Position numbers and translations under genes: made by a program | Shown here: positions 1 to 64,000 of the stretch, piece after piece | Numbering within the stretch: position 1 is the first letter of the stretch | Layout of the letters: each line of letters begins with the position of its first letter | Sequence record: OR352938.1 | DNA: 64,000 nt | Strand: one strand, 5' to 3' | DNA from: Escherichia phage AV108 | Notes under the pieces: generated by a model | What the model saw: the letters and a program-made list of their open reading frames with translations, nothing else | Databases searched by the model: none | Told to the model about the DNA's origin: nothing

Positions 1-19
1 AGCCCCCTATGGGGTTATT

Positions 20-1159
20 ATGACACAAGATATAGAATTACGCAATACTGGAATTAGGTTTGCGCATTTCGACGAAGACTCTGCGACATTTACCAGCATT
101 TCAGAAAATAACTCTGTGATGTATAAGCTGGAAGTGCGCGGATCTAATGCGGATTCTACCAAACCAGCAAGGATTAGATTTAATGGAGTGGAGATCGTTG
201 GCACTGGCTATGAAAATGGCCTAAATTTTAAAGTTCTTACTCCAACTGGACAACTACACGAAGAAAAGGTATTCTATGGTCGCGGTGCTGTTTTGGCAAT
301 GCGTGATTATCTTTCTTTGCTGAAAGGTGACTATATCATTGCGATGGCAACGCATGGAGAATTGTTTGCAGATCCGATCAGTGATGGTGTATTCTCTAAG
401 CTGGGATCTGTATCATTCCCGAATCACATTTTGCTACAGCAAATGCCTCGTGTATCATATGCAGCAATTTATTCTACTAAAATGGGTAAAATTGTGTGCG
501 AAGGGATGCAAGCAACTCACGGGGAAGGACAAGATTCATCTATACAAATTGAGAAAGTCTATGATACTATAGATGATCTTGCTATAACAGGAACACCACA
601 ACGATTTTTAGATTATCCGGTTGAGTATGTTAGCGAAGATGCCGAACATTTCGAGCTAATACAATGGCCTCATGATGAGACCAGCGCCCCACTTGAGGAT
701 TTTAACATAAAGGCAGGTGACAAACTATCAATATCCTTTGAATTGTTCCGTGATAGTGCCGCAGCCGCAGCCAACGTAACAGCGCGTTTCTATCACAACT
801 ACTTCACCGATGGACAATATCAAACTGGTGTTCGATACAATGCCAGCAAAAAAGACCAATGGGAAAAGTTTGAAGCCGTCTATACCGTACCGGAAGGAGT
901 TGATAGTGTAGTAACTGGTTGTATCAGATATCCAACCAACTCCAATGAAGGTATTGTTAAAATTAGAAACATACTAATAACGCCGATCAGTGGAGTCGTC
1001 AAAACTACTGGTCCTACTTCATTTGGTGTTAATGGTGTTAGAACAACTCATATTCAGGATAACGGTGATTTTACTAACCCTGTAATGAGTCTTCTTAAAC
1101 TACCCAGAGATAATAAACACATCACATCCAACAACTTTAAAGAGTTCGATGTTGATTAA
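20..1159 (+). CDS. long tail fiber hinge protein (gp35-like)
   Basis: 379-aa ORF directly upstream of gp36/gp37 homologues; size and position match T4 gene 35; no sequence-level confirmation. Confidence 0.5.
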   Translation: MTQDIELRNTGIRFAHFDEDSATFTSISENNSVMYKLEVRGSNADSTKPARIRFNGVEIVGTGYENGLNFKVLTPTGQLHEEKVFYGRGAVLAMRDYLSLLKGDYIIAMATHGELFADPISDGVFSKLGSVSFPNHILLQQMPRVSYAAIYSTKMGKIVCEGMQATHGEGQDSSIQIEKVYDTIDDLAITGTPQRFLDYPVEYVSEDAEHFELIQWPHDETSAPLEDFNIKAGDKLSISFELFRDSAAAAANVTARFYHNYFTDGQYQTGVRYNASKKDQWEKFEAVYTVPEGVDSVVTGCIRYPTNSNEGIVKIRNILITPISGVVKTTGPTSFGVNGVRTTHIQDNGDFTNPVMSLLKLPRDNKHITSNNFKEFDVD

Positions 1160-1170
1160 CATTTTTAACA

Positions 1171-1199
1171 AGCCGATCCATGTGGTCGGCTTTATTTTT
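1171..1199 (+). terminator. intrinsic terminator after gene 35
   Basis: GC hairpin agccgatcc...ggtcggct followed by T-run tttatttttat. Confidence 0.6.
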
Positions 1200-1320
1200 A
1201 TACAGTTGGTTAAATTGTAACCAAAACGAAGAAAGATCTTTAGAATAATAGAAAATTTGTTTCGGTTAAAAAGTAGTCAGTGCCTACGGCACGTCGCGAA
1301 GCGATATTTTGTTAACATTC

Positions 1321-1328
1321 TATAAATA
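1321..1328 (+). promoter_or_regulatory. T4-type late promoter (TATAAATA)
   Basis: Exact TATAAATA about 35 nt upstream of the gene 36 start. Confidence 0.6.
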
Positions 1329-1361
1329 CTCGGAACTATAACTAATTTTTGAGGTTACTTT

Positions 1362-2852
1362 ATGGCAGATTTGAAATATGGATCTACTGTAGGTGGATCT
1401 CCCATTTGGACGCAAGGAAACTTGACGATCCAGCCAGCGGGGGATCAGCTTTTCTACAAAGGTCATAAAATCTATACCGCTTTTGATAGACCTTCGGCTA
1501 CCGATTTTGATGCTGTTAGTGCATCCGAAGGTGGCACATTTCAAAAGCAAGTTCATTTCGAGGAAGGTTTAAGCGTAGGTAGCGCATCGGCTGGAGAAAC
1601 CAAAAAGAATGGTATCTTTAAAGGTCAGAGCGACGCTGCTAATTTTGACGGCGTAAGCTGGGGTTTGCATTCATGGAAGTCAATCGGCTTTGTTAATGCC
1701 CGTGATGGCGTTATTATGGCGTATATTGACACCACAACGGGCGAATTTAAGTCTAAAGGGACTATCGAAGGGACAACCATTAAAGACACAGGTCAACGTG
1801 TCTATAGCCCTGTTAATAAACCAACGAATAATGATTTGGATTTAGTTTCCCGTCGCGGTGATACTCTCTCAGGAACGTATAATTTAAACACTGTCACTGT
1901 TAAACTATCGGTTGATTCGAAATTAATTGCAAGGGAACGTGATTTAATTAATTTTGATGCGACTAAGATCTATTATGGTAACGTTCTTGATACGTTGGTC
2001 TTCCGAAGTAAAGATGAGCCTACCATTTTTGTTAATGGCAGAGAAGGTCGTTTTTATCACACCAACAATAAACCAACTAAAGACGATGTTGGACTAGGCA
2101 ATGTCACCAATGATGCACAGGTTAAACGTGCTGGTGATATTATGGAAGGTAACTTGCAAGCGCCTAGAATGTTGGCGACAAACGATCCCGCTGGTCCTAA
2201 TGAATTGGTTCGTTTGAGCTACTTTGAGAAAAAATCAATGGTGGCAAATCCAACCATCATTGGAAATGTTGATTGGAACACTCTTATTAATCGCGGTATC
2301 TATCGTGTGGAAAATGCTGGGTCTGGTACTAATAAACCGTCTGATAGCTATTATAACGGCGTTTTGATGGTATATCGCCCAGAAGATGCGGTCGGTACTC
2401 GTCGAATTGTTCAGGTGTATTATCCTGAATCTATTGACCATCCTATGTGCTGGCGTTCGTGTTCTAATGAATCCTGGACTGCATGGAACTATGTAGATCA
2501 CCGTAAATTAGCCGATATTCGCTATGTTAACGTAACTGGCGATACCATGACAGGACCGTTAACTGTTCCGGCTGCAAATGGCGTTAGAACAGCTAAAACT
2601 AACTATAACGGGGATAACTGTTATGCGGCGTTAAGCGGTGCTGATGGTACTGCTATGATTCACCGCATTAGTGATATTAAAGGGACCGAAAAGCTGGGGA
2701 TCACCCACGACTCAAAGGTCGTGTTTTTCCGTTCTAGAAACAATACTCAAACCGTGGACCGCTATCAGCTTTATCATGAAGGTAATAAACCTACTCCGGC
2801 TGATGTTGGAGCGGTTCCACTTAATGCGGTGATTGATTTTGGTACTTTCTAA
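1362..2852 (+). CDS. 36: long tail fiber distal subunit gp36 (enlarged, 496 aa)
   Basis: N-terminus MADLKYGSTVGGSPIWTQGN resembles T4 gp36 start; position between gene 35 and gene 37. Confidence 0.75.
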   Translation: MADLKYGSTVGGSPIWTQGNLTIQPAGDQLFYKGHKIYTAFDRPSATDFDAVSASEGGTFQKQVHFEEGLSVGSASAGETKKNGIFKGQSDAANFDGVSWGLHSWKSIGFVNARDGVIMAYIDTTTGEFKSKGTIEGTTIKDTGQRVYSPVNKPTNNDLDLVSRRGDTLSGTYNLNTVTVKLSVDSKLIARERDLINFDATKIYYGNVLDTLVFRSKDEPTIFVNGREGRFYHTNNKPTKDDVGLGNVTNDAQVKRAGDIMEGNLQAPRMLATNDPAGPNELVRLSYFEKKSMVANPTIIGNVDWNTLINRGIYRVENAGSGTNKPSDSYYNGVLMVYRPEDAVGTRRIVQVYYPESIDHPMCWRSCSNESWTAWNYVDHRKLADIRYVNVTGDTMTGPLTVPAANGVRTAKTNYNGDNCYAALSGADGTAMIHRISDIKGTEKLGITHDSKVVFFRSRNNTQTVDRYQLYHEGNKPTPADVGAVPLNAVIDFGTF

Positions 2853-2857
2853 TTTTA

Positions 2858-2882
2858 GCGGGGATTATCTCCCCGCTTTTCT
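2858..2882 (+). terminator. intrinsic terminator or attenuator between genes 36 and 37
   Basis: Hairpin gcggggattatctccccgc followed by ttttct. Confidence 0.55.
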
Positions 2883-2922
2883 AAATAATATTATTCTAAT
2901 AACCGTTTAAGGATTTTATAAA

Positions 2923-5844
2923 ATGGCAGATTTAAGCAGAATCCAATTTAAACGCACTAGCACTAAAGGTCGTAAACCGGATGCTAGTACGATGAATCCG
3001 GGGGAATTGGCAATCAACCTTGCGGATCAATATCTTCTTACTAAAAATGATTCCGGTGATATTATCAATTTAAGTTGTCCTCCGGTGTATGACCGCGATG
3101 TTACAATGGCGGGTAAGGTTAAAGGTAATAATTATATCTTAAGTAAAACCGCTAACTATCTGGAAGATCAGACAGCGAGAGATCTTAACTACTTTGGCGC
3201 TTTCCGTACCAATGGTCTTGATGGTCTTCTCGAACTCACGCTAAACGTTCCTCACTCTTACGGCGTCCAACATGGTCGAGGATTTACTTTCCAATATGGG
3301 CACACTGGATCGCGTGTAGAAACTTATGGATACAATAAAGAAGGTCAAAAAGCATTTAGCTATAAAATGTATCACGAAGGTGATAAACCTACTCCCTCAG
3401 AATTGAACGTTTATAGCAAACAAGAAATTGACAGAATGTTTATTAAAAACGTTAAAATGTCTGTTCCTTCCGGTGACGCAACTCGTGGTTACTTTAAGAT
3501 CGCGACCGCAATGATTCCTCAGAATAATGGTCGAATGGCATTTTTACGGATTTACGGCGGAAACGGATATAATGTTAACTCCTACGATCAGGTGGAGTTC
3601 CTTGAAATTGTGATTCGTGGTGGTAATAATAACCCTAAAGGTGTTAGTATTGCTGCATATCGTCGTAATTCTTTGAACGTCCATGAAGTATTTGCAATTA
3701 ATACTTCCGGTGATAACTATGACATTTATGTTAACTATGGTCGTTACACCGATAACGTTATTGTAGAGTTTGGAAAAACTGTTGATGTTGCATTGACTGT
3801 TCACGATGTTCCTGAATTTTCGGCGACTAAACCCGCAACCGGAACTAAATTTGATGCTCGTGTTATTACGATGTTCAACACCGAAAACAAAGCCGGAACG
3901 TTGATGTTTGATAATAACGGTCAAGGAACATATGATATTATCAGCTTGAATAACTCGACTGATATCAATAAAAAATATCTTCGTAAGTTTCGTAGCAAAT
4001 CCACAGAAACAATATGGCATGAGGTTGTCGAGGGTAGCGTATATCGTTTAGCTACTGGCGTTACTGATCAGTCAGACCAACTAAAAATTGATTTTAATGG
4101 GGTTACTGTAAATCGTCTTTTCGTTAAGGGAAATAATGCTATCAGAATGGAGCGTAGAGACGGACAAAGTAATTACCTAGAATTTTATGATTATCGTTCC
4201 GGTGCTAACCGCCGTCAAGGTTATCTAGGGTATGGTGACGGTACTACTAACACCGTACAGTTAGTAAATGAATTAACGGAAGGTAATAACTCATTAAGAC
4301 TGGATGATACTGGTCAGGTTACGTTGTCTGTAGGCAAAACAAAAATTGTATATACCAACGGACAATATTATTCCGCTAACTCTGATGCATATCGTATGAT
4401 CTATGGCAATTACGGTGCATTCTGGCGCAATGACGGGACTAAAGTTTATCTTCTTTCCACCGAAGAAAATGACCATTTTGGTGGATGGAACGGCAACCGA
4501 CCATTCATTTACGATTTGACGACTGGTAAAGTTACTTTAGGTGGTGACGGTAACGAAGGTGCATTAGTTCTTGAAAGAGATAGCCGTGCTGCTAGATTTG
4601 CTGGCGACATTTACGTTGGCAAAGGGATGTTAACATTTGATGCCGGACGATTAAATTCTCGTGATTACTTCCGGTTTAACCATTGGGGCGATAGCAATAA
4701 CGCTCGTGATAACATCTTACAGCTTGACGATAGCAAAGGCGCACACTTCACCACTGAACGTACTTTAGCAACTGGTGCAATTAAAACTAAATTCTTCGGT
4801 GATTTGGAATCTGCTGGTCAAATTAAATGGGGTAAAGGGACCGCCACATCTACGTTTACTCTACGTGTATGGGGTAACGATAGTCGTAAACAAATATTTG
4901 AATGCGGCGATGAAAGCGGGTGGCATTGGTATACCCAACGAGCGGGGGGTCCTGGTACAAATGATATTATATTCAATGTTAACGGGAAATTTCAATCTCA
5001 GGGTTTTGAGACTTCCGGTAATATTAAGATAACTGGTCCAGACCTTGAGTTTCGTCGCACTGGTAATAAGCATATCTGGTTTAGAGATCCAAACGGCTTA
5101 GAGTTAGGCGTGATGTACTGCGATGATGCTGGTGCTATTCGCTTCCGTGGTCAGAAACAAGCCCAGTCGTGGAAATTTGCAGATAAAATGATCCAGTTGG
5201 AATCTGGTACTGTATCCGGTGGCGGTAATGGCCTGATTCGTGGTGAAGTTGCTGGCGGTAGTTGGGCTAGCTGGCGTGACCGTGCTGCTGGCCTTATGGT
5301 TGGGTGTCCTCAATCAACCAATTCCGCTCATAACATCTGGAAAGCTACTCATTGGGGTAAATATCACATCGCAGCAATGGGTGTACACGTTCCTAGCGGT
5401 ACTATCGGTAATGCTATAGCTCGCCTAAACGTTCATGACGCCAACTTTGACTTTAGCGCCTCCGGTGACATGTCGGCAGGGCGTAACGGTTCGTTTAACG
5501 ATGTGTACATTCGTTCTGATGCTCGCCTGAAAATCAATAAGGAAGAGTATAAAGAGAATGCCACCGATAAAGTTAATCGCTTGACGGTATACACCTATGA
5601 CAAGGTTAAATCTTTAACCGACCGTACTGTCATTGCTCATGAAGTTGGTATTATTGCTCAGGATCTTGAAAAAGAATTGCCGGAAGCCGTAACAACTTCT
5701 AAGATCGGAGATCCAGATAATCCAGAAGAGATCTTAACAATTTCTAACTCTGCTGTCAACGCTCTTTTAATTAAGGCGTTTCAGGAAATGAGCGAAGAAT
5801 TGAAAGCCGTTAAAGCTGAACTAGCGGAACTTAAAAAGAATTAA
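2923..5844 (+). CDS. 37: long tail fiber large distal subunit gp37 with C-terminal intramolecular chaperone domain
   Basis: 973 aa; N-terminus IQFKRTSTKGRKPDAS...GELAINL resembles T4 gp37; C-terminus SDARLKINKEE...GIIAQDLEKEL...coiled coil resembles S74-type self-cleaving chaperone. Confidence 0.85.
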   Translation: MADLSRIQFKRTSTKGRKPDASTMNPGELAINLADQYLLTKNDSGDIINLSCPPVYDRDVTMAGKVKGNNYILSKTANYLEDQTARDLNYFGAFRTNGLDGLLELTLNVPHSYGVQHGRGFTFQYGHTGSRVETYGYNKEGQKAFSYKMYHEGDKPTPSELNVYSKQEIDRMFIKNVKMSVPSGDATRGYFKIATAMIPQNNGRMAFLRIYGGNGYNVNSYDQVEFLEIVIRGGNNNPKGVSIAAYRRNSLNVHEVFAINTSGDNYDIYVNYGRYTDNVIVEFGKTVDVALTVHDVPEFSATKPATGTKFDARVITMFNTENKAGTLMFDNNGQGTYDIISLNNSTDINKKYLRKFRSKSTETIWHEVVEGSVYRLATGVTDQSDQLKIDFNGVTVNRLFVKGNNAIRMERRDGQSNYLEFYDYRSGANRRQGYLGYGDGTTNTVQLVNELTEGNNSLRLDDTGQVTLSVGKTKIVYTNGQYYSANSDAYRMIYGNYGAFWRNDGTKVYLLSTEENDHFGGWNGNRPFIYDLTTGKVTLGGDGNEGALVLERDSRAARFAGDIYVGKGMLTFDAGRLNSRDYFRFNHWGDSNNARDNILQLDDSKGAHFTTERTLATGAIKTKFFGDLESAGQIKWGKGTATSTFTLRVWGNDSRKQIFECGDESGWHWYTQRAGGPGTNDIIFNVNGKFQSQGFETSGNIKITGPDLEFRRTGNKHIWFRDPNGLELGVMYCDDAGAIRFRGQKQAQSWKFADKMIQLESGTVSGGGNGLIRGEVAGGSWASWRDRAAGLMVGCPQSTNSAHNIWKATHWGKYHIAAMGVHVPSGTIGNAIARLNVHDANFDFSASGDMSAGRNGSFNDVYIRSDARLKINKEEYKENATDKVNRLTVYTYDKVKSLTDRTVIAHEVGIIAQDLEKELPEAVTTSKIGDPDNPEEILTISNSAVNALLIKAFQEMSEELKAVKAELAELKKN

Positions 5845-5885
5845 GGAAAATCCCAGGGAAGGGAAACTACTAAGGAGAAACGGCT

Positions 5886-6125
5886 ATGGTCTATAATATC
5901 GTCATTGGTGCTTTGTCTAGTTTCGGAATGAAACTATTATCAAAGTTAATTAGTGAAAAGATGCTCACTAAAATTTTCTTCTATTGCGCTCGTCGTCTTG
6001 CGGCCTATACCAATACGCCAATTGATGATCGTTTCGTGGAAGAACTTTATAAGGAGTTTAATAAAGATCAGTCAGAAGATAGTAACGAGCAAGATAAACC
6101 TAGTGATAGTCAAGTACCTAAATAA
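5886..6125 (+). CDS. hypothetical small protein in the position normally held by gp38
   Basis: 79-aa ORF with hydrophobic N-terminus and acidic C-terminus; no similarity to gp38 seen. Confidence 0.3.
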   Translation: MVYNIVIGALSSFGMKLLSKLISEKMLTKIFFYCARRLAAYTNTPIDDRFVEELYKEFNKDQSEDSNEQDKPSDSQVPK

Positions 6126-6158
6126 GAGTACACTGTCATAGTTATCTTAGGGCATTAT

Positions 6159-6815
6159 ATGCAAGTTTCTGAAAAAGGGAAAGACTTTGCTATCTCAAAT
6201 GTCCTGCGCGCTATTTTCACAACTAAAAGCACGGAGTTGCTCGTACTTCGTGTTTTTGCTGCCGTCGTGTTGTCCATATTGGCATTTGTCGTTTATAGTA
6301 AAAACGAGTTATTTGCGCTTTATAAAGAGACTCGTTATGAGACTTATGCTCACATTCTCCAGGTAGAGAAAGACCGCAATTTTGATAATGCAGCACAGGA
6401 GCAGTTACAGATAGTTCATGTGTCGGCTGATGCCGATTTTTCTGCTGTTTTTAGTTTTCGTCCGAAAAACCTAAACTATTTTGTTGATTTGGTGGCATAT
6501 GAAGGAAAGCTACCGCATACAATCGATGAAAAAAATTTAGGCGGATTCCCTATCAATAAAACGAGTGAAGAATATCGTAGGCATCTTTTAGGTAAATCAT
6601 ATTTTACCGATAAAGATTTCCAGTATATTCCATCAAGAGAAAAGAAATTAGAGAATATCGATATAGGTTTCATGTATTCTTGTCCTATATTCAATCTCGA
6701 TAATGTCTATTCTGGTAGTATCGCCATTTCATGGAAGAATAAACCGGATATTGACATTGAGAATTTAGATACTCTTTGCAATCAATCTGCCAGAATCCTC
6801 GGAAGGATTAGATAA
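6159..6815 (+). CDS. t: holin T
   Basis: 218 aa, single N-terminal TM; strong match to T4 holin (LEQLQIVHVSADADFSAVFSFRPKNLNYFVDLVAYEGKLP). Confidence 0.9.
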   Translation: MQVSEKGKDFAISNVLRAIFTTKSTELLVLRVFAAVVLSILAFVVYSKNELFALYKETRYETYAHILQVEKDRNFDNAAQEQLQIVHVSADADFSAVFSFRPKNLNYFVDLVAYEGKLPHTIDEKNLGGFPINKTSEEYRRHLLGKSYFTDKDFQYIPSREKKLENIDIGFMYSCPIFNLDNVYSGSIAISWKNKPDIDIENLDTLCNQSARILGRIR

Positions 6816-6820
6816 CTTAA

Positions 6821-6850
6821 AGGGGAAGCCTTTCGGCCTCCCCTTCTTTT
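6821..6850. terminator. hairpin terminator between convergent t and leftward genes
   Basis: Inverted repeat aggggaagcc-tttc-ggcctcccct followed by T-run. Confidence 0.55.
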
Positions 6851-7098
6851 TATTGGCGCATAGACGCGCCTGAATCGCATTTTGACGCTGTATGATGAAA
6901 ACAGGTAGCGTACCAGTCATCGGCTTGTTTGTCTTCGTCAGAAAACGCGTAATTGCGTTGTATGCCGTTTTCTACTTTGACCAGTGCAATAGCTGTTTCT
7001 GGAAGATCAATCAATCGGACAAAATCGCCATCTTCCCATTCTACACGAGCAATATCATAACCCATCTCAAAATAAACAATCGCTTGCTCTAATCTCAT
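6850..7098 (-). CDS. hypothetical protein (DUF2829-like small phage protein)
   Basis: 82-aa ORF; GYDIARVEWEDGDF...ADDWY pattern resembles a small conserved phage domain; weak. Confidence 0.35.
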   Translation of the reverse strand: MRLEQAIVYFEMGYDIARVEWEDGDFVRLIDLPETAIALVKVENGIQRNYAFSDEDKQADDWYATCFHHTASKCDSGASMRQ

Positions 7099-7445
7099 TC
7101 TGGAAACTTCCCGTAAACATTCTCTGCCAACTTACGTGCATCGCTAATAATATCTTTCATGTGATGGTCGTATTGCTTTGCCATAATAAGAATACAATCA
7201 ATGAAGAATGAATAACGTCTAGAATTTACTAAAAAGTTTTTACCTAGTGAATCAAACGGATCTGGATCATCAAGTTCGATAGATTCTCTAACTTTAGACA
7301 ATTCTTTCATTACAAGGTTTACATCGTTTATAATATCTTTTGATTTATATGCGCCTTTCTTTAACAATATGGCGGTCAATTCTGACGCAGTTTCTTGAAA
7401 TTCTTTCTGATAAGCTGAGTTTACATCATCATCGATATTAAACAT
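7095..7445 (-). CDS. hypothetical protein, paralogue of 7455-7787
   Basis: 116 aa; shares MFNxD start and ENVYGKF/ENIYGNI C-terminus with the neighbouring ORF. Confidence 0.45.
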   Translation of the reverse strand: MFNIDDDVNSAYQKEFQETASELTAILLKKGAYKSKDIINDVNLVMKELSKVRESIELDDPDPFDSLGKNFLVNSRRYSFFIDCILIMAKQYDHHMKDIISDARKLAENVYGKFPE

Positions 7446-7454
7446 AATCGCCTC

Positions 7455-7787
7455 TCAAATATTGCCGTAAATGTTTTCAGTCATGGTTCTTGCTTCTTCC
7501 AGCATTTTGGTCATGCTCATGGTGTAGTTGTTATCTCGTACAGACTTAATAACGACAAGCAAGGAATCTAGGAAAACTTTATATACTCTCCATTTTACGC
7601 TATTGTTGAATAGTTTTATATCTTCTACTTTATCGATCAGATAACCTAAAACAGATAGCGCCTCGTTCACTTCTTCCGTTACTTTACTGCCACTAAACCA
7701 GATGGGGTAAAGCTGGATTGACAGCGACCGTGCTGCCTCTTTCAGTTCGGTCGCCTTCCATGATTCATATTGATCAAAGTTAAACAT
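7455..7787 (-). CDS. hypothetical protein, paralogue of 7095-7445
   Basis: 110 aa; tandem with a similar neighbour. Confidence 0.45.
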   Translation of the reverse strand: MFNFDQYESWKATELKEAARSLSIQLYPIWFSGSKVTEEVNEALSVLGYLIDKVEDIKLFNNSVKWRVYKVFLDSLLVVIKSVRDNNYTMSMTKMLEEARTMTENIYGNI

Positions 7788-7799
7788 TATAGAATACCA

Positions 7800-8132
7800 T
7801 TACAGATGAAAACCTGTTACGATCACCGCATCGATCATACCGCTAGGAATAAACGGTTCGCCCTCTTTTATTTCAACTTTGAATTGATGCCATTTCGCTA
7901 ATACTTCTTCCGGTACACCCAGCGATTTGGCGTCTGCTTTAGTTTCATCCATAATCCAACTAGGCTGCATGAGAGCATAGTTTACATAGTCCATTTCTGG
8001 GGTCATGTCATCAATGTTAATATATTTGCAGTTGACGCGTTTCAGAATTTCAAATTCTTTATTGTCAACCTGTACCATGTATAATTCAGTAGTTTCTGGA
8101 ATCAGTTCCCACACAATCAGTACATTTTTCAT
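7800..8132 (-). CDS. hypothetical protein
   Basis: 110-aa ORF in compact leftward early array; no motif recognised. Confidence 0.4.
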   Translation of the reverse strand: MKNVLIVWELIPETTELYMVQVDNKEFEILKRVNCKYINIDDMTPEMDYVNYALMQPSWIMDETKADAKSLGVPEEVLAKWHQFKVEIKEGEPFIPSGMIDAVIVTGFHL

Positions 8133-8140
8133 AGTTCACC

Positions 8141-8509
8141 TCACTTAACAAAGATTTTCTTTAATGCTTTCAGGATCGTTGCTTCCGGCGCTTCTTCCGG
8201 TGGAGGAAGCAATTCTACCACTTCCTCTTCCAACTCGATATAGTCTACCAGATATTCTACATAGAATGCAAGTGCTTCCATGAAATTAGATGCTACATCC
8301 GATTCACCACAAGCGCCTACATGCATTGTATAAACATCACTGCGATCAAGTTTGTGGATGCTTCCCAGATAGTTTCGGTTATACCAAACTTCCCACACTT
8401 TCAGCTTTCCGGTTTTAGTCGCTGTTTTATAATCGGTTTCGTAATGATGCAATTGACGTTGCAGATCATTGATAATAACACATTTTTCGTAATTGTTTTG
8501 AATTTCCAT
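8141..8509 (-). CDS. hypothetical protein
   Basis: 122-aa ORF in compact leftward array; acidic C-terminus. Confidence 0.4.
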   Translation of the reverse strand: MEIQNNYEKCVIINDLQRQLHHYETDYKTATKTGKLKVWEVWYNRNYLGSIHKLDRSDVYTMHVGACGESDVASNFMEALAFYVEYLVDYIELEEEVVELLPPPEEAPEATILKALKKIFVK

Positions 8510-8519
8510 GATGTAATCC

Positions 8520-8711
8520 TCACTTATCGTTAAGAAGTTCTAAAACCTTCTGTCGTACTTTATCAATATTAGTTGATTCAAAAACTGTACGGTATCCCCA
8601 GCTTTGACCGTATGAGCGCGAGCAATCCCCATATCCCCATTGTTCAACCTGATAATATTCAAGGAATGGATGTTGTCGAACTATGATACCATCGCGATTA
8701 AAAATTACCAT
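8520..8711 (-). CDS. hypothetical protein
   Basis: 63-aa ORF with GAGG-type RBS upstream. Confidence 0.35.
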   Translation of the reverse strand: MVIFNRDGIIVRQHPFLEYYQVEQWGYGDCSRSYGQSWGYRTVFESTNIDKVRQKVLELLNDK

Positions 8712-8734
8712 GATATAATCCTCACGTCAACAAC

Positions 8735-9016
8735 TTATTTTCTGTTGTACTTCTGCCACTTTCTGTAATACTGCTTGTAAAATTGTTTAATGTTTGGTGG
8801 TTCGTCACTATACATGTTATCAACCATCATGTCAATAAGACCTTCCGGTGTTTGATAGTTACCCGCTCGAATGAGTTCCTTAATCAAAAGATCTTGTGCC
8901 GCTTTATACTTGACAATAACAACTGTCTTTTCTGCCTTTCCAATTCCGATCCGGTCGTTAGCTCTCATAGCATCCCACCAATCTTTTTTAAACTTCATGT
9001 TGTTAAATTTCATCAT
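8735..9016 (-). CDS. hypothetical protein
   Basis: 93-aa ORF in compact leftward array. Confidence 0.4.
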   Translation of the reverse strand: MMKFNNMKFKKDWWDAMRANDRIGIGKAEKTVVIVKYKAAQDLLIKELIRAGNYQTPEGLIDMMVDNMYSDEPPNIKQFYKQYYRKWQKYNRK

Positions 9017-9816
9017 TAACCCTTCTTATATTCGCAAACATATTGAGTACCATAATCATAGCTAATGCGACCTTTCTCGATGACTTCAAAGCGGATTTCA
9101 TCGTTTTCCCCTACCCACATTTTGTACTCGTTGAAGTATCCTGCTACATCCGGTTTGCTCATACCAACAACCATATTTTTATATTGTTTGCTGCGTGTCA
9201 GATTTGATTTAAACACTTCGCGCTCATCAACATATACGAAAGAAGACAATTCACCTTCGGTCATGGTCATTTTCAGCTTGCCGCCCTTATTGCCATAAGT
9301 AGAGTTGCCATACAATGGATCTTTGCGGCTGTCTGTTTCAATACCATCAATGATTTTCCATGTAAATTTTGCAATGCACTGATAAGTGATAGATCCAGAG
9401 ATTTTCTCTTCTTTCTTCTGTTCTTCCACCACTTTTTCTTCCTGTTTCGGTTGTTCTTCTTCAACCTTCGCAGAAGTCTCTGAATCGCTTTCTGACGCGG
9501 TTTCTTCTTTAGGTAATACATTCATCAAGTTTTGGATTTGAGCGTTGTATACAGCCTCCAGTGGCTGAATCTGCCCGATATTGATCATTGTGTCACGAAC
9601 AGTTTTATTCCAGTTTCGTTGCTCTTGTTTCAGAGACGGATCAATCTTAACAGCCTTAACATACACCTCATGAAGTTTAGAGTCCAGTGCGGAGATAGAC
9701 TCATTAGCACAAATAAACTTCTCTGATTTGGTAGTAGCTTTAGCGCAATCAAAGGACGCAGCGTTAGCACCGAAAGCAGTAGCAGAAAGAACGATAGCAG
9801 CGATAATGTTTTTCAT
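9016..9816 (-). CDS. secreted protein with LprI/DUF1311-like N-terminal domain
   Basis: Signal peptide MKNIIAAIVLSATAFGANA; mature N-terminus FDCAKATTKSEKFICANESISALDSKLHEVY fits the lysozyme-inhibitor LprI-type motif. Confidence 0.55.
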   Translation of the reverse strand: MKNIIAAIVLSATAFGANAASFDCAKATTKSEKFICANESISALDSKLHEVYVKAVKIDPSLKQEQRNWNKTVRDTMINIGQIQPLEAVYNAQIQNLMNVLPKEETASESDSETSAKVEEEQPKQEEKVVEEQKKEEKISGSITYQCIAKFTWKIIDGIETDSRKDPLYGNSTYGNKGGKLKMTMTEGELSSFVYVDEREVFKSNLTRSKQYKNMVVGMSKPDVAGYFNEYKMWVGENDEIRFEVIEKGRISYDYGTQYVCEYKKG

Positions 9817-9843
9817 AATATATTCCTCAATGTTTTTCTTGAT

Positions 9844-9878
9844 GGGAGTATCTTACTACTCCCTTAATCCGGTGTCAA
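9844..9878 (-). promoter_or_regulatory. sigma70-type early promoter with stem-loop over the -10 (PeSL-like)
   Basis: Leftward TTGACA-N17-TAAGAT; inverted repeat gggagta/tactccc flanks the -10. Confidence 0.6.
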
Positions 9879-9885
9879 CTACTTT

Positions 9886-10098
9886 TTAATTTTTACCCGC
9901 TCGTGCATTAATACGCATTTTCTGCATAGCCATGATCTGGTTTACTGCTTCTTCTTTACGTTCTTGCGTGATAACGTGACCAGATTCAGCAAACTCTCCC
10001 GCAACTTCTTCTACGATCTCGCGAACTTGAGAACGTCCAAAGATGCGGTTTCCTTCGTAGCTCATAAATTCAGTCACTACTTGCTCAATAGATTTCAT
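9886..10098 (-). CDS. hypothetical protein
   Basis: About 70 aa from MKSIEQ with AAGGAG RBS; the track ORF begins inside the promoter. Confidence 0.4.
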   Translation of the reverse strand: MKSIEQVVTEFMSYEGNRIFGRSQVREIVEEVAGEFAESGHVITQERKEEAVNQIMAMQKMRINARAGKN

Positions 10099-10121
10099 GT
10101 GATTCTCCTTTAGTTTGGTAT

Positions 10122-10156
10122 GGGAGTATAATACTACTCCCATTTCTTTACGTCAA
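10122..10156 (-). promoter_or_regulatory. sigma70-type early promoter with stem-loop (PeSL-like)
   Basis: TTGACG-N17-TATTAT leftward; hairpin gggagta-taatac-tactccc. Confidence 0.6.
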
Positions 10157-10159
10157 CAA

Positions 10160-10321
10160 CTATTTTAAATTATTTTCGACCTTCATCCATTCCGCGTATT
10201 CTTGCGCGGCTACTTTCGGATTTAGTCCGTCTTCGTACATTGCTTCAAGTAATTCTTCGTCGGTGGGCTTATATCCTAGATAAGCCTCCACCTGATTTTT
10301 CCAAATTTTATACCAGTTCAT
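10160..10321 (-). CDS. hypothetical protein
   Basis: About 53 aa from MNWYKIW; the track ORF overlaps the upstream gene. Confidence 0.3.
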   Translation of the reverse strand: MNWYKIWKNQVEAYLGYKPTDEELLEAMYEDGLNPKVAAQEYAEWMKVENNLK

Positions 10322-10325
10322 ATTA

Positions 10326-10598
10326 TCACCAATCAAGAGCGCGTGTCTCTGCGTCTTCCCATGCTTGATCCATAACAGCCTTGAAAACATATTCTAGAGT
10401 ATCATCTTTAGAGAATCCGAAGACCTTAGACGGGATATCTTCAATTGCTACTCCCGCAACTTCTGCATTACGCGCTTGGCAATAATGCAACTCTAAGTTA
10501 TCGAGATAGCGACCGCCTAATTTATCCATATCATCCCAGCATTTCCAGTAACCTACTTGATCTGCAATTGCTAACACTTTGCTGTTTTTGTTGCTCAT
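10326..10598 (-). CDS. hypothetical protein
   Basis: About 90 aa from MSNKNSKV; RBS upstream. Confidence 0.4.
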   Translation of the reverse strand: MSNKNSKVLAIADQVGYWKCWDDMDKLGGRYLDNLELHYCQARNAEVAGVAIEDIPSKVFGFSKDDTLEYVFKAVMDQAWEDAETRALDW

Positions 10599-10629
10599 CT
10601 TTGATTCTCCTTTTGTTTGGTATGGGTGT

Positions 10630-10658
10630 ATTATGCAATGCTGGATTTGTGAAGTCAA
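10630..10658 (-). promoter_or_regulatory. sigma70-type early promoter
   Basis: TTGACT-N17-CATAAT leftward, directly downstream of a terminator. Confidence 0.55.
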
Positions 10659-10671
10659 CAACTTTTTAAAA

Positions 10672-10698
10672 TAAAAAAGCCGACCACAAGGATCGGCT
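10672..10698 (-). terminator. intrinsic terminator
   Basis: Hairpin gccgacc-acaa-ggatcggc with flanking T-run on the leftward strand. Confidence 0.6.
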
Positions 10699-10708
10699 TA
10701 ATAATCAG

Positions 10709-11101
10709 TTACTTACTAAATTTCTTTTTGGCTTCGTCTACTGCATGAGATGCCAGTACCGCAGCCGCATGTGCACTTTTATCTGTGTTACATAGAACAC
10801 CCAGATAAACATCACGCCAAAGTTTAATCATCTCGTAGATCATATCAATATCATTTTCTTGTTTGTTGGTGATGCTATTCGTCGTTATCTGGTAAGGTAA
10901 CGGCTTAATCTGTACTGGTTCCGCCATCGGGCTAAACGGTTTCTGATCAGTCATCGGATTAATTGGTGGCGATGTTTTCCATACGTCATTATTCCACGGT
11001 TTAATCGTTGTATCGTAAAGTTTATAAGGATTTTTGTCCGGGTCAACCATCCATGCATGATGAGTACCCAAACCATTTGAAGTGATGCGTCGTTCAGTCA
11101 T
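10709..11101 (-). CDS. hypothetical protein
   Basis: 130-aa ORF; proline-rich middle; no motif recognised. Confidence 0.4.
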   Translation of the reverse strand: MTERRITSNGLGTHHAWMVDPDKNPYKLYDTTIKPWNNDVWKTSPPINPMTDQKPFSPMAEPVQIKPLPYQITTNSITNKQENDIDMIYEMIKLWRDVYLGVLCNTDKSAHAAAVLASHAVDEAKKKFSK

Positions 11102-11104
11102 AAT

Positions 11105-11308
11105 TTATTTCCTCTCTGAAAATTCTTTCATCAAGCTGTCGATCTTTGCTCTGTGTTCTGGTGTGTTTGTTATCTCTGCTAACTTATTCAGAGATTCAAT
11201 AGTGATCCGGTTGGCTTCTTCCATAGTCTCAACGACCATTGGCACAATCTTTTTATTGTTGTACACAAATGCAATATAACCGCCTTCTGGATATTCTTTC
11301 ATAATCAA
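11105..11308 (-). CDS. hypothetical protein
   Basis: 67-aa ORF directly downstream of gene 52. Confidence 0.4.
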   Translation of the reverse strand: MIMKEYPEGGYIAFVYNNKKIVPMVVETMEEANRITIESLNKLAEITNTPEHRAKIDSLMKEFSERK

Positions 11309-12666
11309 CCCTTCTTAAGTTCTTTAAGATCTTTCTTATATTCCTTCATTGCTGTCGTCTTTGTCCAATACTCATATTCACTATGATGTTTATCGGCATC
11401 TTTGACCAGTCGATCATACTCTTCTTGAGTAACGCTATACAATGGCATAGAAACTAGCTTATCGGCGTATGGACGCAGTTTTTCGTGTCCATTGATGGAT
11501 TGCATTACCTCGGCCTTTTTCTTGCCCTGTAGCTCGATTTCGCCCTTAATTACGCGGTCGATAAATTCAGCTTTAGCCATTGCATAATTGTATGCTTCCA
11601 GCGTTTCCGCTTGCATCAATTCAATGCGTTTATCTACATAGCCTAATCGGATTTCGACGAATCGACGGATCAGATCGCTCGCTTTCTCGAATACTTCTAC
11701 TAAACCACGTTCGTTAACTACTACGATATTCTGGGCTACTAACTGCGTTAGTTTAAAATCCTTCATGATTTGCTCATGTCGAGCGGATTCATCTTCGCTT
11801 TTGAAATAATCGCGTTTCAGTGTTACTTCAAATCTGAATCCGTCCTTAGAGCAACGGTCATTATACGATACAATCAGATCTTTTTCTTCCAGTGCATCAA
11901 GTACCGCTACATATTCTTCACGGTCGAACTTATAAGGAACTTCTGATATTGTCAGCTTAGTCTTGCCGTTTAGTTCATATGTACCCTCAAGAATCACACC
12001 ATCGCGATCATCTCGCGGGATAACTTTACCCGTGAATTTCGGGAATTGAACACTAGGTTCTTTATCCAGTTTTCCGGCAAGTGCTAGCTCTGTGCATTCA
12101 ATGAGGCTTTCCAGTGAATGCGGTAAAATGTCAGTTTTATACCCTGTAGCAATACCACTAATACCATTAGCCAATACCATTGGCACAACTGGCAAGTAGA
12201 ACGCTGGCGGGATGTGTTCCAGATCTTCGTGCTTGGGTGCGCAATTCATATCTTTATAGATTTTAAAGAAGTTTTCATGCACGCGAGCAAAGATATAACG
12301 TGCCGCACCTGCTTTCTGGACTAAACGCGATCCGAAGTTACCTTGACCGTCAAGCAGTGGAGTATTATTGCTCCATGTATTCGCCATAAGTGATCCGGCT
12401 TCTACGGCATTAGTTTCCCCGTGGTGATACCCCAACTCAGCGACACCAGATCCAATATCTGCCATCTTACGGAATTTCTTACGGTCGCCTTTACTCTTTT
12501 GCAAAGCACATTCCATAACAAAGCGTTGCACTGGTTTAAGACCATCAACTAATTGAGGAATCCCGCGTTCCTCAGCAGAATAGATCGCATATTCCTTAGC
12601 TTCATTATGTACAATGCTTTCAAAGCTGCGGTAAGTAACTGATTTATTCATCTTCACCTCATACAC
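11305..12666 (-). CDS. 52: DNA topoisomerase II medium subunit (GyrA-like)
   Basis: GLKPVQRF, HHGE, DGQGNFGS motifs typical of the GyrA/ParC N-terminal domain; T4 gp52 size. Confidence 0.9.
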   Translation of the reverse strand: MYEVKMNKSVTYRSFESIVHNEAKEYAIYSAEERGIPQLVDGLKPVQRFVMECALQKSKGDRKKFRKMADIGSGVAELGYHHGETNAVEAGSLMANTWSNNTPLLDGQGNFGSRLVQKAGAARYIFARVHENFFKIYKDMNCAPKHEDLEHIPPAFYLPVVPMVLANGISGIATGYKTDILPHSLESLIECTELALAGKLDKEPSVQFPKFTGKVIPRDDRDGVILEGTYELNGKTKLTISEVPYKFDREEYVAVLDALEEKDLIVSYNDRCSKDGFRFEVTLKRDYFKSEDESARHEQIMKDFKLTQLVAQNIVVVNERGLVEVFEKASDLIRRFVEIRLGYVDKRIELMQAETLEAYNYAMAKAEFIDRVIKGEIELQGKKKAEVMQSINGHEKLRPYADKLVSMPLYSVTQEEYDRLVKDADKHHSEYEYWTKTTAMKEYKKDLKELKKG

Positions 12667-13021
12667 GCTTACAAATCACATTCTTTACTTTATCAGATTT
12701 ATCAGCCCAATCCAATAGCCATTTTAACGGAAGGATTGAAACAATAAACGGGGCAGCAATCAAAGCAAACATGATACACCGGATAATCAGGAAAGTGCAA
12801 GTAACAAAGCTAGCGATACTGATCCCGACAAAACAAAATACCATAGAAAACAGAGTAATGATATAGAAAGGCCAGAATACCCACTCCCGCATCTTAACGC
12901 CTTTGTATTCTCTGAATTGCTTAAAATCTACAAACAACTCTCGGATAGACGCGTACAGGACCGAAAAATCATCTTTCATTGCTCTGAATGAGCAATCTTC
13001 TATTTTAGAATGACCTAGCAT
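12659..13021 (-). CDS. hypothetical membrane protein
   Basis: 120 aa with two to three hydrophobic segments. Confidence 0.4.
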   Translation of the reverse strand: MLGHSKIEDCSFRAMKDDFSVLYASIRELFVDFKQFREYKGVKMREWVFWPFYIITLFSMVFCFVGISIASFVTCTFLIIRCIMFALIAAPFIVSILPLKWLLDWADKSDKVKNVICKRV

Positions 13022-13023
13022 TA

Positions 13024-13317
13024 TTAACCGCCTTTCATCATTGATACTGGAATTGTTTTCTGATTTGTGTATAATTGGCCTACTTCAATTTTTTCTTGAA
13101 TCACCACGACGTTACAATATCCACTATCTTTAAGTTTTCTGATAATGACTCGCTTTTGTTCGTCGGTGATAGGATTGACTGTTCTCACCAATTCACCGCA
13201 AATAATAGCACCATCTTTACAATTACCAGTAACTTTCATGCTACGACCGTGAACAACAACCACATCACCGTAAATCACATTTTCGTCGTCGTATTTGGTA
13301 ATAACCGTGACCGTCAT
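13024..13317 (-). CDS. hypothetical protein
   Basis: 97-aa ORF with GAGGG RBS. Confidence 0.4.
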   Translation of the reverse strand: MTVTVITKYDDENVIYGDVVVVHGRSMKVTGNCKDGAIICGELVRTVNPITDEQKRVIIRKLKDSGYCNVVVIQEKIEVGQLYTNQKTIPVSMMKGG

Positions 13318-13336
13318 AATGTATTCCCTCTAAGAA

Positions 13337-13354
13337 AGGCCGCGCAAAGCGGCC
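13337..13354 (-). terminator. hairpin terminator or attenuator
   Basis: ggccgc-gcaaa-gcggcc hairpin between leftward genes. Confidence 0.4.
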
Positions 13355-13362
13355 TATGTTTA

Positions 13363-13695
13363 TTATTGTTCTACAGTATAACCGTTGTTTTCAAGCCATG
13401 CAATAACAATCTTTTCGCCAATTTCATCGAGCATTTCATCAGAGCCATATTCTTTGATGAAAATCGATGGATCGTTATTGCTTACTACGTGCTGGATCAC
13501 AACATGTTCAGGAATTGCGTCTAGCAGTTCGCTATGATCATACTCATTAACGATATCTTCAACACTAACATTATTAACCAAATCAACATCATCCATAGTC
13601 ACAGTAACGCGACCGGACGGACGCAATGAATATTGGCTACTTTCAACTTCAACATGTGCACTTTCGCAAGTAACTTTCATATCAACCATAATCAA
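13363..13695 (-). CDS. hypothetical acidic protein
   Basis: 110-aa ORF. Confidence 0.4.
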   Translation of the reverse strand: MIMVDMKVTCESAHVEVESSQYSLRPSGRVTVTMDDVDLVNNVSVEDIVNEYDHSELLDAIPEHVVIQHVVSNNDPSIFIKEYGSDEMLDEIGEKIVIAWLENNGYTVEQ

Positions 13696-13703
13696 TTCCT
13701 CTG

Positions 13704-14705
13704 TTAGTAATGGCTAAAACCTTCGGTCACATCTTCAACCACATAGTAACGATGACAGCGCATTTTGGCATTTGCATAATCTTTCGGGATACTTACAACG
13801 TGACGCGGATCAACTTTGCATTTAATGATTCGGCCTCGTCCACCGCCATAGTGAGGAATATAGTGTTTCGCTGCAACGTGGAGGCCATTAGAGCAAGTGC
13901 GATCATCATCTGGGTCCACGTCTTTACGCTTCATTTTAACCGTGCGCCCTGGGCTATTATCAAACGTATGCGTAAAGAAATCTTTATAATCAACATCAAC
14001 ACGTTTCCATGCATAGAAACAACCATCTTCCCCGATCTCAATGTCGTTGTGCTCTAAGAAGTCAAACAGACGATCTACGGCCTTACGGCTAGGGTTTTTC
14101 TTGCACTTCTCAAAGAAGTTCAGATAGTGCGTATATGGCTTATTCTCTTTAATCGACTCCACAACTCGACGAGTCAGATTATTATCAAGAACAATATTAT
14201 GATAATACACAATACCATTTTCGATACGGAAAGCGCCGTGATAATATACTTCAACCGCTTTCTTAATGTCAATCAGCGTAATTGCTTTAATAAAATCATT
14301 CTGCTTAACTGCTTCCAGTGCTTCATTAAAGTTAACATGCGACGGATCAGCAGTATAAACAATGTCACCACATGTAATAGTAATAAACTTAGTTGAGGCT
14401 ATTGCTACGATTTTTGAGGAAGTAGTCACGGGCTTTTTTGCGCGTTCACCGCCTTTTCCTTTACTGGTTTTACGGCGTGCTTTACGTTTTTCTAGTGCCT
14501 TGCGGCCTTCCGCTACTGCGTCTTTCTGGATCAATAATACACGGGAGGCAGTGCGACGAGATACACCAAATGCTGCCGCAAGTGCTTCGCGGGTAGTAAA
14601 CTTACCTTCGCCCCACTGTTTAGCCAGTTTGATTTGTTTCGCAGAATCCAGGCATTGAACGTTACGGTCAGAGACGGTGATTTTTGCTTTAGTCATAGTA
14701 TTCAT
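13704..14705 (-). CDS. rIIB: rIIB protein
   Basis: Strong match to T4 rIIB (SRKAVDRLFDFLEHNDIEIGEDGCFYAWK; CSNGLHVAAKHYI; VVSIPKDYANAKMR; VVEDVTE). Confidence 0.85.
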   Translation of the reverse strand: MNTMTKAKITVSDRNVQCLDSAKQIKLAKQWGEGKFTTREALAAAFGVSRRTASRVLLIQKDAVAEGRKALEKRKARRKTSKGKGGERAKKPVTTSSKIVAIASTKFITITCGDIVYTADPSHVNFNEALEAVKQNDFIKAITLIDIKKAVEVYYHGAFRIENGIVYYHNIVLDNNLTRRVVESIKENKPYTHYLNFFEKCKKNPSRKAVDRLFDFLEHNDIEIGEDGCFYAWKRVDVDYKDFFTHTFDNSPGRTVKMKRKDVDPDDDRTCSNGLHVAAKHYIPHYGGGRGRIIKCKVDPRHVVSIPKDYANAKMRCHRYYVVEDVTEGFSHY

Positions 14706-14761
14706 TCCTCTATTAGTTGGGCGACTATCGCCGCCCGATTCACATCATTATACCAGAATTA

Positions 14762-14890
14762 TTTTGCTTCGACAACCTTTCGGATTGTGCGGTCTGATAC
14801 ATTATAGATTCGTGCCAGTTCGCCTTTAGTCAAGCCGCGAGCGTATTGTTTACGGATGGTTTCTTTCTGGATAGCGGTCAGTTTAGTCAT
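14762..14890 (-). CDS. small helix-turn-helix protein (43 aa)
   Basis: MTKLTAIQKETIRKQYARGLTKGELARIYNVSDRTIRKVVEAK; below the track cutoff; sits between rIIA and rIIB. Confidence 0.35.
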
Positions 14891-14901
14891 AATATCACCT
14901 C

Positions 14902-17010
14902 TTAAAATTTAACATTCTTAACCAGTTTCATAAAGTCTTGTGCGCGTTTGTCGTTATGCAGAATACGATACCAGTTATCTACAATATCATACAGTAACGG
15001 GCTATTATCTTTAAACTTCGCACAAACTGCTTTAATTCGTTCGTTTGCTGCCGTGAATTTTTCATCACAGATCTTTTTAGTTTCTTCGTCCATAATCCAA
15101 CGAGTATGAAGGAGTAACTTGGAAACCTCTTTATTATAATGACGACCGTACAGTCTGTCAATAAATTCTGGAACACAGCGTTCTAGTTCATCGTCATGAA
15201 ACAACATAGTGATCACACCCAGATATTCGCCATACCCCAGATGATTGGTCTTAACCTTCTTAGCCAGACCAGCCAGCTTACCGCGAACAAATTCTAGCGC
15301 ACATTCCAATTGTTCGTCAACGAGATATTTTTGTGTCTCGTTACGAGTAATAATATACTTTGTTACCCCGAAGTAGTCAAGCGCCGTGTGTAATGTATTT
15401 TCACTATAGATCGATTTACGACTACGGCTTTCGAATGCATCACCTACGCGGAACATGTGCAAGCCTGATAACTCGCGAATCTCTGCCGCTTTCATGTGAT
15501 GGCTGGTTTTATGCCAACTGTCACCAATCTTTTCCATAATATACACGTTAGGCAGCTTAGGAGTCGCTTCACGTTGTGTACGCTCGGTCTTCTCCGGTTT
15601 AACTGCTTTAGCACGCAGATCATCGGCCTCTGATACTTTAATAACGGTCATTTCAGAATCATCATAATACTGTTTGATGTACTCGAAAGTCTCCATATGT
15701 TTTTCGTTGTTCTGACGGAACACCAGTACCTTTTTATTGATGCCGTATTCCTGGACCATGCCGTTAAGAGTCAGTGCACGCAGTTTCGGTTTATCGGTAT
15801 CATCAATAAGACACGTAATATCTTCTTTATGCATCCATACAAAATGCGTAATATTGTATTGACTGCTAACGAAAGCAGGTCGCAATTTGCTGATTGTGTG
15901 TCGATGATGATACAGAGTATACACCTGACCTTCTACGTCATTAGGCGAATCTTTACCCGCATTCACAAACTTATTATAGATTGCTACCGGATCATCCCAC
16001 TGTCCGATCTTACCCATCTTGCTAATAATATTGCGTTGCGTCGATGAATACTCGCTCATAAATTGCGCAAGTTTACGCTCTGTTTTAATGTTGGCGATCT
16101 TCTCTTTAACCTTTTCCAACATCATTTCATTGATTTCTGCAATGCGTTTTTCGATGTTCGCTTTAGTCTCAATTGACAAGTGAACTTCTTCACGCGATGG
16201 CATCAGGTCCAGATCACCCAACTCAAAATTAATGTAAATGGTCTGGTGCTGGCGGTTTACAGCTTCTAACCATGTTCCGCGAACATATTCATACGGGATC
16301 GGATACTGGATCTTACCCATGATTGCATATACGACATAGGAATCGTTGTCACGCCCATTACACACATAATAATTATCAAAGCTAGGGAAATAATTAATTT
16401 CGATTGCATTGATATTTGGTTTGTGTTCCCCAAAGTGACGCAGTACAAATTGCGCTTCTCTATGCCATGTCTGAATATCTTTTTCTTTCACTGGAATAGT
16501 GATTTTCAGACCATTGTCTTCATAGGTCGGTTCGTCAAAAATCTGCACCATTTTCGGCATAGAGTTTTGCACAAATGCCGTAAAGCCATAAGCGCGACCA
16601 TTGTAATAGTTTACGATTGTAAAGGTGTCGGTATAGCTATAAGCAGACTTCGCACCCAAACCAAAAGACCCGATATAGTCATTAGTCTGGTCTTTTGTTG
16701 ATTCAAAGTAAACCGTAAACAGTTGTTCTAATTCTTTCTTAGACGGAATACCAGTACCATAATCACGCACAGAAAAATACGGTTCGATTGCAGTCGGTAA
16801 ATGAATATCAAACGGACGATCTAAGGTTCCGGCTTCTTTGTGAGTGTCGGTAGCATTGCACGAATACTCACGGACGCAAGCACGTTCACAATATTGATAA
16901 GTGTTCTTAGAAAGCACCATAAAAGCCTTGCTACTTGCTTTCAGTGAAAAATCAACCGCACCGCTCAAGTCACTGCCAAATACTTCTTCATTATCAATAT
17001 GCATTTTCAT
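14902..17010 (-). CDS. rIIA: rIIA protein (GHKL ATPase-like)
   Basis: 702 aa; Bergerat-fold motifs DYGTGIP and GSFGLGAKS; immediately upstream of rIIB as in T4. Confidence 0.85.
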   Translation of the reverse strand: MKMHIDNEEVFGSDLSGAVDFSLKASSKAFMVLSKNTYQYCERACVREYSCNATDTHKEAGTLDRPFDIHLPTAIEPYFSVRDYGTGIPSKKELEQLFTVYFESTKDQTNDYIGSFGLGAKSAYSYTDTFTIVNYYNGRAYGFTAFVQNSMPKMVQIFDEPTYEDNGLKITIPVKEKDIQTWHREAQFVLRHFGEHKPNINAIEINYFPSFDNYYVCNGRDNDSYVVYAIMGKIQYPIPYEYVRGTWLEAVNRQHQTIYINFELGDLDLMPSREEVHLSIETKANIEKRIAEINEMMLEKVKEKIANIKTERKLAQFMSEYSSTQRNIISKMGKIGQWDDPVAIYNKFVNAGKDSPNDVEGQVYTLYHHRHTISKLRPAFVSSQYNITHFVWMHKEDITCLIDDTDKPKLRALTLNGMVQEYGINKKVLVFRQNNEKHMETFEYIKQYYDDSEMTVIKVSEADDLRAKAVKPEKTERTQREATPKLPNVYIMEKIGDSWHKTSHHMKAAEIRELSGLHMFRVGDAFESRSRKSIYSENTLHTALDYFGVTKYIITRNETQKYLVDEQLECALEFVRGKLAGLAKKVKTNHLGYGEYLGVITMLFHDDELERCVPEFIDRLYGRHYNKEVSKLLLHTRWIMDEETKKICDEKFTAANERIKAVCAKFKDNSPLLYDIVDNWYRILHNDKRAQDFMKLVKNVKF

Positions 17011-17024
17011 AATATAATCCTCAC

Positions 17025-17282
17025 TTAATTAAAATCTTCTTTGTCCATCTCTGCGTAGATTGCATCCCACGCCCATAAATCAATAAACGCATTATATGTC
17101 ACGGTGCAATCGTTGTCAATCACTTCTTTCGCATATTTCTTGATGTTTTCGTAGGAAACTTGCGGATCAATTTTGTGTTTACGAAGGTGTGTATATTCAT
17201 ACCTCAAACATTTCATAAACAGGTCCATCGATTTCTTTTCTCGATGAGACTTGGCGATCAGAAAATCAAAACTTCGACTCAT
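17025..17282 (-). CDS. hypothetical protein
   Basis: 85-aa ORF upstream of rIIA. Confidence 0.4.
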   Translation of the reverse strand: MSRSFDFLIAKSHREKKSMDLFMKCLRYEYTHLRKHKIDPQVSYENIKKYAKEVIDNDCTVTYNAFIDLWAWDAIYAEMDKEDFN

Positions 17283-17292
17283 TTTCTACTCC

Positions 17293-17487
17293 TTATACAT
17301 TTTCAATCACCCATTGCAGATGGGCTTCTGCGTCAACCAGTTCAGCTCGGCTTTTCTCTAAGCACTTGCTGTATTCTTTACGTTCCCAATCAGCAATTTC
17401 GTTTTTCAGGACTTCTTCATAGTAAGCAATTACGCCTTTCAGGTCTGAAACTTTACGGCTTGCCAGTTCGATGTAATGGTTACGCAT
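17293..17487 (-). CDS. hypothetical protein
   Basis: 64-aa ORF with AAGGAG RBS. Confidence 0.35.
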   Translation of the reverse strand: MRNHYIELASRKVSDLKGVIAYYEEVLKNEIADWERKEYSKCLEKSRAELVDAEAHLQWVIENV

Positions 17488-17697
17488 TTTGATTCTCCTT
17501 TGTTACTAGATAACGAATTTGGTCTTGCATTGCGATCAGTTCCCAGCGTGCTACTTTCATCATAGAAACTGACTCTTTGAACATAATATTAGCTTTTTCC
17601 TTTTCCCCTGTCAAGTAGATTTCTGCAATTTTTCACAAAATTTTTGAGTTTCTTCATTCTTAAACGGTTTCATATAAGTCAACCTTTTGTTTTCGAT

Positions 17698-17732
17698 GGG
17701 GATATTATGATATATCCCCGATCCAGTGTCAA
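17698..17732 (-). promoter_or_regulatory. sigma70-type early promoter with stem-loop (PeSL-like)
   Basis: TTGACA-N17-CATAAT; 8-bp inverted repeat ggggatat/atatcccc encloses the -10; GATC adjacent. Confidence 0.55.
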
Positions 17733-17740
17733 CGGATTTT

Positions 17741-18040
17741 TTAATCTTTTTTCAGTGCATCCATTACTCGCTCTGCGATCAGTTCTCTTAAGCACTGATA
17801 ACCATGATATTTGATGGCAATGTCACGCAGATCATTAACCAGTTCCCGTACTTCATGGTCTTTCAGATCGTCTCTGTATTTCGATTTAATCGTATCTTTA
17901 GGTGGATTGCGGATAACCTGAAAACCTTGTTCTGCAATCACTGCGGCTTCGCGCTGGCGTTCATGTTGTACTGTATTTTTGATCAGGTCTGCTTCCATGA
18001 ACTTTGTCATACTCATCATCATGTTATTCTTTTTGCTCAT
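17741..18040 (-). CDS. hypothetical protein
   Basis: About 100 aa from MSKKNNMM with GAGG RBS. Confidence 0.4.
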   Translation of the reverse strand: MSKKNNMMMSMTKFMEADLIKNTVQHERQREAAVIAEQGFQVIRNPPKDTIKSKYRDDLKDHEVRELVNDLRDIAIKYHGYQCLRELIAERVMDALKKD

Positions 18041-18063
18041 TATTAAATCCTCATAAAAGAAAA

Positions 18064-18102
18064 GGGAGACTCCCATTATAGAGAATCTCCCTTGTATGTC
18101 AA
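18064..18102 (-). promoter_or_regulatory. sigma70-type early promoter with stem-loop
   Basis: TTGACA-N16-TATAAT; gggaga/tctccc inverted repeat around the -10; overlaps the 3' end of gene 39. Confidence 0.55.
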
Positions 18103-18105
18103 GTG

Positions 18106-19929
18106 TTATGATTGCATCCAAATTTTGCGTTGATCTGCATCTTCACTATAGAGCAAATCGAATAGCTCTTTATAGTTTTCCGGTAACGTGATGATCTCCA
18201 TTACAGGATCGTTGATCACGCGATGATAATCGGATTCTGTGAGCGATGCCAACCCTTTGATATATCGAATGTTATAACCTTTGATATTATCTCGGTCGTT
18301 CTCGAAATCTTCTAGGTCATAATACCATCGAACATCATCACCTTTCTTTGGTTCCGCAATGATAATAGGTGTTTTGATAAACCTGATTCGTCCATCTTCG
18401 AACAATTCAGGCCAACGTGCAAAGAAAGAGATCAGACTAGGTTTAATAGACCCGATCCCGTCAGTATCAGCGTCTGTCATAATCGCAATATTTTTGTATT
18501 GCATAACTTCCAATGCATCAACACCAAATTGCAAGCCAGTGATCGCCATGATGTTAAAAATTTCGGCGTTCTTAACGATCTTTGCCTCCGGTTGTTCCCA
18601 CGTTGTAAGAGTTTTGCCTCGCAACGGGAAACCGCCATGTAAATCTTGATCACGTACAGAGATCAGATAGTTGATTGCGGAATCACCTTCTGTCAAAAAC
18701 AGGGTAGTTTCTGCGTCAGTTCCAATAAGGTTAGCTTTAACGTGTTTTGCTACCTTAGCCCGTTTCGCTGCCTTCGCTGCCTTAGTCGCTGCCGCTTTAT
18801 CTGCTGCCTCTTTGCGTGCCAGGACTACAGCAATAATAGGCATAATAATGTTTTCTTTCTTCGCAATGACTTTAGCCAGCTTTTTAAAATCAAGATCAAT
18901 ATGACGCTTGATATCACCAGTTGGATTAGTCAAGCGTTCTTTTGTCTGTGAATCAAAACGGAGGTTAGGCAATTCACGAACAATCAAAATACAGGTCAAT
19001 CCAGACTTAACCGCAGCTTTAGTAACATCAACCTTATATTCTTTCTTGATTCGTTTTACAATCTCTTCACAAAGATCATCTGTCACGTAGTCTACGTGTG
19101 TTCCCCCGTTTTTGGTAAACAGACCATTAGCAAAGGATACTGATTTAAAACCTTCTCCCTCGACCGCCGGAACTAGAGCAAGTGAAAAGTTTTTATCTTC
19201 AATGACAAACGGATCATCATTGTATAGTTTAGCATAATCCTTGAACTTACTAACAATACGTTTACCATTAAACTTAAACGTGATCTTAGGAAAGATTACG
19301 CTCAATGATTGCAGACGATCATGAACAATATCTAAAACAGAGTTGTCCATCATATAACCTTCGAAGTGGTCGAAGTCTGGGCAAAATGTAACCTTTGTTC
19401 CCTTCAATTTTGATGGTTTTGACGACCATGTGATATTTTCAGCGCCGTTTGTGCACTGTACGGTCATTTCTGTTTCGCCGTCACATGTTACACCAGTAAA
19501 CCAATCGCTAAAGAAATTTGACAACGACGACCCCACACCGTTCATCCCTTGCGTTAATCGATTGGTATCATCAAAGTTAGACCCTGCTTTTGTTCGTGTC
19601 CATGCGGCTACAGGTTGCGGAATCTGCGTACCCTCTGGGGTAGTAACCATATGTTGAGGAATACCGCGACCATTGTCTGTTACCGTAACAATATTGTTTT
19701 GGATATCGACGCTAATCACATTGGCAAATTCAAAGTTAGTGCGGATCGCCTCGTCTACAGAGTTGTCGATGATCTCATCAATGATTTTAACCAGTCCAGG
19801 AACATATGAAATTTTTGTCCACTTACCGAACAGGAAACGTTGATGTTCTTCGTAAGTTGTTGATCCTATGTACATTCCTGCACGCTTAAGGACATGTTCA
19901 CGATCAGATAAAATGCGAAACTCACTCAT
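18106..19929 (-). CDS. 39: DNA topoisomerase II large subunit (GyrB-like), single polypeptide
   Basis: 607 aa; ILSDREHVLKRAGMYIGS and GHKL/TOPRIM features; longer than T4 gp39, consistent with the gene 60 portion being fused. Confidence 0.9.
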   Translation of the reverse strand: MSEFRILSDREHVLKRAGMYIGSTTYEEHQRFLFGKWTKISYVPGLVKIIDEIIDNSVDEAIRTNFEFANVISVDIQNNIVTVTDNGRGIPQHMVTTPEGTQIPQPVAAWTRTKAGSNFDDTNRLTQGMNGVGSSLSNFFSDWFTGVTCDGETEMTVQCTNGAENITWSSKPSKLKGTKVTFCPDFDHFEGYMMDNSVLDIVHDRLQSLSVIFPKITFKFNGKRIVSKFKDYAKLYNDDPFVIEDKNFSLALVPAVEGEGFKSVSFANGLFTKNGGTHVDYVTDDLCEEIVKRIKKEYKVDVTKAAVKSGLTCILIVRELPNLRFDSQTKERLTNPTGDIKRHIDLDFKKLAKVIAKKENIIMPIIAVVLARKEAADKAAATKAAKAAKRAKVAKHVKANLIGTDAETTLFLTEGDSAINYLISVRDQDLHGGFPLRGKTLTTWEQPEAKIVKNAEIFNIMAITGLQFGVDALEVMQYKNIAIMTDADTDGIGSIKPSLISFFARWPELFEDGRIRFIKTPIIIAEPKKGDDVRWYYDLEDFENDRDNIKGYNIRYIKGLASLTESDYHRVINDPVMEIITLPENYKELFDLLYSEDADQRKIWMQS

Positions 19930-19991
19930 TATTAAACCTCTTCATAACATAACCATAACTTACTGCAACCGCCACAAAGACGGCTGCAACA

Positions 19992-20019
19992 ATCATATTA
20001 AAAATTGAGTGATTGTCAA
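19992..20019 (-). promoter_or_regulatory. putative early promoter of gene 39
   Basis: TTGACA-N16-TATGAT about 60 nt upstream of the gene 39 start. Confidence 0.4.
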
Positions 20020-20028
20020 GTATATGAC

Positions 20029-20202
20029 TCATGACACGCGCACATTTTTATCATAGTACCCGCCATTAATCCCGCGCGGGGCAGTTAATCCCTGTTTGCA
20101 TTCTTTACCACATTCAGGGCATTCTGCCTTTTCACGTTCGGAAATTTTGCGGATTTTCTGAAATTGACCGTGTTCTTCACAAGAATAATCATATAATGGC
20201 AT
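20029..20202 (-). CDS. small zinc-ribbon protein
   Basis: MPLYDYSCEEHGQF...CPECGK: two CxxC pairs; about 58 aa. Confidence 0.4.
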   Translation of the reverse strand: MPLYDYSCEEHGQFQKIRKISEREKAECPECGKECKQGLTAPRGINGGYYDKNVRVS

Positions 20203-20203
20203 A

Positions 20204-20872
20204 TTATCCCCTTTGTTTCTTAACTGAATTTGGATCTGGATTTTCGGGCAAGTCTTCCAGACCCATAGCATAACGTTGTGCATAGATTAGCATAAGAATA
20301 TCGCGAGCGCAATCATGAATTGCATCATGCGCGATAAACCCGTCTAGCGTACCCATTGGTAACGGGCATTCACACATACCACGATGCATCAATGTACGCT
20401 CAATGGCGGTGCGAACGTCTCGGATGTTCCAGAATCGCACAGGTTCAAGATTGAACGTCTCACGGGTATTGTGTGCACGGCGGATCATATCAACTAGTAA
20501 CGGAATATCAAACGCATTACCGCGTGACCACATTACTGATTTAACCGGATCTACCCCTACGGCTTCACAGAATGCGTTAAAACGCGCTAAACCTTCTTTA
20601 GTTGATACTTCCGTACCATTTGTGATTAATTGCTTTCTCATGCCTTCTGAGGCGGTATTCTTCCACCATTCAACCACACCATGATCAAAGATCCTTACAC
20701 CTTTCTGGGAAGGAATATCAAATTTTACCAGAAAGGAATTGTCAACCAGTTCTTTAAATGTAGGTGGATTGTGCGGATCTTCTTTAAATCCGATTGCCGC
20801 CATATTGATCACCGCCCCATCAGGCGGATAACCTAAACTTTCAAAGTCAATCATTAAATCCACTGGAAGCAT
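20204..20872 (-). CDS. dexA: exonuclease A (DnaQ-like 3'-5' exonuclease)
   Basis: Strong match to T4 DexA (IDFESLG; VEWWKN; LEPVRFWNIRDVRTAIE; CPLPMGTLDGFIAHDAIHDCARDILM). Confidence 0.85.
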   Translation of the reverse strand: MLPVDLMIDFESLGYPPDGAVINMAAIGFKEDPHNPPTFKELVDNSFLVKFDIPSQKGVRIFDHGVVEWWKNTASEGMRKQLITNGTEVSTKEGLARFNAFCEAVGVDPVKSVMWSRGNAFDIPLLVDMIRRAHNTRETFNLEPVRFWNIRDVRTAIERTLMHRGMCECPLPMGTLDGFIAHDAIHDCARDILMLIYAQRYAMGLEDLPENPDPNSVKKQRG

Positions 20873-20873
20873 T

Positions 20874-21125
20874 TTAAATATCCTCCGCGATGTGTCGGAA
20901 CAACTCCAGGTCGTTTTTATCTAACACTAGATTGCATTTGGTTGACCGATAATTGCAAACATTAATCAGTAAACTTTCCATCGCCTGTACCGACTGTACT
21001 TTATGTCGAAAAGACATTACATGTTGTGCATAATCAGCGTGAATTTTATCACGATGGAATGTTACGATGGCATCTAAACATAACAGTTTATCAAGTTCAT
21101 CAATAATCATCATATCAGGAACCAC
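20874..21125 (-). CDS. hypothetical protein
   Basis: 83-aa ORF. Confidence 0.35.
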   Translation of the reverse strand: MVPDMMIIDELDKLLCLDAIVTFHRDKIHADYAQHVMSFRHKVQSVQAMESLLINVCNYRSTKCNLVLDKNDLELFRHIAEDI

Positions 21126-21297
21126 GCTTAGTGAAGTGATCTATCATGGAATTAATACAATCGGCCTCGCTGATTCCAGATATACCCCATCCGTAGTTAC
21201 CCCACCTGAAATGCATGTATACACATTCGCCATGATACGATACTTTCACTTCGTCAAATTCTGGGATACTTCGCATAATCATAATAATATTCCTCAA
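21115..21297 (-). CDS. hypothetical protein
   Basis: 60-aa ORF; possible TTGACT promoter upstream. Confidence 0.3.
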   Translation of the reverse strand: MRNIIMIMRSIPEFDEVKVSYHGECVYMHFRWGNYGWGISGISEADCINSMIDHFTKRGS

Positions 21298-21373
21298 ATA
21301 TAGTCTACACGATACCGTGCACGGGTAACACCCACATATAATAACTGCATTGCCAATTCAAAGTCAACATTAT

Positions 21374-22675
21374 CTAAGGGGTATACAGGAACACGCGGTC
21401 TACGCTGATTCCTTGTGACTTATGAATAGTGCAAGCTGGTAATGCTTTTACATTCAAGAACATACGCTTCATCGTCCAGAAAGAATCCCAATCCGGTTTA
21501 AAATTCGGATTCTCTTTCTTCATTTCGCGATATTGTCCGGCGACCGTATTCAGATAGATAGAGAAAATGTTCTTCTGACGTTGTTCTGTCAGAATGTTGA
21601 TTTCTACTAAATCTGGTTTATCTGTAGTGATTCCGACTGCATCTAAACCGACTTTCTGATTTAGGATTTCTTTGTCTTCGTCATCATCGACGCTTTCCAC
21701 TTTCAGAGTATAGCCTAAAACTGGTTGCGGATCTACCCCCGTGCAACGTAATGTAAATTCGCGCGGTATAACCTCTTTAACTCGGATCATCTCACCATTG
21801 TTAAAAATAACATTGGGGATCTTCTTCCCGCGTTCATCTCGCAGATATTCGATCAATGGTTCCTGAGTAACCAGAATTTCATCTACAATCACTGGTTCAT
21901 CGGTGTTATAAACGCGCTTACGTACAATTTCATTGAGTTTTTCGACGCTCTTGTTAGTGTAGGCCAGAATACGGTTTTCTAGAAGGTCTTCCGGCGTTTT
22001 AACGGTTTCGAAATAATGCTTCATAAACTCCGGCAGAGTTGAGCTATGGAATACACCCTCGTTACCGCACTGCTTTTCGAATACCCATTTACCATTACGG
22101 ACAGCGGTCGCCACATCAATTATTGGCGCATTAGATCGTTTAATCTCTGTAAGTTCTACATTCTGAAACCTTTCATCGGTGAAGAAAGGAGAGATCGACG
22201 TTGCGCCGCTCGGATCAACTGGTCGTAACTGGTACAGATCACCCACGGCAATAATAACAATTCGACCGTTGATACTCTTCATGAGAATATCAAATAGTTT
22301 CTTATCGACCATACTCGCTTCATCAACAATGATGATCTGAACATCATCTAGCTTAGGAGTATCTTTTTGCTCAAATACTTGAGTATCTTCATAGTTGGTC
22401 GGGTTTAGTCGCAGTAGTGCATGTAAAGTAAATGCTTGACGACCTACCGCTTTACTCAAAACTTTTTTAGCCTGGTGGGTAGGCGTTGCCAAAACCACAC
22501 CAGTTACACCACGGCGGACCATTTCCTGAACAATGAATTTCATCATTGCGGTTTTACCAGTACCCGCCGCACCACGGACAGTTGTATGCTTCTTTTGTTC
22601 AATGCGTTTCATTAGAACATCAAAAGCATGTTTTTGCCCGTCTGTTAACATATCGAAAGTTAATACTCTGCTCAT
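21374..22675 (-). CDS. dda: Dda DNA helicase (SF1)
   Basis: 433 aa; Walker A GAAGTGKT, Walker B IIVDEASM; T4 Dda size and position. Confidence 0.85.
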   Translation of the reverse strand: MSRVLTFDMLTDGQKHAFDVLMKRIEQKKHTTVRGAAGTGKTAMMKFIVQEMVRRGVTGVVLATPTHQAKKVLSKAVGRQAFTLHALLRLNPTNYEDTQVFEQKDTPKLDDVQIIIVDEASMVDKKLFDILMKSINGRIVIIAVGDLYQLRPVDPSGATSISPFFTDERFQNVELTEIKRSNAPIIDVATAVRNGKWVFEKQCGNEGVFHSSTLPEFMKHYFETVKTPEDLLENRILAYTNKSVEKLNEIVRKRVYNTDEPVIVDEILVTQEPLIEYLRDERGKKIPNVIFNNGEMIRVKEVIPREFTLRCTGVDPQPVLGYTLKVESVDDDEDKEILNQKVGLDAVGITTDKPDLVEINILTEQRQKNIFSIYLNTVAGQYREMKKENPNFKPDWDSFWTMKRMFLNVKALPACTIHKSQGISVDRVFLYTP

Positions 22676-22989
22676 TATCCTAAAATCCTCACCTTGCGAA
22701 CACAGATAGTATTGAGTTCTCGCCGTACCCGTTCTTTTTCATATTCAGGAATTTTATATTCGATACCATCCCGAACAATTTCAGAAGACCGGATTATGCC
22801 AAATTTTCGTTTAGGTACAACCTTGTATTTCGGTTCACCCGCCAATAGACTCTCACAATAATCTATCTGATCACACATTGACGCTAACGCAGCATCATGT
22901 GTTTCGCAAGTTAGGACGCGACCTTTCGCGTCCACTGAGTATTGAAAGAATCCGTCTTTATCACGATAACATACAGCAAATACATGCAT
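22675..22989 (-). CDS. hypothetical protein (dda.1 position)
   Basis: 104-aa ORF translationally coupled to dda. Confidence 0.4.
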   Translation of the reverse strand: MHVFAVCYRDKDGFFQYSVDAKGRVLTCETHDAALASMCDQIDYCESLLAGEPKYKVVPKRKFGIIRSSEIVRDGIEYKIPEYEKERVRRELNTICVRKVRILG

Positions 22990-23744
22990 TATAAACCTAC
23001 CTTCGCTTTCATCAATTCAATCCACGACGCATCAATCGGAAGCCCGTATTTCACGCGTTCTTTTTGTGCTGGCGTTAAGTTCTCATACTTAGAAAGAGAT
23101 TCAATCAAAACGCTGGTATATTTTAGCACGATTTCGGTATTGTTTGCAATAGCCTTAAGTTTTTCTTCTTTCTTGTTGATTTCGCTAAGGGCTTGCTTGA
23201 GATCTGCAATTTTCTGATAACGTTCTTCCATACGGAAGAGAGTATTTTTAATCGCTCGCTCGGCTGCCTCTGCTTTCTCCGGTTCGTTGTGTTTTTTATG
23301 GCGCTCGATTGCTAATTTCTTTTCTTCGATTGCCATTTCCTGATTTTTGATGCGATTCTCGTTAAGTTCGATCCACTCGATGTACTTCGCACGTAGGGCA
23401 ATTTCATCATCAGAAAGTTTACCTTTAGTTCCCAGTTCCTGGATCTCTTTAAGAGATTCGATAGTGTGATTGCCACGGAAAGAATTATATTTCAGTTTAA
23501 CCGGAATTACATTGCCATCAACATATCCCAGATTGCAATCAATGCGCTCTAAGGAGAGTCCGTCATCACCTTCACCAAACGCTTCACCTGAATATGCGCA
23601 ATGAGTCTGACGGTAAATGTTACGCACAGTGACTAAGCTCATAGAGAAGTCTTTGTTGCGACGTGAAGCGCCAGCCATGATAGAGTTCAGACGGAAAACA
23701 ACCAGCGCCAATTCTTCGTTAGATTTAAAAGCAAACAGTTTCAT
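22989..23744 (-). CDS. Srd-like protein
   Basis: 251 aa, coiled-coil-rich C-terminal half; size and position match T4 srd; by synteny only. Confidence 0.45.
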   Translation of the reverse strand: MKLFAFKSNEELALVVFRLNSIMAGASRRNKDFSMSLVTVRNIYRQTHCAYSGEAFGEGDDGLSLERIDCNLGYVDGNVIPVKLKYNSFRGNHTIESLKEIQELGTKGKLSDDEIALRAKYIEWIELNENRIKNQEMAIEEKKLAIERHKKHNEPEKAEAAERAIKNTLFRMEERYQKIADLKQALSEINKKEEKLKAIANNTEIVLKYTSVLIESLSKYENLTPAQKERVKYGLPIDASWIELMKAKVGL

Positions 23745-23773
23745 AATTGATTCTCCTTAGTTGGTATGTGTGT

Positions 23774-23802
23774 ATTATTGTCTATCTGGTTTGTGCTGTC
23801 AA
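23774..23802 (-). promoter_or_regulatory. sigma70-type early promoter
   Basis: TTGACA-N17-AATAAT upstream of the srd-like gene. Confidence 0.45.
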
Positions 23803-23805
23803 CAC

Positions 23806-24309
23806 TTAAATTAAAGAAAATTTGTAAATCTCTATCAGATCGCCGTTACACGCGTAAACTTCCTCGATCTCATCAAGGATCATGGTCGTCCCTGTCTTGT
23901 ATATGCACTCGCGCTCATCTGCCAACATAGCATACAAAGACAGTCGAGTAGTCGGATTGTCATACTCTTTAGACACCACTCGGTCAATAGCATGTTCGTA
24001 ATAATTCATGCAAGGCTTGGTAGGTTTTATTGCAATAATCTTTCCTGTTGCATAAACATCGGTTGCAAAGTCCTCTGCTGTTGATTGCAGTGGCGTAAAG
24101 CTCATAGGACGCTCTACAACGAAAGAATCACCTACAATTAAGGTATCCAGCTTACGACCTTCTCTTTTGCTCACACCGCGATACAAGGCTTCATGATGCA
24201 CTAACCGTTCAGTCTTTTCGATCAATCCATTAAGGATCGACATATCGATATTTTCTTTAGAGTTCATCACTTCATCAATGATGTTAAGTTCTTCTGGTGT
24301 AAATTGCAT
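23806..24309 (-). CDS. putative ADP-ribosyltransferase (ModA/ModB-like)
   Basis: Ordered R-S-E signature: LYRG, then QSTAEDF, then DERECIY; position matches T4 mod genes. Confidence 0.45.
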   Translation of the reverse strand: MQFTPEELNIIDEVMNSKENIDMSILNGLIEKTERLVHHEALYRGVSKREGRKLDTLIVGDSFVVERPMSFTPLQSTAEDFATDVYATGKIIAIKPTKPCMNYYEHAIDRVVSKEYDNPTTRLSLYAMLADERECIYKTGTTMILDEIEEVYACNGDLIEIYKFSLI

Positions 24310-24310
24310 A

Positions 24311-24342
24311 ATAAAAAAGCCTCCAATCTTTCGACAGGAGGC
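24311..24342 (-). terminator. intrinsic terminator
   Basis: gcctcc-N12-ggaggc hairpin with T-run on the leftward strand. Confidence 0.5.
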
Positions 24343-24372
24343 ATAATAAAACCATTATAGAGTAGTGTCAAC
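24343..24372 (-). promoter_or_regulatory. sigma70-type early promoter
   Basis: TTGACA-N18-TATTAT immediately after the terminator. Confidence 0.45.
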
Positions 24373-24378
24373 TAATTT

Positions 24379-24897
24379 TTAGTAGCCGCGTTCTTGACGG
24401 GCGAAGTTTTCAGCATTTTTCAGATAGTACAGCTTGAAGATATCCTTAGCGGTTAAACCTAAGCCCAGCATTTTAATCAGCACAAAATGCCAGATATCGA
24501 TCAATTCCATCACAATTTCGGTTTTATCGTCATCTGACAGATCAGCAAATTTACGCGCTCGTGCTTCGCCGTGGTTCTTCTTCCACACTTTAGTAATTGC
24601 GCTTGCATCTTTGCCATTTGACATGCCACCCAGGGCAACATAAAGTTCTCGTGTCTCGTCGTCGATTGCGTCATCCCACAACTTCATCCAGTCAAGGATC
24701 TCCCCGCAAGTTTCCAGCTTATCAGGATGCATTACCCACTCAAATTTATCAGCTAGTGCGACCTGTAATCCTTTTTGCATATCTAACATTACTTGCAGCG
24801 GATCTTTACCGCTAGTGATTGCCTCGGAATACGCAATACCAGCTTTAGACATAGTTTCATCATTAACAAGACCAGCACAAGAATTAAATTCACTCAT
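24379..24897 (-). CDS. putative dCTPase/dUTPase-like all-alpha NTP pyrophosphatase (gp56-like)
   Basis: Start taken at MSEFNSCAGL; helix-rich, DPLQVMLDMQ, ELIDIWHFVL motifs resemble MazG/gp56-type enzymes; by eye only. Confidence 0.45.
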   Translation of the reverse strand: MSEFNSCAGLVNDETMSKAGIAYSEAITSGKDPLQVMLDMQKGLQVALADKFEWVMHPDKLETCGEILDWMKLWDDAIDDETRELYVALGGMSNGKDASAITKVWKKNHGEARARKFADLSDDDKTEIVMELIDIWHFVLIKMLGLGLTAKDIFKLYYLKNAENFARQERGY

Positions 24898-24907
24898 AAT
24901 AAACCTC

Positions 24908-25471
24908 TCAAATAACATTAAACACTGCAAATTCACCGTGATACTTATACGCATAGTCATTATATACTATTGCGGCGTCTATTTCTAGGTCAAATTGTCC
25001 TATATAGACTTTATTTCCTTCATTGTCCCTTATCTGGGCGACCCATTTACCCGAACGACTATTATAATGCACTCCTTTAAAATTGCTAGTTTTAGTTTGG
25101 TTGTTTCTTCTCATATTTTGGGTATTCTGTTTTTGTGTCGCCTCTCTTAAGTTTGGAGGATCGTTGTTCTCTGGATTCCCGTCAATATGGTCAATGACAG
25201 GTGGGCAATACCCATGCTCTAAGAAGAATACTATTCTATGCACAAGCTCAAAATATTGTTTTCCTTCAAAAGAAAATGAGACTTTTAGGTGTCCGGCTGT
25301 GACTTTAGATACCTTTACTATATCACCAACCTTATAAAACTGGCCTTCTTTCGTCGTTCGGCTTGCTTTGCTGTTTGTTTTATGAATCAATATACCCCTT
25401 TCGTGTCTATATCTTCGACGTATTTCATCCTTTAATTCATCGCTCCATTCTTTGGCTTTCCTTACCCTCAC
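24908..25471 (-). CDS. free-standing HNH homing endonuclease with AP2 DNA-binding domain
   Basis: HNH motif HRIVFFLEHGYCPPVIDHIDGNPENNDPPNLREATQKQN; AP2-like FKGVHYNSRSGKWVAQI...YIGQFD...EIDAA. Confidence 0.75.
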   Translation of the reverse strand: MRVRKAKEWSDELKDEIRRRYRHERGILIHKTNSKASRTTKEGQFYKVGDIVKVSKVTAGHLKVSFSFEGKQYFELVHRIVFFLEHGYCPPVIDHIDGNPENNDPPNLREATQKQNTQNMRRNNQTKTSNFKGVHYNSRSGKWVAQIRDNEGNKVYIGQFDLEIDAAIVYNDYAYKYHGEFAVFNVI

Positions 25472-25488
25472 AATACAACCCTCATTAA

Positions 25489-26517
25489 TTAAAATTTACA
25501 ATATTTCATAAACCGCATTTTAGCCATCAGACCTTGTACGGTGTTCTCTTTGATATATTCCATGATCTGGTCGCGTGTAGCGCCCTCGTCCTGAATCATG
25601 GCGTTAACGTCTTTAGAATGCCACGGGCAACGATCCCACAATACAATCTTTTCCCCTGCATTGATAAACTTTTCCAGTCGGTGCATTGTATCGGCAGACC
25701 GTGGTTCCGCATCAAGTACAAACACTCGCTGGTCTGGGAAAGGGATTTCATCTAATCCCAAAGTACCGCCAGTAATTGCACACCCGTTATCAATAAACAA
25801 TGAATCGATCGGACCTTCTAAGAAATACACTGGTTTACTCGGATCGGCGCGTTCAAGACCATAGACCTTACTCGCTAACTCGTGAGTTTTAATCGTCATA
25901 TATTTGGTCTTTCCGTAATCCTTTCTCAATGCTCGCCCCTGAATGGATTCTATCTTGTTCTCGCGGTTAAAGATAGGAATCACTAAACGCGGTTCAGGTT
26001 GTGGATTCTTGAAAGTATCCGCCTTAATGTGATTTGCTACCTTTTGCCATTCTCTCGTGAAATACAGAAGATCCCATTTATCGTGAGGAATACAGCGATC
26101 ACTGACATACTTTATTATAGGATGATTAGCCGGAAGAGTATCTAATCTCTCGCAGAAAGGCAATGTTTGCACTTTCTTAATCTCCGGCTTTTCTACCTTT
26201 TTCAGTGGCTTGAACGTGGTGTTCTTGTGGTCGCCTTGTTCCTTCCGTCGTTCCATAAGCCATTCCCTGAATAGGTCCGGCTTATACTGTTTGAGAAATT
26301 CACCTAACGGCTGATTGTAGTTACAGTTGAAACAGCCGCAACGCAAACTATCCTTATAGGTATAGATACGGAATCGCGCCATTGTGCTATTCTTTTTGGA
26401 ATCTCCGCAGATCGGACAACTTGCTACTAACGTAAATGAGTTAGTATGTAACCGCTTGAAATTTCGTTCGCCGTATATGGCTTTTTCCGCTATTTCATAA
26501 TCTGCGTAGTAAATCAT
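25489..26517 (-). CDS. 61: DNA primase
   Basis: 342 aa as T4 gp61; N-terminal zinc ribbon CPICGD...CGCFNC; TOPRIM-like EGPIDSLF and VLDAEP. Confidence 0.9.
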   Translation of the reverse strand: MIYYADYEIAEKAIYGERNFKRLHTNSFTLVASCPICGDSKKNSTMARFRIYTYKDSLRCGCFNCNYNQPLGEFLKQYKPDLFREWLMERRKEQGDHKNTTFKPLKKVEKPEIKKVQTLPFCERLDTLPANHPIIKYVSDRCIPHDKWDLLYFTREWQKVANHIKADTFKNPQPEPRLVIPIFNRENKIESIQGRALRKDYGKTKYMTIKTHELASKVYGLERADPSKPVYFLEGPIDSLFIDNGCAITGGTLGLDEIPFPDQRVFVLDAEPRSADTMHRLEKFINAGEKIVLWDRCPWHSKDVNAMIQDEGATRDQIMEYIKENTVQGLMAKMRFMKYCKF

Positions 26518-26526
26518 AATAACCTC

Positions 26527-26730
26527 TTATAGCTCAAATTTCATGAAAGTTCCTACACTTTCATTTTCATTCTCTCCGTTTTCATCTAAGCCAAATTTGT
26601 AGACACTACCATCTGGCGATGTGTAAGAGAATACACGAAAACGGCCTACCGGATCAAGTTCCATGAACTCATATTCTTTTCCGGCTTCAAAAAGTGCATA
26701 TGTGCTTTTAAGACATTTCATCGTAATCAT
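26527..26730 (-). CDS. hypothetical protein
   Basis: 67-aa ORF. Confidence 0.4.
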   Translation of the reverse strand: MITMKCLKSTYALFEAGKEYEFMELDPVGRFRVFSYTSPDGSVYKFGLDENGENENESVGTFMKFEL

Positions 26731-26891
26731 TTAAGTGCCACCGACAACAGAATGAGAACTACACCAACATACATTGTGATCTCGGATAACTTTTCTGTTT
26801 TTGTTTTGTGTCCAGATAATCCGAAAACAACAACACCGATAATAGCGGACAGCAAGCCAACGATAAACATGATGATACTAAGCACCGTCTT
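26727..26891 (-). CDS. possible small two-TM membrane peptide (not in ORF track)
   Basis: GTG-initiated ORF of about 52 aa (LSIIMFIVGLLSAIIGVVVFGL...) overlapping neighbours by 4 nt. Confidence 0.25.
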   Translation of the reverse strand, partial: KTVLSIIMFIVGLLSAIIGVVVFGLSGHKTKTEKLSEITMYVGVVLILLSVALK

Positions 26892-27054
26892 TCTCCTTTT
26901 TGCGTTTTTCTTTACCCGCTACACTAGGTCCACGATTGGTAATAGATCCGTTCGTTTCACCTGCTGCGATTTTCTCAGGATTGCCGCCAGCATCGCCAGC
27001 GGTCATATCTTCTTTGAGTTTATTTTCTTCAACAAACTGTTTAAATCCAATCAT
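26887..27054 (-). CDS. possible small protein (not in ORF track)
   Basis: ATG overlapping the upstream stop (ATGA); about 55 aa MIGFKQFVEENKLK... Confidence 0.25.
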
Positions 27055-27428
27055 AGAATAATCTCTTTCAGTAAGTCAACAATCTGGTCTTTCGTCAGTT
27101 TATCCTGATTCTCTACAATCTTGATAACACAAGCATTAACATCTTTTCGAGTCACGCGGGAGATCGTTTTAATACGATGAAACGGTTCGTAGAAATATAC
27201 TGCTTCATTATAGAGAGCGGATACTTTACGACGCATTTGATCTTTATCTGACAAGAAAACAAGTGCTGTTTTATGACCTTCTACACCCGCCACGTTATAT
27301 AGTTCAGCAACACCCCAGCGACCTTCCGGTTCAATCATTCCGGCGTGTTTACCGTCGATAAAAATAAGAATATCTCCGTTGAATGCGGTTTTGAATGCTA
27401 CATCTTCCGGCGTAATCATATTTTTCAT
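27051..27428 (-). CDS. hypothetical protein
   Basis: 125-aa ORF. Confidence 0.45.
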   Translation of the reverse strand: MKNMITPEDVAFKTAFNGDILIFIDGKHAGMIEPEGRWGVAELYNVAGVEGHKTALVFLSDKDQMRRKVSALYNEAVYFYEPFHRIKTISRVTRKDVNACVIKIVENQDKLTKDQIVDLLKEIIL

Positions 27429-27458
27429 AATATAGTCTCCTTAGAGTTTCATTATAGA

Positions 27459-28094
27459 TCAAGCGAATGTAGAAAGCAAATGTTTTGTTTCTTTCAGTTG
27501 TCGTTCAAGATCTTTGCGTTTCTCTTTAAGTTGCATTTTAGCATTATTTCGCTGTTTTTCAACATCTTTATCAATGCTCTTATTCCAGTTATCAATATCA
27601 GAATAAGTTGGCATACCCAATTCTAGACCTAATGCGGTTGGATACAGGGTAACAGTCCATAAACCGCTAATCTTCTTAAATAGGTCTGGGTGTAGTGTAC
27701 TATCTACATCTTCCGGTGTCAACTCTTTTTCTTCTTTCAGTGGTGGGATCTCGTCATATGGTTCCAGTGCATTTACTTTAATATCAGATACCTCATCAAA
27801 GAATCCGCGTACATCCGCAGGAAATACACAAGCAATTTCCCAACCGTGATCACGCAGAGAAGTAATATTTTTCACTCCCCCACCATGTGTGATGATTGAT
27901 GTGACATTGCCATCAAGGTCCACCGAATTTACGAGAAATGGCTTATCGTCTGTCAGATCATTATAAAACTGTGCTTCGGCTGTAGTCATCTCCAGAAACA
28001 GATCTCGGATCGGACGACCATCAGGTGCGTTACCTTCCTTGAGAGTATAAAAGCGACTTACGATCCATTTTGGCGGTAAAGCATTAGCGATCAT
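27459..28094 (-). CDS. hypothetical protein
   Basis: 211-aa ORF between genes 41 and 61; charged coiled-coil C-terminus. Confidence 0.45.
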   Translation of the reverse strand: MIANALPPKWIVSRFYTLKEGNAPDGRPIRDLFLEMTTAEAQFYNDLTDDKPFLVNSVDLDGNVTSIITHGGGVKNITSLRDHGWEIACVFPADVRGFFDEVSDIKVNALEPYDEIPPLKEEKELTPEDVDSTLHPDLFKKISGLWTVTLYPTALGLELGMPTYSDIDNWNKSIDKDVEKQRNNAKMQLKEKRKDLERQLKETKHLLSTFA

Positions 28095-28122
28095 GTTATA
28101 TCTCCTATCAAATCATTCACCA

Positions 28123-28138
28123 GCGCCCCGCAGGGCGC
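28123..28138. terminator. GC hairpin of uncertain role downstream of gene 41
   Basis: gcgccc-cgca-gggcgc; no T-run on the leftward strand, T-rich on the rightward. Confidence 0.25.
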
Positions 28139-28144
28139 ATTTTA

Positions 28145-29557
28145 TTAGAAAGTCATGTTATTTGCTAGCTCGTCGAGTTTTTCTCGTTTCTCGGCTTGCT
28201 GTGCGCTTTGTGGTTTAACTTGTGCATTCTCCTGATCTGCGATCTGGTTTGGTACTTCATACCAACGCTGATTGCCTTTCTTCACACCAACGTTAAACCG
28301 TGAATAATAGTTCTTGTCACCGTAACGAGACTTGATCTGCTTCATGAGTTGGACGCCCATTTTAGCCAGGTCTTCGGTTTCGATAACACCCAACATAAAG
28401 TCGGCAGTAGCCGGAAGACCTGCTGATTCAGCGGTATCACTCATGTTAAGGTCGGAAGCATCCCAACCCGCGCGGGTAGTCTGTGCCGCAGTCCAACCAA
28501 CAACATCCCACTTAACAAAAAATCCTCGCAGTTCTTCCGCAATCGCCTTAACTAGTGTGTAACTATTTTCAGAGTATACACGCAAGCGAGACGATGCGCA
28601 AATCCCCAGATAGTCAACAATCACAACATCAGGTTTAAACTGTTTCTTGAGTCGCAATTCATTCATTAACGCCTCAAAGTGATTGGAGTTCGCGCCACCA
28701 GTCGGATACTGCTTGATCATCAATTTTCCAACCGGACGATCTCCGATCTTCTTATTCTTAACACGCTTCATGCGTGCGGAATATTCCGCAAAAGAAACAT
28801 TACCATTATCCAATTCATCTAATGTAATGTCAAGCAAGTTTGCGTCGATACGTTTTGCTACTACATGCTCCGCCATCTCCATTGAGATATACAATACATC
28901 ATAACCACATTCCATATAATCCGCAGCAAGAGAACACAAGCCAAGCGATTTACCAACGTTTACACCAGCAAGCAACACATTTAGCGTTTTTCTTTCCGCC
29001 CCTCCTTTCGTGATTTTATTCAACATCGGCAGCTTAAACGGGATCTTATTCGCCTTAGTCTGATATAGCAAGAATCGTTTTTCAAAGTCATTAAACCAGT
29101 CATGACCTACATCAGAATCAAACGTAATGGATAGTGCTTCCTGCATGATCTCAGGAATAGCACCCTCACTCGGCAATTTCTTATTCTGTTTCTCTTTTGG
29201 TAGTTGTGCGTTCGCCTGAATCTCTAGCGCCCGTGACATTGCATTATACATAGCGCGGTCACGAATAAATTTTTCGGTTTCCTTCATTAACCAATCAAGG
29301 TCTTCCGGTGTATTCTCCAGCGAATCGAGAAGAGTTTTCGCCCCTTCATATGTTGTCTGATTTCCTCTCTCCTTGTCTAAAGCAATCTGTAATGCAGTTG
29401 GCGTAGGAATATTGGAATATTCGTCTACGTGCTTTTTAATCAGCTTATAAATCAGTTTTTCTTCGTCTTCGGTGAAGTAGTCCGCTTTAAGGTGAGGCCA
29501 TACATTCGTAAAGAATGCGCCATTGTAAATCAACTGTGAAAAGATAGTTTTAATCAT
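28145..29557 (-). CDS. 41: replicative DNA helicase (DnaB-like)
   Basis: 470 aa; Walker A GVNVGKS; RecA-like fold features; T4 gp41 size and position. Confidence 0.9.
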   Translation of the reverse strand: MIKTIFSQLIYNGAFFTNVWPHLKADYFTEDEEKLIYKLIKKHVDEYSNIPTPTALQIALDKERGNQTTYEGAKTLLDSLENTPEDLDWLMKETEKFIRDRAMYNAMSRALEIQANAQLPKEKQNKKLPSEGAIPEIMQEALSITFDSDVGHDWFNDFEKRFLLYQTKANKIPFKLPMLNKITKGGAERKTLNVLLAGVNVGKSLGLCSLAADYMECGYDVLYISMEMAEHVVAKRIDANLLDITLDELDNGNVSFAEYSARMKRVKNKKIGDRPVGKLMIKQYPTGGANSNHFEALMNELRLKKQFKPDVVIVDYLGICASSRLRVYSENSYTLVKAIAEELRGFFVKWDVVGWTAAQTTRAGWDASDLNMSDTAESAGLPATADFMLGVIETEDLAKMGVQLMKQIKSRYGDKNYYSRFNVGVKKGNQRWYEVPNQIADQENAQVKPQSAQQAEKREKLDELANNMTF

Positions 29558-29871
29558 ACATAGCCCCCAACTACACGCATAACAAAGGTCTTGAGTTTAT
29601 ACCAGAAAGTTTCTTTTTTCAACTTTTCTTCTGCTTCTTTGATCTGCGCGGTTAACGCCTTAATGACGTGTGGATATACCACATCACGATCTGACGGCGT
29701 GGAGTAGTCGACCACAATACCTTTAGTGTCTGGATCGTATTCAACATTATGAATATAGACAATATGATGCTCTCCCTCTTCATCAACAATTATCAATTCC
29801 TGAATAACTGTCTTCATTGCTTCTTGAATCAAGCTGTGTGCTTCTTCTAAACTTGTTGGTTTCTTATCCAT
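29554..29871 (-). CDS. hypothetical protein (gene 40 position)
   Basis: 105 aa between uvsX and gene 41 with hydrophobic C-terminus; positional only. Confidence 0.35.
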   Translation of the reverse strand: MDKKPTSLEEAHSLIQEAMKTVIQELIIVDEEGEHHIVYIHNVEYDPDTKGIVVDYSTPSDRDVVYPHVIKALTAQIKEAEEKLKKETFWYKLKTFVMRVVGGYV

Positions 29872-29892
29872 AATATAATCCTCTCTAGATAT

Positions 29893-29916
29893 GAAAAAGG
29901 GGCACGTAGCCCCTTT
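29893..29916 (-). terminator. intrinsic terminator after uvsX
   Basis: ggggc-acgta-gcccc hairpin followed by T-run on the leftward strand. Confidence 0.55.
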
Positions 29917-29926
29917 ACTACCATTG

Positions 29927-30997
29927 TTATGCTAACATATCTTCGATTTCTTTGTCAACTGCTTCGTCGCTGATCACTTGCCCCAGCTTATAATGATCGT
30001 TGATTGCTTCGTTAAACTTATCGTTTGTCAGAAGTGGTTTCCAGAACTCAATGCTATTGGTTTCTTTAGCACGGAACTTGCGTTCTTCGGTTTCCATCTC
30101 TCCGGTCTCGGTATTCAGGATTGAACGAGAATACCAGCCGTTTGACGGTTTCACTACCCAGCCTAACTCTACAGCCAACTCCAGCAAACCGGAATAAGGA
30201 TCGATGCCACCGCTAAATGTTACGCTAATCGGGAACTTAGATTTTTCTTTAACGGTTCGTGATTTTTCCGCATTCAGGATAAAATCATAACCAGTAATTT
30301 CGGTTCCTTCTTTCTGCTGACGACGACCAATAATGAAAACTTCATTGGCTGAATACATCGCGCCAGTACCGCCGGACATAACGGTCTTACTAAACATTTC
30401 TTGCGTTTCGTAAGTGTGGTTAATAGCGATGCACGGGATATCATTCATAGTCAGATACGGCGTAACCATACGGAACAAGCCTTTAAGTGCTTTCGCTCGC
30501 GTCATATCCTGTGCGGATTTCTCATTAATCGCGTCTTCAACTTCTTTTTTACTTGCTAAGTTACCGATTGAGTCAATAAAGATGATCACTTTATCTTCAC
30601 GGGTAATTTGCTCAAGCTGGTTCATGATTTCAAATTTAAGTTCTTCGATGTTCTTGATTGGAACATGCACCACGCGATCAGGATCTACACCCATAGATTC
30701 CAGATATGCGGAAGTAATGCCAAACTCAGAATCAAAGAACAAGCACGCCGCATCAGGATTCTGTTTCATGTATGAACTAACACAAGTTAATCCCATGTTT
30801 GATTTAAAGTGCTTAGATGGACCAGCAAAGAAAATCAGACCAGATTGAAAGCCTTTTTTAAGATCACCTGAAAACGCAATATTCAGCATCGGGATCTTAG
30901 TGCGAGTATTTGTTTTTTCGTTAAAGAAGCTGGATTTAGACAGTACCGCAGTAGTTTTCAGGGTAGAGTTCTTTTTCAGTTTTTCCAGTACAGACAT
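29927..30997 (-). CDS. uvsX: UvsX recombinase (RecA-like)
   Basis: 356 aa; Walker A FAGPSKHFKS, Walker B IIFIDSIG, RecA-core features. Confidence 0.9.
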   Translation of the reverse strand: MSVLEKLKKNSTLKTTAVLSKSSFFNEKTNTRTKIPMLNIAFSGDLKKGFQSGLIFFAGPSKHFKSNMGLTCVSSYMKQNPDAACLFFDSEFGITSAYLESMGVDPDRVVHVPIKNIEELKFEIMNQLEQITREDKVIIFIDSIGNLASKKEVEDAINEKSAQDMTRAKALKGLFRMVTPYLTMNDIPCIAINHTYETQEMFSKTVMSGGTGAMYSANEVFIIGRRQQKEGTEITGYDFILNAEKSRTVKEKSKFPISVTFSGGIDPYSGLLELAVELGWVVKPSNGWYSRSILNTETGEMETEERKFRAKETNSIEFWKPLLTNDKFNEAINDHYKLGQVISDEAVDKEIEDMLA

Positions 30998-31008
30998 TAT
31001 TAATACCT

Positions 31009-31197
31009 CTATTCAGTTAATCCGTAATACTTTAATTGCTTCATTGTTATTCGATCTTTGTAGTGCTCTTGAATTAACTTTTTCATCGCATCAACATCGA
31101 TCGTCACAAATACTTCGTTGCTGTGATTTCCGTGAACTTTCTTGAAATGCTCTATGCCTTCCTCACGTTCACGTTTAATCTTTTCAATGTCTCTCAT
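31009..31197 (-). CDS. hypothetical small protein
   Basis: About 62 aa from MRDIEKIK; the only ORF between uvsX and gene 43. Confidence 0.3.
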   Translation of the reverse strand: MRDIEKIKREREEGIEHFKKVHGNHSNEVFVTIDVDAMKKLIQEHYKDRITMKQLKYYGLTE

Positions 31198-31241
31198 AGT
31201 ATATTTCTCACGTTGGCGGGTATCGTCACCCAACACCCGCC

Positions 31242-31269
31242 ATTATACACACTTTATCTTAAATGTCAA
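31242..31269 (-). promoter_or_regulatory. sigma70-type early promoter followed by 5' hairpin
   Basis: TTGACA-N16-TATAAT, then stable hairpin ggcgggt...acccgcc at about 31215-31241. Confidence 0.45.
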
Positions 31270-33937
31270 ACAGGTCAGTCAGAGAAGCAACTTTTTCATA
31301 TTGCAGCTTTGCAGCCGTGGTAATGTTCTCCAGTGGTTTGACGAAAGTCTTATTAAACAACAAAGGCCAGTCTAACCACTTTAACACCTCTGATTCAATT
31401 TCTGGTGGAATACGAGTACCAGACAACCAACCAAAACAGATTTCTCCAAACGGATTTCGATCTTTAAGCGGTACAATCATAACCTTCTCGCCTTCACGAA
31501 TCGGATCTAGTCCGAATTTTCGAGCATTACGATTATAACACAATACACTCTTAACCGCATACGGACAACCCTTAATCGGATACCCGTTTGAATCGCTGTA
31601 TTTCTGTAGGTTGTTTGCAGATGATACCGCAGCAACCTCAAGATAGTCAAGTTTTCTAAACTCTTGCTCAAAAATACCGTAGTATTCCTGCAATGACTCT
31701 TCCCCTTCCTGCAACATACGGCGAATACATTCTTTCAGTGATTTCTGACATGCTTTAGGGGTAGAGCTACGTTGCGTTTCCAATCCCATGATTTTTAGCT
31801 TAGGTTCAGCAAAGCGCGTTCCTTCCATATCCCAAACATTAAGAGCATAGCGTTTTTTACCCGTCCAGAATCCACCGATACCCGCAGATTTCAACGGAGG
31901 ACCAGCAATTGCCTCACGGTCCATAAACATCAAGTGCTCGTAGTTGTTCATGTACTCGCATAACTCGCGATATCCCTTGTCGATAATAGGTTCCATTCGA
32001 TGTTTACCGAAATTATCAAGGAAGTCAACAAGTTTTTCGGTATCATCGAAACGGTCTTCCCCGCCAACCTTATCAACAACATTGTTAACCAGCACATAAA
32101 CGGAGTCAGTATCACAATAACGAACATATGCAAAATCAGTTGTTCCACAAAGCTCGTTTAAGTATTCGTTAATCTTACGCTCAATCCACTGAATTGCAAG
32201 CTGACCGAACAGTGTGATCGCACTAGCGTTACGGAGATCATAAAAACGGAATTTAGGATTCCCCAACGCACCATAAAGGGAGTTGATCAAAACTTTTCGA
32301 GAAAGCTGGTTTGTATTGCACAAGATCGACTCGTCTTTACATTCTTCCAGCAATTTCTCTAAGGCATCTTTACTTAATGCAGAAAGCATCGATTTAAACG
32401 CTTCATCAAAGTCGTGACGCACTTCAACGCTATAGCTAATGGTTCCCCCATAAACATGATTTTCATCGTGTAGAATCGCTTTACATAGTTCAGCATTGCG
32501 ATCACATGCCAACATCATGTTTTTGTACTGCTTGCGCTGGTCGAATACCTTTTTAATCTCAATCGGTACGATACCATGAATATCTTTTCGATACATCCAC
32601 CCGTTAGGCGAGCAAGAATACTCATCACTCGGACGTGGTGCAGTTTTATTGATATATTCGTGCATCGGTGCAGCATCAAAAGATCCAGCGATTGTTTCAG
32701 GCGAAATATTAACCTGTCGAATAATAGATGGGTACAGACTTGTTAAGTCAAAGCTCATCATCCAACGGTAAGCATTCGGCACAGGTTCTTTTACGAATGC
32801 GCCCGGATAGGTCTGCTTAGGCTGTATCTTGTTCTCTGGTACTACTTTACCCTCAGCTTTCAGAGATCCGAAGATAATAGCATCCCATACTTTCATCGGG
32901 TTATAAACATGGTTAAATTTAATCTTTGCATAGAAACATAGGCTATACACCAGATCAATAAAACCACGCTTTTTATCAATCGCCAGAACACGATCAACGT
33001 CGCCGATGTTATAATCGATGTAAAGTTGATGGTTGTCATCACGCAATTTCTTTAACGGACCATCATAATCAACCTTACCTATTCCGGTCTCATATTCAGC
33101 AACATAATCTAAGGCATATGTTGGTTGAGTCGTAAAGCTAAATTTCTTGTATAAGTCAATGTAATCAAGGCTTTCGATCCCCATGATCGTAAAGGCTTCA
33201 CGCTCGTTGCCAAAATCATCCTGTGAGATTCGGGATTTAATCTTACCGCACGGGCTTAGACGGTTGGCGGTTCTACTTCCGAACTTATTACTGATACGTT
33301 TAATGATATACGGAATATCGAATGTTTCTGTGTTCCAGCCAGTGAAACCAACGGGTCGGTTTTCCTCAAAGAATCGGATGTATTCTAACAGCAATTCATC
33401 TTCTGTGTCATAAACGTTATAAACAACGCGCTCTACAATATCAGGTCGAAGAATAGACTTGCTTGCTTCCCAGATTTCACCGTTTTTTCCTTTCAAATCA
33501 AATACAAAGAAACGATCATGTACGGAATCATAATGCGTAATTGCATCGATAGGATATTTCGCTTCTTCTGGTTTAGGAAATTCCGGTGCAGTGACCTCGA
33601 TATCAACCCATGCTACACGGATTTTATTTCGGTCATATCGAATCTCGCCTTTATATGTATCGGACAGATAGGAGATGATAAAATCATCCATCCCTAGTGC
33701 CTCCTGCCCCATTTCTCCCATCTTTTTACGCCATTTGTTGGCCTCGTTCATAGATGGGAATTTTTTAGCAATGCAAGGCTTGCCATAGATATCTTTATAA
33801 TTCGTAACCATACCAGGCGCGGCATGATGAAATAAAGTTGGCGTATATTCAACGTAACGCTCTTGTTCTTGTCCAGCATCATCAATATAACGCTCGTAGA
33901 TCTTATCACCCACTCGCTCACATGACAGAAAATACAT
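31259..33937 (-). CDS. 43: DNA polymerase (family B)
   Basis: Exo motifs, YGG region, Pol C motif CDTDS; start placed at MYFLSCERVGDKIYERYID by alignment to the T4 gp43 N-terminus; track ORF extends 10 codons into the leader. Confidence 0.95.
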   Translation of the reverse strand: MYFLSCERVGDKIYERYIDDAGQEQERYVEYTPTLFHHAAPGMVTNYKDIYGKPCIAKKFPSMNEANKWRKKMGEMGQEALGMDDFIISYLSDTYKGEIRYDRNKIRVAWVDIEVTAPEFPKPEEAKYPIDAITHYDSVHDRFFVFDLKGKNGEIWEASKSILRPDIVERVVYNVYDTEDELLLEYIRFFEENRPVGFTGWNTETFDIPYIIKRISNKFGSRTANRLSPCGKIKSRISQDDFGNEREAFTIMGIESLDYIDLYKKFSFTTQPTYALDYVAEYETGIGKVDYDGPLKKLRDDNHQLYIDYNIGDVDRVLAIDKKRGFIDLVYSLCFYAKIKFNHVYNPMKVWDAIIFGSLKAEGKVVPENKIQPKQTYPGAFVKEPVPNAYRWMMSFDLTSLYPSIIRQVNISPETIAGSFDAAPMHEYINKTAPRPSDEYSCSPNGWMYRKDIHGIVPIEIKKVFDQRKQYKNMMLACDRNAELCKAILHDENHVYGGTISYSVEVRHDFDEAFKSMLSALSKDALEKLLEECKDESILCNTNQLSRKVLINSLYGALGNPKFRFYDLRNASAITLFGQLAIQWIERKINEYLNELCGTTDFAYVRYCDTDSVYVLVNNVVDKVGGEDRFDDTEKLVDFLDNFGKHRMEPIIDKGYRELCEYMNNYEHLMFMDREAIAGPPLKSAGIGGFWTGKKRYALNVWDMEGTRFAEPKLKIMGLETQRSSTPKACQKSLKECIRRMLQEGEESLQEYYGIFEQEFRKLDYLEVAAVSSANNLQKYSDSNGYPIKGCPYAVKSVLCYNRNARKFGLDPIREGEKVMIVPLKDRNPFGEICFGWLSGTRIPPEIESEVLKWLDWPLLFNKTFVKPLENITTAAKLQYEKVASLTDLFDI

Positions 33938-33969
33938 AATATAAACTCCTTCACTTACGAAAGACACTC

Positions 33970-33998
33970 ATTATAGGGGAATCGACTTAGTTTGTCAA
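33970..33998 (-). promoter_or_regulatory. sigma70-type promoter of gene 43
   Basis: TTGACA-N17-TATAAT; AAGGAG RBS 7 nt before the proposed start. Confidence 0.55.
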
Positions 33999-34019
33999 TA
34001 CCCCTATCCCATCAGTATC

Positions 34020-34382
34020 TTAGCGTCCGATCTGATATTTCTCGATCAGCGTCCACTCTTCTTTCTGTTTGAAAGACAGTACACGGAAATTATTAACTTC
34101 GGTAGTTTCAAAATCACTATCAATCAGGGTACACAGATTCCACTGCGCAAGAAGTTTTGCAATGTTATTACGGCGCAATTCATCTTCCCACGTCATCTTA
34201 ACACTACGACCATCTAATTTCAACAACTCCTTGAAATGAACGATGTAATAGCGCCCTTTCTTCTGGAGAATATGACAAGACTGATACAGAGTCTTGTCTC
34301 GATTGTTGGCAATGCCGCAGCGGGTTAAAGTCTCCTTAATTTTAAGGAAGTTTTCAGGACTAATCAAATTAATTTCAATCAT
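34020..34382 (-). CDS. regA: translational repressor RegA
   Basis: Near-identical motifs to T4 RegA (TLTRCGIANNRDKTLYQSCHILQKKGRYYIVHFKE; NNFRVLSFKQKEEW). Confidence 0.9.
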   Translation of the reverse strand: MIEINLISPENFLKIKETLTRCGIANNRDKTLYQSCHILQKKGRYYIVHFKELLKLDGRSVKMTWEDELRRNNIAKLLAQWNLCTLIDSDFETTEVNNFRVLSFKQKEEWTLIEKYQIGR

Positions 34383-34383
34383 T

Positions 34384-34962
34384 TTACCACCTTTCTATAA
34401 TCTTTTTAAGTCGTTTCCTTTCTGTCTGATTCTTAGTAACACCCGCCAAAAGTTCATCGGTCGCATACGGTTTAATGTGCTTCAATAACTTGTCCATATA
34501 TCCCTTTTCATTAGCCAAATCGAGATAAAACCTGGCGTCATCCATATTTACACAATATGCTTTCGCCACTGCCATTAAAACCAATTTTTGGTCCAATTCT
34601 TCTGTTAGTTTAGCCCATTTACCGTATCGTTTCCCCTTAGAAATACTCTGTAAGAGATAATCAAAATGCATTTGATCTGGGAGGCCATGACCGATTAAAT
34701 TCATCACATACGAGCTATATAGGCAATCTGCGTGCTGGGAAAGAGCGGTGTTAATCCATCTCTGGTTATATGCAGAATTATTCCCAACATTAACGCGCTG
34801 TTTATCTAAGGTGATATGATCCATCAGAGCAAATAATGCATTGTCGGTTTTCTCGGTGAACGTGTCCGCTAGTTCAGACACTTTTTCCCAATCACGAGAG
34901 CGCCATGCAATTTCATGCTCGTTTAATTGTGTATCATCTTCACCGAAAAATTGACCTAACAT
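34384..34962 (-). CDS. 62: clamp loader small subunit
   Basis: 192 aa between regA and gene 44; T4 gp62 size and position. Confidence 0.7.
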   Translation of the reverse strand: MLGQFFGEDDTQLNEHEIAWRSRDWEKVSELADTFTEKTDNALFALMDHITLDKQRVNVGNNSAYNQRWINTALSQHADCLYSSYVMNLIGHGLPDQMHFDYLLQSISKGKRYGKWAKLTEELDQKLVLMAVAKAYCVNMDDARFYLDLANEKGYMDKLLKHIKPYATDELLAGVTKNQTERKRLKKIIERW

Positions 34963-35951
34963 TATACGAACTCCAATTCAACCATTAATTGCATTAACAA
35001 AAAGACAATGTGAATCTCTTTATCAGCCGCGTGCGCAAACATCTGATTATTTTCACCGATAATCTCAGTGAGACGAATAATAGAAGCTGGCTTAACTTGA
35101 GTATACAACTCATTATAAAGTTTCTTGACAAATTGAGCGTATGTATTGGTATAGCGTGGCGCGAGTTTACGCACATTAGCAAACTGTTTAGTTTTAAGTG
35201 CTTCCACCACATCGGTTACTTCGGTATTGCTACTTTCGATAACCATGCTCAATACGCCAGCATCAATTTTACCATGTTTAGCGTAGCGGTCCAAAAGTTT
35301 CATTACGCGCCGGAAGTCTGGGAAGTTCTGCTTAACCAGTTCCGCCAATACGCGCATTTCTTCTACTGGCACACCTTCTTTATCAAGAATTGCTTTACAC
35401 CGGACGATCATTTCTTTCATCATGCGAAGCTGATCATCTTTAGTCGGAGATCCAAACGTGATGGGATCAAATCGAGATCGTAACGCCGGGATAATACCTT
35501 CTAGATCGTTTGCTGTGATAATGAATGTTACATTGTTTGAGTATGCCTCAGAGAAACTACGCAAGTGTCTTTGAGCGTCAGCCAACCCCGCTCGGTCATA
35601 CTCATCGATAATAACAACTTTGCCTTTTTCTCGTTTTTCTTCATCGAGTGATACACTCTGCGCAAAGCGTGTAATCTCATCGCGGATAAAATCAATCTTA
35701 CAATCTGCGCCGTTAACAAACAGATAATCAACACCCACATCTTCGCAAAGCGCCTTAGCAACGGTTGTTTTACCAGTACCCGGCGATGGGCTATGCAGAA
35801 TCATTGAAGGGATTCGGCCTTGCTTAACAATCTGCGCGAAGATCTTTTTATCTGCTTCCGGCAGAATACATTCAGAAATTGATTTCGGACGGTATTTCTG
35901 TTCCCACTGAAACTCATTTTCATTAACACTCAGCATATAATCACCTCTCAC
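34962..35951 (-). CDS. 44: clamp loader large subunit (AAA+)
   Basis: WEQKYRP, Walker A SPSPGTGKTT, DEYD, SRF sensor motif. Confidence 0.9.
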   Translation of the reverse strand: MRGDYMLSVNENEFQWEQKYRPKSISECILPEADKKIFAQIVKQGRIPSMILHSPSPGTGKTTVAKALCEDVGVDYLFVNGADCKIDFIRDEITRFAQSVSLDEEKREKGKVVIIDEYDRAGLADAQRHLRSFSEAYSNNVTFIITANDLEGIIPALRSRFDPITFGSPTKDDQLRMMKEMIVRCKAILDKEGVPVEEMRVLAELVKQNFPDFRRVMKLLDRYAKHGKIDAGVLSMVIESSNTEVTDVVEALKTKQFANVRKLAPRYTNTYAQFVKKLYNELYTQVKPASIIRLTEIIGENNQMFAHAADKEIHIVFLLMQLMVELEFV

Positions 35952-35964
35952 AAATTACATCATT

Positions 35965-35989
35965 AAAAAGGGGAGTATTTACACTCCCC
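35965..35989 (-). terminator. intrinsic terminator between genes 45 and 44
   Basis: ggggagt-atttac-actcccc hairpin followed by TTTTT on the leftward strand. Confidence 0.5.
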
Positions 35990-36001
35990 ACAAACATTAT
36001 A

Positions 36002-36691
36002 TTAGTCGGTGTAGCTGGAGTCAAGGTCACACGCGATCATATAAGATACGGTTTCACTTGCCAGCCATACAGCCTTACGGCGAGTGAAGCTCAGTTTGTA
36101 ATCGCCGAAGTCAGTAGCAACCAGTTTCATGTTATCTTTACGAATAAAGAAATGGAAGTCTGCGGTTCCGGTATATTCGCCCATATCAAGACAAAACATC
36201 TCATTAGGATTATTTTTGTCAATCTCTTCCCAACCTTTGATCATCAGACGACCATCAATCGGAAGAAATTCAAGGCGATCCACTTTAAGCTGATTGCTCA
36301 TTTTCATAAGCTGTTTCAGATCGTCGTTGCTCAGTTCGTAATCTACATCGCTTGCAGGTGGAGTAACTCGGCCTTTCGGTGATACGATAGCAGCAGCACT
36401 AGCACCTGGATAATTAATTTTCAGACGATCATTAGACACACGAATGTTACCAGTGCGGTCATCAACCGTAATATCTGCTTCATCGCCTACCAGATTCAGA
36501 ATACCCAAGAAAGAGTTAAGATCATAGATCCCAATTTCGTGTTCCAGTTCTTGATTCAGAGTCGCTTCACCATAGACAACGTTTGTCATGTTTTTGGTGA
36601 TCAGGACGTTTCCTTTTTTCAGGATGATACCTGGGTTAATAGCGGAAAAGTTTTTCAGGGTAGCAATGGTTTCTTTAGTCAGTTTCATCAA
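36002..36691 (-). CDS. 45: sliding clamp
   Basis: 229 aa; N-terminus MKLTKETIATLKNFSAINPGIILK matches T4 gp45. Confidence 0.9.
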   Translation of the reverse strand: MMKLTKETIATLKNFSAINPGIILKKGNVLITKNMTNVVYGEATLNQELEHEIGIYDLNSFLGILNLVGDEADITVDDRTGNIRVSNDRLKINYPGASAAAIVSPKGRVTPPASDVDYELSNDDLKQLMKMSNQLKVDRLEFLPIDGRLMIKGWEEIDKNNPNEMFCLDMGEYTGTADFHFFIRKDNMKLVATDFGDYKLSFTRRKAVWLASETVSYMIACDLDSSYTD

Positions 36692-36718
36692 ATCACCTTT
36701 ATCATGTTAATCAATTAA

Positions 36719-37117
36719 TTACGGGTTTACTTCGTGCTCATTTTGAATCTTTAGCATTCTTTCGATAAATTTTTTCTCGGCTTCCTTGTCGGATGAGTGA
36801 GTATACTTCAATCCAATGTAAGCTGTCAAGTATTGTTGCAGAGCATAGACAGTAACAGGATTCTTTGCGGTCTTTTTGCCGTCGAGATATACCAGATCAC
36901 CACGAACATCAAACGCAAGTTTACGACGAATCACATCATCAACAAATTTATCTAGAACAAAATACCACTCAATACACTCTATCCCGTGACGGTAGTTCAT
37001 TACATCATTATCTTTGATATAGTCAAACGGAATATGACATAATTTACTATTTTGTAGGATGAATAGCATTTGTTCTTTTAAGCTCATACGTTTCATTCTA
37101 TCACTTCCCATCAGCAA
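36719..37117 (-). CDS. RNA polymerase-binding protein RpbA-like (positional)
   Basis: 132 aa immediately upstream of gene 45 as T4 rpbA; no sequence confirmation. Confidence 0.4.
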   Translation of the reverse strand: MLMGSDRMKRMSLKEQMLFILQNSKLCHIPFDYIKDNDVMNYRHGIECIEWYFVLDKFVDDVIRRKLAFDVRGDLVYLDGKKTAKNPVTVYALQQYLTAYIGLKYTHSSDKEAEKKFIERMLKIQNEHEVNP

Positions 37118-37493
37118 TTGCGATCAGACGAGTTACTACTACGCTAGCGGCTTCAATCAGCAGTTCATCAGTGTCAATCTGATAACCTTTTTCGAGAATA
37201 TCTTTACCTCGAACAGTTTTAGAGCCTTTAGCAATTGAATCATCGTAATACTTGCGCATTGCAGCGATCCATTCTTTTTGCACCATATCATCAATATGCG
37301 CGTACAGTTCAAAGCGTGTTTGCTGCGGGATAACCTTCATTTTAGCTTTCTCGCTTTCCGGCATTTGTAGTACCCACGCTTTACGGATCTTGTTCATTGC
37401 TCGGTCAAATTCGAGGCTGGTTTTCTTGTTCTGAATGTCTGCTACAGTAATTTTAGCCAGGTTTGCGGAAGTAGTCATAATATTAATCTCCAA
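37101..37493 (-). CDS. hypothetical protein
   Basis: 130-aa ORF between gene 46 and the rpbA position. Confidence 0.4.
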   Translation of the reverse strand: MEINIMTTSANLAKITVADIQNKKTSLEFDRAMNKIRKAWVLQMPESEKAKMKVIPQQTRFELYAHIDDMVQKEWIAAMRKYYDDSIAKGSKTVRGKDILEKGYQIDTDELLIEAASVVVTRLIAIADGK

Positions 37494-37508
37494 AATAAAA
37501 TCAGTATA

Positions 37509-37739
37509 TCACGTTCTAAAGTTTGTTGCAACCCCAGCATCAGGGTAATCAAGTTTATCAAAGTTGGGGACCAGCATAAACTCATGATGACGACAAGACA
37601 ACATTTTTGTTATGTCTTCATCGCTGTATATGCTGTTTTTCATATCCCCCATACTAACTACATATTCTTCACCGGAATATAGATTGATTAAGGTATACAA
37701 TTCTAACTCCGGCTGCGTTACTCTGTCAAATGTTAACAT
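37509..37739 (-). CDS. hypothetical protein
   Basis: 76-aa ORF. Confidence 0.35.
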   Translation of the reverse strand: MLTFDRVTQPELELYTLINLYSGEEYVVSMGDMKNSIYSDEDITKMLSCRHHEFMLVPNFDKLDYPDAGVATNFRT

Positions 37740-39423
37740 TCATTTCAGTGAATCGCCCACGTTTAACCATCTTGAGATGACGGCTAAAATCATCAGGGTT
37801 ATGGTCACGATGGCTGATAATATACACGTTATCATCTAACTTGTCAATGATGGAATCAAGTGCTTTTACGCCTTGAACGTCCGTAGCCCCATCATAAATT
37901 TCGTCGAGTACCAACAAAGAAATATTAGTACCAGATACTTTACCAGCAACATCACGCCATGTAAAGAGCATCGCAAGGTCAATACGTGCTTTTTCGCCTT
38001 GACTGAATGATGTATACGAAAACGATTCACGCCCCCGTGATTTGATTGTTTCGTTAAACTCTTCATCTAGCGTAAAGATATAATCCGCTTCCATGATATC
38101 TAGATAATACGCAATCCGATCATTGAAATATGGAATATATTTCTTGACGATAGACGCCTTAACACCGGAATCCTTCAACATTTCTGTTACAAATCCACGA
38201 TGATATTTTTCAAGAACTAGCTTTGATTTTTCATTAGTAATCTCTACCAGTTCGTGTTCCAGTTTAGCAAGTTCTTCGGAATTGTCAACCCTTTCTTTTT
38301 GTAATTCCTGAATTGCTTTCTGGATCTGTTTAGCCCGACCTACAGATGCCGTTAAATTCGCTCTCAGTGACTCTATAGCGCGTTTAATTTCCAAGACCTT
38401 AGTTTGTGCTGTCTGGAAAGAATTGGCTTTCTCTGCGTATTCTACGCGTTTCTCGTCAATCAGAGACAGTTTATGTTCTGCTTGTGCTTTTTGTTCGCGT
38501 ACAGCTTGATCATTACCCTGAATGATCGGTTGTGTGCACGTAGGACAGATCCCGCCTTTCTCGTGCATATGGATAACACGATCAAAGTTCTGGATCTGTG
38601 CACCAATCTGTGCGATAGCCGTATTAATTTTAGCCAATGTCGCGCTAGGATCTTCCGGCATAACAGCAGCCAATAGCTCATCGGTCAAGCGCGTTTCTTC
38701 GGCTTTAAACGCTTTAGCTGATTCTACTTCTTTCTCGTACATATTCTGCAAACGCTGTAGATTCTCGGCACTCGCCTTGCTAGCGTCTTCTATGTACTTT
38801 TTATGAGTGTTGATTTGTTGCTGAACGTGATTAGCTTTCATTTCCTGCATTTGGATATTCTGGGTAATCTCGCGCACATACGCTTTATTCAGTTTATCCA
38901 TTTCGCCTAGCGTAGCAATATCAAGCAAATCCTCGACCAGTTTACGGCGACCCGCTGCCGGAAGACTCATAAACGGAACATAACCAGCAGTGCCTAAAAC
39001 AACGATCTGTTTAAAGCTGGCTAGGTTCATGCCTATGATACCTTCAAAATATTCCTGAAAGTCTTTGGTGCTTGCGCTCTCGTCGATCTTTTGACCGTCG
39101 CGATGCACTTCGAATACTTCCGGTTTTTGACCACGTTTGATATAAAACTCTTTCCCGTCCAGTTCAAACCAGACTTCGACTAACAGTTTCTTTTTGTTGA
39201 CGCTGTTAATCAATTGGCCTTTCTTGATACTACGAAACGGTTTACCGAACAACACAAAGCAAAGCGCCTCAATCATGGTCGATTTACCAGCACCGTTAAC
39301 ACCAGTGATTAGTGTCTTTTTGAATCCGTCTAGCTGAATCTCTACAGGTTCAGCACCCACGCTCATTATATTTTGATAGCGCAAGGTTTTAAAATTTAAC
39401 TTTGCCATTAATCCACTCCGCAA
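37726..39423 (-). CDS. 46: recombination endonuclease subunit (SbcC/Rad50-like)
   Basis: 565 aa; Walker A GVNGAGKST; central coiled coil with CPTC zinc hook; ABC signature region. Confidence 0.9.
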   Translation of the reverse strand: MRSGLMAKLNFKTLRYQNIMSVGAEPVEIQLDGFKKTLITGVNGAGKSTMIEALCFVLFGKPFRSIKKGQLINSVNKKKLLVEVWFELDGKEFYIKRGQKPEVFEVHRDGQKIDESASTKDFQEYFEGIIGMNLASFKQIVVLGTAGYVPFMSLPAAGRRKLVEDLLDIATLGEMDKLNKAYVREITQNIQMQEMKANHVQQQINTHKKYIEDASKASAENLQRLQNMYEKEVESAKAFKAEETRLTDELLAAVMPEDPSATLAKINTAIAQIGAQIQNFDRVIHMHEKGGICPTCTQPIIQGNDQAVREQKAQAEHKLSLIDEKRVEYAEKANSFQTAQTKVLEIKRAIESLRANLTASVGRAKQIQKAIQELQKERVDNSEELAKLEHELVEITNEKSKLVLEKYHRGFVTEMLKDSGVKASIVKKYIPYFNDRIAYYLDIMEADYIFTLDEEFNETIKSRGRESFSYTSFSQGEKARIDLAMLFTWRDVAGKVSGTNISLLVLDEIYDGATDVQGVKALDSIIDKLDDNVYIISHRDHNPDDFSRHLKMVKRGRFTEMNVNI

Positions 39424-39652
39424 TCACACATTCCATAATATTAAATGCTAACACATCTTCATCAATGTTGTAAACACTTGCCGCCTTCACTTTAACTAAT
39501 GTGTCTCTGCGATCTGGCAGCATGATCACATAATCCAGTGTCGCCGGATCATATGTCATAAAGGGATCAATGTAAATCCCTTTATTCAATGCCAGATATT
39601 CGCGAAGACCTTCTATAACCCTGTGTCTAAGGTAGGTCATCGATAGAATCAT
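39389..39652 (-). CDS. hypothetical protein
   Basis: 87-aa ORF. Confidence 0.35.
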   Translation of the reverse strand: MILSMTYLRHRVIEGLREYLALNKGIYIDPFMTYDPATLDYVIMLPDRRDTLVKVKAASVYNIDEDVLAFNIMECVIAEWINGKVKF

Positions 39653-40239
39653 TTTAGTTTATGTTCCTCTAAAAATTCTTCAATTTCACCTTGCAGGTCT
39701 TCCGCTTGTTGTTCCAGAATATCGCGAAATTCACCTACAGTCAAGCGGTAATCACACTTCACCAGTCGATGCGGGAGAATATACCCTTTATACATTGTCT
39801 CTGACGCTTCCAGGAATACCCCACTATGCATGACAGAGATCCAACCTGTTAACGTCAATGGAGTATTCGGAAAATAATACTTGCTGGATTGTTTCCACTG
39901 GACGAAAGCACCATATACAATAGGATTATATTCACCAACCACACTCTTAATAATGGATTCTACTTTGTCTTTTACAAAGTCGCCAATGTCCATAGTTATC
40001 ATCAACTCTTTTGGATTAATGATTTTAAGGTAACGACGATAGTCATCATCATAATACAGCTTAACTACTGGTTCACCCCACATAGACGAAATATTCGCTT
40101 TCAGATATCCATAAATCGGATTCTTATCATAGGATTGTTTTAGCGTGTAGTTATGCAACAGCGTAATAAAATGTCGCATTACCAGTTTATCTGGATCAAC
40201 CGCGCCCATAGTCGTATTCATAATATGTTCCTTTCTCAA
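39649..40239 (-). CDS. hypothetical protein
   Basis: 196-aa ORF between genes 47 and 46. Confidence 0.45.
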   Translation of the reverse strand: MRKEHIMNTTMGAVDPDKLVMRHFITLLHNYTLKQSYDKNPIYGYLKANISSMWGEPVVKLYYDDDYRRYLKIINPKELMITMDIGDFVKDKVESIIKSVVGEYNPIVYGAFVQWKQSSKYYFPNTPLTLTGWISVMHSGVFLEASETMYKGYILPHRLVKCDYRLTVGEFRDILEQQAEDLQGEIEEFLEEHKLK

Positions 40240-40513
40240 TGGCTTCTTGTTTCAGGTCTTCTAACATTTCATCAATAGCTTGTTTCAGCATATGACGCAG
40301 AGTAAAGTAGTAGTGTTCATCAAATTCTATTTCCGCGCGAGGAATAGAGCGAAACTTACACTTAACGGTAGTATCAGTGAGTCGCTTTTCGACCATCATC
40401 CGAACTTCTTCATGCTCTTTGGAATACCATACATCAACGGTGATCCCCTTACGTCGAGCAAACATAGGCAATGCCGCATTAAATTCCATTACCTTTTGTG
40501 CAAGTGTTTTCAT
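40196..40513 (-). CDS. hypothetical protein
   Basis: 105-aa ORF. Confidence 0.4.
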   Translation of the reverse strand: MKTLAQKVMEFNAALPMFARRKGITVDVWYSKEHEEVRMMVEKRLTDTTVKCKFRSIPRAEIEFDEHYYFTLRHMLKQAIDEMLEDLKQEAIEKGTYYEYDYGRG

Positions 40514-40773
40514 CGTACAGACTCCGTAGATCCACGCGCAATAACATTCTGGGTAATATCAGCAACCTTACGGGATACGATGTTTGTAAGCCCCTCTTTG
40601 GTGATATTTTCACGATCAAATGGGATTTCGTCATGAGTCCACAAACCATAGTTAGATCGAAATGATAGCATATACTGACCATCTCGCACAACCTCAAATA
40701 CATGGATCTTAGTGAATTTCGATAAACCTTCGTTGATTTCTTTCAGTGCATTAGTAATCATAACAACCTCCAA
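40510..40773 (-). CDS. hypothetical protein
   Basis: 87-aa ORF. Confidence 0.4.
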   Translation of the reverse strand: MEVVMITNALKEINEGLSKFTKIHVFEVVRDGQYMLSFRSNYGLWTHDEIPFDRENITKEGLTNIVSRKVADITQNVIARGSTESVR

Positions 40774-40785
40774 TCAATTTTAGAT

Positions 40786-40814
40786 AGTATAACGGGGATT
40801 TCTCCCCGCGTCAA
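40786..40814 (-). promoter_or_regulatory. sigma70-type promoter with hairpin filling the spacer
   Basis: TTGACG-(cggggagaaatccccgt, 17 nt)-TATACT; overlaps the 3' end of gene 47. Confidence 0.5.
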
Positions 40815-41840
40815 CTAACTTTTTGCGCTATTTACTTCGGCTAAAAGTTCATCAGAAATACGCTTGACCGCCGCAAGTTCTTCCGGTTCTAGGTTTTGTT
40901 CTTCCAGATATTCATAGACCATCTGAATAGTGCTTTTAACTTCAATAACACCTGTTTCCTGTGATGCGCTACTCTCCAGCTTATGGACCACTTTTAGCTT
41001 GTGCACAACGGCCTCTAACGCGCTTTCTAACTTAGTTAACCCATTATCAGCAACCGTTGCGATAAGACGCACACTAAGCCCCTTAAAGCGTTCTACATCG
41101 ATCTTATCATCTGACGGGTAAGTGATACGCACATGATAAGTTTTGTCATTCTGGATAAACTCTTTTTTGTGTGTATCGGTATCGAATACCCAAAACCCAC
41201 GCGGATCGTTTTCGTCACCCGCCGTTAGTGTGTATGGTGTACCAATATACGTTACGTTACCGCCATCGCTGATAGTATGAAAATGACCAGAAAACACTTC
41301 ACGGTATTTCTTGAGAAAGTCCGCGCTATAACCTTCGGATTTTAGCCCTTTATAGAAATAGTAACCGGACAATTCCCAATGGCCTACACAATATTCGCTG
41401 AATGAGTTTTGAATAAACTCTAAAATCTCTGATTTATTGTCATCGCAAAACCACGGAAACAGATCAAATGATACACCATCAAAGGTAACTGTTTCCGGCT
41501 TATCAATAACTTTAATACAATCATATTGGCTTAACACTTCACGCGGTGCGTTAGGCTGGATCTTGTTTCGTTTAAACATATCATGGTTCCCGACCGTGAT
41601 ATAACAAGTAATACCAGCCTCTTCCAGTAGCGGGATGACCTTAGTACGGTTAAATTTCATGGTTTCATGGGTAATTGCTTTTCGGCAATCAAACCAATCC
41701 CCTGTTTGAATCCATGTCTTAATATTATGCTCTTTGGAGTATTCAACCGCCTTCTTGATGGTATCAAGAATATACTCATGCACCCACGGATCATCGCCAC
41801 CGATACCAGTATGCAGATCACCTAAAAGCAAAATTTTCAT
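40815..41840 (-). CDS. 47: recombination endonuclease subunit (SbcD/Mre11-like)
   Basis: Phosphoesterase motifs GDLH, GDWFD, GNHD, GHFH. Confidence 0.9.
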   Translation of the reverse strand: MKILLLGDLHTGIGGDDPWVHEYILDTIKKAVEYSKEHNIKTWIQTGDWFDCRKAITHETMKFNRTKVIPLLEEAGITCYITVGNHDMFKRNKIQPNAPREVLSQYDCIKVIDKPETVTFDGVSFDLFPWFCDDNKSEILEFIQNSFSEYCVGHWELSGYYFYKGLKSEGYSADFLKKYREVFSGHFHTISDGGNVTYIGTPYTLTAGDENDPRGFWVFDTDTHKKEFIQNDKTYHVRITYPSDDKIDVERFKGLSVRLIATVADNGLTKLESALEAVVHKLKVVHKLESSASQETGVIEVKSTIQMVYEYLEEQNLEPEELAAVKRISDELLAEVNSAKS

Positions 41841-41892
41841 AGTCTCTTCCTCTCTTCGTTTTCGATGCTCTCACTATATCACAGAAAAATAA

Positions 41893-41908
41893 AAAGGGAA
41901 ACCCCTTT
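41893..41908 (-). terminator. weak hairpin with T-run
   Basis: aaaggg-aaac-cccttt followed by T-run on the leftward strand. Confidence 0.25.
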
Positions 41909-41930
41909 CAGAGTCTCCCTTATAAAGCCA

Positions 41931-42218
41931 TTACAGCATACTTAATACCGTTTGCCGTGTACTAATCCACATAGCAGAAAGCAGTTCTGGCGTGTGTGGC
42001 TGTTTGTAGATATCACGTAATTTTCCGATAGCGTAGATATACGCATCACGATTATCATCGATGATAGCTTGTTCAGCCCACCGCTTAAGTCGTGCAATCT
42101 CTCGCGAGTTCTTACGCAAGATCTTTTCCGCTTTCTTAGCGGCTTTAGCCTCTAGTTCTGCTTGTACTTTGTCTACTTCATTCACTGCAATCTTGTCATG
42201 CTGTTCATCGTAAGTCAT
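41931..42218 (-). CDS. hypothetical protein
   Basis: 95-aa ORF, basic helical. Confidence 0.4.
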   Translation of the reverse strand: MTYDEQHDKIAVNEVDKVQAELEAKAAKKAEKILRKNSREIARLKRWAEQAIIDDNRDAYIYAIGKLRDIYKQPHTPELLSAMWISTRQTVLSML

Positions 42219-42219
42219 G

Positions 42220-42453
42220 TTATTTTACCTCTGGGATATAATCAATTATTAAAGAAAATTCATCTTCTGATACATTATAGCTATGTGAGATTGTACCCGT
42301 CAAGACCTCAAGATCCGGTGATTTGATATTGCACGGATCGATAATCACCGGAACGCCGCAATCTCTCAAAAATAATTTGGCGAAATACGGCACGAGGTCA
42401 GTTTCAAACTCTGCTTCTTCCAGCAAACGGGAAATGTTAATTTTCAATCTCAT
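42220..42453 (-). CDS. hypothetical protein
   Basis: 77-aa ORF. Confidence 0.4.
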
Positions 42454-42970
42454 AAAATTGGTCCAGGCTAGGCAATTCCTCGGTCAATACATCTTCAACC
42501 TTTGGCGCTTTCGGTTTATTGACCGATTCCTCGTAGTTGTTGATTTTATCGTAAATGTCCTGTATGAATGCCTCATCAGCAATCTGGCACATATCAGCGT
42601 CGCGTTCGTCATATACATGATGCACAAAATATTTGTATTTTGCGGCTGTCGCTGTTCTCTCTTTTTTAATGCGCTGTACAAAAGCATTAAAGCACGCTTG
42701 CGTGATGTAAGCATGAGGATTTTTATACTTTGTCTCGTCAAAATTAATCAAACCCTTGACCGCCGCTTCGATTCCGTCGTCGATCATTTCTTCGCGCCAT
42801 GTTTGACTATAACCAGAAAAGTTAAAACGACGTGATAGATTTTTAGAGATTTGCATAATTGCTAGGCCGATTTGATCGCTCATTGGAACTTGCCGACCTT
42901 CTGCTGCAATTTGTTGTTTCCAACGGCAAATTTCTTCGTAAAGCTCTTTATTGTTTACATAATCAGACAC
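42437..42970 (-). CDS. 55: late sigma factor
   Basis: Strong match to T4 gp55 ([56 protein letters not shown]). Confidence 0.9.
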
Positions 42971-43010
42971 TTCGCACCCTCGCTATTATTTAGGAAATAA
43001 CCCGTTCGGG

Positions 43011-44480
43011 CTATTCCCCATTACCATTATACTTTCTTTGCTTAGTTATCCACACTCTAACCATCTCTACAGATTCGCCGTCAGACGGATCAAGAGTTTT
43101 TCCTTTTTTCTTCATGCGGTACTTAAATCCGTTAAATCTTGCATTCTCTTGCTCGTTAAAGTCGAACATCTTTTTAAATGATTTTCGCCCTTTACGCTCA
43201 CCGCATTCTAGCGGAATCATTCGGTCTGTTATTACATTGGCATTAGGCAGAAACGTTTTTAGATAATCAACCAACGCCCAATCAGGAACATATAGATTAA
43301 CATTCTCCTTGCTCTCGTTGTCTCTCAGGTTACAACGCAAACATAATTGAAATGCTGGTTCCAGATAATCAGACACATGACGCGCTTTCAAAAACTCGTT
43401 TGTCGGGAGATCGCAACTATTAGCAAGACCTTTTAAAATATCAATCTCCCATCGTTGAGGGTTAAAGCTGAACATCACAGCAACATTTTTATGATGAATG
43501 TAAGAGTTAAGACCATAAGATCCGTAAGGTATCCGCTCACCAATACCATTTGTGCACGCTTCACGGTCCCGATTCACGGTATAAATGAAGTCATCACCAC
43601 ATTCATTTTTAACCATATCAACAAGACGTTCAAAGGTATTGTTTGTTTCTGACTGGTGACGCGACCATCGTTCGGAGTCCGTCATAAGGATGATATTAAC
43701 TCTATCTGTATTTTTATACTCTTTGAAATATAGTCTGGATTCTAGCGCACTAGGAACAAAATCGCAATTTGCATAGTATCGTAGATACTTCCCACTATAT
43801 GTATCAAAGAGATTTGCACATGCTATCGTAACCTTTTTAAAGTCTCCCCACGTACCGTGTTTGTTATCGTTCAAGAAAACAATTTTCGACCCATTCTTCC
43901 GGTGTCCTTCGTTATGTTTTACCATAACGTTGATTTTCTTCTCTAATAACGCCTCATAAAGCCCTCTAAGAGAAGAATCGATCATATCAGTACCATCCTT
44001 TGCACTTTCTATCTTTTCTTTGATAGCGGCCTTCTCAGAGTCTTTTAGAACTAAGTTCTGTAGGCATTCCGATTCGTCGGCGATTGGTTCGCAATGCTTC
44101 GTGATAAGTTCAAGATTAGACTTAAACGGATACTCATTAAATTCAACCAGTTGAGGAACTTCATCAATGTAAAGAGCATATTCACCAAACATTTTTGAAC
44201 GTTCCATATTAGATAACGCTGTATGTGTAATGAATATCACATCAGCACCATCTTTAACTGATTGCATTATAGACGCTTGCACTGTCTTAAGGCTTCTTAG
44301 TCTTGTGCTATCAATCAAGACAGCACGACCGCCCATTCTTTTAAACTTATTGTAAGATTGTTCACTTAAAACACGAGATGGCGAAGCAATAACCGCTTTT
44401 TCTTTTGTCTCTAGGACGTGGGAAAGTATAGCATCAGTTTTCCCCGCCGCTGGCAATGCGATTAATGTTTCAATCTTCAT
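43011..44480 (-). CDS. P-loop NTPase of unknown function
   Basis: 489 aa; Walker A ALPAAGKT at residues 8-15, Walker B-like ALYIDEV near residue 105; no further assignment possible by eye. Confidence 0.55.
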   Translation of the reverse strand: MKIETLIALPAAGKTDAILSHVLETKEKAVIASPSRVLSEQSYNKFKRMGGRAVLIDSTRLRSLKTVQASIMQSVKDGADVIFITHTALSNMERSKMFGEYALYIDEVPQLVEFNEYPFKSNLELITKHCEPIADESECLQNLVLKDSEKAAIKEKIESAKDGTDMIDSSLRGLYEALLEKKINVMVKHNEGHRKNGSKIVFLNDNKHGTWGDFKKVTIACANLFDTYSGKYLRYYANCDFVPSALESRLYFKEYKNTDRVNIILMTDSERWSRHQSETNNTFERLVDMVKNECGDDFIYTVNRDREACTNGIGERIPYGSYGLNSYIHHKNVAVMFSFNPQRWEIDILKGLANSCDLPTNEFLKARHVSDYLEPAFQLCLRCNLRDNESKENVNLYVPDWALVDYLKTFLPNANVITDRMIPLECGERKGRKSFKKMFDFNEQENARFNGFKYRMKKKGKTLDPSDGESVEMVRVWITKQRKYNGNGE

Positions 44481-44785
44481 TAGAAACCCTTACGTCGTGC
44501 TTTCTGGCATTTCTTGATCATTTTATCAGAAATTTCGCGCTTAGGTGCAATCTCTTTCACACCGAAAGCACTAATGCCAAATTCAGAGAGAATATATTCA
44601 ACCAACAATTCACGCACACGCGCTTTACCGATATTCACGCCGTTATTTTTCAGATATGTCTGACCTTCGACTTGCATCAGATCTAAGTCTGCGTCGGTAA
44701 TATTGATTTCTTCCATGCGCCCAAATCGAGAATAAACCATGTGTGCGATTGCATTGTGTACTAACATAATATATTCCTCACTCAA
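44480..44785 (-). CDS. hypothetical protein, translationally coupled to the NTPase
   Basis: 101-aa ORF whose stop overlaps the NTPase ATG (ATGA). Confidence 0.45.
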   Translation of the reverse strand: MSEEYIMLVHNAIAHMVYSRFGRMEEINITDADLDLMQVEGQTYLKNNGVNIGKARVRELLVEYILSEFGISAFGVKEIAPKREISDKMIKKCQKARRKGF

Positions 44786-44788
44786 GAA

Positions 44789-44947
44789 TTACTTAATGAT
44801 ACTTACTTTACCAGATCCGTGACAATGAGCGCAACACCCATCACCACGCAATCCTGTTCCGTTACAGTGTTTACACTTCTTCAAAGGTAAAGCCATTATA
44901 GCAAATAAAGCAATAATGAATACCGAAACTAAATTCTCAATAATCAT
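44789..44947 (-). CDS. small membrane-anchored protein with DnaJ-type zinc finger (not in ORF track)
   Basis: 52 aa: N-terminal TM helix then CKHCNGTG...CAHCHGSG (two CxxCxGxG repeats). Confidence 0.35.
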   Translation of the reverse strand: MIIENLVSVFIIALFAIMALPLKKCKHCNGTGLRGDGCCAHCHGSGKVSIIK

Positions 44948-45206
44948 AAATCGCCCTCAGTTCTTTATAGCCTCCAATGTGCTCGTTGTCAATGAATATC
45001 TGGGGGTATACAAACCGGAGGCTCTTTGAGTTCAGCCTCCCCGCCAGTTCTTCAATCATATCACGGTCGGGAATAATGTCAACCCCGACCTGCTTGAATA
45101 CTGGTTTAAGTGTATACGGAATACCCAGATCATCCAGTAGCTTCATTGCACTAATACAACCATAACAATGATAAGCCTCTTTCGGTATGCCGTATATCTC
45201 GATCAT
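44937..45206 (-). CDS. glutaredoxin-like protein (NrdH/NrdC family)
   Basis: CYGC active site; YPQIFIDNEHIGGY glutaredoxin signature. Confidence 0.7.
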   Translation of the reverse strand: MIEIYGIPKEAYHCYGCISAMKLLDDLGIPYTLKPVFKQVGVDIIPDRDMIEELAGRLNSKSLRFVYPQIFIDNEHIGGYKELRAIYDY

Positions 45207-45703
45207 TTCTCAGCCTTTAATCTTTCTAGTTCTTCTTCCAGTTCCTTGATCCGTTGGTCACGTTCAAAGTCACGCTGCAACTTAGTGGCAAATACTCGTT
45301 TAAACTGTTTGTAATCATCGATTTTAAACACTTCTTCTTCGCCATAGCGACGCACAGAAACTTCGTAGTTATTGAAGAATTGTTGCATCATTGCTTCGGA
45401 TGATAGTTCTGCTGATACCACTTTAAAATATTGATCTTCGGTCGGTGAAAACCAATTACAAGCATAAAGATAAACCTTTTCATTGTCTGGACACTGGTAA
45501 GCCTTACCATCGATTTCAATCACAGAAACATATTCAGGTATAGTCGATGAATCAATAGCTAAGACTTTAAACTGACGGTCCCCGATAAACTCGGAGATCA
45601 CACGATTCGCATCACTGGTTGCAAAGGCTTTACGCGCTTGTTCGCTTTTCCACTGATAGGTCATACCAACAACAAACATATTACCAACCTCGCTCTTTAC
45701 CAA
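45203..45703 (-). CDS. paralogous-family protein A
   Basis: Shares TYxWK...PFxV...IEIDG...WF...FFxEV core and charged C-terminal helix with family members. Confidence 0.5.
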   Translation of the reverse strand: MVKSEVGNMFVVGMTYQWKSEQARKAFATSDANRVISEFIGDRQFKVLAIDSSTIPEYVSVIEIDGKAYQCPDNEKVYLYACNWFSPTEDQYFKVVSAELSSEAMMQQFFNNYEVSVRRYGEEEVFKIDDYKQFKRVFATKLQRDFERDQRIKELEEELERLKAEK

Positions 45704-46214
45704 TCAAAAATTCAACTTCACGACGTTTAATATCTTCTTGAAGGTCTTTAATCTTCTGTCGATCTTGCATGATTTCATCCATCTTGTCAAGTGCTGCAAT
45801 GAAATCATCGAAACGTTCAAAGGTTTTACCTTCATTTGCTTCGCTAAATTTAACCATAGTCAGACCGTAACGACTACTAAACAGACGTTTCAACTGTCCA
45901 ACGATCTTAGAATCAGTGGTTATAACTTCCAATTCTTCTACTTCTTGAAAGAATTTTCTATCAGAATCAATAAACCAGCTAGTTCCTTTATGGTTGCTAT
46001 CTTCGGTTGCACTCATTAGAGTATGGTCTTTACCATCAATTTCAATTACATCAATTTGCCCACATGGACTAACCTTTTTAACAGTAAAAGGTCTATAATT
46101 TATTGCTCGTGCAATAACATAATTAAGGTTAGATACGTTTTCAGCATAATGGCAGAAGTCGGTCATAGCATTCGCATCTTTCCAGGTGTAAGTTTTACCA
46201 ATTTCCCATTTCAT
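45681..46214 (-). CDS. paralogous-family protein B
   Basis: MKWEIGKTYTWK...PFTVKKVSPCGQIDVIEIDGKDH; tandem family member. Confidence 0.5.
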   Translation of the reverse strand: MKWEIGKTYTWKDANAMTDFCHYAENVSNLNYVIARAINYRPFTVKKVSPCGQIDVIEIDGKDHTLMSATEDSNHKGTSWFIDSDRKFFQEVEELEVITTDSKIVGQLKRLFSSRYGLTMVKFSEANEGKTFERFDDFIAALDKMDEIMQDRQKIKDLQEDIKRREVEFLIGKERGW

Positions 46215-46226
46215 AATATATTCCCC

Positions 46227-46706
46227 TTAACCGATTTTATCAAGTTCGTTTAATGCTTTCTCTGCTTCCTGTATAGCTTGCACCCTTTCCGGCATTTTGT
46301 CAAGAAAATCTTTCAACTCTTCAAAACTGGAGATATGACGCAAGGCGTTAGCACCGATAGCCGCATGTGATTTGCATTCAAAGCGGATTTTATAATTATC
46401 CATCGCCAACTTGAGAAGATCAATTAATTTAGATTCTTCTGGAATAATAATTTCTTCAAATCTGCTACGGTCATGATCCAGAAACCAACAAGATAGACCT
46501 ACATCGGTTGAACTCATATAAGTTCCATCATGAAGATAAACAGACCGCACGTATCCTTTTTTCGCATCAACCGACGCAACTTTAAACGGTAATCGCAGAT
46601 ATTTCAAATAATCAACATCATACCATTTAAAAAATTGGTTTGCATCTTTTACATCTTTCCACGCATAGGTCTTACCAGCTTCCCATTTCATAATATCATC
46701 TCTCAT
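46227..46706 (-). CDS. paralogous-family protein C
   Basis: MKWEAGKTYAWK...PFKVASVD; tandem family member. Confidence 0.5.
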   Translation of the reverse strand: MRDDIMKWEAGKTYAWKDVKDANQFFKWYDVDYLKYLRLPFKVASVDAKKGYVRSVYLHDGTYMSSTDVGLSCWFLDHDRSRFEEIIIPEESKLIDLLKLAMDNYKIRFECKSHAAIGANALRHISSFEELKDFLDKMPERVQAIQEAEKALNELDKIG

Positions 46707-47232
46707 TTTTGATACGTGATTCTAATTGGATCATACGGTCGCGCGTTTGTTTGTATTCTCGGATAGCACCGATCCGGCTAGGCATACCATCCAGTACGCT
46801 CTTAATACCTTCTAGGGTAGTAATTTTGGCAATGCTATTATGTAACCCCATCTTATCGATCAACTGAATGTCGTAGGCTTCCATAAGCAGACCCAAGCGT
46901 TCTAAAGTTAGGTCTTCTTCTTTTTCTTCCGAATCTGGAATCTTAGGTTCAATAGTAACTTCGGTAAAGAAACGACGCTCACCCGACCAAAACCACACGC
47001 CGGAACAACCAATAGGGGATTCTTTTAACGTCATAGAGTCGAAATTACTACCAATAATAGTAATTTCTCTAACATCACCATCATCGTCAAGGTCTTCTAC
47101 CCTAAACGGGCGACCAGCCAACAGGTCAACAATACATCTGTTAATAGACGACGAAAATTTAGTCAGTTCGGCTTTCGACGCTTCACATTCAATCTTGTAA
47201 GTTTTACCAACTTCCCATTCCATAATAATCAC
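46696..47232 (-). CDS. paralogous-family protein D
   Basis: MEWEVGKTYKIE...PFRVEDLDDDGDVREITIIG; tandem family member. Confidence 0.5.
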   Translation of the reverse strand: MIIMEWEVGKTYKIECEASKAELTKFSSSINRCIVDLLAGRPFRVEDLDDDGDVREITIIGSNFDSMTLKESPIGCSGVWFWSGERRFFTEVTIEPKIPDSEEKEEDLTLERLGLLMEAYDIQLIDKMGLHNSIAKITTLEGIKSVLDGMPSRIGAIREYKQTRDRMIQLESRIKNER

Positions 47233-47233
47233 C

Positions 47234-47743
47234 TCAAATAATTTTCACTGGAATACTATTAACAATCTTGTATTGTACTTGATTGTCAGACCCCCGCCAC
47301 GGCTTCTTCGTTGGCATATCTTTAATATAACGCCCATCGATGAACATGTCAACTGATTCTACAATTTTTCTTTGCTCATCATTCAATTGGTCAAGGGTAT
47401 AACCAGACCATAGCCAAATATCTTTATTTGGCATCCATGATTTTACTTCATCGATGATCCGCTGTACACCCTTTAAATTGCGTTTATACAGTGGATCACC
47501 ACCTAAGAATGTTAGCCCCTGAATAAAATCAGGTCTAAGCAGATCCAGAATCAATCCCATTGTATCATCGGTGAATGGTTCCCCGTTCTTAGGATTGAGT
47601 ATACTGGAATTAAAGCAACCATCACATGCGTGTGAACATCCGGTAACGTAAAGGGAGACTCTCACTCCCTCACCGTTAACCATATCACAATCTTTAATAT
47701 CGGCATAGCGTAGTTTGCCGTATGTATCAGAACTCATATTCAA
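47234..47743 (-). CDS. nrdG: anaerobic ribonucleotide reductase activating protein (radical SAM)
   Basis: CxxxCxxC-type cluster GCSHACDGC near the N-terminus; size and position as T4 NrdG. Confidence 0.9.
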   Translation of the reverse strand: MNMSSDTYGKLRYADIKDCDMVNGEGVRVSLYVTGCSHACDGCFNSSILNPKNGEPFTDDTMGLILDLLRPDFIQGLTFLGGDPLYKRNLKGVQRIIDEVKSWMPNKDIWLWSGYTLDQLNDEQRKIVESVDMFIDGRYIKDMPTKKPWRGSDNQVQYKIVNSIPVKII

Positions 47744-47879
47744 TTACCCCGAACTCGTTTACAATCTGCGCTTTATAGTAACCACCGCGAGATGCTAATA
47801 GATAAGCTGGGCTTAGGTATTCGTATTCACGGATTTCTACTTGTGCGTTTTCAGTTTCCCAAATCAGTAAAGTCCACAT
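47727..47879 (-). CDS. hypothetical small protein
   Basis: About 50 aa from MWTLLIWETENAQ with AGGAG RBS; track ORF starts inside the promoter. Confidence 0.3.
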   Translation of the reverse strand: MWTLLIWETENAQVEIREYEYLSPAYLLASRGGYYKAQIVNEFGVIEYEF

Positions 47880-47921
47880 ATTTGATTCTCCTGTAAAGTT
47901 GTATCTCGTCTTGATGAATAT

Positions 47922-47950
47922 AGTATAGGGGATCTCGCGATCCCCGTCAA
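47922..47950 (-). promoter_or_regulatory. sigma70-type promoter with hairpin filling the spacer, two GATC sites
   Basis: TTGACG-(gggatcgcgagatcccc)-TATACT. Confidence 0.5.
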
Positions 47951-47954
47951 GCAT

Positions 47955-48503
47955 TTATTTTAAATTTTTTCGAATGTAGTCAGACCATTCCTTCCCTGTC
48001 AGTTCGGTCCCATTCTGGAAACTGAAATATTCATACGGCATCGAGTCAAGATAAAACAGGATCATACATCGCGCCATATAATACCAATCACGATTAAAGT
48101 AAACTACGTTATCACCAGTACCATCAACCCCTTTATCATAACCATCGCGGGTACGGGCAACCCATTGAATAGTATCATTTTTCTCACGGATAGTAACAGG
48201 TTCCCAATATCCAGCACATCCAGCATGACCACACGAACAAGTAAGGAAATATTGTCCTTTTGCTTTGTTGTCATCCCATTCACGATGGATCGGTTTGATT
48301 TCGTGAAACATTGCCAAACAATCATGATTATGCAACACCGGCTTACCATCAATCAATGCATGGAATGTATACAAACGACCCGTAGACAAATAGCTATCCT
48401 CACGCTCAACCAGTTCAATAGCAATCTTTTTAGCTCGTTCTTTGTGTCGTTGTGCTTTACGCTTACGGTTTAATGATTTCATATTCACCTCACACATTAT
48501 CAA
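47955..48503 (-). CDS. hypothetical protein (cysteine cluster)
   Basis: 182-aa ORF; CSCGHAGCAGYW cluster. Confidence 0.45.
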   Translation of the reverse strand: MIMCEVNMKSLNRKRKAQRHKERAKKIAIELVEREDSYLSTGRLYTFHALIDGKPVLHNHDCLAMFHEIKPIHREWDDNKAKGQYFLTCSCGHAGCAGYWEPVTIREKNDTIQWVARTRDGYDKGVDGTGDNVVYFNRDWYYMARCMILFYLDSMPYEYFSFQNGTELTGKEWSDYIRKNLK

Positions 48504-49039
48504 AGGTCGCGATATAGTACATTATGAAAATGAGAACTTGCATTACCAATATTGTAGATAATAAATTCTTCATCCGGCGCTTGCGCTACAAATTGAGTAT
48601 GAGCAACCGCCACAACCTTAAAAATACGATCCGTGATCTTGTGTTTAATTTCTGCCCCTACTTCCATAGGAACATATTCATTTGTTTCTGTTTCAGTCGC
48701 AAAACAGCCATCTTCTTCATAAGCACGAACAAATCTGTCGCAATCAGTACGCTTAACAAATTCAAGAGTATATAATTCTCGTGAATTGTCGGTATAGACC
48801 AATACAGAATTATTATGATAGCGAATCACATACAGGTTATTATCATCGTCAATTACGCAAAAGCTACGGATTCCTTCGCCTTGACTCCAGCAGATATTAA
48901 CCACCGTTCCTCTAATAAAAAAACTTTCCTTTAAATTAAAACTAGTCAATGTGCTAGCGTGCATTTTAACAACAACACCATCGCCAATTTCCAGTTTACG
49001 AATTTTAACTTCTTTGCTCAGTACACAAAACATCATCAT
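48500..49039 (-). CDS. hypothetical protein
   Basis: 179-aa ORF. Confidence 0.45.
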   Translation of the reverse strand: MMMFCVLSKEVKIRKLEIGDGVVVKMHASTLTSFNLKESFFIRGTVVNICWSQGEGIRSFCVIDDDNNLYVIRYHNNSVLVYTDNSRELYTLEFVKRTDCDRFVRAYEEDGCFATETETNEYVPMEVGAEIKHKITDRIFKVVAVAHTQFVAQAPDEEFIIYNIGNASSHFHNVLYRDL

Positions 49040-49068
49040 GTTGTCCTCTCGTTGTTTTCGATGTGAGC

Positions 49069-49096
49069 ATTATACATTAGCTAATCATGTTGTCAA
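49069..49096 (-). promoter_or_regulatory. sigma70-type early promoter
   Basis: TTGACA-N16-TATAAT immediately downstream of the nrdD terminator. Confidence 0.55.
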
Positions 49097-49102
49097 CACC
49101 CC

Positions 49103-49139
49103 AAAACGAAAAAGCCGACCCTTTCGGATCGGCTAAAAA
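49103..49139 (-). terminator. intrinsic terminator after nrdD
   Basis: agccgacc-cttt-cggatcggct hairpin flanked by A/T runs. Confidence 0.6.
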
Positions 49140-51002
49140 TTACATGTGCTTAACGCGGTTTACCATCTCGGAGTGTTTCCCGTGGTTAAATGGACGCAGA
49201 TCAACAGATCCAAGATATCCACTAACGCGACGGATAACATTCATCTTTTCCAGATTGTCGTTGCCGCAATCAGGACAAACAAAACCAGACTCGGTCGCTC
49301 TCATTTCCTTATTAGACCCGCATACATGACATACATCAGAAGGAGTATTAACACCGAAGTAGTGCAATTTATCCATTGCATAGTCTACTACAGTTTCAAG
49401 ACCTTTCAGGTTGTTTTTCATGTCTGGGAACTCAACATAAGAGATCATGCCACCGGACGCCAGCCAGTGATAATCTTTCTCAAAGTCAATTTTCTCAAAC
49501 GGTGTAACCTTCCGGTCTACGTCAAGGTGGAATGAGTTGGTGTACCAGTCTTTATCGGTAGCACCCTTAACAATACCAAATTGCTCTCTGTCCAGTCGAT
49601 TAAATCGATAGCAAAGGCTCTCGGCTGGCGTACCGTAAAGACTAAACCCAAGTCCGGTTTCGTCCTTCCATTTTTCAGTATAATGACGCAAGATCTTAAG
49701 AATATGTTTACCGTATCGCTGCGCATCTTCCGAATCAAACGGATGAACATCAAACAGGACGCTCAATACCTCATGTAAACCAATATATCCAAGAGAGATA
49801 CTAGCGCGACCATCTTTCAACACTTCCAAAATTTCATCGTTTTGATGAATACGGAAAAATGCACCTTCGGTATATAGTACAGGAGCAACATTGGCTTTAG
49901 CGCCTTTTAAAGCGTCTACGCGACTCATGAGCGCATCAAAACAAATAGGCATACGATTAGCTAGCTCTTGTTCGAATAGCTCAATTCTGCGCATTACAGA
50001 CGCTTTACCAGCACGACGCGCGGCAATAAGAGCAATACGCGGAAGATTCAGAGTCACAACACCCAAGTTATTACGTCCGTCTAATACTTCTTCGCCTTTC
50101 TCATTATGCCATACACCCAGGAAGCTACGACAACCCATCGGGCTAACCGGAACACTAGATCCAGTGATGCTACGGTTATTCTTCGCAGAGATATAATCAG
50201 GGTAAAGACGCTTACTAGAACATTCCAATGCAAGTTGCTTAATGTCGTAGTTCGGATCTTCCGGTTTAAGGTTTAATCCTTCTTCTAAGAACATCACCAG
50301 CTTAGGAAACACCGGAGTTATACCGTCTTTACCTAAACCTTTAGTTCGAACTTTCAGGATCGCTTTCTGAATCAGTTTTTCTTCCCAGCTAGTACCCATA
50401 CCAAAGGTTAAAGTCACAAAAGGCGTTTGACCGTTGGTGGAGAACAAAGTGTTGATTTCATATTCCAACGCTTGATACCCGTCTAGCGTTTCTTTTTCTG
50501 TCTTCTCTTGTGCATAGAGAGTATCAGCTTTGATTCCGTAGGTTTCGGCATCAGCAAGGTGTTTATGATATGTTTTCTCAACGTATGGCGCTAAAACCTG
50601 ATCGATGTTTGCAATTGTGGTCCCGCCATATTGATGACTTGCCACCTGTGCGATAATTTGAGCGGTTACAGCACAAGCAACGCCGATCGATTTCGGACTT
50701 TCGATTTGTGCGCTACCCAATTTAAAACCATTCTCTAACATGTCTTTGAGATTAACAAGACAGCAGTTAGTAAACGGCATAGCGGGTGCATAATCCATAT
50801 CATGATAATGAATATCACCGTCTACATGCGCTTTATAGATGTGCTCAGGTAACACGGTTTTAGCAATCTGTTTAGACACAGCGCCAGCAATCAGATCTCG
50901 ACGTGTCGGGAATGTTCGCGCGTCTTTGTTCGCGTTCTCTTTACTTACTTCGTTTTCTTTACCCGTTGCGATCTCTGTAATGTCTTTGATTAGTTTTTCC
51001 AT
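49140..51002 (-). CDS. nrdD: anaerobic ribonucleoside-triphosphate reductase
   Basis: 620 aa; C-terminal glycyl-radical motif RVSGYLG; zinc-ribbon cysteines CHVCG...CPDCG. Confidence 0.95.
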   Translation of the reverse strand: MEKLIKDITEIATGKENEVSKENANKDARTFPTRRDLIAGAVSKQIAKTVLPEHIYKAHVDGDIHYHDMDYAPAMPFTNCCLVNLKDMLENGFKLGSAQIESPKSIGVACAVTAQIIAQVASHQYGGTTIANIDQVLAPYVEKTYHKHLADAETYGIKADTLYAQEKTEKETLDGYQALEYEINTLFSTNGQTPFVTLTFGMGTSWEEKLIQKAILKVRTKGLGKDGITPVFPKLVMFLEEGLNLKPEDPNYDIKQLALECSSKRLYPDYISAKNNRSITGSSVPVSPMGCRSFLGVWHNEKGEEVLDGRNNLGVVTLNLPRIALIAARRAGKASVMRRIELFEQELANRMPICFDALMSRVDALKGAKANVAPVLYTEGAFFRIHQNDEILEVLKDGRASISLGYIGLHEVLSVLFDVHPFDSEDAQRYGKHILKILRHYTEKWKDETGLGFSLYGTPAESLCYRFNRLDREQFGIVKGATDKDWYTNSFHLDVDRKVTPFEKIDFEKDYHWLASGGMISYVEFPDMKNNLKGLETVVDYAMDKLHYFGVNTPSDVCHVCGSNKEMRATESGFVCPDCGNDNLEKMNVIRRVSGYLGSVDLRPFNHGKHSEMVNRVKHM

Positions 51003-51015
51003 TGTATCACCTATG

Positions 51016-51037
51016 AAAAAGCGGGATTTTCTCCCGC
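51016..51037 (-). terminator. intrinsic terminator
   Basis: gcggga-tttc-tcccgc hairpin followed by TTTTT on the leftward strand. Confidence 0.5.
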
Positions 51038-51048
51038 TCGTTGATAGT

Positions 51049-51543
51049 TTATTTTACCAGTTCTGCTAATTCTTTTTCTTTAGCTTCTAGTTCAGCTTTA
51101 AGCTGTTTAATCTCTTGTCGCTTCTTATTAGCGGCTTCTTGCTTACTATTTCGGATAACCTGATCTAGATACAACTCCCAATCCTGAATATTTTTGATAA
51201 TGTATCCGTCAACATTAATTGGTCGGAGATTCAGTACAGCTTCCAGTTTAGTCGCAAAAACTTTAATTGCTGGTGTGAAGTATTCATATTCGTTATCTTC
51301 AAACCAATAACCTAGACTTGCATTATCAATACGAAGACGAAGTTCAAGATCAAGGTCTTTATCTTCGGTGTAAAGATCTTTCACCTGACCCAGCGAACTA
51401 ACAACAACTTTAAAACGAATTTTATCTACACCACCAAACACATCAGTAAGTATATCAGCAATTGAGCTATTAGCGCAAGATTGGTCGCTGAATGCGTCAA
51501 GGTTTTCTTTAGTTACAGTATACCAAACATCTTGTACCCACAT
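51049..51543 (-). CDS. paralogous-family protein H
   Basis: WYTVTKENLDAF...IRFKVVVSS...WFEDNEYEYF with coiled-coil C-terminus; family member. Confidence 0.45.
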   Translation of the reverse strand: MWVQDVWYTVTKENLDAFSDQSCANSSIADILTDVFGGVDKIRFKVVVSSLGQVKDLYTEDKDLDLELRLRIDNASLGYWFEDNEYEYFTPAIKVFATKLEAVLNLRPINVDGYIIKNIQDWELYLDQVIRNSKQEAANKKRQEIKQLKAELEAKEKELAELVK

Positions 51544-51573
51544 AATATAATCCTCTCGTTGTTAAGTGGGAGT

Positions 51574-51601
51574 ATTATAGCATACTCCCTTCGCATGTCA
51601 A
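51574..51601 (-). promoter_or_regulatory. sigma70-type early promoter with stem-loop (PeSL-like)
   Basis: TTGACA-N16-TATAAT; hairpin gggagta...tactccc over the -10. Confidence 0.55.
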
Positions 51602-52776
51602 GCACTAACTTTTTTCTTTACTGCTTTCACCTTCTGGCGAATTGCTCGAATCTCTTCGATCTCTTTTTCAGTATCTTTAACAATTTCTTTGCGATTCTGA
51701 ATATCTTTATCGAGATTATCATCAAGTTTAGGCAGCATGTCAATCAAGAACTTTTTAAGGTCTTTCAGGTTGCGAATAACAGTACCTTCACCCATTACCG
51801 CCACGCCTACACCATCCGGCAGATCACCAAACAGTTTAACCAGTTCAGACAGATGATCATGATCTTCTAGTGCTTCTTCCGGTTCAGATGGCAGTTCAAC
51901 AAAGTAATAACGTTCATCATTGCTGATCAGGTGATACCAGCAAAGCCCAAAAGATTTAGGAGTATATTCTACACCACCAACTTCAACTGCGTCAACACTT
52001 CCGAAAGAATCTACTTTAGTTACCTTAAATCCATGTTCCAGCGTTTTAATAATTTCAATAACATGACTGGATACGGTTTCAGTATTAAACCAATGAGGCA
52101 AATTATGTGGATTTGGCTTGTATCGTTCGCCTACTTTAAATCTCTGACCACGCTCTTGCATACGGACATATTCAACTCGCGTGATTTCCGCGAAGTATTC
52201 AAATTCGCTACCGTCAAACAAGCAATTCCATTGATCACAAAAACGATCCGCCTTGACGGTTTCACCTTTCGCGGTGATCATGGTAGCTGATCCGTGCAAT
52301 TCTTCTTCAACTAAAAAGCCATATTCGACAAAATCAACAAGTTTCATGGCTTCTTTGTGCTCTGGGTCATGCTCTCCCCAGAATCGCTTAAATTCTTGCA
52401 AACCTTCTGGGGTAAACGAATAACATTTACCTTTTTCAAAGTAAGTCGGCATTGCATCCTCTTTCTTGTTCATCGCTTCGTATGCCTCTTTTGAGATACG
52501 TTTAAAGTATTTGCGCTCATTGTGCATAATCATAGTAGACCAATAATAAACGATATCCTCAGCGGAATAAACTACATCTCCAGCTTCAATAGTAATAACA
52601 TGACCGTGGTCATCTTTTTCTAATACTTTAAAGCCCTTTTCTACGATTTCAGCAACCCGAATATGACCACGGCGCGAAGCATCGGTCAGAATAATTGAAT
52701 AGCGAGAAAAGTCTAGAAACTCATCTTTACCGCCTTCACGGAATGCATAGTAATGACCTTCAAAGAATTTAGCCAT
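51598..52776 (-). CDS. paralogous-family protein E (three tandem domain copies)
   Basis: 392 aa; repeated GFKVLEK..., GFLVEEE..., GFKVTKVDSFGSVDAVEVGG modules; ERKYFKRIS shared with F. Confidence 0.5.
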   Translation of the reverse strand: MAKFFEGHYYAFREGGKDEFLDFSRYSIILTDASRRGHIRVAEIVEKGFKVLEKDDHGHVITIEAGDVVYSAEDIVYYWSTMIMHNERKYFKRISKEAYEAMNKKEDAMPTYFEKGKCYSFTPEGLQEFKRFWGEHDPEHKEAMKLVDFVEYGFLVEEELHGSATMITAKGETVKADRFCDQWNCLFDGSEFEYFAEITRVEYVRMQERGQRFKVGERYKPNPHNLPHWFNTETVSSHVIEIIKTLEHGFKVTKVDSFGSVDAVEVGGVEYTPKSFGLCWYHLISNDERYYFVELPSEPEEALEDHDHLSELVKLFGDLPDGVGVAVMGEGTVIRNLKDLKKFLIDMLPKLDDNLDKDIQNRKEIVKDTEKEIEEIRAIRQKVKAVKKKVSA

Positions 52777-52808
52777 AATATAATCCTCTCGTTGTTTAGA
52801 TGGGAGTA

Positions 52809-52837
52809 TCTTACTACTCCCGTTTCATCATGTCAAG
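52809..52837 (-). promoter_or_regulatory. sigma70-type early promoter with stem-loop (PeSL-like)
   Basis: TTGACA-N17-TAAGAT; hairpin gggagta-tcttac-tactccc identical in type to 9844-9863. Confidence 0.55.
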
Positions 52838-53417
52838 CGTTAAATGACTTTTGGATCTCTTTCAGTTCAGCTACTTTATCGGCGCTGAATTTAGCGTAGG
52901 TATCATGTCGAATAATTTCACTTTCAAGAAAGGTTTCCAGCCGAGATCTATTTTCAATAAGGAACTCTTTCAGGTCTTCCGCGTTCTTGATAAAGATTTT
53001 ATTGTCAGTAATGTCATCTTCAATCGCAAAGGAGATAGAGCGAACTTTACCAAACAAGTTAATCAGATCTTCCAGAGATTCTTCTTTCTTAACTGGTTTC
53101 ATTTCTTCAAACTGCTTTTTAGTGATGCGTTTAAAGTATTTGCGCTCGCTTGCATCAATCATGATTGATGCACCCTCATAATCATGAGTTTCTACCAAAT
53201 ACACTTTACCCATAACATTAACCGTAAGAACTTTAAAGCCCCTGTGAAGCACACCATACAGGAACTTGTTATGTTGTGGGTAGCGTTTAACAAATTCCTC
53301 TGCGGACTTAGCATTACGGAAAGTGTAATAACGACCTCGTTCAAAAACAGCATCATTTGAAGACTTAGCCGGATACAATTTATACGTTTTCTGTACCATA
53401 ATATAATCCTCTATCAT
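52833..53417 (-). CDS. paralogous-family protein F
   Basis: RYYTFRNAKSAEEF...GFKVLTVNVMGKVYLVE...ERKYFKRITK. Confidence 0.5.
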   Translation of the reverse strand: MIEDYIMVQKTYKLYPAKSSNDAVFERGRYYTFRNAKSAEEFVKRYPQHNKFLYGVLHRGFKVLTVNVMGKVYLVETHDYEGASIMIDASERKYFKRITKKQFEEMKPVKKEESLEDLINLFGKVRSISFAIEDDITDNKIFIKNAEDLKEFLIENRSRLETFLESEIIRHDTYAKFSADKVAELKEIQKSFNA

Positions 53418-53425
53418 TTCACTAA

Positions 53426-53686
53426 TTAAACAGCACGGAACAGAATGCGCTCACACGGAAGCAGCATAAATTCCCAACGCGGGTCAAAGTCTTTAGCGGT
53501 GTATGTTTTCCCATCAACCGCTATTTCACTTACATAACCAACAGGTGACACTTTAAGAACAGTAAACCCGTTCTTGATGACTTCGTAGGTATCTTTCACC
53601 CCTTCGTATTCATCATCTAAGAAGTCTTTATGTGCTTGCTCAGATTTAAAAACATAGGCCACACCGGATTTAAACATCTTACGCAT
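53426..53686 (-). CDS. paralogous-family protein G (single short domain)
   Basis: VAYVFKSEQAHKDF...GFTVLKVSPVGYVSEIAVDGKTY closely parallels member A. Confidence 0.45.
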   Translation of the reverse strand: MRKMFKSGVAYVFKSEQAHKDFLDDEYEGVKDTYEVIKNGFTVLKVSPVGYVSEIAVDGKTYTAKDFDPRWEFMLLPCERILFRAV

Positions 53687-53717
53687 TGTTGATTCTCCTT
53701 CTTGATTAGATGGGAAT

Positions 53718-53748
53718 ATTTTACTACTCCCATTTCATGTTTGTCAAC
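53718..53748 (-). promoter_or_regulatory. sigma70-type early promoter with stem-loop
   Basis: TTGACA-N18-TAAAAT; hairpin gggaata...tactccc. Confidence 0.45.
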
Positions 53749-53750
53749 TA

Positions 53751-54239
53751 CTATCTTAATCTTTGTATGAATTGTTTCTTATACTTCTTCGTGATTTCTT
53801 CTCGTGTATCAGCGTCGCAGTAATCGAAACCTTCTGCGTCCATAATATCAACCATCTCCGCGCGTGTCAAGCGTGAAAATCGTTTTACTTTATCAACAGC
53901 ATATTGAGGATGTAAATGATTGTTGGTGTAGTCTCCTTTGATGTAATTAACATAGTTTGTAGCCCAAACAACGAAATCAGCACCTAAAGCACCAACACCA
54001 AACCGTTTAAAGTCTCCGGTCAACGATCCTTCTAGGCGGTTGCAACACGAATGAAGCAATCCCCTTACGCGGCCTTGCCCTTTCCCATCTAGATCATGAT
54101 CATGGTCAAGATGGTTTTTGCTCATATCCTCAAAAAGTGGCAATTGACAAAGGGGGCAAATGCCCCCCTGTTTTTCGAATAGTTCTTGTTTGTACTCTTT
54201 AGCACTCTTAGCAGTCAGTAACATAAATTCACCCTCCAA
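53751..54239 (-). CDS. 49: endonuclease VII (Holliday junction resolvase)
   Basis: Match to T4 gp49 (CPLCQ...NHLDHDHDLDGKGQGRVRGLL..CN..EG). Confidence 0.85.
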   Translation of the reverse strand: MEGEFMLLTAKSAKEYKQELFEKQGGICPLCQLPLFEDMSKNHLDHDHDLDGKGQGRVRGLLHSCCNRLEGSLTGDFKRFGVGALGADFVVWATNYVNYIKGDYTNNHLHPQYAVDKVKRFSRLTRAEMVDIMDAEGFDYCDADTREEITKKYKKQFIQRLR

Positions 54240-54248
54240 AGAAGGTAT

Positions 54249-54542
54249 TTAACCATTAATCTTGTTTTTGACTACAAAGGATCTGAACTCATCAAAACCA
54301 CCTATATAATCACCATTATAGAAAATCTGCGGCATGGTGGCAATAACTTCTACCCCTGCGCGATCCTGAATGTCGGCAATGATAGAATCAATCTTTACCG
54401 GACGACCGTTTTCGTCTACACCATCATTAACCGGAATGTAGATGTAAGGGATCTTACGCGATTCACAAAGGCGCTTTGCATTCTGGCAATACTTACAGTT
54501 GTAACCTTCAAAACCAAAAATTTCTACCATATTATACCTCAA
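54249..54542 (-). CDS. nrdC: thioredoxin/glutaredoxin NrdC
   Basis: CKYCQNAKRL active site and MPQIFYNGDYIGGFDEFR match T4 NrdC. Confidence 0.8.
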   Translation of the reverse strand: MRYNMVEIFGFEGYNCKYCQNAKRLCESRKIPYIYIPVNDGVDENGRPVKIDSIIADIQDRAGVEVIATMPQIFYNGDYIGGFDEFRSFVVKNKING

Positions 54543-55351
54543 TCTACGTTAGTTACATAAACTTCTTGCGTATCAGAAGACTTGCCACCTGAACGATCTA
54601 GGCAATAGGTCTTATTCAACAGGACGCAGTTTAGATCATTCCGCTTGATAAAGTCAAGAAGATGATCATTTACCTTTCCCTTATGATGCGTGACATTACT
54701 GATACCAAACTGAAAACCACGCGCCATAATAGATTCTACCCACTGATAGAATTTAATCTCTTCCTCGTCACTCCAGAACTTATTATATTCCGCAGAAGTG
54801 ATAAGATACGGCGGGTCCAAATAAACGAAATCACCTGGCAAGATCTCGATCTCGTCATATCGTCCAGAAGTAAAAATGATTCGACCGTCTTTGTTTTCTT
54901 CCTTAAAATTCAGGACACGCTCTACCGCGTTTTCGTTAAAAGTCCGGCGACCAAAATTAGCATTAAATTCTCCCTTTCGGTTATGGCGGTTAATGTTGCT
55001 AAAACTGTGCTGAATCAACACAAACAGCGATAGCGGATCTGGATTCTCGTTATACTTCTTACGAAATGTCATGTAAGCGTCTTTATCTTCGCGAGACAAA
55101 TCATTTTCGGCAATAATCCGCTTGATCGTAGAAACCGGATCAGGACACTCGTCAATCGCTTTGTACGCGTCAATTAAGCGGTGATCATAGTCATTAGCCA
55201 GCACATCCCCTTCGACGTACAGAGACACGCTCAAGCCTCCACAAAAGGCATCAACAAAGCGGTTATAGTGCTTAGGGAAATACTTACTAACACCTGGCAA
55301 TAGCTTTTCCTTATTGCCAGTATAGGGAATTAAACCTAATGCTTTCTTCAT
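54539..55351 (-). CDS. dam: DNA adenine methyltransferase (GATC)
   Basis: Match to T4 Dam: NRFVDAFCGGLSVSL (SAM binding), DFVYLDPPYLITSAEYNKFWS (DPPY motif). Confidence 0.9.
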   Translation of the reverse strand: MKKALGLIPYTGNKEKLLPGVSKYFPKHYNRFVDAFCGGLSVSLYVEGDVLANDYDHRLIDAYKAIDECPDPVSTIKRIIAENDLSREDKDAYMTFRKKYNENPDPLSLFVLIQHSFSNINRHNRKGEFNANFGRRTFNENAVERVLNFKEENKDGRIIFTSGRYDEIEILPGDFVYLDPPYLITSAEYNKFWSDEEEIKFYQWVESIMARGFQFGISNVTHHKGKVNDHLLDFIKRNDLNCVLLNKTYCLDRSGGKSSDTQEVYVTNVD

Positions 55352-55782
55352 TATCCCTTCCTCAAATAAGTTCGCTCAATCTCTACCAGTTCGAAAAATT
55401 CCTGCCAATCACACGGAAAATTGCAGTTTCCGAAATGATCCTCTTTGTAAAGTTCTTTACCGGATGGCAGCTTAATATCTGTTACGCTGTAGTATCCGCA
55501 ACAATCGCAATCACCCTCTGTATATTCTGTTTTAGTCGGAATATCCAACATTGCCAGATACAAAGGTACATCGTCTTGCTCAAAGTTCATGTAACCTTCA
55601 TGGTCAAACGAGACAAAGTTATCATCGCCACCGAAAGGGATATAATGGTCATAATCTGTTACAGGTTGACCGTGTAATTCCCATTCTACAATTTTAACAT
55701 TACCGCTAAACTTGATACCCATAATTTCAACAAGAAAATGAGTATCGTCAATGTAAATCTTACTAGGGGTTGGATAAACCAT
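55351..55782 (-). CDS. hypothetical protein
   Basis: 143-aa ORF; cysteine pair DCDCCG. Confidence 0.4.
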   Translation of the reverse strand: MVYPTPSKIYIDDTHFLVEIMGIKFSGNVKIVEWELHGQPVTDYDHYIPFGGDDNFVSFDHEGYMNFEQDDVPLYLAMLDIPTKTEYTEGDCDCCGYYSVTDIKLPSGKELYKEDHFGNCNFPCDWQEFFELVEIERTYLRKG

Positions 55783-55792
55783 TATATAATCC

Positions 55793-56089
55793 TCATATCT
55801 CAGAGAATAGAATCTCTGTTAGCTTAACTGACTGCTCTCTGAATGTTAGCGTATACTCGAAAGGAAAGTCAACACCCAACTTCAAAAGAGAATAGCCTAC
55901 AGCCTCTTTATGCTTATCGGTTAGAGCAATCCTAACCAATTCCCGTTGAATCTCTTTAGGCGGTGAATGGATAGTAACACGGGTATCATGCAATGTCCAG
56001 TCACCATTTCGAATTAAGATTAACGGTTTATCATCATTGAAGATCACCGACCCCTTTCCGGTAGGTGAGTGTTTTAGACTAATCATCAA
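55793..56089 (-). CDS. hypothetical protein
   Basis: 98-aa ORF. Confidence 0.4.
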   Translation of the reverse strand: MMISLKHSPTGKGSVIFNDDKPLILIRNGDWTLHDTRVTIHSPPKEIQRELVRIALTDKHKEAVGYSLLKLGVDFPFEYTLTFREQSVKLTEILFSEI

Positions 56090-56321
56090 ATTCTAAGAAA
56101 TATTCTGGAACGATATACCCGTTAAAGTCATTACACTTATAAAAATGTGGTGCATTCAATGCTGGATGAGCATTAGTAAAGAGTTTACCCTCTAGAAACA
56201 GAATGTAATTAATAGGTCTAATACCGACAGAATCAGGGTCTAAACCTTTTTCTTTCAGTTCAGCCAGCGTTAAAACTCGTCCAGATCGTAACTTAGCCAT
56301 GATTTGCCCCCAATTCATCAA
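56079..56321 (-). CDS. hypothetical protein
   Basis: 80-aa ORF. Confidence 0.35.
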   Translation of the reverse strand: MMNWGQIMAKLRSGRVLTLAELKEKGLDPDSVGIRPINYILFLEGKLFTNAHPALNAPHFYKCNDFNGYIVPEYFLEFDD

Positions 56322-56586
56322 GATTGTGTCGCAGCATTTCAGAGTATTTTTCTACTTCCTTAATCTTAGTGTGGATATCCACGATCTCATCCACACTATC
56401 AGAAATTTTAATGGCATTCGCGAGCGTGCTTTTACCCGCTTTCACAGTCTCTTTCATTTCAACCAACATGTCCGCGTGTTTCAATAGTAATTCTTCACGT
56501 CGAACATAAGCGGCGGTCAAAGCCTCATCAGCGATTTCTAAAGCATTTTCAGCGACACCAACAACCATTTTACGAGTAGACAGCAT
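56293..56586 (-). CDS. hypothetical protein
   Basis: 97-aa helical ORF. Confidence 0.4.
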   Translation of the reverse strand: MLSTRKMVVGVAENALEIADEALTAAYVRREELLLKHADMLVEMKETVKAGKSTLANAIKISDSVDEIVDIHTKIKEVEKYSEMLRHNLDELGANHG

Positions 56587-56600
56587 AAATTCACCTCACA

Positions 56601-56909
56601 TTATTTCACGTTAACGCCGTCATCAATCCAGCCGACGCTATTGGGTTTAACAGTTTTACCATAGGATGCATACTTAATCAAGCATGGTTTAACATCATTA
56701 TCAAATCTTCCTAAACGTACTCCCAAATCAGGAATATCCATGTATGCGGCTTTATATCCCCATGTACCGTATTCAGAATCAATCTCAACCGGACGGCCTT
56801 TAAAAGCATACACTACACCGTGACGGTCAACGATAACATAGCAATAACCAGCCGGAAGATACACAGTTTCGCCGTAAACTTTAACTGGAGTAGCAGAAGA
56901 GATAAACAT
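56601..56909 (-). CDS. hypothetical protein
   Basis: About 102 aa from MFISSATPVKVYG with GAGGAT RBS; track ORF begins inside the promoter. Confidence 0.4.
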   Translation of the reverse strand: MFISSATPVKVYGETVYLPAGYCYVIVDRHGVVYAFKGRPVEIDSEYGTWGYKAAYMDIPDLGVRLGRFDNDVKPCLIKYASYGKTVKPNSVGWIDDGVNVK

Positions 56910-56935
56910 AATATAATCCTCACATCGTTCATTTG

Positions 56936-56972
56936 ATGCGGTCATTATATGATAACCGCATTTTCATGTCAA
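56936..56972 (-). promoter_or_regulatory. sigma70-type early promoter with stem-loop
   Basis: TTGACA-N17-TATAAT; inverted repeat tgcggt...accgca around the -10. Confidence 0.5.
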
Positions 56973-56979
56973 CAGTTTT

Positions 56980-57336
56980 TTAAAAATCTTCTTCCGGTTT
57001 ATATCGACCGTCATCGACTGGTTTTGGACTGAATCCTTTATGCGTGCGCGGCTTCGCTTCCGGTTTACCAGCAATCATCAAACCAAAACATTTCAGCCCC
57101 TTATAACACATAACAATATCAACCACGGTCCACGTTATAGGCCATACGATTGCAGCAATACAAAATGCTCCTGTATCGACCTCTTTGGTGTCCTTGTCGA
57201 ATCTGGCGTACAAGCAGAATACTAGATACGAGATCATTGCACCAGTAGTCCAGATATAAAGCACATTAACAATATCTTGTGTTGTCACATTATCCTCCTT
57301 ACATGTCTTGCAGTGCATAAAAGCATTTTTCTTCAT
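56980..57336 (-). CDS. hypothetical membrane protein
   Basis: About 118 aa with two hydrophobic helices. Confidence 0.4.
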   Translation of the reverse strand: MKKNAFMHCKTCKEDNVTTQDIVNVLYIWTTGAMISYLVFCLYARFDKDTKEVDTGAFCIAAIVWPITWTVVDIVMCYKGLKCFGLMIAGKPEAKPRTHKGFSPKPVDDGRYKPEEDF

Positions 57337-57577
57337 AGTCATAGAAAATGTCAAAGTATGCCTTTTCCACATACTCGCCATTAATCCAAGCGGCAGTAAC
57401 AATCAGAGTGGTCCAGTTAGATCCGCTCTCAACGGTAAAGGTTTTAATACCCAGCTTCGCTGCCAAGTCGAACGCAAACCGGACGCAACCACGACAGGAA
57501 GTGATATTGGAAGTTTTGATTTTAAAGCCACCGCGAGTTTTAGAAATTTCTACTTTAGCGAAAGACAGGTTGCTCAT
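57299..57577 (-). CDS. hypothetical protein
   Basis: About 92 aa from MSNLSFAKVE with AAGGAG RBS. Confidence 0.4.
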   Translation of the reverse strand: MSNLSFAKVEISKTRGGFKIKTSNITSCRGCVRFAFDLAAKLGIKTFTVESGSNWTTLIVTAAWINGEYVEKAYFDIFYDYEEKCFYALQDM

Positions 57578-57619
57578 TTTGATTCTCCTTAAAAAAGTGT
57601 GTTTCGTTTTGATGTGTGT

Positions 57620-57648
57620 AGTATAGGGGATCACCGATCCCCTGTCAA
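57620..57648 (-). promoter_or_regulatory. sigma70-type promoter with hairpin filling the spacer, two GATC sites
   Basis: TTGACA-(ggggatcggtgatcccc, 17 nt)-TATACT. Confidence 0.55.
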
Positions 57649-57656
57649 CAACTTTT

Positions 57657-57920
57657 TTATGATTTTAGTGAATTAACCACTACATCAAAATGATGTACAG
57701 AGCACACCTTACGAAACACATACTCATCATGTTTAGGGGTCGCCCCCAACCTCTCTATTTCGCTCGCCATAACGACAAACTGTTTATCTGGTGCATATGC
57801 CTTGTGTGCTTCAACAACGCACGGAAAACGCGTTTTAGAGAGTTCTGGATAGTTTTCTGAATCCAGAAGGACGATGAATACCCTATTACATTGATTGTAG
57901 AATCCGGTTTTTGATTTCAT
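57657..57920 (-). CDS. hypothetical protein
   Basis: About 87 aa; start uncertain, overlaps the upstream ORF. Confidence 0.3.
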   Translation of the reverse strand: MKSKTGFYNQCNRVFIVLLDSENYPELSKTRFPCVVEAHKAYAPDKQFVVMASEIERLGATPKHDEYVFRKVCSVHHFDVVVNSLKS

Positions 57921-58227
57921 CAAGTTTTCTTCTCTGTGCAATTCGTGCAATCTTCCTTTCATGATTTCGTTGGTTCCTGTCTTCATAGTCTACCCACTCA
58001 ACAAGATCTTTACCTAACTCGAAAGCCCATTCTCGATCCTGCTTTACGTTTTGTAGGTATGAGCTTTCCGACACTCGACGAAGTGATGTTGTCGTAACAA
58101 GAATGATCTCAGGAATGGTCGGATGTTCTTTTCCATATACAATAGGACGCGAGTCACTATCAATACCTTGTAAGAAGGTGTATCCTGAATCACTTAGAAT
58201 CATATACTTTTTCATTTCACACATCAC
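57886..58227 (-). CDS. hypothetical protein
   Basis: 113-aa ORF, basic C-terminus. Confidence 0.4.
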   Translation of the reverse strand: MMCEMKKYMILSDSGYTFLQGIDSDSRPIVYGKEHPTIPEIILVTTTSLRRVSESSYLQNVKQDREWAFELGKDLVEWVDYEDRNQRNHERKIARIAQRRKLDEIKNRILQSM

Positions 58228-58481
58228 AGTTTCCTCAACCAGTTATTCAAGCGAGTAAACCATGATGCTTTTCGTGCTTCTTTTACTTTATGTGCACGTA
58301 AACCACTGAAACACCATTCATAATCATCACTGAAACATGATTCAACAGGAACACCCGCATTTCGTAGTTCTCTGGTCTTTATCATGAATCCTTGACATAA
58401 GGGGCGACCTTCAACAATGATAGGAAGTTTAACTTTTTCCATGAAAGTATACCCAGCACGGTCAATAATTTCAATTTTCAT
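58224..58481 (-). CDS. hypothetical protein
   Basis: 85-aa ORF. Confidence 0.4.
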   Translation of the reverse strand: MKIEIIDRAGYTFMEKVKLPIIVEGRPLCQGFMIKTRELRNAGVPVESCFSDDYEWCFSGLRAHKVKEARKASWFTRLNNWLRKL

Positions 58482-58725
58482 TTACATTATCTCCATAGAT
58501 CTTTCCAGCAATATCAATTTCACCAGCGCGAACATCTAGGATAAGATGCGGTAGGTGTATGCAGTTTTCCCACCCTACGCGCTTCATTTCTTCTACGGTA
58601 ACGTAAGCCCACCCGTTCGCTGTAATAAAGTCTACTTCAACCTTGAGAGGAAAGCAAGACTTTTCTATGTCTTCGAATCCGACAATATGTTTTGTTGTTG
58701 AATATGGAATATATCCGGTGATCAT
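58471..58725 (-). CDS. hypothetical protein
   Basis: 84-aa ORF. Confidence 0.4.
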   Translation of the reverse strand: MITGYIPYSTTKHIVGFEDIEKSCFPLKVEVDFITANGWAYVTVEEMKRVGWENCIHLPHLILDVRAGEIDIAGKIYGDNVNEN

Positions 58726-59156
58726 TTTGTGATCTCCTTATACTCAACACACCATAAGCGGGTAGCCCATGATAAACGCTCATAACGCTGGCAGAAATCG
58801 GACCATAGATATTGTGCACCGTTCGGCATAGTTGAAATATGCGTTTTCTCTCCAACTTTCACGAAAGAAGTATTCGATTTTGTGATCTCGACCGGAGTAT
58901 ATCCGAAAGCGGGTTCCAAGCCAACATCTGAACTAAATGCCAATTTAACAGAATTTGTTTTTCTGACCGCTGTCCGGTTTCCTTCTGGGTATAGCACAGC
59001 AGGTTTAGCGCCTAAGCGGATAAACTCAGTATTTTTAATGAACAGAATATCATGATAACCGTCATATTCTGACACTTCCATAGTAACAGGAAAATCGACA
59101 TGTGCTAAACCTGGTAGATCTCGCATATCATGAAAGGTCGCCATCAACTTTTTCAT
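58722..59156 (-). CDS. hypothetical protein
   Basis: About 144 aa from MKKLMATF. Confidence 0.4.
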   Translation of the reverse strand: MKKLMATFHDMRDLPGLAHVDFPVTMEVSEYDGYHDILFIKNTEFIRLGAKPAVLYPEGNRTAVRKTNSVKLAFSSDVGLEPAFGYTPVEITKSNTSFVKVGEKTHISTMPNGAQYLWSDFCQRYERLSWATRLWCVEYKEITK

Positions 59157-59166
59157 TCTATATTCC

Positions 59167-59364
59167 TCACTCTTCTGTTTCATTTCTTTTATATGGTACG
59201 ATAACAGGATTAATACAGCAAGCACCAATTACGTTATGAGCACCACAATTTAAACATTTATAGTCATGGAACTTATTAAGGAATCGACCAAACTCATAAC
59301 CGACTAGCGCCGCATGTACTTGAGTCTCGATCTCATCCATATCAGCCAATGTTTTAACCTTCAT
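59167..59364 (-). CDS. small cysteine-rich protein
   Basis: About 65 aa; CLNCGAHNVIGACC cluster. Confidence 0.35.
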   Translation of the reverse strand: MKVKTLADMDEIETQVHAALVGYEFGRFLNKFHDYKCLNCGAHNVIGACCINPVIVPYKRNETEE

Positions 59365-59374
59365 AGTATAATCC

Positions 59375-59665
59375 TCAAATGGTAGTTTTGCGAAGATGGT
59401 CATTACATGCTTTTAATGCATCAGTCGCGGTGTCATAGCGAGTATTATCATAGCACCAATAACCATCTGTCAACTGATAAATTAATCCATCCTTTTTAGC
59501 TTCGATGAAAGATAACTCTTTGAAAGTTTCTACTTTCTTTGCTGATACTCCACGGTCACGGCGTTTATAGAGTTTAGCTAAAATGCGTTCAGCTTGTTCC
59601 TCTTTATCACCTGACAGATCCCAGATGATGTTTCGGATATGCTTGATTAATTGTTCAGTGGTCAT
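59375..59665 (-). CDS. hypothetical protein
   Basis: 96-aa ORF with AAGGAG RBS. Confidence 0.4.
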   Translation of the reverse strand: MTTEQLIKHIRNIIWDLSGDKEEQAERILAKLYKRRDRGVSAKKVETFKELSFIEAKKDGLIYQLTDGYWCYDNTRYDTATDALKACNDHLRKTTI

Positions 59666-59694
59666 CTTTGATTCTCCTTAGTTGGTATGCGTGC

Positions 59695-59722
59695 ATTATA
59701 GCATTGTGATTATCTTTGTCAA
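59695..59722 (-). promoter_or_regulatory. sigma70-type early promoter
   Basis: TTGACA-N16-TATAAT directly downstream of a terminator. Confidence 0.55.
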
Positions 59723-59726
59723 CACC

Positions 59727-59760
59727 CAAAAACAAAAAAAGGCTACCCCGAAGGATAGCC
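59727..59760 (-). terminator. intrinsic terminator after the gp38-like gene
   Basis: ggctatcc-ttcg-gggtagcc hairpin followed by a long T-run on the leftward strand. Confidence 0.55.
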
Positions 59761-59768
59761 CATAAAAA

Positions 59769-60545
59769 TTACACGCGAGCACCGTAGATCGTGCCTACTT
59801 TATCCCAGCGAGGGGCATTGCCAGTAACAGCCTTACCAGCCGCTCCGCCATTATACTCTGTACCGTTCCCCTGAGTATTACATCTTCCTCCAGCAGCACC
59901 AACGTTACCGCCCGCACCGCCTGTATATGCACTAAGAGACCCCGAACCAACAGATCCTTTACCCGGAGCGGAAATGGAGCCAGCGGTTGCACCAGAACCC
60001 ATATTAGAGGAAGACCCGGCAGCACCGAATGGGCGACCACCGCCACCACCAAATACTAGTCGACCCCTGTTACCTCCACCGCCGCCACCGCCGCCACCAG
60101 CGATAGCACCGTTATTTGTAATTCGTAGACGTGTACCGATAGCGTTATTGATTGCGTTTCCACCAGCAGCGCCAGCAGCGTTACTACCACCATTACCCCC
60201 ACGTCCGTAGACAGTCACACCGGAGTTAATGATCAATGTTACATATTCGTTTGTTAACGAGCTAGGGAAGTCAAGACAAGGAACGCCAGTAGATTGGGAA
60301 ACAATATCACCCGTGATAGTAATTACTACAGGAGTAGATCCTTGTGCTTTCATCCAGTTAATAAGAGTGTCTTTATTGTAAGAGTTACTAGCACCAATGC
60401 TATAATGAATCTCTTTAGAGCGTCCGACCATTGCCGACATATACGCCGGACGACCTAAGCGTACAGCTTGCATTGCGGCGCTCATCCACCGTTGACCAGT
60501 CTCGGACACAGCAGATGATCCTACCCATCCAGAAGATATTGCCAT
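59769..60545 (-). CDS. glycine-rich protein resembling gp38-type tail fiber adhesin
   Basis: 258 aa; N-terminal GWVGSSAVSETGQRWMS-type segment then several glycine-rich motifs (GRGGNGGSN, GGGGGGGGGNRG, GGGGGRPFGAAG, GGAGGNVGAAGG) separated by short variable stretches; GAGGAA RBS. Confidence 0.5.
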   Translation of the reverse strand: MAISSGWVGSSAVSETGQRWMSAAMQAVRLGRPAYMSAMVGRSKEIHYSIGASNSYNKDTLINWMKAQGSTPVVITITGDIVSQSTGVPCLDFPSSLTNEYVTLIINSGVTVYGRGGNGGSNAAGAAGGNAINNAIGTRLRITNNGAIAGGGGGGGGGNRGRLVFGGGGGRPFGAAGSSSNMGSGATAGSISAPGKGSVGSGSLSAYTGGAGGNVGAAGGRCNTQGNGTEYNGGAAGKAVTGNAPRWDKVGTIYGARV

Positions 60546-60599
60546 AAAATTTCCTCACAAGAAAAGCCCCATTTAAGGTGCATTGATTGATAATATTAC

Positions 60600-60821
60600 T
60601 TAGATGATCTCTGCTTCACCATTCAGGAAGAAAGACCATGTTTTGTTAGGATAGCGAAGCGCCCATGATTCAGCAGTTTTAACACCCGCTTCGAACAATT
60701 GACGGCTGGTTACTTTAGCCATACCATCGAAGATGGCAACGTTTTCAATAATCATCGGGTACTTAGCGCCACGCATGAAACCGAAACCAGCGGAAGATTT
60801 GATAATTTTAACAGTTGCCAT
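60600..60821 (-). CDS. hypothetical protein
   Basis: About 73 aa from MATVKIIKSS with AGGAGA RBS; immediately upstream of the gp38-like gene. Confidence 0.4.
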   Translation of the reverse strand: MATVKIIKSSAGFGFMRGAKYPMIIENVAIFDGMAKVTSRQLFEAGVKTAESWALRYPNKTWSFFLNGEAEII

Positions 60822-60862
60822 TTTGATTCTCCTAGAAAGTGTATCTCGTTTCGATGGGTGTA

Positions 60863-60890
60863 TTATGCAATAACACCGGATCGCTGTCAA
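60863..60890 (-). promoter_or_regulatory. sigma70-type early promoter
   Basis: TTGACA-N16-CATAAT; ggtgt/acacc inverted repeat around the -10; GATC in spacer. Confidence 0.5.
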
Positions 60891-60907
60891 CACTTTCTAA
60901 GAAATTT

Positions 60908-61192
60908 TTAAACTAATCGAATATAACCCAGAATTTCAGCACTTTTAGCCAGATCTAAAACTTCCCATTCAAGGTCTCCATAGTCATAATTTGCAACCAT
61001 CAACTGACCATTTTTCATGCAGCAATCATGAGAGAAAATTTGCCCCGCATAAACTACGATAGTGATAAACTTTCCTGATTCTGGCGGTGTGGAAGACAAA
61101 GCGGCCATATGACCATTCAGCTTAGTCACCAGTGATGGAACAATAAAATTCGGGCTTACCTTAATACCGTTAAATTCGTTTGTGTCTTTCAT
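60908..61192 (-). CDS. hypothetical protein
   Basis: 94-aa ORF. Confidence 0.4.
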   Translation of the reverse strand: MKDTNEFNGIKVSPNFIVPSLVTKLNGHMAALSSTPPESGKFITIVVYAGQIFSHDCCMKNGQLMVANYDYGDLEWEVLDLAKSAEILGYIRLV

Positions 61193-61539
61193 GCCAGACC
61201 TCGCAAAACACTAATAGCATAATCATGCTGGTTATTCATAATATCAATTGCATTGTGATAACGAGCTAAACCATCAAGGATAAATTCTTGTTTATCTTGT
61301 TTCAGTTTGGTATCACGCGCAGCCATAAGAGCATCAAGAACAGGTCCAAAGTGATTATCTAATTCATCTTCGGTTGCAATGTTTCCTATTGCCTCGTCGA
61401 TCCGTGATTCTAATGCTTGCTTTTCGTTGATCACTTGCTGGGTATATTCCAACACATCAAGAATATCGCGGGTAACATCGCCATGATAAGGTATTCCCGC
61501 ATGAAGATGATCAATTAGTCGTTGAATGTCAATGTTCAT
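61189..61539 (-). CDS. hypothetical protein
   Basis: 116-aa ORF. Confidence 0.4.
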   Translation of the reverse strand: MNIDIQRLIDHLHAGIPYHGDVTRDILDVLEYTQQVINEKQALESRIDEAIGNIATEDELDNHFGPVLDALMAARDTKLKQDKQEFILDGLARYHNAIDIMNNQHDYAISVLRGLA

Positions 61540-61874
61540 TTGTAACCCTCCTCTGAAAGCACATCCCAGATCGTTGAGTCAAGGTGCATTAAATTCCACA
61601 TAATAGAGTCATAACTACCGAAGCCAGAAGTAAAAATTACATCACACTGGCGATAGGTCTTATGAAAATCGGTGGCTGTCTCTGCATCAATAGGCATATC
61701 GTCACCGGAAAGCACCAGACATTTAAGAATCATAACTCTGTTAGCCGTTGGCGCTTGCTTAGTCTTTTCAGCATATTTTTCGATGATCCGTTTTGCCTTT
61801 TCTTCTTTGATACGTCCAGACCAAATCCGGTTTCGGTATTGATTCATAATAATTTCAATCACATCATTTTGCAT
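61536..61874 (-). CDS. hypothetical protein
   Basis: 112-aa ORF. Confidence 0.4.
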   Translation of the reverse strand: MQNDVIEIIMNQYRNRIWSGRIKEEKAKRIIEKYAEKTKQAPTANRVMILKCLVLSGDDMPIDAETATDFHKTYRQCDVIFTSGFGSYDSIMWNLMHLDSTIWDVLSEEGYK

Positions 61875-62073
61875 TCTTCACGGTCTCCATAATTGTTTTG
61901 TAAGCCAGTTTAAGATGATCACCGAAAAACTTTGCGGTGTTACCCTTCGGATCGCGGAGCATGGTTTCTACGATCTCATCGGCAGTAACAATTTCTCCTT
62001 TCTTTGCTGCATGTTCTACCATATACTTCAAAGTTTCTTCGGAAGCAAGTGCTGCCGCTACTGGATTAATCAT
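61864..62073 (-). CDS. hypothetical protein
   Basis: 69-aa ORF with AAGGAG RBS. Confidence 0.4.
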   Translation of the reverse strand: MINPVAAALASEETLKYMVEHAAKKGEIVTADEIVETMLRDPKGNTAKFFGDHLKLAYKTIMETVKNAK

Positions 62074-62096
62074 TTTTGATTCTCCTTTGTTGTCGA

Positions 62097-62125
62097 TATG
62101 TGCATTATGCTATACCCTATTCCGG
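62097..62125 (-). promoter_or_regulatory. sigma70-type early promoter
   Basis: TTGACA-N17-CATAAT immediately downstream of a terminator. Confidence 0.55.
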
Positions 62126-62130
62126 TTGTC

Positions 62131-62166
62131 AACACCTAAAAACGAAAAAGCCACCCTTTCGGATGG
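62131..62166. terminator. hairpin terminator
   Basis: agccaccc-tttc-ggatggct hairpin flanked by A-run and T-run; same sequence family as 49103-49139. Confidence 0.5.
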
Positions 62167-62402
62167 CTTTTTGATTATATTTTATTCACGTCCATTTGTA
62201 TAGTAGTGTTTGAATCGACCTTTGCTAAACTAGTTAAACATAGTAACCAATTCACCATCCCTTTCCAATGATAACCCTTCCTCATCTTAGACGGGTCTTC
62301 CGATTCGGTAGTAATTGAACACGCGAAAGTATGAGGAAGCCAAATAGTTGTGTTAATGCTAGTATTCTTTTACTTCTGGTATGCATCCCACAGTGACTAA
62401 CA

Positions 62403-62801
62403 TTAATCCAGTCGAGTGAGTTTATAAATTGTTTTAAAGCATAGAGCTTTGATATCGTCTAAAACGCTCTGTAACGAGCTATCAACATCATTATAAATCT
62501 CACTAGCCATTTGCGTTAACTCTTGCAAATAGGCAATTTCGCTAATCTCCTTGCGGACGACCAACTTTGGCTGATAACGACCAGTGATCCCAATATTGGT
62601 TTCAGTGAAATTATCAACCAATTCTTGCATTTCAAGATAGAACTCTTCTAGAGCCTTATGTTTTGCATAAGATCCAGGACCAGTTACCCCAAAATGCGCA
62701 GAATGCATATAAGTAACACTCATCAGACATTCACCGATAAAGCGGTCAACTTTATTAGCCTTTCCCTCTTCGGACGTCTTTAGAAAATCACTGAATTTCA
62801 T
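62403..62801 (-). CDS. hypothetical protein (rI.-1 position)
   Basis: About 132 aa from MKFSDFLK; directly downstream of rI as in T4. Confidence 0.4.
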   Translation of the reverse strand: MKFSDFLKTSEEGKANKVDRFIGECLMSVTYMHSAHFGVTGPGSYAKHKALEEFYLEMQELVDNFTETNIGITGRYQPKLVVRKEISEIAYLQELTQMASEIYNDVDSSLQSVLDDIKALCFKTIYKLTRLD

Positions 62802-63090
62802 GTTCTCGATTCTCCATATTATGCAACAGAACAAATTGTTGTGCGGCATATCCCCCCATAATAAAACACTGCCTAGAATCCATACATTTACTACGAGCAT
62901 ACATCTTCATAATATGGGCATGAAATTTCTGGCTGGTTTCAATGGAAGGAGATATTTTGTTTACATATACTATCATTGCGCCGTCGAAATAATCAGTAAA
63001 GTCACCAGTTGGATCATATTGATCAGCACTGACACTTCCGACCGCAGTCAAGCATATTGCCGCTGTTAGAGTTTTACGAATAAATGACAT
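62788..63090 (-). CDS. rI: lysis inhibition regulator rI
   Basis: 100 aa; N-terminal signal-anchor; QKFHAHIMKMY...C...C...GGYAAQQ pattern matches T4 RI; adjacent to tk. Confidence 0.7.
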   Translation of the reverse strand: MSFIRKTLTAAICLTAVGSVSADQYDPTGDFTDYFDGAMIVYVNKISPSIETSQKFHAHIMKMYARSKCMDSRQCFIMGGYAAQQFVLLHNMENREHEIQ

Positions 63091-63123
63091 AAGTCATTCC
63101 CCCAGATTGAAAATATTCAGTTA

Positions 63124-63131
63124 TATTTATA
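63124..63131 (-). promoter_or_regulatory. T4-type late promoter (TATAAATA) upstream of rI
   Basis: Exact TATAAATA on the leftward strand about 35 nt before the rI start. Confidence 0.5.
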
Positions 63132-63158
63132 ATCCGGGGCTTTATTTATGATTAACTC

Positions 63159-63755
63159 TTATTTGGTAGTACCATCAATAAAATGTTTACGACACACAGA
63201 AACATATTTATCCTCTGCACCAACTTCTATTTGAGCACCATCGCGAATAACATTACCATCTTTATCTACGCGAAGGACCATAGTCGCTTTCTTGCCACAA
63301 TGACAAATACCCTTCATTTCGACCAGTTTATCAGCAAATGCCATTAATGCCGCAGATCCTTCAAATAGATTGCCCTGAAAGTCAGTGCGAAGGCCATAGC
63401 ACAGTACAGGGATATTAGCATCATCAACAAGCGCACACAAGCCTAAAACATGCTCTTTAGTCATAAATTGGGCTTCATCTACAAATACAGCATCAGGACG
63501 CCAGCGATCCGTTCTACGCTTACCTAGTGATTCACGATAAACCAAGTCGAAAAGATCATCCGATTTAGTGAAGGTGATCGCTGGAGCACTTAGACCAATT
63601 CGGGAAACGACTTCACTTTCTGAATCTCGATTATCAATCGCTGGTTTAAGAATTAATACTCGCATATCACGTTCGGTATAGTTATAAGCACTTTGTAACA
63701 GAGAAGTTGATTTGCCAGCGTTCATAGATGCATAGTAGAAATATAATTGCGCCAT
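63159..63755 (-). CDS. tk: thymidine kinase
   Basis: Walker A MNAGKST; LILKPAIDNRDS; VFVDEAQF; YGLRTDF; CHCGKKA zinc motif; matches T4 and E. coli Tdk. Confidence 0.9.
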   Translation of the reverse strand: MAQLYFYYASMNAGKSTSLLQSAYNYTERDMRVLILKPAIDNRDSESEVVSRIGLSAPAITFTKSDDLFDLVYRESLGKRRTDRWRPDAVFVDEAQFMTKEHVLGLCALVDDANIPVLCYGLRTDFQGNLFEGSAALMAFADKLVEMKGICHCGKKATMVLRVDKDGNVIRDGAQIEVGAEDKYVSVCRKHFIDGTTK

Positions 63756-63991
63756 TAATTAATCTCCAAAAATCCAACAAGACCTAAACCGATATAAGTC
63801 CAGATACAAAGGAAAAAGAAGCAAACACCCATAGCAAAGATAAATCCGCGTAGTGTCTTTGGATAACCTACCCAATATTCCCGACCATCTTCTAACCGGA
63901 TCAACTTATTGCCTTGCGAGTCCATATCAACTACAACATGTTTATTTCGAGATTGCAATAGATATTGTTTTACAATCTCTACACCCGCCAT
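63755..63991 (-). CDS. hypothetical membrane protein
   Basis: 78-aa ORF with C-terminal hydrophobic stretch; coupled to tk. Confidence 0.4.
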   Translation of the reverse strand: MAGVEIVKQYLLQSRNKHVVVDMDSQGNKLIRLEDGREYWVGYPKTLRGFIFAMGVCFFFLCIWTYIGLGLVGFLEIN

Positions 63992-64000
63992 AATAACAAT

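Follow-up and report, generated by a model that had tools for sequence, protein, structure and literature searches.

The long tail fibre of Escherichia phage AV108 is very probably of the RB49 type, in which a gp37 bearing a C-terminal Peptidase_S74 (S74) domain is capped by a gp38 adhesin encoded at a displaced locus, and we are equally confident that its tip is of the kind seen in T2/T6/S16, from which the gene order departs in a single respect, already known and specific to the genus. The analysed stretch (hereafter the window) comprises 64,000 nucleotides of record OR352938.1. The source phage is RB49-like (genus Krischvirus); its fibre region matches 86 Krischvirus-type records, with a top nucleotide identity of 93%, and shares with RB49 the order 35-36-37-79-aa ORF-t. 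The overall arrangement is ordinary and has already been described for RB49-like (Krischvirus) coliphages, and the case of AV108 leaves the current understanding of fibre assembly unchanged. The features of the fibre region are:

20..1159, + strand: gene 35 homologue, proximal connector/hinge, 379 aa (phrog_1154, E 4.8e-126; syntenic with RB49p249)
1321-1328: perfect late-promoter box TATAAATA 5' of gene 36
1362..2852, + strand: gene 36 homologue, distal fibre connector, 496 aa (phrog_16472 over the full length; phrog_1425, E 3.5e-54; syntenic with RB49p250)
2923..5844, + strand: gene 37, distal subunit precursor, 973 aa, about 108 kDa (phrog_1699, E 1e-188)
2923..5514, + strand: aa 1-864 of gp37 as the predicted mature protein, about 96 kDa, with the C-terminal end ...GSFNDVYIR (from the position of SDARLK)
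5512..5517, + strand: predicted scissile bond Arg864-Ser865 (invariant Ser/Asp/Lys; correspondence with T5 pb1)
5515..5841, + strand: intramolecular chaperone (Peptidase_S74/ICA), aa 865-973, 109 aa, about 12 kDa (PF13884)
5886..6125, + strand: 79-aa ORF in the slot occupied by g38 in T2/T6 (phrog_402, E 5.5e-20; RB49p252/Dc5)
6159..6815, + strand: holin t (Phage_holin_T, 206.7 bits)

gp37 does end in a genuine intramolecular chaperone domain of the Peptidase_S74 family, as the initial annotation had suspected from the resemblance of its C-terminus to such domains. The domain occupies the extreme C-terminus of the gp37 homologue (aa 865-973 of 973), and the profile search with PF13884 matched aa 865-924 with 45.0 bits (E 1.4e-11) when the whole protein was used and with 48.8 bits when the C-terminal 146 aa were used alone, in both cases well above the gathering score of 22. 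The same family is present in 35 out of 35 database homologues of the gp37 C-terminus, and Ser865, Asp866 and Lys870 are invariant among 24 homologues. All three segments on which the original assignment was based (SDARLKINKEE, TVYTYDKVKSL, GIIAQDLEKEL) occur in gp37, as does the terminal helix. The AF2 monomer model, with pLDDT of 84-94 across the chaperone domain, comprises the elements H121-127, E130-136, E144-151, E164-181 and H183-213, and predicts an alpha/beta unit, a beta-hairpin "tentacle" and a long C-terminal coiled-coil helix. The top Foldseek matches of this model are all ICA/IMC structures, i.e. those of the MyRF ICA and of the GA-1 and K1F chaperones: 7DC3 (E 4e-5, prob 1.0, TM(target) 0.71), 3GUD (prob 1.0) and 3GW6. 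The S16 gp37 chain (6F45_A) was matched in phmmer by the C-terminal fragment only (E 8e-5).

The Ser of the SDARLK motif is residue 865 (nt 5515-5517), with Lys870 at position Ser+5, and therefore the predicted released part comprises 109 aa (Ser865-Asn973): the chaperone had been located correctly, but its size was overestimated at about 130 residues. Because the domain is real, Ser865 and Lys870 are invariant and the fold matches, autoproteolytic release after trimerisation would be the expected maturation step. The cleavage motif reads DVYIR^SDARLK here, and the DVYIR^SD junction is also found in T6 gp37 and, by alignment to the experimentally defined S16 site, in T2-like fPS phages (PMC7917993). 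In T5 pb1 the corresponding residues are Ser1264 and Lys1269, and the chain is cut on the N-terminal side of the Ser (PMC4690869). RB49 gp37 has been reported to possess a self-cleaving chaperone domain (PMC9569957). Domains of this family also make use of an Arg/Asp "folding sensor" located upstream, which the adjacent chain of the trimer contributes. A MAFFT run that included K1F endoNF and a T5-like fibre misplaced their Ser motifs and was excluded from the residue assignment.

As for the remainder of gp37, phrog_1699 carries the PHROGs label "long tail fiber distal subunit", the Pfam family Gp34_trimer is matched with 102 bits, and a phmmer search of PDB with the whole protein matched gp34 and Mu/S-fibre shafts only. 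In Pfam, gp37 shows no match to the tip domains PF20744 and PF12604 (gp37_trimer/gp37_C), for which a Suspvirus fibre used as a positive control scored 174 and 84 bits, respectively, or to other tip-domain families. The protein exhibits 84% amino acid identity to RB49 gp37, with a divergent block in the shaft (aa about 370-470), while its final roughly 400 residues are almost identical. The nearest nucleotide relative of gene 37 is found in phage FL37 (93%).

A single copy of g38 is present in the window, in the following context:

60890-60862, - strand: sigma70-like promoter 5' of the 73-aa ORF
60821-60600, - strand: 73-aa ORF directly upstream of g38 (homologue of RB49p080)
59769..60545, - strand: gene 38, T2/T6/S16-type adhesin, 258 aa, about 26 kDa (GP38, Gp38_N, 6F45_D)
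59761-59740, - strand: stem-loop terminator directly after g38 (PeSL-type motif)
59722-59695, - strand: perfect sigma70 promoter TTGACA-N16-TATAAT after that terminator (PeSL-type motif)

Judged by its sequence, this gp38 is a complete T2/T6/S16-type adhesin with an N-terminal gp37-attachment domain. GP38 (PF05268, 242.9 bits) and Gp38_N (PF21721, 65.6 bits) are both matched over their full length, and among PDB entries 6F45_D is matched across residues 1-256 (E 1.4e-49) and 9V85 with E 2e-35. Glycine makes up 22.9% of the protein, in which glycine-rich motifs alternate with variable segments; five such motifs, one of them GGGGGGGGG at 150-158, align to those of S16 gp38. Among the three Trp prongs of the N-terminal helical bundle, by which adhesins of this type insert into gp37, W7 and W20 are conserved, and the third one (W36 in S16, also Trp in T6) is replaced by Tyr35 both here and in RB49. 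The protein is 56% identical to T6 gp38 and 98% identical to RB49 gp38 (RB49p079), from which it differs by five substitutions (e.g. S201 instead of E201) with E230 and Y231 retained; it is 98-99% conserved among relatives, the nearest being that of phage ELT3 (99.2% at the amino acid level). RB49 uses gp38 for receptor binding, its reported receptors being OmpA and certain O antigens, and the host-range mutations E230K/Y231S map to this protein (Efimov 2022, PMC9569957).

The gene is located 53.9 kb from gene 37, on the opposite, early-transcribed strand near rI/tk, i.e. away from its canonical locus. In the part of Trojet 2011 (PMC3157838) that cites Desplats 2002, RB49 is likewise described as having a displaced g38 with a small ORF in its place. 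We found the displaced locus in at least 54 records that cover at least 80% of the 56-64 kb region. Displacement of g38 is a property of the locus and not of the protein family, and represents the known Krischvirus arrangement. The ORF is intact, with a good Shine-Dalgarno sequence (GAGGA), and is probably co-transcribed with the 73-aa ORF. No late-promoter box TATAAATA was found within 2.5 kb upstream of g38; the closest one (63131-63124) precedes rI, and a terminator intervenes. Motifs of the PeSL type have been described for RB49/phi1 (PMC4122927). It is conceivable, although rather unlikely, that g38 was transferred from the late tail-fibre operon to a two-gene cassette on the early strand (early promoter, 73-aa ORF, g38 and PeSL), which would act as a mobile unit of host range and be swapped through PeSL-mediated recombination, a reading that is consistent with the data insofar as gp38 and gp37 have different nearest relatives. 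If it held, the adhesin would be under early or middle control and made ahead of the fibre it caps, and the co-transcribed 73-aa ORF might be a gp38-specific helper.

T4 gp38 is a folding chaperone unrelated to the T2/T6 adhesin of the same name, and the initial annotation, which opposed self-cleavage to gp38-assisted folding, merged these two proteins. Its statement that gp38 is missing from the canonical locus holds as worded: a tblastn search with gp38 from the window and T6 gp38 (E up to 10) revealed no remnant or second copy in the gap between genes 37 and t. It does not hold as a claim of absence, as the same search gave a single match in the window, at 59772-60545 within g38 on the - strand. 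Similarly, there is indeed no T4-type gp38 after gene 37, but the adhesin gp38 is present. As stated originally, the sole ORF between gene 37 and t is the unrelated 79-aa one (5886-6125), which has a hydrophobic helix at the N-terminus and an acidic tail, and shows no match to Pfam or NCBIfam families, including those of chaperones. In other phage groups its homologues adjoin holin or endolysin genes (e.g. the Vibrio homologue sits after a GH108 endolysin), and the Suspvirus homologue neighbours a fibre of the T4 gp37_C type. A role of this protein as a fibre chaperone or adhesin was considered and rejected, given the lack of such family matches and homologues that are not tied to S74-bearing fibres. 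It represents neither kind of gp38 and is probably lysis-associated.

Based on homologues and the literature, we propose that the C-terminal 109-aa Peptidase_S74 chaperone of the 973-aa gp37 precursor would make the distal shaft trimerise and fold and that, once the trimer has folded, Ser865 activated by Lys870 would cut the Arg864-Ser865 bond and release the chaperone. This would expose ...GSFNDVYIR, the predicted gp38 docking end of the mature trimer, for capping by one gp38 molecule, with the conserved N-terminal helical attachment domain of gp38 plugging into gp37 and its "polyglycine sandwich" with variable loops binding the host receptor. Three observations speak against this scheme: Tyr35 in place of the third Trp prong, the lack of alignment between the more upstream part of gp37 and its S16 counterpart, and the position of g38 on the early strand with no late promoter recognised nearby, whereas gp37 is expressed late. 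In the T6 control gp37 carries an S74 domain and gp38 is encoded next to it; by this analogy a gp37 with an S74 domain is what normally accompanies an adhesin-type gp38, and the chaperone domain and gp38 would be partners and not alternatives.

The initial annotation placed the receptor-binding tip in gp37 itself, in the manner of T5 pb1 or the endosialidases and with no gp38 involved. The S74 domain is real, the gap between genes 37 and t is without gp38, and removal of the chaperone in T5 pb1 unmasks that protein's own tip (PMC4690869), all of which would fit such a fibre. We nonetheless regard it as highly improbable, since a full-length, conserved gp38 with a gp37-attachment domain is encoded at 59769-60545, the end of gp37 matches those of the gp38-capped T6 and T2-like fibres, gp37 shows no Pfam match to gp37_C or another tip domain, and in RB49 the host-range mutations fall in a gp38 that is 98% identical to the one found here (PMC9569957). 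A less radical version, in which the gp38 cap is supplemented by aa about 700-864 of mature gp37 contacting e.g. an O antigen, so that both proteins shape the host range, is very unlikely. It would account for the binding of several O antigens and OmpA by RB49-like phages, regarded by the authors as "counter-intuitive" for a small adhesin (PMC9569957), and for the mosaic character of gp37 among close relatives in which gp38 is nearly identical. However, the divergent block of gp37 lies in the shaft and not at the tip, the final roughly 400 residues hardly differ from RB49, and host-range mutations have been mapped only to gp38 (PMC9569957).

Finally, the early-type promoter ahead of g38 and the lack of a late promoter nearby could indicate that the displaced gene is mistimed and vestigial, or else the S74 domain might be retained uncleaved. 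We attach a negligible probability to these possibilities, given the invariance of the catalytic Ser/Lys pair, an intact g38 whose Shine-Dalgarno sequence is good and whose conservation among relatives is 98-99%, and the demonstration that gp38 determines the host range of RB49 (PMC9569957). The RB49-type fibre capped by gp38 thus remains the preferred reading, in which gp38 would be the host-range determinant, as suggested by its homologues and published data. Since the adhesin is present and the RB49 host-range mutations lie in gp38, host range should be predicted from gp38 and not from the gp37 tip, and the 98% identity to RB49 gp38, with its reported OmpA and O-antigen receptors, provides a concrete lead. 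In the annotation of Krischvirus genomes, the receptor-binding protein should be sought at the rI/tk locus and not downstream of gene 37; checking the canonical slot alone leads to gp37 being wrongly called the receptor-binding protein.

Comparison with known systems places AV108 closest to RB49 (gp37 NP_891822, gp38 NP_891650), which has the same order 35-36-37-79-aa ORF-t and likewise carries g38 close to rI/tk, on the opposite strand. The differences comprise the divergent shaft block of gp37 and the five gp38 substitutions, and the best relatives, FL37 for gene 37 and ELT3 for gp38, indicate that AV108 is not RB49 itself but a mosaic relative. T4 gp37, with its chaperones gp38 and gp57A, has a homologous N-terminus and shaft modules and the same position in the fibre, but it possesses its own receptor-binding tip (gp37_C) and lacks the S74 domain; neither such a tip nor a T4-type gp38 was found here. 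T5 pb1 and K1F endosialidase (4UW8, 3GW6) share with AV108 the chaperone family, the Ser nucleophile, the Lys at +5 and, as predicted here, release once the trimer has formed, but there receptor binding or cleavage is performed by the matured protein itself, whereas here a separate adhesin would cap the end. In Salmonella phage S16 the release of the chaperone exposes the docking surface of gp38, and the structure of its gp37-gp38 tip complex (PDB 6F45) was reportedly determined by Dunne et al. in 2018. The gp38 of this complex can be aligned over the full length (E 1e-49), and the chaperone junction, S^SD in S16 versus R^SD here, is at the same place; on the other hand, g38 adjoins g37 in S16 and is displaced here, the third attachment Trp is a Tyr here, and ahead of the cleavage site the two gp37 sequences align over roughly 20 residues, with no alignment further upstream. 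In T6 the C-terminal 155 aa of gp37 are 53% identical to those of AV108, including the DVYIR^SD junction, and in T2/T6 the Pfam architecture of both gp37 and gp38 is as here, the location of g38 being the sole difference.

Analysis of the tail fibre genes indicates that the receptor-binding protein of phage AV108 is a displaced gp38 and not the tip of gp37. Gene 37 itself lies in the following block:

20-1159, gene 35 homologue, upstream of gene 37
1362-2852 (+), gene 36 homologue, 496 aa, upstream of gene 37
2923-5844 (+), gene 37, long tail fibre distal subunit, 973 aa (PHROGs phrog_1699, E 1e-188)
5886-6125 (+), 79-aa ORF, downstream of gene 37 (phrog_402)
6159-6815, holin t, downstream of gene 37 (Phage_holin_T, 207 bits)

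Roughly double the size of T4 gp36, the gene 36 homologue scores below threshold with Pfam Phage_T4_gp36 (21 bits vs a cut-off of 26), and its first ~60 residues resemble the N-terminal ends found in several PHROG families of the gp37 type.

The features of gp37 named in the initial annotation are real and were correctly placed, and its assignment of the C-terminus to the intramolecular chaperone (ICA) family agrees with Pfam, with invariant Ser, Asp and Lys residues and with the predicted fold. Peptidase_S74 ("chaperone of endosialidase", PF13884) matches residues 865-924 with 45 bits and the C-terminal fragment alone with 48.8 bits, above the Pfam gathering score of 22. The SDARLK motif begins at Ser865 (nt 5515-5517), which gives a chaperone part of 109 residues rather than the ~130 originally proposed; the predicted mature gp37 has 864 aa (~96 kDa). 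For the last 214 residues, all 35 homologues found in the database contain PF13884, and 24 of these, when aligned, show no variation at Ser865, Asp866 or Lys870. The Ser865...Lys870 spacing equals that of T5 pb1, where the scissile bond is Thr1263-Ser1264, with Ser1264 as the nucleophile and Lys1269 at +5 as the activating residue (PMC4690869). For residues 760-973, AlphaFold2 yields a model with pLDDT 84-94 across the chaperone part and a terminal helix of 31 residues. The model's top Foldseek matches in the PDB belong exclusively to this family, namely the MyRF ICA domain (7DC3, E 4e-5, probability 1.0, TM 0.71 on target), followed by the chaperones of the GA-1 neck appendage (3GUD) and K1F endosialidase (3GW6), and the S16 gp37 construct 6F45_A aligns with the domain in phmmer (E 8e-5). 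By analogy with these proteins, autoprocessing of gp37 by its chaperone domain is expected.

The receptor-binding tip had also been assigned to gp37 itself. However, a composition scan of all ORFs in the window singled out one (22.9% glycine) that encodes a full adhesin:

59769-60545 (-), g38, gp38 adhesin, 258 aa (Pfam GP38 and Gp38_N)

Both Pfam families, GP38 ("phage tail fibre adhesin Gp38", 242.9 bits) and Gp38_N (65.6 bits), match end to end, and the protein is similar to the S16 adhesin (PDB 6F45 chain D, E 1.4e-49, residues 1-256) and to gp38 of PP01 (9V85, E 2e-35). These matches indicate that the phage possesses gp38, ~54 kb from gene 37; no second gp38-like sequence was found anywhere in the window. 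Gp38 attaches via an N-terminal three-helix bundle bearing Trp prongs (PMC6851490), two of three being conserved here (W7, W20), with Tyr35 at the third position, as in RB49.

The region matches RB49-like phages of the genus Krischvirus (megablast; best FL37, 93%). RB49 has the same gene order, 35-36-37-79-aa ORF (RB49p252/Dc5)-t, and its g38 (RB49p079, "similar to T2 and RB69 gp38 adhesin") is carried by the opposite strand, in the vicinity of rI.-1, rI and tk. The 8-kb region around g38 is covered to at least 80% in at least 54 phage records. The fibre is mosaic: gp38 is 98-99% identical to its counterparts in RB49 (98%, 253/258) and ELT3, but gp37 and its RB49 counterpart share only 84% identity and diverge in a block at aa ~370-470, and gene 37 is closest to FL37 (93% nt), so that shaft and adhesin differ in nearest relative. 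RB49 host-range mutants carry gp38 E230K, or E230K and Y231S (PMC9569957); both E230 and Y231 occupy corresponding positions here. A 2025 study noted that gp38 is not near the holin in FL37 and FL38 (PMC12032242). Phage Brandy shares the 37-small ORF-t arrangement, and its record (MZ504876.1, 2501-5430) has gene 37 annotated in the form of two CDSs that overlap (2501-4138 and 4084-5430), pointing to a frameshift or an error of sequencing in the deposited entry. In a 303-aa called protein of an "E. coli" record (P0034), PF13884 of the chaperone domain is combined with the gp38 families PF05268 and PF21721; this is probably a gp37 end merged with an adjacent gp38 by gene call or frameshift.

Perfect TTGACA-N16-18-TATAAT promoters occur nine times in the window (0.13 expected by chance), all on the strand that carries g38; their positions and the neighbors of g38 are as follows:

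15133, 17091, 18075, 31242, 33970, 49069, 51574, 56944, 59695 (-), perfect TTGACA-N16-18-TATAAT promoters
59695-59761 (-), strong stem-loop terminator and perfect TTGACA-N16-TATAAT promoter, directly after g38
60600-60890 (-), sigma70-like promoter and 73-aa ORF, preceding g38

Judged from sequence, g38 and the 73-aa ORF form a putative two-gene unit behind the sigma70-like promoter. The terminator-promoter after g38 is a PeSL-type motif; motifs of this type were proposed as mediators of cassette shuffling in RB49/phi1 (PMC4122927). Across the window just two perfect late boxes (TATAAATA) occur, one before gene 36 (1321-1328, +) and one before rI (63131-63124, -); none lies within 2.5 kb upstream of g38, although the gene has a late function.

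The 79-aa ORF has a hydrophobic N-terminal helix and an acidic tail, and its homologues, found in 387 phage records, carry precomputed PF26925. In Felixounavirus/Suspvirus they are flanked by a tail fibre gene of the T4-gp37_C type and an annotated holin; in Vibrio phages they come directly after a GH108 endolysin, and in Aeromonas LAh_8 after a tail-needle knob. The fibre and endolysin neighbors indicate that the occurrence of this ORF does not depend on S74 fibres; it may encode a small membrane protein associated with lysis.

Domain identities, catalytic-residue conservation, the predicted fold, the intactness of g38 including the attachment domain, and the genus-wide conservation of the arrangement were computed here; by extension from homologues, the chaperone would drive trimer folding of gp37, the Arg864-Ser865 bond would be cut with release of a 12-kDa fragment, the exposed end would be capped by one gp38, and gp38 loops would bind the receptor. 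In the literature we found an experimental demonstration of gp37 cleavage for no Krischvirus. The initial annotation was thus sound regarding the chaperone domain, the expected autoprocessing and the lack of a T4-type gp38 chaperone, but wrong on host range, since receptor binding is predicted to reside in the displaced gp38 and not in the gp37 tip; its single "gp38" conflated the T4 folding chaperone with the unrelated T2/T6 adhesin.

The chaperone domain and the gp38 adhesin are partners, and an S74-bearing gp37 predicts an adhesin-type gp38 rather than excluding gp38. In a control scan, T6 gp37 has the same architecture (Gp34_trimer and C-terminal Peptidase_S74), and the adjoining gene 38 carries GP38 and Gp38_N; identity to the AV108 proteins is 53% over the last 155 residues of gp37 and 56% for gp38, and both gp37 proteins share the junction GSF[NS]DVYIR^SD. 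In S16, the last 113 residues of gp37 (the chaperone) are reportedly autocleaved after trimerisation between the two serines of DLNVS^SDRRIKK, a site that aligns to DVYIR^SDGRLKI of T2-like phages (PMC7917993); the predicted site here is DVYIR^SDARLKI. The arrangement as a whole has already been described for RB49 and its relatives.

Follow-up and report, generated by a model that had tools for sequence, protein, structure and literature searches.

The gene at 9016..9816 on the minus strand of the window (the whole stretch of AV108 DNA that was analysed, 64,000 nucleotides) encodes a protein that computation resolves into two domains: a helical DUF1311 module, followed by an acidic disordered linker and then a predicted 8-stranded, disulfide-stapled beta-barrel. 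We propose that the gene product is soluble and periplasmic, has two modules and is made early in infection; its sequence features make it a testable candidate for a blocker of rival phages' cell-wall-cutting enzymes. Whatever its function, the gene clearly documents the exchange of modules within a gene between phages of different lifestyles: on sequence alone, an obligately lytic phage genus and a family of E. coli prophages share one recombining pool of modules, with about 95% DNA identity and anciently diverged cassettes.

The coordinates given for the open reading frame in the earlier note match exactly (minus strand, 266 aa, ATG start, TAA stop at 9016-9018). A match to phrog_14799 spans the full length of the AV108 protein (E=6e-157), and the gene can be regarded as real because all comparisons put dN/dS far below 1. 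A Shine-Dalgarno sequence, GAGGA, can be read at 9824..9828 (minus strand), 7 nt 5' of the ATG. Further upstream, a promoter scan identified a putative early sigma-70-type promoter at 9850..9878 (minus strand), consisting of a -35 box TTGACA (9878-9873), a spacer of 17 nt and a -10 box TAAGAT (9855-9850). The -10 box is overlapped by a stem-loop, GGGAGTA-(6 nt)-TACTCCC, at 9844..9863 (minus strand), a motif found in 4 copies in the window when 0 are expected by chance. The promoter sequence is identical in RB49, JSE, UPWr_E1 and L013, and the same site carries a promoter annotation in phage GEC-3S; the claim that the gene has its own stem-loop early promoter is thus borne out. By its sequence, this promoter and stem-loop is a PeSL element as described by Arbiol et al. 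2010 (PMC2839356), who demonstrated promoter activity for other PeSLs of phi1/RB49 and described a class in which the stem-loop overlaps the -10 box (PMC2839356). The sequence has every feature of a PeSL cassette: ahead of the ORFan stand a sigma-70 consensus promoter with AT-rich DNA upstream of it, a stable stem-loop and a Shine-Dalgarno sequence. The position of the gene, between t and gene 52, falls within a hyperplastic region that abounds in PeSLs and ORFans. Downstream, a 93-aa ORF (8735..9016, minus strand) has an ATG that overlaps the stop codon (TAATG); it is a neighbour only, with no functional link implied.

Residues 1-19 (9760..9816, minus strand) form a predicted Sec signal peptide, with an n-region MKN, an h-region IIAAIVLSATAFG (mean Kyte-Doolittle 2.28) and a c-region A-N-A followed by ASFDC. 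Sequence heuristics place SPase I cleavage between ANA and ASFDC. Distant homologues retain the junction of AxA with ASFDC even though the rest of their signal peptides varies (AQA, VNA, GNA, AFA, SFA), and no lipobox was found in the AV108 signal peptide. These features agree with the classic signal peptide first read from the sequence.

The N module (residues 20-103; 9508..9759, minus strand) is a LprI/DUF1311-like helical domain, as delimited by a Pfam match, alignment A5 and AlphaFold2. Membership of the family, proposed in the earlier note, was upheld by a Pfam profile search, in which residues 24-76 match positions 1-71 of the 106 in LprI/PF07007 with 25.5 bits (E=1.8e-5), above the curated gathering threshold of 22 bits. 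The match recurs independently in 8 further phage or prophage homologues at 22.4-30 bits. The motif FDCxKA..E..IC...L..LD..L..Y, on which the proposal had been built, corresponds to the invariant and near-invariant columns of A5. AlphaFold2 models the module with a pLDDT of 85-93 and helices at 30-37, 39-58, 62-80 and 83-98; although the Pfam match ends at position 71 of 106, the last helix is probably present in divergent form, judging from both the model (83-98) and the alignment with bacterial members (A5). The family is described as having four conserved cysteines that form two disulfides (PMC7933661). The AV108 module aligns along its whole length in A5 and has a single pair, C24 and C36, the third and fourth cysteine positions being M/I and P/L in the Krischvirus proteins, whereas bacterial members of the AASFDC type retain all four (alignment A6). 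UniProt and RefSeq already annotate the LprI domain, including in the RB49 orthologue and the E. coli copies, so the observation by itself is not new. A PDB sequence search with the whole protein gave no match, and the N-module profile gave a marginal match only (6AR7, E=0.007). The PADLOC library of anti-phage defence systems gave no meaningful match and NCBIfam gave none.

The linker (residues 104-139; 9400..9507, minus strand) is rich in E, K, P and Q, acidic (pI 4.3) and disordered (pLDDT below 50), and it holds the recombination breakpoints. The C-terminal barrel that follows (residues 140-266; 9019..9399, minus strand) represents one cassette type, type A. Its two cysteines, Cys147 and Cys261, are invariant and sit on the first and last strands; alignment A2 of the barrel types has just three invariant positions, C8, G19 and C122. 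An exhaustive phmmer search among 1.8 billion representative proteins, with the barrel as query, returned only the barrel itself, and in structure the barrel resembles lipocalins, the NHBA C-domain, TbpB-type barrels and lipid-binding barrels. Three segments that look alike by eye (YQC, VSFVY, W.G.DE) raised the possibility that it is a divergent MliC domain, which was rejected: hhalign of A2 against the MliC alignment A3 gave a probability of 0.16%, and unrelated barrels (Cap15, designed barrels, NHBA, lipocalins) score equal to or above MliC. Furthermore, the segments S-x-S-G-A-x-Y and W-x-K-G, invariant in A3, are missing from all barrel types, none of the five types examined matches PF09864 or any other Pfam family at E up to 10, and a PDB profile search with the barrel returned no MliC or PliC chains.

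The two modules differ sharply in how they have evolved. The N module is nearly invariant (dN about 0, dS 0.08-0.28; dN/dS 0-0.15) and is under strong purifying selection. The barrel cassettes fall into at least four anciently diverged types and have been exchanged at the linker: similarity to the prophage copies ends at nucleotides 371-414 of the gene (9403-9446 of the window), and similarity to RB49 ends near 9415. Within a barrel type, dN/dS is 0.2-0.34. Crude pairwise Nei-Gojobori estimates give no sign of positive selection on the barrel, a test of little power between types because dS is saturated there. The segment common to phage and prophages starts 6 nt upstream of the ATG, and the PeSL lies outside it. 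PeSL-mediated transfer into prophages was rejected, since the prophage upstream region is unrelated, AT-rich and devoid of a PeSL. The idea that barrel type co-varies with the phage's own gp5 was also rejected, gp5 being at least 98.8% identical across the genus. Anciently diverged, exchangeable barrels on a constant module would fit interaction with diverse competitors.

AV108 is an RB49-like coliphage, and the gene is present in essentially all of roughly 59 Krischvirus records, despite its hyperplastic location. At the DNA level, its N module is 94-96% identical to a prophage-edge gene found in 26 of 5426 E. coli genomes, where it stands last in a prophage integrated within hicB; one such copy (in L024) is trailed by a 67-nt remnant of the 5' end of the 93-aa ORF. 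The lambdoid phage ev099 carries a homologue in its early-left region, just before xis/int. Other phages join the same N module to a different 2-Cys C-domain, phrog_4675, and in bacteria it is fused to many unrelated C-terminal domains. In one of 81 cases, a bacterial protein (L057), the fusion partner of the AASFDC-type N module is a T4 Imm-type domain (PF14373, 57.3 bits). Given the many unrelated bacterial fusions, the N module may be a generic periplasmic handle and the Imm fusion coincidental. The genomic neighbours of the closest bacterial N-module proteins gave no clue to function. The two-domain build, the polymorphism of the barrel cassette and the prophage homologues did not figure in the earlier note.

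The Pfam name LprI derives from the LprI protein of M. tuberculosis, and "lysozyme inhibitor" is used here as the name of a family, denoting at most a candidate activity and not an established one. Lysozyme inhibition has been reported for M. tuberculosis LprI, but that protein also contains a MliC domain, and MliC alone is reported to be sufficient for lysozyme resistance (PMC7933661); the inhibition may thus reside in the MliC domain. In Salmonella, deletion of scwA, which encodes a periplasmic LprI-domain protein, leaves lysozyme sensitivity unchanged; instead, ScwA modulates the levels of MltD, and its overproduction leads to lysis (PMC7933661). DUF1311 proteins serve as immunity partners of T6SS effectors that work in the periplasm and target the cell wall: in EHEC, Etsi4 has been shown experimentally to rescue Etse4 toxicity (PMC12981562). 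Other DUF1311 proteins are predicted to be T6SS immunity proteins from the position of their genes beside transglycosylase- or lysozyme-like effectors. In AV108-type phages and in the prophage copies, the gene does not adjoin that of a cognate periplasm-acting effector, and no effector-like genes were found among the neighbours inspected.

T4 has two superinfection-exclusion proteins, Spackle (gp61.3, encoded by sp) and Imm. The AV108 protein has no sequence similarity to either, and BLASTP against gp61.3 gave no real match (E=23), as expected from the earlier statement that the fold is unrelated to Spackle. Both sp and imm are absent from the T4-syntenic loci and from the whole window; an Sp-like tblastn match at 28298-28492 was spurious, lying inside the gp41 helicase ORF. 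The window does not include the gp5 gene. In a Marfavirus-like Klebsiella phage, a spackle-like gene and an LprI gene occur together, which disfavours a simple replacement of Spackle. The proposal that the Marfa gene occupies the sp slot was rejected: it lies between 61 and 56 (the place of dam in T4), whereas T4 sp lies between 41 and 61.

Our leading, still tentative reading is that the protein neutralises, in the periplasm, peptidoglycan-cleaving enzymes or other envelope-penetration proteins arriving from outside. Its main candidate targets would be the tail-associated muramidases of superinfecting phages, and its action would be Spackle-like (superinfection exclusion and protection from lysis-from-without), with no relation to Spackle itself. 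The conserved DUF1311 module would bind a conserved partner of muramidase type or in the envelope, and the exchangeable barrel may add a second, variable specificity. Indirect support comes from the export signal, the early PeSL, the early-left position in ev099 and the immunity partners of DUF1311 proteins, and likewise from the Imm-type fusion, the lack of sp and imm, the near-universal presence in Krischvirus and the last-gene position in prophages. Against it stand the negative result with ScwA, a barrel unrelated to MliC, barrel types that do not track gp5, the lack of any visible positive selection, the Marfavirus-like phage with both genes and the missing adjacent effector. A more elaborate form of this reading, which we consider rather improbable, is a modular polymorphic exclusion system in which a constant DUF1311 handle would carry interchangeable barrel or 2-Cys cassettes, each directed against the envelope-penetration enzymes of different competitors. 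Its gene pool would be common to lytic T4-like phages and prophages, and in Krischvirus, which lacks Sp and Imm, it would take their place.

Among the alternatives, it is possible, if unlikely, that the protein acts as ScwA does on the host's own peptidoglycan-remodelling enzymes. The DUF1311 module would then bind or stabilise a lytic transglycosylase such as MltD, adjusting wall integrity or the timing of lysis in the infection or lysogen, and not blocking incoming enzymes. ScwA is the sole characterised enterobacterial periplasmic LprI-domain protein and has the effects on MltD and lysis described above, and a near-invariant N module fits a conserved host partner. However, ScwA is built differently, with a C-terminal LprI domain and four cysteines, and such a role leaves the deeply diverged, exchangeable barrels without a reason. 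In another alternative, the barrel itself would be the working part, with a small hydrophobic ligand or some component of the envelope as its binding partner; it might, for instance, hide a receptor or a partner of the injection channel on the periplasmic face, and the DUF1311 module would be no more than a generic secreted scaffold or handle. The barrel's likeness to lipocalins and the other barrels named above, the joining of the bacterial N module to many unrelated C-terminal domains and the phages that pair it with phrog_4675 all suit this explanation. We nevertheless think it distinctly unlikely: the strongest constraint is on the N module and not on the barrel, and known receptor-masking exclusion proteins are outer-membrane lipoproteins, whereas the AV108 protein has no lipobox.

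Less probable again is an orphan immunity that shields lysogens or infected cells against the bacteriocins or muramidase-type T6SS effectors of rival bacteria, unconnected to competition between phages. T6SS immunity proteins, some validated and others predicted, are found among the DUF1311 proteins, effector islands accumulate orphan copies of them, and the prophage-edge position would fit lysogenic conversion. Yet the benefit to a short-cycle lytic phage is hard to see for a gene that is near-universal in Krischvirus and has an early promoter; in addition, no effector gene adjoins it, and the known DUF1311 immunity proteins of T6SS are single-domain (e.g., 146 aa). Finally, in a hyperplastic region with so many PeSLs and ORFans, the gene could be a passenger of PeSL-mediated cassette shuffling, either without function or purely selfish, but this is highly improbable because purifying selection acts on both the N module (dN/dS 0-0.15) and the barrel within types (0.2-0.34), and both the genus and the prophages have kept the gene.

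If periplasmic neutralisation is correct, T4-type phages would have another means of disarming the muramidases of incoming phages, structurally unrelated to the first and with a built-in interchangeable specificity module. It would also provide a testable function for the very widespread, poorly understood DUF1311/LprI N-terminal module. Krischviruses such as phi1 were isolated for therapy (PMC2839356), so exclusion between members of a cocktail or by lysogens may be of practical interest.

Compared with T4 Spackle, the AV108 gene is likewise early and its product is predicted to be periplasmic, on the strength of the PeSL promoter and signal peptide. Mature Spackle is a 75-aa helical bundle with one disulfide (PMC7677548); both it and the N module are small and helical with one cysteine pair, whereas the whole AV108 protein has two domains, is about three times larger and is encoded at another genome position. 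Spackle binds the lysozyme domain of gp5 stoichiometrically and inhibits it; the AV108 protein is likened to it from features of its sequence. With the PF07007 proteins (M. tuberculosis LprI, Salmonella ScwA and EHEC Etsi4), it has in common the motif (A)SFDC...E..IC...LD...Y...QR.W, a helical N-terminal domain and predicted periplasmic secretion. Unlike these proteins, its domain is joined through a disordered acidic linker to a non-MliC barrel, and AV108-type genes are carried by lytic and temperate phages with no adjacent effector gene; M. tuberculosis LprI, moreover, is a lipoprotein, whereas the AV108 protein would be soluble. MliC, PliC and PhiA (PF09864), the periplasmic or membrane-bound inhibitors of lysozymes and lytic transglycosylases, have no sequence or profile similarity to the AV108 barrel. 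In genome organisation, there is a parallel with the PeSL-flanked ORFan cassettes of RB49 and phi1 (Arbiol et al. 2010; Comeau et al. 2014), which likewise lie in the hyperplastic region with a canonical PeSL directly upstream; there, cassettes run from PeSL to PeSL, whereas the variable unit of the AV108 gene is intragenic and runs from the linker to the stop codon.

The window belongs to a Krischvirus, a T4-type coliphage akin to RB49 and phi1, and its DNA is 97% identical to that of phi1, GEC-3S and MIZ2/3/6. The gene under study (9016..9816, minus strand, 266 aa) has counterparts in GEC-3S (BN201_0263) and RB49 (ORF260c) and lies in a hyperplastic early region, with the holin gene t on one side and the topoisomerase gene 52 on the other. 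An earlier note had described a secreted LprI/DUF1311-like protein with its own early stem-loop promoter, and every element of that description is found in the sequence. The signal peptide comprises MKN, a 13-residue hydrophobic core and A-N-A before ASFDC, without a lipobox. In distant homologues the small-x-small|ASFDC junction is retained while the rest of the signal peptide has diverged, and this conservation argues for cleavage by signal peptidase I and a soluble, periplasmic product, as predicted. Pfam LprI (PF07007) matches at 25.5 bits against a curated threshold of 22 (E = 1.8e-5), and 8 further homologues match it independently. The domain assignment is not new: RB49ORF260c was already listed in 2006 with a weak DUF1311 match, the RB49 protein is named 'Lysozyme inhibitor LprI-like N-terminal domain-containing protein' in UniProt, and the E. 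coli copies are named 'lysozyme inhibitor LprI family protein' in RefSeq. Immediately 5' of the gene lies a sigma-70 promoter (TTGACA-17-TAAGAT, 9878..9850, minus strand), whose -10 box is overlapped by a GGGAGTA/TACTCCC stem-loop (9844-9863). From its sequence, this arrangement is a PeSL cassette, a class in which strong early promoters are joined to terminator-like stem-loops (Arbiol et al., PMC2839356). Three more stem-loops of this type occur in the window (10120-10156, 51568-51589 and 52802-52821); the last is identical in stem-loop sequence to that of the target gene, and the two could be partners in PeSL–PeSL recombination.

An AlphaFold2 model (second run, deeper alignment, mean pLDDT 82) divides the protein into a helical N module (residues 21-100, pLDDT 85-93), an acidic, E/K/P/Q-rich disordered linker (approximately residues 104-139) and an all-beta C-terminal domain of eight strands (residues 141-263, pLDDT ~94), the first bearing Cys147 and the last Cys261. 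Bacterial single-domain DUF1311 proteins align with the phage N module over the whole domain; relative to them, the third and fourth cysteines are gone from the phage modules, which retain only the first pair (C24, C36). In Foldseek searches the C-terminal domain groups with small 8-stranded barrels; NHBA, lipocalins and TbpB barrels are closest, and no match reaches E <=1e-3. Sequence comparison leaves the barrel an orphan: Pfam holds no family for it, a PDB profile search gave no match of the right kind, and exhaustive phmmer against 1.8 billion representatives recovered only the barrel itself. Membership of the MliC family was considered and rejected (profile–profile comparison with an MliC alignment, probability only 0.16%).

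The two-module architecture with deeply diverged, swappable barrels is new here. Across an alignment of 17 homologues, residues 1-106 are near-invariant, and the C-terminal domain has only two Cys and one Gly that never vary. The DNA of the window and RB49 is 97% identical to about codon 134, lacks detectable similarity across the barrel and becomes similar again at the gene end. Lytic Krischviruses carry at least four barrel types, A (this window, phi1, GEC-3S), B (RB49), C (UPWr_E1) and D (JSE), all of which map to the C-terminal half of phrog_14799. A prophage counterpart at 45-57% identity exists for each of types A, C and D. In pairwise Nei–Gojobori estimates, the N module shows dS of 0.08-0.28 and dN of 0-0.03 over all pairs (dN/dS 0-0.26, mostly <0.15). 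Between barrel types dS is saturated and dN is 0.36-1.2, so that dN/dS is not meaningful, and within a type dN/dS is 0.2-0.34; these estimates give no signal of positive selection. The barrels are thus ancient lineages, kept under purifying selection, that have been recombined onto an N module which was shared only recently and is very tightly constrained; their variety does not come from recent hypermutation. Two type-A phages (window 9502-9816 and GEC-3S, locus L001) differ at 11 synonymous sites in codons 1-105 of the N module and at only 1 in the barrel; therefore, the gene halves recombine independently. The same comparison indicates intragenic recombination among near-identical genomes.

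A chromosomal relative is present in 26 of 5426 complete E. coli genomes as the last gene of a ~35 kb prophage with genes for a gpA-type terminase and a Rha protein; insertion of this prophage truncates hicB. The first 371-414 nt of these copies are 94-96% identical to the phage gene; the common segment runs from 6 nt ahead of the ATG to a point within the linker, and no PeSL precedes the gene in the prophages. In one of them (L024, E. coli strain H2), 67 nt of the Krischvirus downstream ORF survive as a remnant. This remnant (L024:9774-9840) directly follows the LprI stop codon, is 84% identical to the start of that ORF (window 8735-9016) and hints at an origin in a T4-like context. Mean N-module differences per 315 nt are 12.2 for lytic–lytic, 8.6 for prophage–prophage and 14.5 for lytic–prophage pairs, and the haplotypes form one mosaic pool with polymorphisms in common. 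A single gene pool common to lytic and temperate phages is likewise reported here for the first time.

T4 has no homologue of the protein at E up to 1e-3. Proteins of like build occur in Klebsiella Marfavirus, Aeromonas T4-like phages, Ludhianavirus, lambdoid phage ev099 and phage SSU5, where a signal peptide, ASFDC N module and low-complexity linker precede a different 2-Cys C-domain (phrog_4675). In species-representative bacterial genomes (GTDB), AASFDCxKA-type DUF1311 modules are found at no fewer than 529 loci. The best 81 ORFs of these (L040-L119) are nearly all multi-domain, with the DUF1311 module as the N-terminal part of secreted proteins, behaving like a widespread N-terminal handle; their C-terminal parts are mutually unrelated and mostly unannotated, and Pfam finds in them only ankyrin repeats (2), DUF2135 (1) and Imm_superinfect/PF14373 (1). 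In the last, from a betaproteobacterial MAG (L057, CANIIA010000001.1, 3001-3681), the N module (residues 6-61) is cleanly fused through an Ala/Pro-rich linker to a T4 Imm-type domain, which is present at full length (residues 180-219; 57.3 bits, threshold 27.9). A gammaproteobacterial MAG (L036:6001-8502) has a pair of genes for LprI-domain proteins of 127 aa and 339 aa, with an ABC transporter/adaptor pair for type I secretion on one side and a giant RTX-like adhesin gene on the other.

Against superinfecting phage T4 deploys two early proteins: Imm, and Spackle, which inhibits the gp5 lysozyme in the periplasm. Mature Spackle consists of 75 aa folded into a helical bundle with a single disulfide (PMC7677548). 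Neither sp nor imm is found at its T4 position in this Krischvirus: the 41-61 interval has no secreted Sp-like ORF, gene 43 is directly followed by uvsX, and tblastn with both genes across the rest of the 64-kb window gave nothing credible. The gene order at 25489-33934 is 61 (primase), five small ORFs, 41, a 105-aa ORF, uvsX and 43, without gene 42 between 43 and uvsX. A 52-aa ORF between primase and helicase (26727-26885, minus strand) has two hydrophobic stretches and looks like a small membrane protein. In T4, the Dam methyltransferase gene dam occupies the 61-56 interval, and its homologue here (46% identity; 54548-55342, minus strand) is located a long way from there. Klebsiella phage SAKp28 (Marfavirus-like; PP660556.1) has both a spackle-like gene and an LprI-domain gene in the same record (L034:1501-1782 and PP660556.1 52316-52600), the former in the 41-61 interval.

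The protein may act in the periplasm to neutralise incoming proteins that cleave peptidoglycan or penetrate the envelope, as a functional analogue of Spackle, with the work shared between its two modules. This tentative reading draws on the muramidase associations of DUF1311, the lack of sp and imm at their T4 positions and elsewhere in the window, expression early in infection, the gene's near-universal occurrence in the genus and its carriage by prophages, and the Imm fusion. The fusion is a single case, the two genes of SAKp28 are a caveat, and the many bacterial partners could make the N module a general periplasmic handle. Across 59 Krischvirus records gp5 shows at least 98.8% identity; a same-genus target would therefore fit the constant module and not the barrel. 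The link to superinfection immunity is new here and circumstantial, and the function proposed in the earlier note is partly supported.

'Lysozyme inhibitor' is for this protein a family label, not evidence of activity, and the recurring association of DUF1311 with muramidase-type enzymes is thinly tested. Salmonella ScwA is periplasmic and controls MltD levels, and its deletion leaves lysozyme sensitivity unchanged (PMC7933661); a similar modulation of host lytic transglycosylases by the phage protein seems unlikely. Ligand binding or receptor masking centred on the barrel, whose nearest folds include lipocalins, is rather improbable. EHEC Etsi4, a DUF1311 protein, counteracts Etse4, a T6SS effector that targets the cell wall and is toxic in the periplasm (PMC12981562), and other DUF1311 proteins adjoin transglycosylase- or lysozyme-like effectors. 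An orphan immunity function against bacterial muramidase effectors is decidedly doubtful for the phage gene. A non-functional cassette is hardly credible, being disfavoured by purifying selection.

M. tuberculosis LprI is a reported lysozyme inhibitor that also has an MliC domain, itself reported as sufficient (PMC7933661). The second domain is MliC there, whereas the barrel described here shows no sequence relation to that family; in overall build, the reported LprI domain plus MliC domain parallels DUF1311 plus a small disulfide-stapled barrel.

Follow-up and report, generated by a model that had tools for sequence, protein, structure and literature searches.

Hairpins overlapping early promoters of Escherichia phage AV108 belong to the known family of promoter-early stem-loops

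The early genes of Escherichia phage AV108 are punctuated by short inverted repeats that overlap the -10 hexamer of promoter-like sequences, two of them within positions 9844-10156. What these hairpins are, what they do to transcription, and whether they mark sites where genes are exchanged is the question raised by this locus. We analyzed it in the context of the window, the whole 64,000-nt stretch of record OR352938.1. The initial annotation listed seven such hairpins and placed the -10 of a leftward sigma70-like promoter inside each. All seven are present, read on the minus strand, and at every site the -10 lies in a 6-nt loop. The coordinates needed only trivial corrections (18064 to 18062, 52803 to 52802), and the variant stems reported for 17698, 18062 and 51568 are as described, save for shifts of 1-2 nt. 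At all seven sites the minus strand reads TTGAC(A/G) and, after 16-18 nt, TAnnAT or CATAAT, with a Shine-Dalgarno sequence (SD) and ATG 30-35 nt past the -10. The list was incomplete: an eighth member with the same geometry (56936-56961) had been missed, as had elements of other subclasses. The eight members of the -10-overlapping class, each labelled as a promoter-early stem-loop (PeSL), and the small gene enclosed by the first two are as follows.

9844-9878, minus strand: PeSL upstream of the ORF262 homologue; -35 TTGACA at 9878-9873, -10 TAAGAT at 9855-9850, ATG at 9816; hairpin 9863-9844, GGGAGTA.gtaaga.TACTCCC
9886-10098, minus strand: 70-aa ORFan, homologue of phi1 ORF264, between two GGGAGTA-type PeSLs, forming a PeSL+ORFan cassette
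10120-10156, minus strand: PeSL upstream of the ORF264 homologue; -35 TTGACG at 10156-10151, -10 TATTAT at 10133-10128, ATG at 10098; hairpin 10143-10120, ATGGGAGTA.gtatta.TACTCCCAT
17698-17732, minus strand: PeSL upstream of the ORF004 homologue; TTGACA-N17-CATAAT; hairpin 17698-17719, GGGGATAT.atcata.ATATCCCC, the type of phi1 PeSL199/198
18062-18102, minus strand: PeSL upstream of the ORF005 homologue; TTGACA-N16-TATAAT, its -10 placed precisely in the loop; hairpin 18062-18093, 13-bp stem AAGGGAGATTCTC/GGGAGTCTCCCTT followed by TTTTCTTTT
51568-51601, minus strand: PeSL upstream of the ORF057 homologue; TTGACA-N16-TATAAT; hairpin 51568-51589, GGGAGTAT.gctata.ATACTCCC
52802-52836, minus strand: PeSL upstream of frd.2/goF; TTGACA-N17-TAAGAT; hairpin identical to that at 9844
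53710-53747, minus strand: PeSL upstream of the ORF060 homologue; TTGACA-N18-TAAAAT; hairpin at 53710, ATGGGAGTA.gtaaaa.TATTCCCAT, with one G·T pair
56936-56972, minus strand: eighth PeSL; TTGACA-N17-TATAAT; hairpin 56936-56961 with the unrelated stem ATGCGGTTAT.catata.ATGACCGCAT

Within this class the -10 hexamer is always contained in the 6-nt loop at an offset of 0-2 nt, and the 3' arm ends 5-7 nt past the -10. All seven hairpins of the original list fold as RNA, with dG between -11.5 and -21.3 kcal/mol and z-scores of -2.9 to -4.8; among the twelve hairpins folded, every one is stable over the same energy range (z -2.1 to -4.9). The orthologue of the 9844 promoter is annotated in phage GEC-3S, which also carries an annotated terminator and promoter at the site corresponding to 18062, the sole -10-overlapping member with a U-run. 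A Pfam search with the 70-aa ORFan returned no match. The neighbouring ORF262 homologue (9016-9816, minus strand, 266 aa) has a hydrophobic N-terminus and a weak Pfam match to LprI, a lysozyme inhibitor; its segment 9046-9415 has a divergent sequence in RB49, LF73P4 and OZ035808. In the ORF004 homologue (17480-17674, minus strand) an A-run has lost 1 nt (A6 in Phi1, RB49 and GEC-3S, A5 here), which splits a 64-aa ORF; this may be a genuine frameshift or a sequencing error in the homopolymer.

The window shares 96-97% identity with phi1, RB49, GEC-3S, JSE and over 50 further Krischvirus records, and its minus-strand genes from about 6850 onward are counterparts of phi1 ORF255-274 and ORF001-089. 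By this identity we assign the DNA to Krischvirus, T4-like phages of the RB49/phi1 type and the genus in which PeSLs were defined. PeSLs were defined in phi1 and RB49, with 52 and 51 elements respectively (Arbiol, Comeau, Kutateladze, Adamia and Krisch 2010, Genome Biol Evol 2:140; PMC2839356). An element combines a near-consensus sigma70 promoter, preceded by an AT-rich region, with a G(n)-loop-C(n) stem-loop, and an SD and ATG follow; the stem-loop lies most commonly in the -35/-10 spacer or over the -10 (PMC2839356; PMC4122927). The RB49/phi1 type is given as Gn-loop-Cn with TTGACA-N17-TATAAT (Comeau et al. 2014; PMC4122927). Every sequence-level feature of this definition is found in the window elements, and their original identification as PeSL-like stands. 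Orthologues of the window PeSLs occur at 96-97% identity in phi1 and RB49. The GGGAGTA and GGGGATAT hairpin-promoters recur in phi1, in the hyperplastic ORF185-212 region that PMC2839356 examined, where PeSL205/204 is of the GGGAGTA type and 199/198 of the GGGGATAT type. The hairpins of the window are the published PeSL cassettes, rediscovered in a member of the defining genus, and as such are already known. Promoter and terminator activity in lacZ fusions and mini-circles recovered by inverse PCR have been reported for phi1/RB49 elements only (PMC2839356), and by homology the window elements would be expected to have the same promoter and terminator activity. We found no functional follow-up of PeSLs in the post-2014 literature, and Rfam, searched with the full window at gathering thresholds, gave no match.

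All five published positional subclasses of PeSL are present, and the 57-kb early region holds some 20 elements: eight over the -10, three in the spacer, one over the -35, four upstream of the -35 and three downstream of the -10. In every element listed, the promoter departs from consensus at no more than 2 of 12 positions and its spacer measures 16-18 nt. The members outside the -10-overlapping class are given below.

40786-40814, minus strand: spacer-class PeSL; hairpin at 40792, GCGGGGA.gaaa.TCCCCGT; promoter annotated in GEC-3S
47922-47950, minus strand: spacer-class PeSL; hairpin at 47928, GGGGATC.gcga.GATCCCC, between -35 and -10
57620-57648, minus strand: spacer-class PeSL; TTGACA, AGGGGATC.ggt.GATCCCCT, TATACT; hairpin at 57625
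45055-45090, minus strand: promoter-like site of the class overlapping the -35; -35 in the loop of GGTCGGGG...TCCCGACC, hairpin at 45065; inside or at the end of a CDS
10630-10699, minus strand: terminator-promoter PeSL; AAGCCGATC...GGTCGGCTT and a T-run at 10699-10677, then TTGACT-N17-CATAAT at 10658-10630
49069-49134, minus strand: terminator-promoter PeSL downstream of nrdD; hairpin (49113) and T-run, then TTGACA-N16-TATAAT; terminator and promoter annotated in GEC-3S; belongs to repeat family D16
59695-59761, minus strand: terminator-promoter PeSL downstream of gene 38; hairpin 59740; annotated in GEC-3S
62104-62172, minus strand: terminator-promoter PeSL; hairpin 62145; annotated in GEC-3S
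29896-29958, minus strand: promoter-like site with the hairpin downstream of the -10; TTGACA-N18-TAGCAT, AAAGGGGC...GCCCCTTT, then a T-run
31214-31269, minus strand: PeSL flanking gene 43 on its 3' side; TTGACA-N16-TATAAT and, immediately downstream of the -10, a 12-bp hairpin; early promoter annotated in both RB49 and GEC-3S
35970-36024, minus strand: PeSL between genes 45 and 44; TTGACT-N17-TATAAT, then GGGGAGTG.taaa.TACTCCCC and TTTTT

Gene 43 has been reported as PeSL-flanked (PMC2839356). The hairpin at 35970-35989 had been set apart in the initial annotation as one that serves as a terminator instead of overlapping a promoter. Its tail of five T residues agrees with a terminator, and GEC-3S has a terminator annotated there; the "instead" does not hold, since a promoter (TTGACT-N17-TATAAT, 36024-35996) lies 6 nt upstream, where RB49 has a hypothetical early promoter. 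Because the hairpin has an upstream promoter of its own, it belongs to the subclass with the hairpin downstream of the -10 and is not a bare terminator. The spacer hairpins at 57625-57643 and 47928-47945 (minus strand) each contain a pair of GATC (Dam) sites within the -35/-10 spacer, and the phage itself encodes a Dam methylase (54539-55351).

Could such hairpins be chance inverted repeats in AT-rich promoter DNA? Their short stems of 7-9 bp, and nothing further, speak for this explanation. A search of the window for GGGAGTA-N6-TACTCCC with at most 2 mismatches returned 4 matches (9844-9863, 10122-10141, 52802-52821 and 53712-53731), against 0.05 expected from dinucleotide shuffles; the motif search proposed in the initial annotation, run on the window, puts the motif above the expectation from base composition. 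Strong hairpins are concentrated between genes: 21 of 35 in the early region lie in intergenic DNA, which makes up 4.9% of bases (p=4e-19). Hairpins with a loop of 6 nt are in register with a -10 in 7 of 11 cases (p=7e-16), and the hairpins are conserved in more than 10 genomes. The motif count, both p-values and the conservation refute chance, to which we assign practically no probability.

The promoters themselves stand out only under a stringent scan. With at most 2 mismatches in 12, the 57-kb early region contains 57 sigma70-like sites on the minus (coding) strand and 7 on the plus strand, compared with 8.9+-3.1 in shuffles, and in a separate promoter/terminator scan all promoter matches of at least 11/12 lie on the minus strand. 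A loose 9-of-12 promoter/terminator scan barely exceeds shuffles (66 vs 57; 80 vs 57), so the stringent matches alone are informative. A hairpin accompanies 17 of the 23 promoter-like sites with an intergenic -10, and 15 of these 23 have a -10-to-ATG spacing of 30-35 nt. AT content in the 25 nt upstream of the intergenic sites averages 0.67 against 0.60 for the window, a modest enrichment, and motifs of the AAAATTAAAAAGTAG-TTGACA type can be read upstream of the -35 in these cassettes. The genes downstream of PeSLs are frd.2 and the homologues of ORF262, 264, 004, 005, 057, 060 and 068; those tested against Pfam have a weak match at most. In an unbiased repeat search the PeSL cassettes, together with SD/start regions, came out as the principal families of dispersed repeats in the window, and the depositors of GEC-3S and RB49 annotated promoters and/or terminators at orthologous sites. 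Inside CDSs on the sense strand lie 34 stringent sites (6850-64000; for example 15161, 17119 and 33998), several of them perfect 12/12 matches and their number well above the roughly 9 that shuffles predict for the entire region. These are probably internal early promoters, as in the RB49 annotation.

The initial annotation also proposed that the elements are recombination hotspots, to be recognized by comparing their positions with synteny breakpoints. We compared the window over its whole length with five relatives: Phi1, RB49, GEC-3S, LF73P4 and OZ035808. Both elements of the 9844-10156 segment, direct repeats spaced by 278 bp, lie on indel junctions. At the 9844 PeSL the junction (9876-9896) is seen against phi1, RB49 and OZ035808: phi1 has ORF263 and ORF263.1 here (491 bp), RB49 and OZ035808 have ORF263 (~200 bp), and the window has neither. 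At the 10120 PeSL (junction 10163-10178), GEC-3S, LF73P4 and OZ035808 are longer by about 500 bp. The ORF262-266 segment as a whole contains three to five PeSLs, in a different cassette combination in each of the six genomes. PeSL-9878 of the window joins the upstream flank of RB49 PeSL-10970 to the core of RB49 PeSL-10747, as would be expected of the deletion product of a crossover in the AT-rich/-35 portion (Fig. 3 of PMC2839356). Half-hairpin chimeras are seen in GEC-3S, LF73P4 and OZ035808; promoters in several genomes retain the 3' arm only (TATTATACTCCCAT), implying a crossover in the loop. LF73P4 has an additional ORF and a GGGAGTA-type PeSL at 10595-10631, with a 37-bp junction overlap in the 5'UTR, and its homology ends at a junction near 57666, which is 18 nt upstream of the 57625 element's -35. 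The junctions bounded by PeSLs fall in AT-rich/-35 or 5'UTR segments, mostly outside the stems. These comparisons show the 9844-10156 segment to be a PeSL recombination hotspot.

The association does not extend to all rearrangements. The early region has about 14 junctions of indels or replacements. Of these, only 4 fall in PeSL footprints, which cover ~3-4% of the region; homing-endonuclease insertions account for one that abuts a PeSL and for three at other sites, and the remainder lie in coding or paralogous repeats. At 46166-46212, 58405-58481 and 21111-21159 the crossovers took place between gene starts of paralogues or between coding repeats, and RB49 ORF040 and a GEC-3S HNH gene explain two further indels unrelated to PeSLs. 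The hotspot proposal therefore holds for both elements of the segment, but many indels are not PeSL-associated; the breakpoint comparison gives a clear enrichment that is not exclusive, in agreement with the statement in PMC4122927.

Two junctions were considered as PeSL-mediated and rejected. The one at 46166-46212 is a crossover between paralogous gene starts, where the "promoter" abuts the ATG. About 245 bp present there in all five relatives are lost in the window, and 46175-47228 (minus strand) contains three tandem paralogous genes with a common N-terminus (MKWEIGKTYTWKD...). The LF73P4 junction at 18102-18134 is an HNH-AP2 homing-endonuclease insertion beside a PeSL: 589 bp between gene 39 and the 18062 element, ending in the AT-rich upstream region of that PeSL. 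The window has a gene of similar kind between genes 56 and 61 (24908-25471, minus strand; 187 aa, HNH_3 and AP2, homing-endonuclease-like). The 588-bp segment 24891-25480 is missing in all five relatives, which have 11 bp in its place.

Taken with the published work, it is very probable that the elements are PeSL composite regulatory cassettes of RB49/phi1-type phages, which insulate genes and recombine. Each cassette forms a stereotyped block of ~70-100 bp, running from an upstream stop codon in an AT-rich stretch through promoter and hairpin to the SD and ATG. Transcription by the host's sigma70 RNA polymerase would begin about 7 nt past the -10, which in the -10-overlapping and spacer classes is at or just beyond the last base of the stem. 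With the start at or past the end of the hairpin, the promoter's own mRNA would be free of it, and only read-through RNA from upstream could fold. The hairpin would attenuate, terminate or 3'-cap upstream transcripts and so insulate each small gene, a role for which the lacZ support concerns one spacer-class stem-loop. Because many copies have 20-70 bp of sequence in common, the phage's homologous recombination machinery crosses over between PeSLs, by which the flanked ORFs are deleted, inserted or swapped, as the genome comparisons show.

A T-run follows the hairpins at 10677, 49113, 59740, 62145, 18062 and 35970, which share with intrinsic (Rho-independent) terminators a GC-rich intergenic hairpin. 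By contrast, the U-tract of such terminators is missing in 7 of 8 -10-overlapping and all three spacer hairpins (tails such as ATCAAGAAAA and ACCAAACTAA), so these are not canonical intrinsic terminators. In the accessible text of PMC2839356 the termination assay, a lacZ fusion, concerns a single spacer-class stem-loop, that of the 211/210 locus. In the phi1 sequence this stem-loop reads GGGGATC-GGT-GATCCCC and matches the window hairpin at 57625. No report of a termination test on a GGGAGTA-type stem-loop was found in the literature accessible to us. With the published test confined to the spacer class, a terminator or attenuator role in the -10-overlapping class is one that we infer.

The stems were compared at orthologous loci from GenBank phage records, in up to 13 genomes; an IMG/VR search with the frd.2 protein had yielded 3 loci only. 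Stem pairs were counted on loop-anchored sequences, as MAFFT anchored on the -10 and moved the hairpin register by one column. Unrelated stems (GGGAGTA, GGGGATAT, GCGGTTAT and GGGAGATTCTC) retain their pairing, the 6-nt loop and the register, and each of the stem positions 1-7 shows at least two Watson-Crick pair types. What is conserved in the hairpins is structure, not sequence. Single-sided transitions among orthologues produced a sense-strand G·T pair in 9 independent cases and an A·C pair in 1, located at an outermost pair; the one-sided binomial value is 0.011. Transversion mismatches number about 6. The wobble bias is suggestive, from a small sample of changes in the 3' arm only, of folding by the sense strand, as RNA or non-template DNA, over a duplex operator or symmetric cruciform. 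Selection on the stems as a single strand, so suggested, is a point not addressed in published PeSL work. Some orthologues have G·A stem mismatches, or have lost the 5' arm and kept the promoter, so the hairpin is dispensable in at least some contexts. One such mismatch, TACTCCC to TACTACC, recurs in orthologues of the 51568, 52802 and 10120 PeSLs, in Makalu_001, ECD7 and GEC-3S/OZ035808, that is, in three PeSLs of different genomes; it may reflect gene conversion between PeSL copies.

The constant 6-nt loop, the end at the predicted start and the lack of a U-tract mean that these hairpins may differ from ordinary terminators. They could constitute a distinct strand-specific device, either an RNA 3'-end cap or non-canonical attenuator acting on read-through transcripts, or a non-template DNA hairpin for sigma70 or recombination nucleases, although we consider this improbable. 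Still lower is the probability we give to the hairpin acting simply as DNA, as a recognition or cleavage target for a structure- or sequence-specific protein that initiates recombination (for example endonuclease VII, gp46/47 or some recombinase), or as an extruded hairpin offering sigma70 a single-stranded -10. Arbiol et al. suggested a recombination protein binding GGGG...CCCC and mapped one mini-circle crossover to the loop (PMC2839356); in the window a loop of 6 nt invariably holds the -10, and crossovers inside the loop or the -10 are implied by the half-hairpin chimeras. Yet the stems differ between families and offer no single recognition sequence, for which reason we also rejected a reading of the hairpins as one operator. 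The ratio of G·T to A·C changes fits the folding of one strand and not a two-armed cruciform or duplex operator, and the mapped junctions lie mostly at the AT-rich/-35 edge or in the 5'UTR, not in the stem. Stems of 7-9 bp are also poorly extruded as cruciforms.

The hairpin might, finally, be functionless, carried along as the promoter cassettes spread as repeats and homogenized by gene conversion between them. Copies nearly identical across 20-70 bp, the recurrent TACTACC change, such as gene conversion would give, and the persistence of chimeric promoters that have no hairpin are in line with this. The idea is at odds with independent stems that maintain pairing, loop size and register to the -10, with the wobble bias of stem substitutions, with the enrichment of strong hairpins in intergenic DNA and with the published reporter result for one stem-loop (PMC2839356). 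We regard it as very unlikely, and retain the interpretation of the elements as insulating and recombining cassettes.

Set beside the phi1/RB49 PeSLs (PMC2839356), nothing substantial differs in the window elements. They come from a common genus at 96-97% nucleotide identity and are alike in their TTGACA-N17-TATAAT promoters, AT-rich upstream regions, G(n)-loop-C(n) hairpins and five positional subclasses, as well as in their sites upstream of small ORFans and their association with indels. What is particular to the window is its own stem wobbles and its own cassette content, which is without ORF263/263.1 and without the ~500-bp block of GEC-3S. The PeSLs and PmSLs of T4/PST and KVP40/nt-1 (Comeau, Arbiol and Krisch 2014; PMC4122927) are likewise composites of promoter and stem-loop found in hyperplastic regions and at indels, but differ in their promoters (TTTACW...TAYWAT and TTGYVH...TAWWAT, respectively) and stems (AGnA-loop-TCnT and A3-4G3-loop-C3T3-4). 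On sequence grounds we assign the window elements to the RB49/phi1 type and not to either of these. Lambdoid morons and Botstein-type linkers offer a looser parallel, as self-contained units of promoter, gene and terminator and as conserved linkers proposed to be points of exchange (PMC2839356); in the window phage, by contrast, the repeated promoter cassette is itself the recombination substrate.

PeSLs are among the few concrete proposals for how large lytic phages without transposases or integrases shuffle their accessory genes. The elements of the window introduce no new principle, but show the mechanism visibly still at work across more than 58 Krischvirus genomes. The new angles are limited to the sense-strand wobble bias and the absent U-tract, which sharpen the question of the hairpin's own role.

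Follow-up and report, generated by a model that had tools for sequence, protein, structure and literature searches.

What does gene 56 do in a phage that lacks gene 42? The dCTP-eliminating role of gp56 has no obvious purpose there. The question is raised by the window, the whole 64-kb stretch of DNA analyzed here, which comes from an RB49-like phage of the genus Krischvirus and is ∼96–98% identical in nucleotide sequence to Krischvirus coliphages including ELT3, G2494, KFS-EC, TB34/SAP and RB49. A first-pass annotation had noted in it a gp56-like, all-alpha NTP pyrophosphatase in roughly the T4 gene 56 neighborhood, with no gene 42 visible, and had held that a dCTPase would be pointless unless the phage had a pathway for replacing cytosine. 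We conclude that Krischvirus gp56 is very probably an early-gene, Mg2+-dependent pyrophosphatase of the dimeric dUTPase family that makes dUMP, and that its presence is no sign of cytosine replacement.

The gene 56 locus

Gene 56 occupies 24379..24897 on the minus strand and encodes 172 aa; the two peptide strings that had drawn attention to it are both present, DPLQVMLDMQ at residues 32–41 and ELIDIWHFVL at residues 131–140. The start codon is the ATG at 24897, preceded at a distance of 7 nt by the ribosome-binding site GAGAGG. A mechanical ORF list had given a longer form of 193 aa, reaching to 24960. We rejected this form: it extends into the end of the gene lying upstream, and 24897 is taken as the true start because every homolog begins MSEFN or MAHFN. 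The features needed below are as follows.

21374-22675: dda (gene 56 neighborhood)
22675-22989: dda.1-like gene, Pfam Phage_Y01A (gene 56 neighborhood)
22989-23744: srd-like gene (gene 56 neighborhood)
23806-24309, minus strand: mod-like ADP-ribosyltransferase gene, downstream flank (97–100% nucleotide identity to RB49 and JSE)
24319-24342, minus strand: GC hairpin overlapping the ribosome-binding site of the mod-like gene (fold z-score only -1.9)
24371-24343, minus strand: early-promoter-like TTGACA-17-TATTAT, just downstream of gene 56
24379..24897, minus strand: gene 56 ortholog, putative dUTP/dCTP pyrophosphatase of the dimeric-dUTPase family (homology, motifs, synteny)
24908-25471, minus strand: free-standing putative homing endonuclease with HNH_3 and AP2 domains, 187 aa (Pfam HNH_3 9e-14, AP2 7e-7)
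25489-26517, minus strand: gene 61 primase, upstream flank (97–100% nucleotide identity to RB49 and JSE)
29927-30997: uvsX
30998..31258, minus strand: interval from uvsX to gene 43, with one 75-aa ORF inside
31259-33967: gene 43

The order 61 / 56 / mod / srd / dda.1 / dda matches the T4 neighborhood, annotated there as 61-dam-56-segF...modB-modA-srd-dda.1-dda, so the placement suggested in the first pass stands. The mod-like gene is annotated as modB in RB49 and as modA in ELT3. Gene 56 itself is 100% identical in nucleotide sequence across the window, ELT3, TB34 and SAP; the ELT3 protein (ELT3_246), likewise 100% identical to window gp56, is annotated 'dCTP pyrophosphatase'.

Family and active site of gp56

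Window gp56 matched T4 gp56 at 51.4% identity over residues 1–171 (tblastn, E 4e-53) and at 52.4% in a global alignment. Its score with the Pfam model PF08761 (dUTPase_2), 25.8 bits, exceeds the gathering threshold of 22.9, in an alignment that covers just the last 27 residues. T4 gp56 scored 25.4 and the RB49 protein 24.8 with the same model; the JSE protein, at 20.0, fell below the cut-off. PHROG 173, 'nucleoside triphosphate pyrophosphohydrolase', was matched at 5e-33. By homology, neighborhood and Pfam score the ORF is an ortholog of T4 gp56, an already annotated gene, and nothing is new in this identity. With over a thousand phage genomes already carrying a gene 56 annotation, finding it matters little as such.

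The AlphaFold2 model of window gp56 is all-helical, with 7 helices and a mean pLDDT of 91.5 (61 over the N-terminal 10 residues), in agreement with the all-alpha enzyme originally proposed. Its best structural neighbors outside gp56 were dUTPase, MazG, HisE and DCTPP1. Viral NTP-PPase/MazG models matched at E 7e-3 to 0.2, and among solved structures Foldseek against the PDB placed DCTPP1, DR2231, HisE and MazG on top, weakly (best E ∼1). The metal site of the MazG/HisE/dUTPase superfamily, ExxE(n)ExxD, is found as E81xxE84 and E131xxD134, both invariant. MazG, HisE and DCTPP1 (RS21-C6) resemble gp56 at the superfamily level only (12–18% identity), with other oligomers and other base pockets.

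The dimeric dUTPases were among the comparisons proposed beforehand, and profile methods led to them. With hhalign, a gp56 profile of 59 family members aligned to a Campylobacter dimeric dUTPase profile with 95.3% probability (E 2e-8) over 84 columns, the latter profile being shallow and lacking motif V, as a search with a C. jejuni fragment gave only truncated Campylobacter-like proteins. The gp56 family profile had a sole match in the PDB, C. jejuni dUTPase 1w2y (E 0.049), which aligned the C-terminal tail. The N-terminal half of that alignment was misregistered and was rejected; its register was corrected by hhalign. Single-sequence phmmer against the PDB gave only spurious armadillo-repeat matches and sub-threshold HisE and 1w2y matches. 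NCBIfam holds no gp56 model, and the score with its epsilonproteobacterial dUTPase equivalog, 15.6 bits, was far below the required 300.

All five motifs of the dimeric dUTPases (C. jejuni 1w2y and the trypanosomatid enzymes) can be placed in window gp56. Motif I, Q41..Q45..A49, is the base pocket and aligns by hhalign with C. jejuni Q14/N18/N22. Motifs II (E81xxE84) and IV (E131xxD134xxH137-F138) contain the metal ligands, E81/E84 and E131/D134 aligning in the same comparison with E46/E49 and E74/D77, and H137-F138 aligning with the deoxyribose sandwich H80-F81. The phosphate motif III, T102-K103-x-W105-K106, aligns with W56-K57-x-W59-K60, the first W being replaced by T in the window allele. 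Motif V, K160xxxN164xxR167....Y172, was placed by hmmsearch, with K160/N164/R167/Y172 falling on K175/N179/R182/Y187 of 1w2y. Roles of the C. jejuni residues are taken from PMC2954211 and PMC5608427.

Conservation was counted over 182 unique (non-identical) family members. Some 20 catalytic or ligand-binding positions are invariant or nearly so, the exceptions being 49 (A in 147, S in 33) and 102, where W is found in 171 of the 182 and T in the window allele. The window allele also has M at position 130, which is F in 174 relatives. With T4 gp56 it shares identical catalytic, sugar and base residues (Q/Q/A, H-F, K-N-R-Y); it differs in carrying W102T and F130M, and in changes common to its clade: E6S, S8A, a 2-residue insertion at 12–13, G15D/T, and others at 55, 64, 72, 117 and 141.

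C. jejuni dUTPase has 229 aa rather than 172, and window gp56 has two insertions relative to it, at 73–76 and 88–98. Of the uracil-recognition triad (C. jejuni Gln14, Asn18, Asn22) only the Gln is kept, N18 being replaced by Q45 and N22 by A49, and this is true of every gp56, that of T4 included. The Q/Q/A triad argues against a strict-dUTPase label, not against dUTP as a substrate. The two replacements fit a relaxed pocket taking C or U, a fit that falls short of proof. Like T4 gp56, dimeric dUTPases accept both di- and triphosphates.

Gene 56 without gene 42

The apparent lack of gene 42 was confirmed: T4 gp42, beta-gt and alpha-gt had no tblastn match in the 64 kb. The T4 genes segA, beta-gt, 42, imm and imm.1 lie in the space that separates uvsX from gene 43, and the corresponding interval of the window, with its one 75-aa ORF, is too short for gene 42. 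As judged from the complete genome of ELT3, the absence extends beyond the 64 kb. The only gp42 match there was weak (tblastn, E 2e-4) and fell on the td thymidylate synthase, and beta-gt and alpha-gt gave nothing better than E 0.2 in either the window or ELT3. ELT3 does encode td, frd, dCMP deaminase (cd), a gp1-type dNMP kinase, tk, NrdAB and NrdDG, together with denA and a Dam-like methyltransferase; denB and alc are not among its annotations. No trimeric or other dUTPase was found in ELT3, where none is annotated and tblastn with E. coli Dut (an approximate query sequence) was negative.

We found nothing unusual in this combination. In a 2010 survey (PMC2993671, Table 4, Petrov 2010), every sequenced relative of T4 is listed with gene 56 apart from the giant phages of Aeromonas and Vibrio, where host-like dUTPases take its place; gene 42 is given there for T-even, JS98, RB69, CC31, Acinetobacter and 44RR-type phages alone. 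Krischvirus is tabulated as positive for dCTPase-dUTPase and negative for hmC (PMC12115623, Table 4; PMC8056088), and RB49-type phages are described as having DenA and dCTPase-dUTPase homologs without hmC genes, denB or alc (PMC8056088; PMC12115623). In phage-collection records we counted a gp56 homolog in 1396 and a gp42 homolog in 965, the latter including 191 unrelated Microbacterium phages (siphoviruses); roughly 600 of the 1396 have no gp42 homolog. Gene 56 without gene 42 is thus no oddity but the documented norm in RB49-like phages, tabulated since 2010.

Nor does the premise hold that gp56 needs a cytosine-replacement pathway, because the T4 enzyme is bifunctional: it is a dCTPase/dUTPase/dCDPase/dUDPase, and its dUMP-supplying role is independent of hmC (PMC2993671; T4 annotation). 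The presence of gene 56 says nothing about the DNA modification state, and in a phage without gene 42 and both glucosyltransferases it is not evidence of cytosine replacement. DNA of relatives contains ordinary cytosine, unlike that of T4. Enzymes sensitive to cytosine modification cut the DNA of RB49 (PMC4041780), and TB34 DNA has canonical cytosine by HPLC/MS (PMC13390438).

One report complicates this picture. By HPLC/MS, the Krischvirus phage SAP showed 5-hmdC and gentiobiosyl-mdC, which its authors, according to whom no known synthase or glucosyltransferase is present in Krischvirus, left unexplained (PMC13390438, 2026). Gp56 might then be a genuine dCTPase in a cryptic, gene-42-independent route of cytosine replacement, with no known glucosyltransferase, in some or all Krischvirus. 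SAP gene 56 is 100% identical in nucleotide sequence to that of the window, Q41/Q45/A49 equal the T4 residues, and ELT3 encodes a gp1-type dNMP kinase. If the SAP hmC were real, gp56 and gp1 would be the only recognizable T4-pathway enzymes, and dCTPase activity of gp56 would matter greatly. Yet TB34 matches SAP at 99.96% identity and shares its gene 56, and its cytosine is canonical. The SAP/TB34 differences that Table S5 shows are of the type C>T or G>A at CC/GG, along with 1-nt indels (PMC13390438); we read them as basecalling noise, in which case the two phages would not differ genetically. The modification profile of SAP is that of seven Tequatrovirus phages isolated with it, and of the DNAs tested BrxU cut that of SAP least (PMC13390438); together the Tequatrovirus-like profile and the BrxU result suggest that the SAP signal came from a mixed DNA preparation. 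With RB49 DNA sensitive to the enzymes named above, no gp42, alpha-gt or beta-gt homolog in ELT3 or the window, and denB and alc reported absent from Krischvirus (PMC8056088; PMC12115623), we consider such a route very improbable.

With the other parts of the T4 hmC pathway missing, gene 56 could also be a decaying, non-functional relic of an hmC-using ancestor. The ORF is intact, however, and has a ribosome-binding site. Its ∼20 catalytic and ligand-binding positions are held across 182 sequences, the gene is retained in some 600 phage records lacking gp42, and dN/dS between alleles is ∼0.2, so gene 56 is under purifying selection. These conservation data leave the relic reading effectively refuted, and we give it almost no weight.

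For the preferred reading, a dUMP-making pyrophosphatase, a mechanism can be drawn from the homologs. Acidic residues E81, E84, E131 and D134, helped by D80, D124 and E127, would hold two or three Mg2+ ions, which would activate a water for attack on the alpha-phosphate of a 2'-deoxypyrimidine di- or triphosphate. The phosphates would be held by K103/W105/K106 and K160/R167/Y172, the deoxyribose sandwiched by H137-F138 and its 3'-OH read by N164, with Q41/Q45/A49 lining the base pocket. Going by sequence, dUTP and dUDP are almost certainly substrates of window gp56, and hydrolysis of the two to feed thymidylate synthesis is its likely role. Cutting dUTP (and dUDP) to dUMP would keep uracil out of the phage DNA, whose G+C content is 40%, and would supply dUMP to the phage thymidylate synthase and DHFR. 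Any dCMP produced could pass through the phage dCMP deaminase to dUMP and on to dTMP.

Whether dCTP is hydrolyzed too, as it is by T4 gp56, we judge to be about an even bet, because the base-pocket residues equal those of T4. Counting against retained dCTPase activity, the phage needs dCTP, and the clade substitutions flank the N-terminal F-N-x-C segment. Our literature search found no enzyme measurement for gp56 of any non-hmC phage. Substrate range in an ordinary-cytosine phage would tell whether dCTP hydrolysis is ancestral and tolerated (rebalancing dC and dT) or a T-even specialization.

Alignment columns were also considered as specificity markers. About 20 separate gp56 of gene-42-positive phages from that of gene-42-negative phages, in a classification that leaves out many IMG/VR loci whose 10-kb flank ended before gene 43. 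We rejected these columns as markers, since they track phylogeny. They follow the deep divergence of Tevenvirinae from the Krischvirus/Slopekvirus/Pseudotevenvirus clade; all gene-42-negative alleles of these last three genera form one gp56 clade, and three gene-42-negative loci with a Tevenvirinae-type gp56 keep the 'positive' residues. S49, too, is found among phages outside the set classified for gene 42.

Divergent alleles and neighboring endonucleases

Gp56 sequences of the window, RB49 and JSE, all Krischvirus, are only 57–69% identical, whereas gp61 and gp41 are each at least 98% identical. Nucleotide identity is 97–100% in gene 61 and the mod-like gene and falls to 45–80% exactly within gene 56; in the comparison with RB49 it rises again over the final ∼45 nt of gene 56. 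Synonymous divergence ranges from 1.2 to saturated in gene 56, against 0.06–0.15 in the flanks. T4 and T2-like Tequatrovirus phages compare similarly (gp56 70–74%, gp61 and gp41 98–100%), as do several other lineages. These comparisons indicate that the alleles are old and functional and have been moved by recombination, not that they evolved fast in place.

Endonuclease genes are frequent companions of the gene. The HNH-AP2 gene at the 61-56 site was found (at least 95% identity) in only 7 phage records, and the window-type gp56 allele in 15, of which 8 lack that endonuclease. RB49 and G5211 have no insert, their genes 61 and 56 being 14 nt apart. JSE carries a mob-like HNH gene that overlaps gene 56 at its 3' end; in T4 the endonuclease gene is segF. 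Altogether, a recognizable endonuclease of one of three families abuts gene 56 in 12 of 74 loci. SegF-linked gp56 alleles (T4, L060, L062 and L063) cluster, although the primases of these loci are only ∼60% identical.

The arrangement recalls the 'intronless homing' of T4 segF: an endonuclease abuts gene 56, and the allele diverges from that of endonuclease-free relatives between near-identical flanks. It differs in detail, SegF being a GIY-YIG enzyme encoded downstream of gene 56 in T4, whereas the window endonuclease is of HNH-AP2 type, lies upstream and is a putative homing enzyme. SegF-mediated marker exclusion of T2 gene 56 is known from earlier work (summarized in PMC2330249). By analogy, the island pattern would be a generalization of SegF-type exclusion, and it is largely precedented.

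Allelic diversity might instead be a signature of escape, if gp56 were watched or bound by a host defense, a satellite or a competing phage. Alleles differ by 31–43% in protein within one genus between flanks that are 97–100% identical, at least five further lineages behave alike, and there is a precedent in the allelic dimeric Duts of S. aureus phages, which are tied to SaPI Stl binding and de-repression (PMC5608427). Those enzymes (phiDI, phiNM1) are likewise phage-encoded, have the same fold and occur as many divergent alleles in phages that are otherwise alike; their variation is concentrated in the central 'motif VI', with the motif IV His changed to Ala, and its reason, SaPI Stl, is known (PMC5608427). 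In gp56, by contrast, the variation is gene-wide with no single surface patch, and His137 is kept. Saturated synonymous sites (dS at least 1.2) and the dN/dS of ∼0.2 point to old recombining alleles rather than fast adaptation, and no interaction partner of gp56 is known. With endonucleases of three families beside gene 56 in the 12 loci, and SegF-linked alleles clustering across genera, selfish elements are the simpler explanation, and we regard escape as unlikely.

As a recurrent hotspot of old-allele swapping, gene 56 offers a natural system for studying endonuclease-driven gene replacement. Its use as a phylogenetic or typing marker calls for caution.

Downstream of gene 56, the early-promoter-like sequence and the hairpin (24319-24371) bear a resemblance, suggestive only, to the mobile regulatory cassettes of promoter plus stem-loop described for RB49 and phi1 (PMC2839356). 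They may, tentatively, mark a recombination boundary.

Allelic divergence at gene 56

Judged from sequence comparison, gene 56 (24379-24897, minus strand) is an island of ancient alleles with sharp borders. Among AV108, RB49 and JSE, nucleotide identity within the gene is 45–80%; in its flanking genes 61 and mod (flanks taken as 23700-26100), the same three phages are 97–100% identical. Synonymous divergence follows the same borders: dS is at least 1.2 or saturated inside the gene, but only 0.06–0.15 outside it. The dN/dS ratio of gene 56 is about 0.2. The island pattern recurs in Tequatrovirus and in several further T4-like lineages (related phage loci L006, L008, L022-L024, L030, L068 and others).

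Alleles differ even between records that share a name. OZ035808.1, deposited as Krischvirus RB49, carries the AV108-type allele (97.9% nucleotide identity), whereas the reference RB49 genomes (NC_005066/AY343333) have another, 72% identical. Stocks named RB49 are therefore not all one phage at gene 56.

Elements around gene 56

Genes 61 and 56 are separated by an insert:
24908-25471, minus strand: predicted free-standing HNH_3 + AP2 homing endonuclease

This endonuclease was found at the 61/56 site in only 7 phage records. More broadly, gene 56 adjoins a homing endonuclease of one type or another (SegF, HNH-AP2 or mob-like HNH) in 12 of 74 related loci, and gp56 alleles linked to SegF group together across genera.

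On the 3′ side of gene 56 lies an early-promoter-like sequence:
24319-24371, minus strand: candidate early promoter, TTGACA-17-TATTAT, then a GC hairpin

The hairpin is predicted to sequester the ribosome-binding site of the mod-like gene, which is suggestive only, with a fold z-score of just −1.9. The element resembles the "mobile regulatory cassettes" of promoter and stem-loop known from RB49/phi1.

T4 carries its dam gene between 61 and 56, but the Dam-like gene of AV108 is distant from gene 56:
54548-55342, minus strand: Dam-like N6-adenine methyltransferase gene, 46% identity to T4 Dam

In ELT3, a near-identical complete Krischvirus genome, the Dam-like gene is followed by a further annotated homing endonuclease.

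Cytosine modification and pyrimidine enzymes

Krischvirus SAP (OZ034687) is reported to contain hmC and gentiobiosyl-hmC, and TB34 (OX001802), 99.96% identical to it, plain C (PMC13390438). The differences between them in Table S5 of that report are C>T/G>A at CC/GG plus 1-nt indels, and look like basecalling noise. Because the SAP modification profile is that of the Tequatrovirus phages isolated alongside (PMC13390438), it seems possible that the SAP preparation was mixed.

Several T4-like genomes (IMG/VR loci L033-L036, L056, L057, L063) have, at the canonical gene 42 position upstream of uvsX, a gene whose product has just 24–28% identity to T4 gp42. By sequence, it may encode a distant pyrimidine hydroxymethylase or a thymidylate-synthase-like enzyme.

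One further gene lies outside the window:
ELT3 record 20363-21586 (locus L003): annotated thymidylate synthase, 407 aa

An insertion of about 140 residues divides its Pfam Thymidylat_synt match in two; this could be an in-frame intron, an intein-like insert or an annotation artefact.
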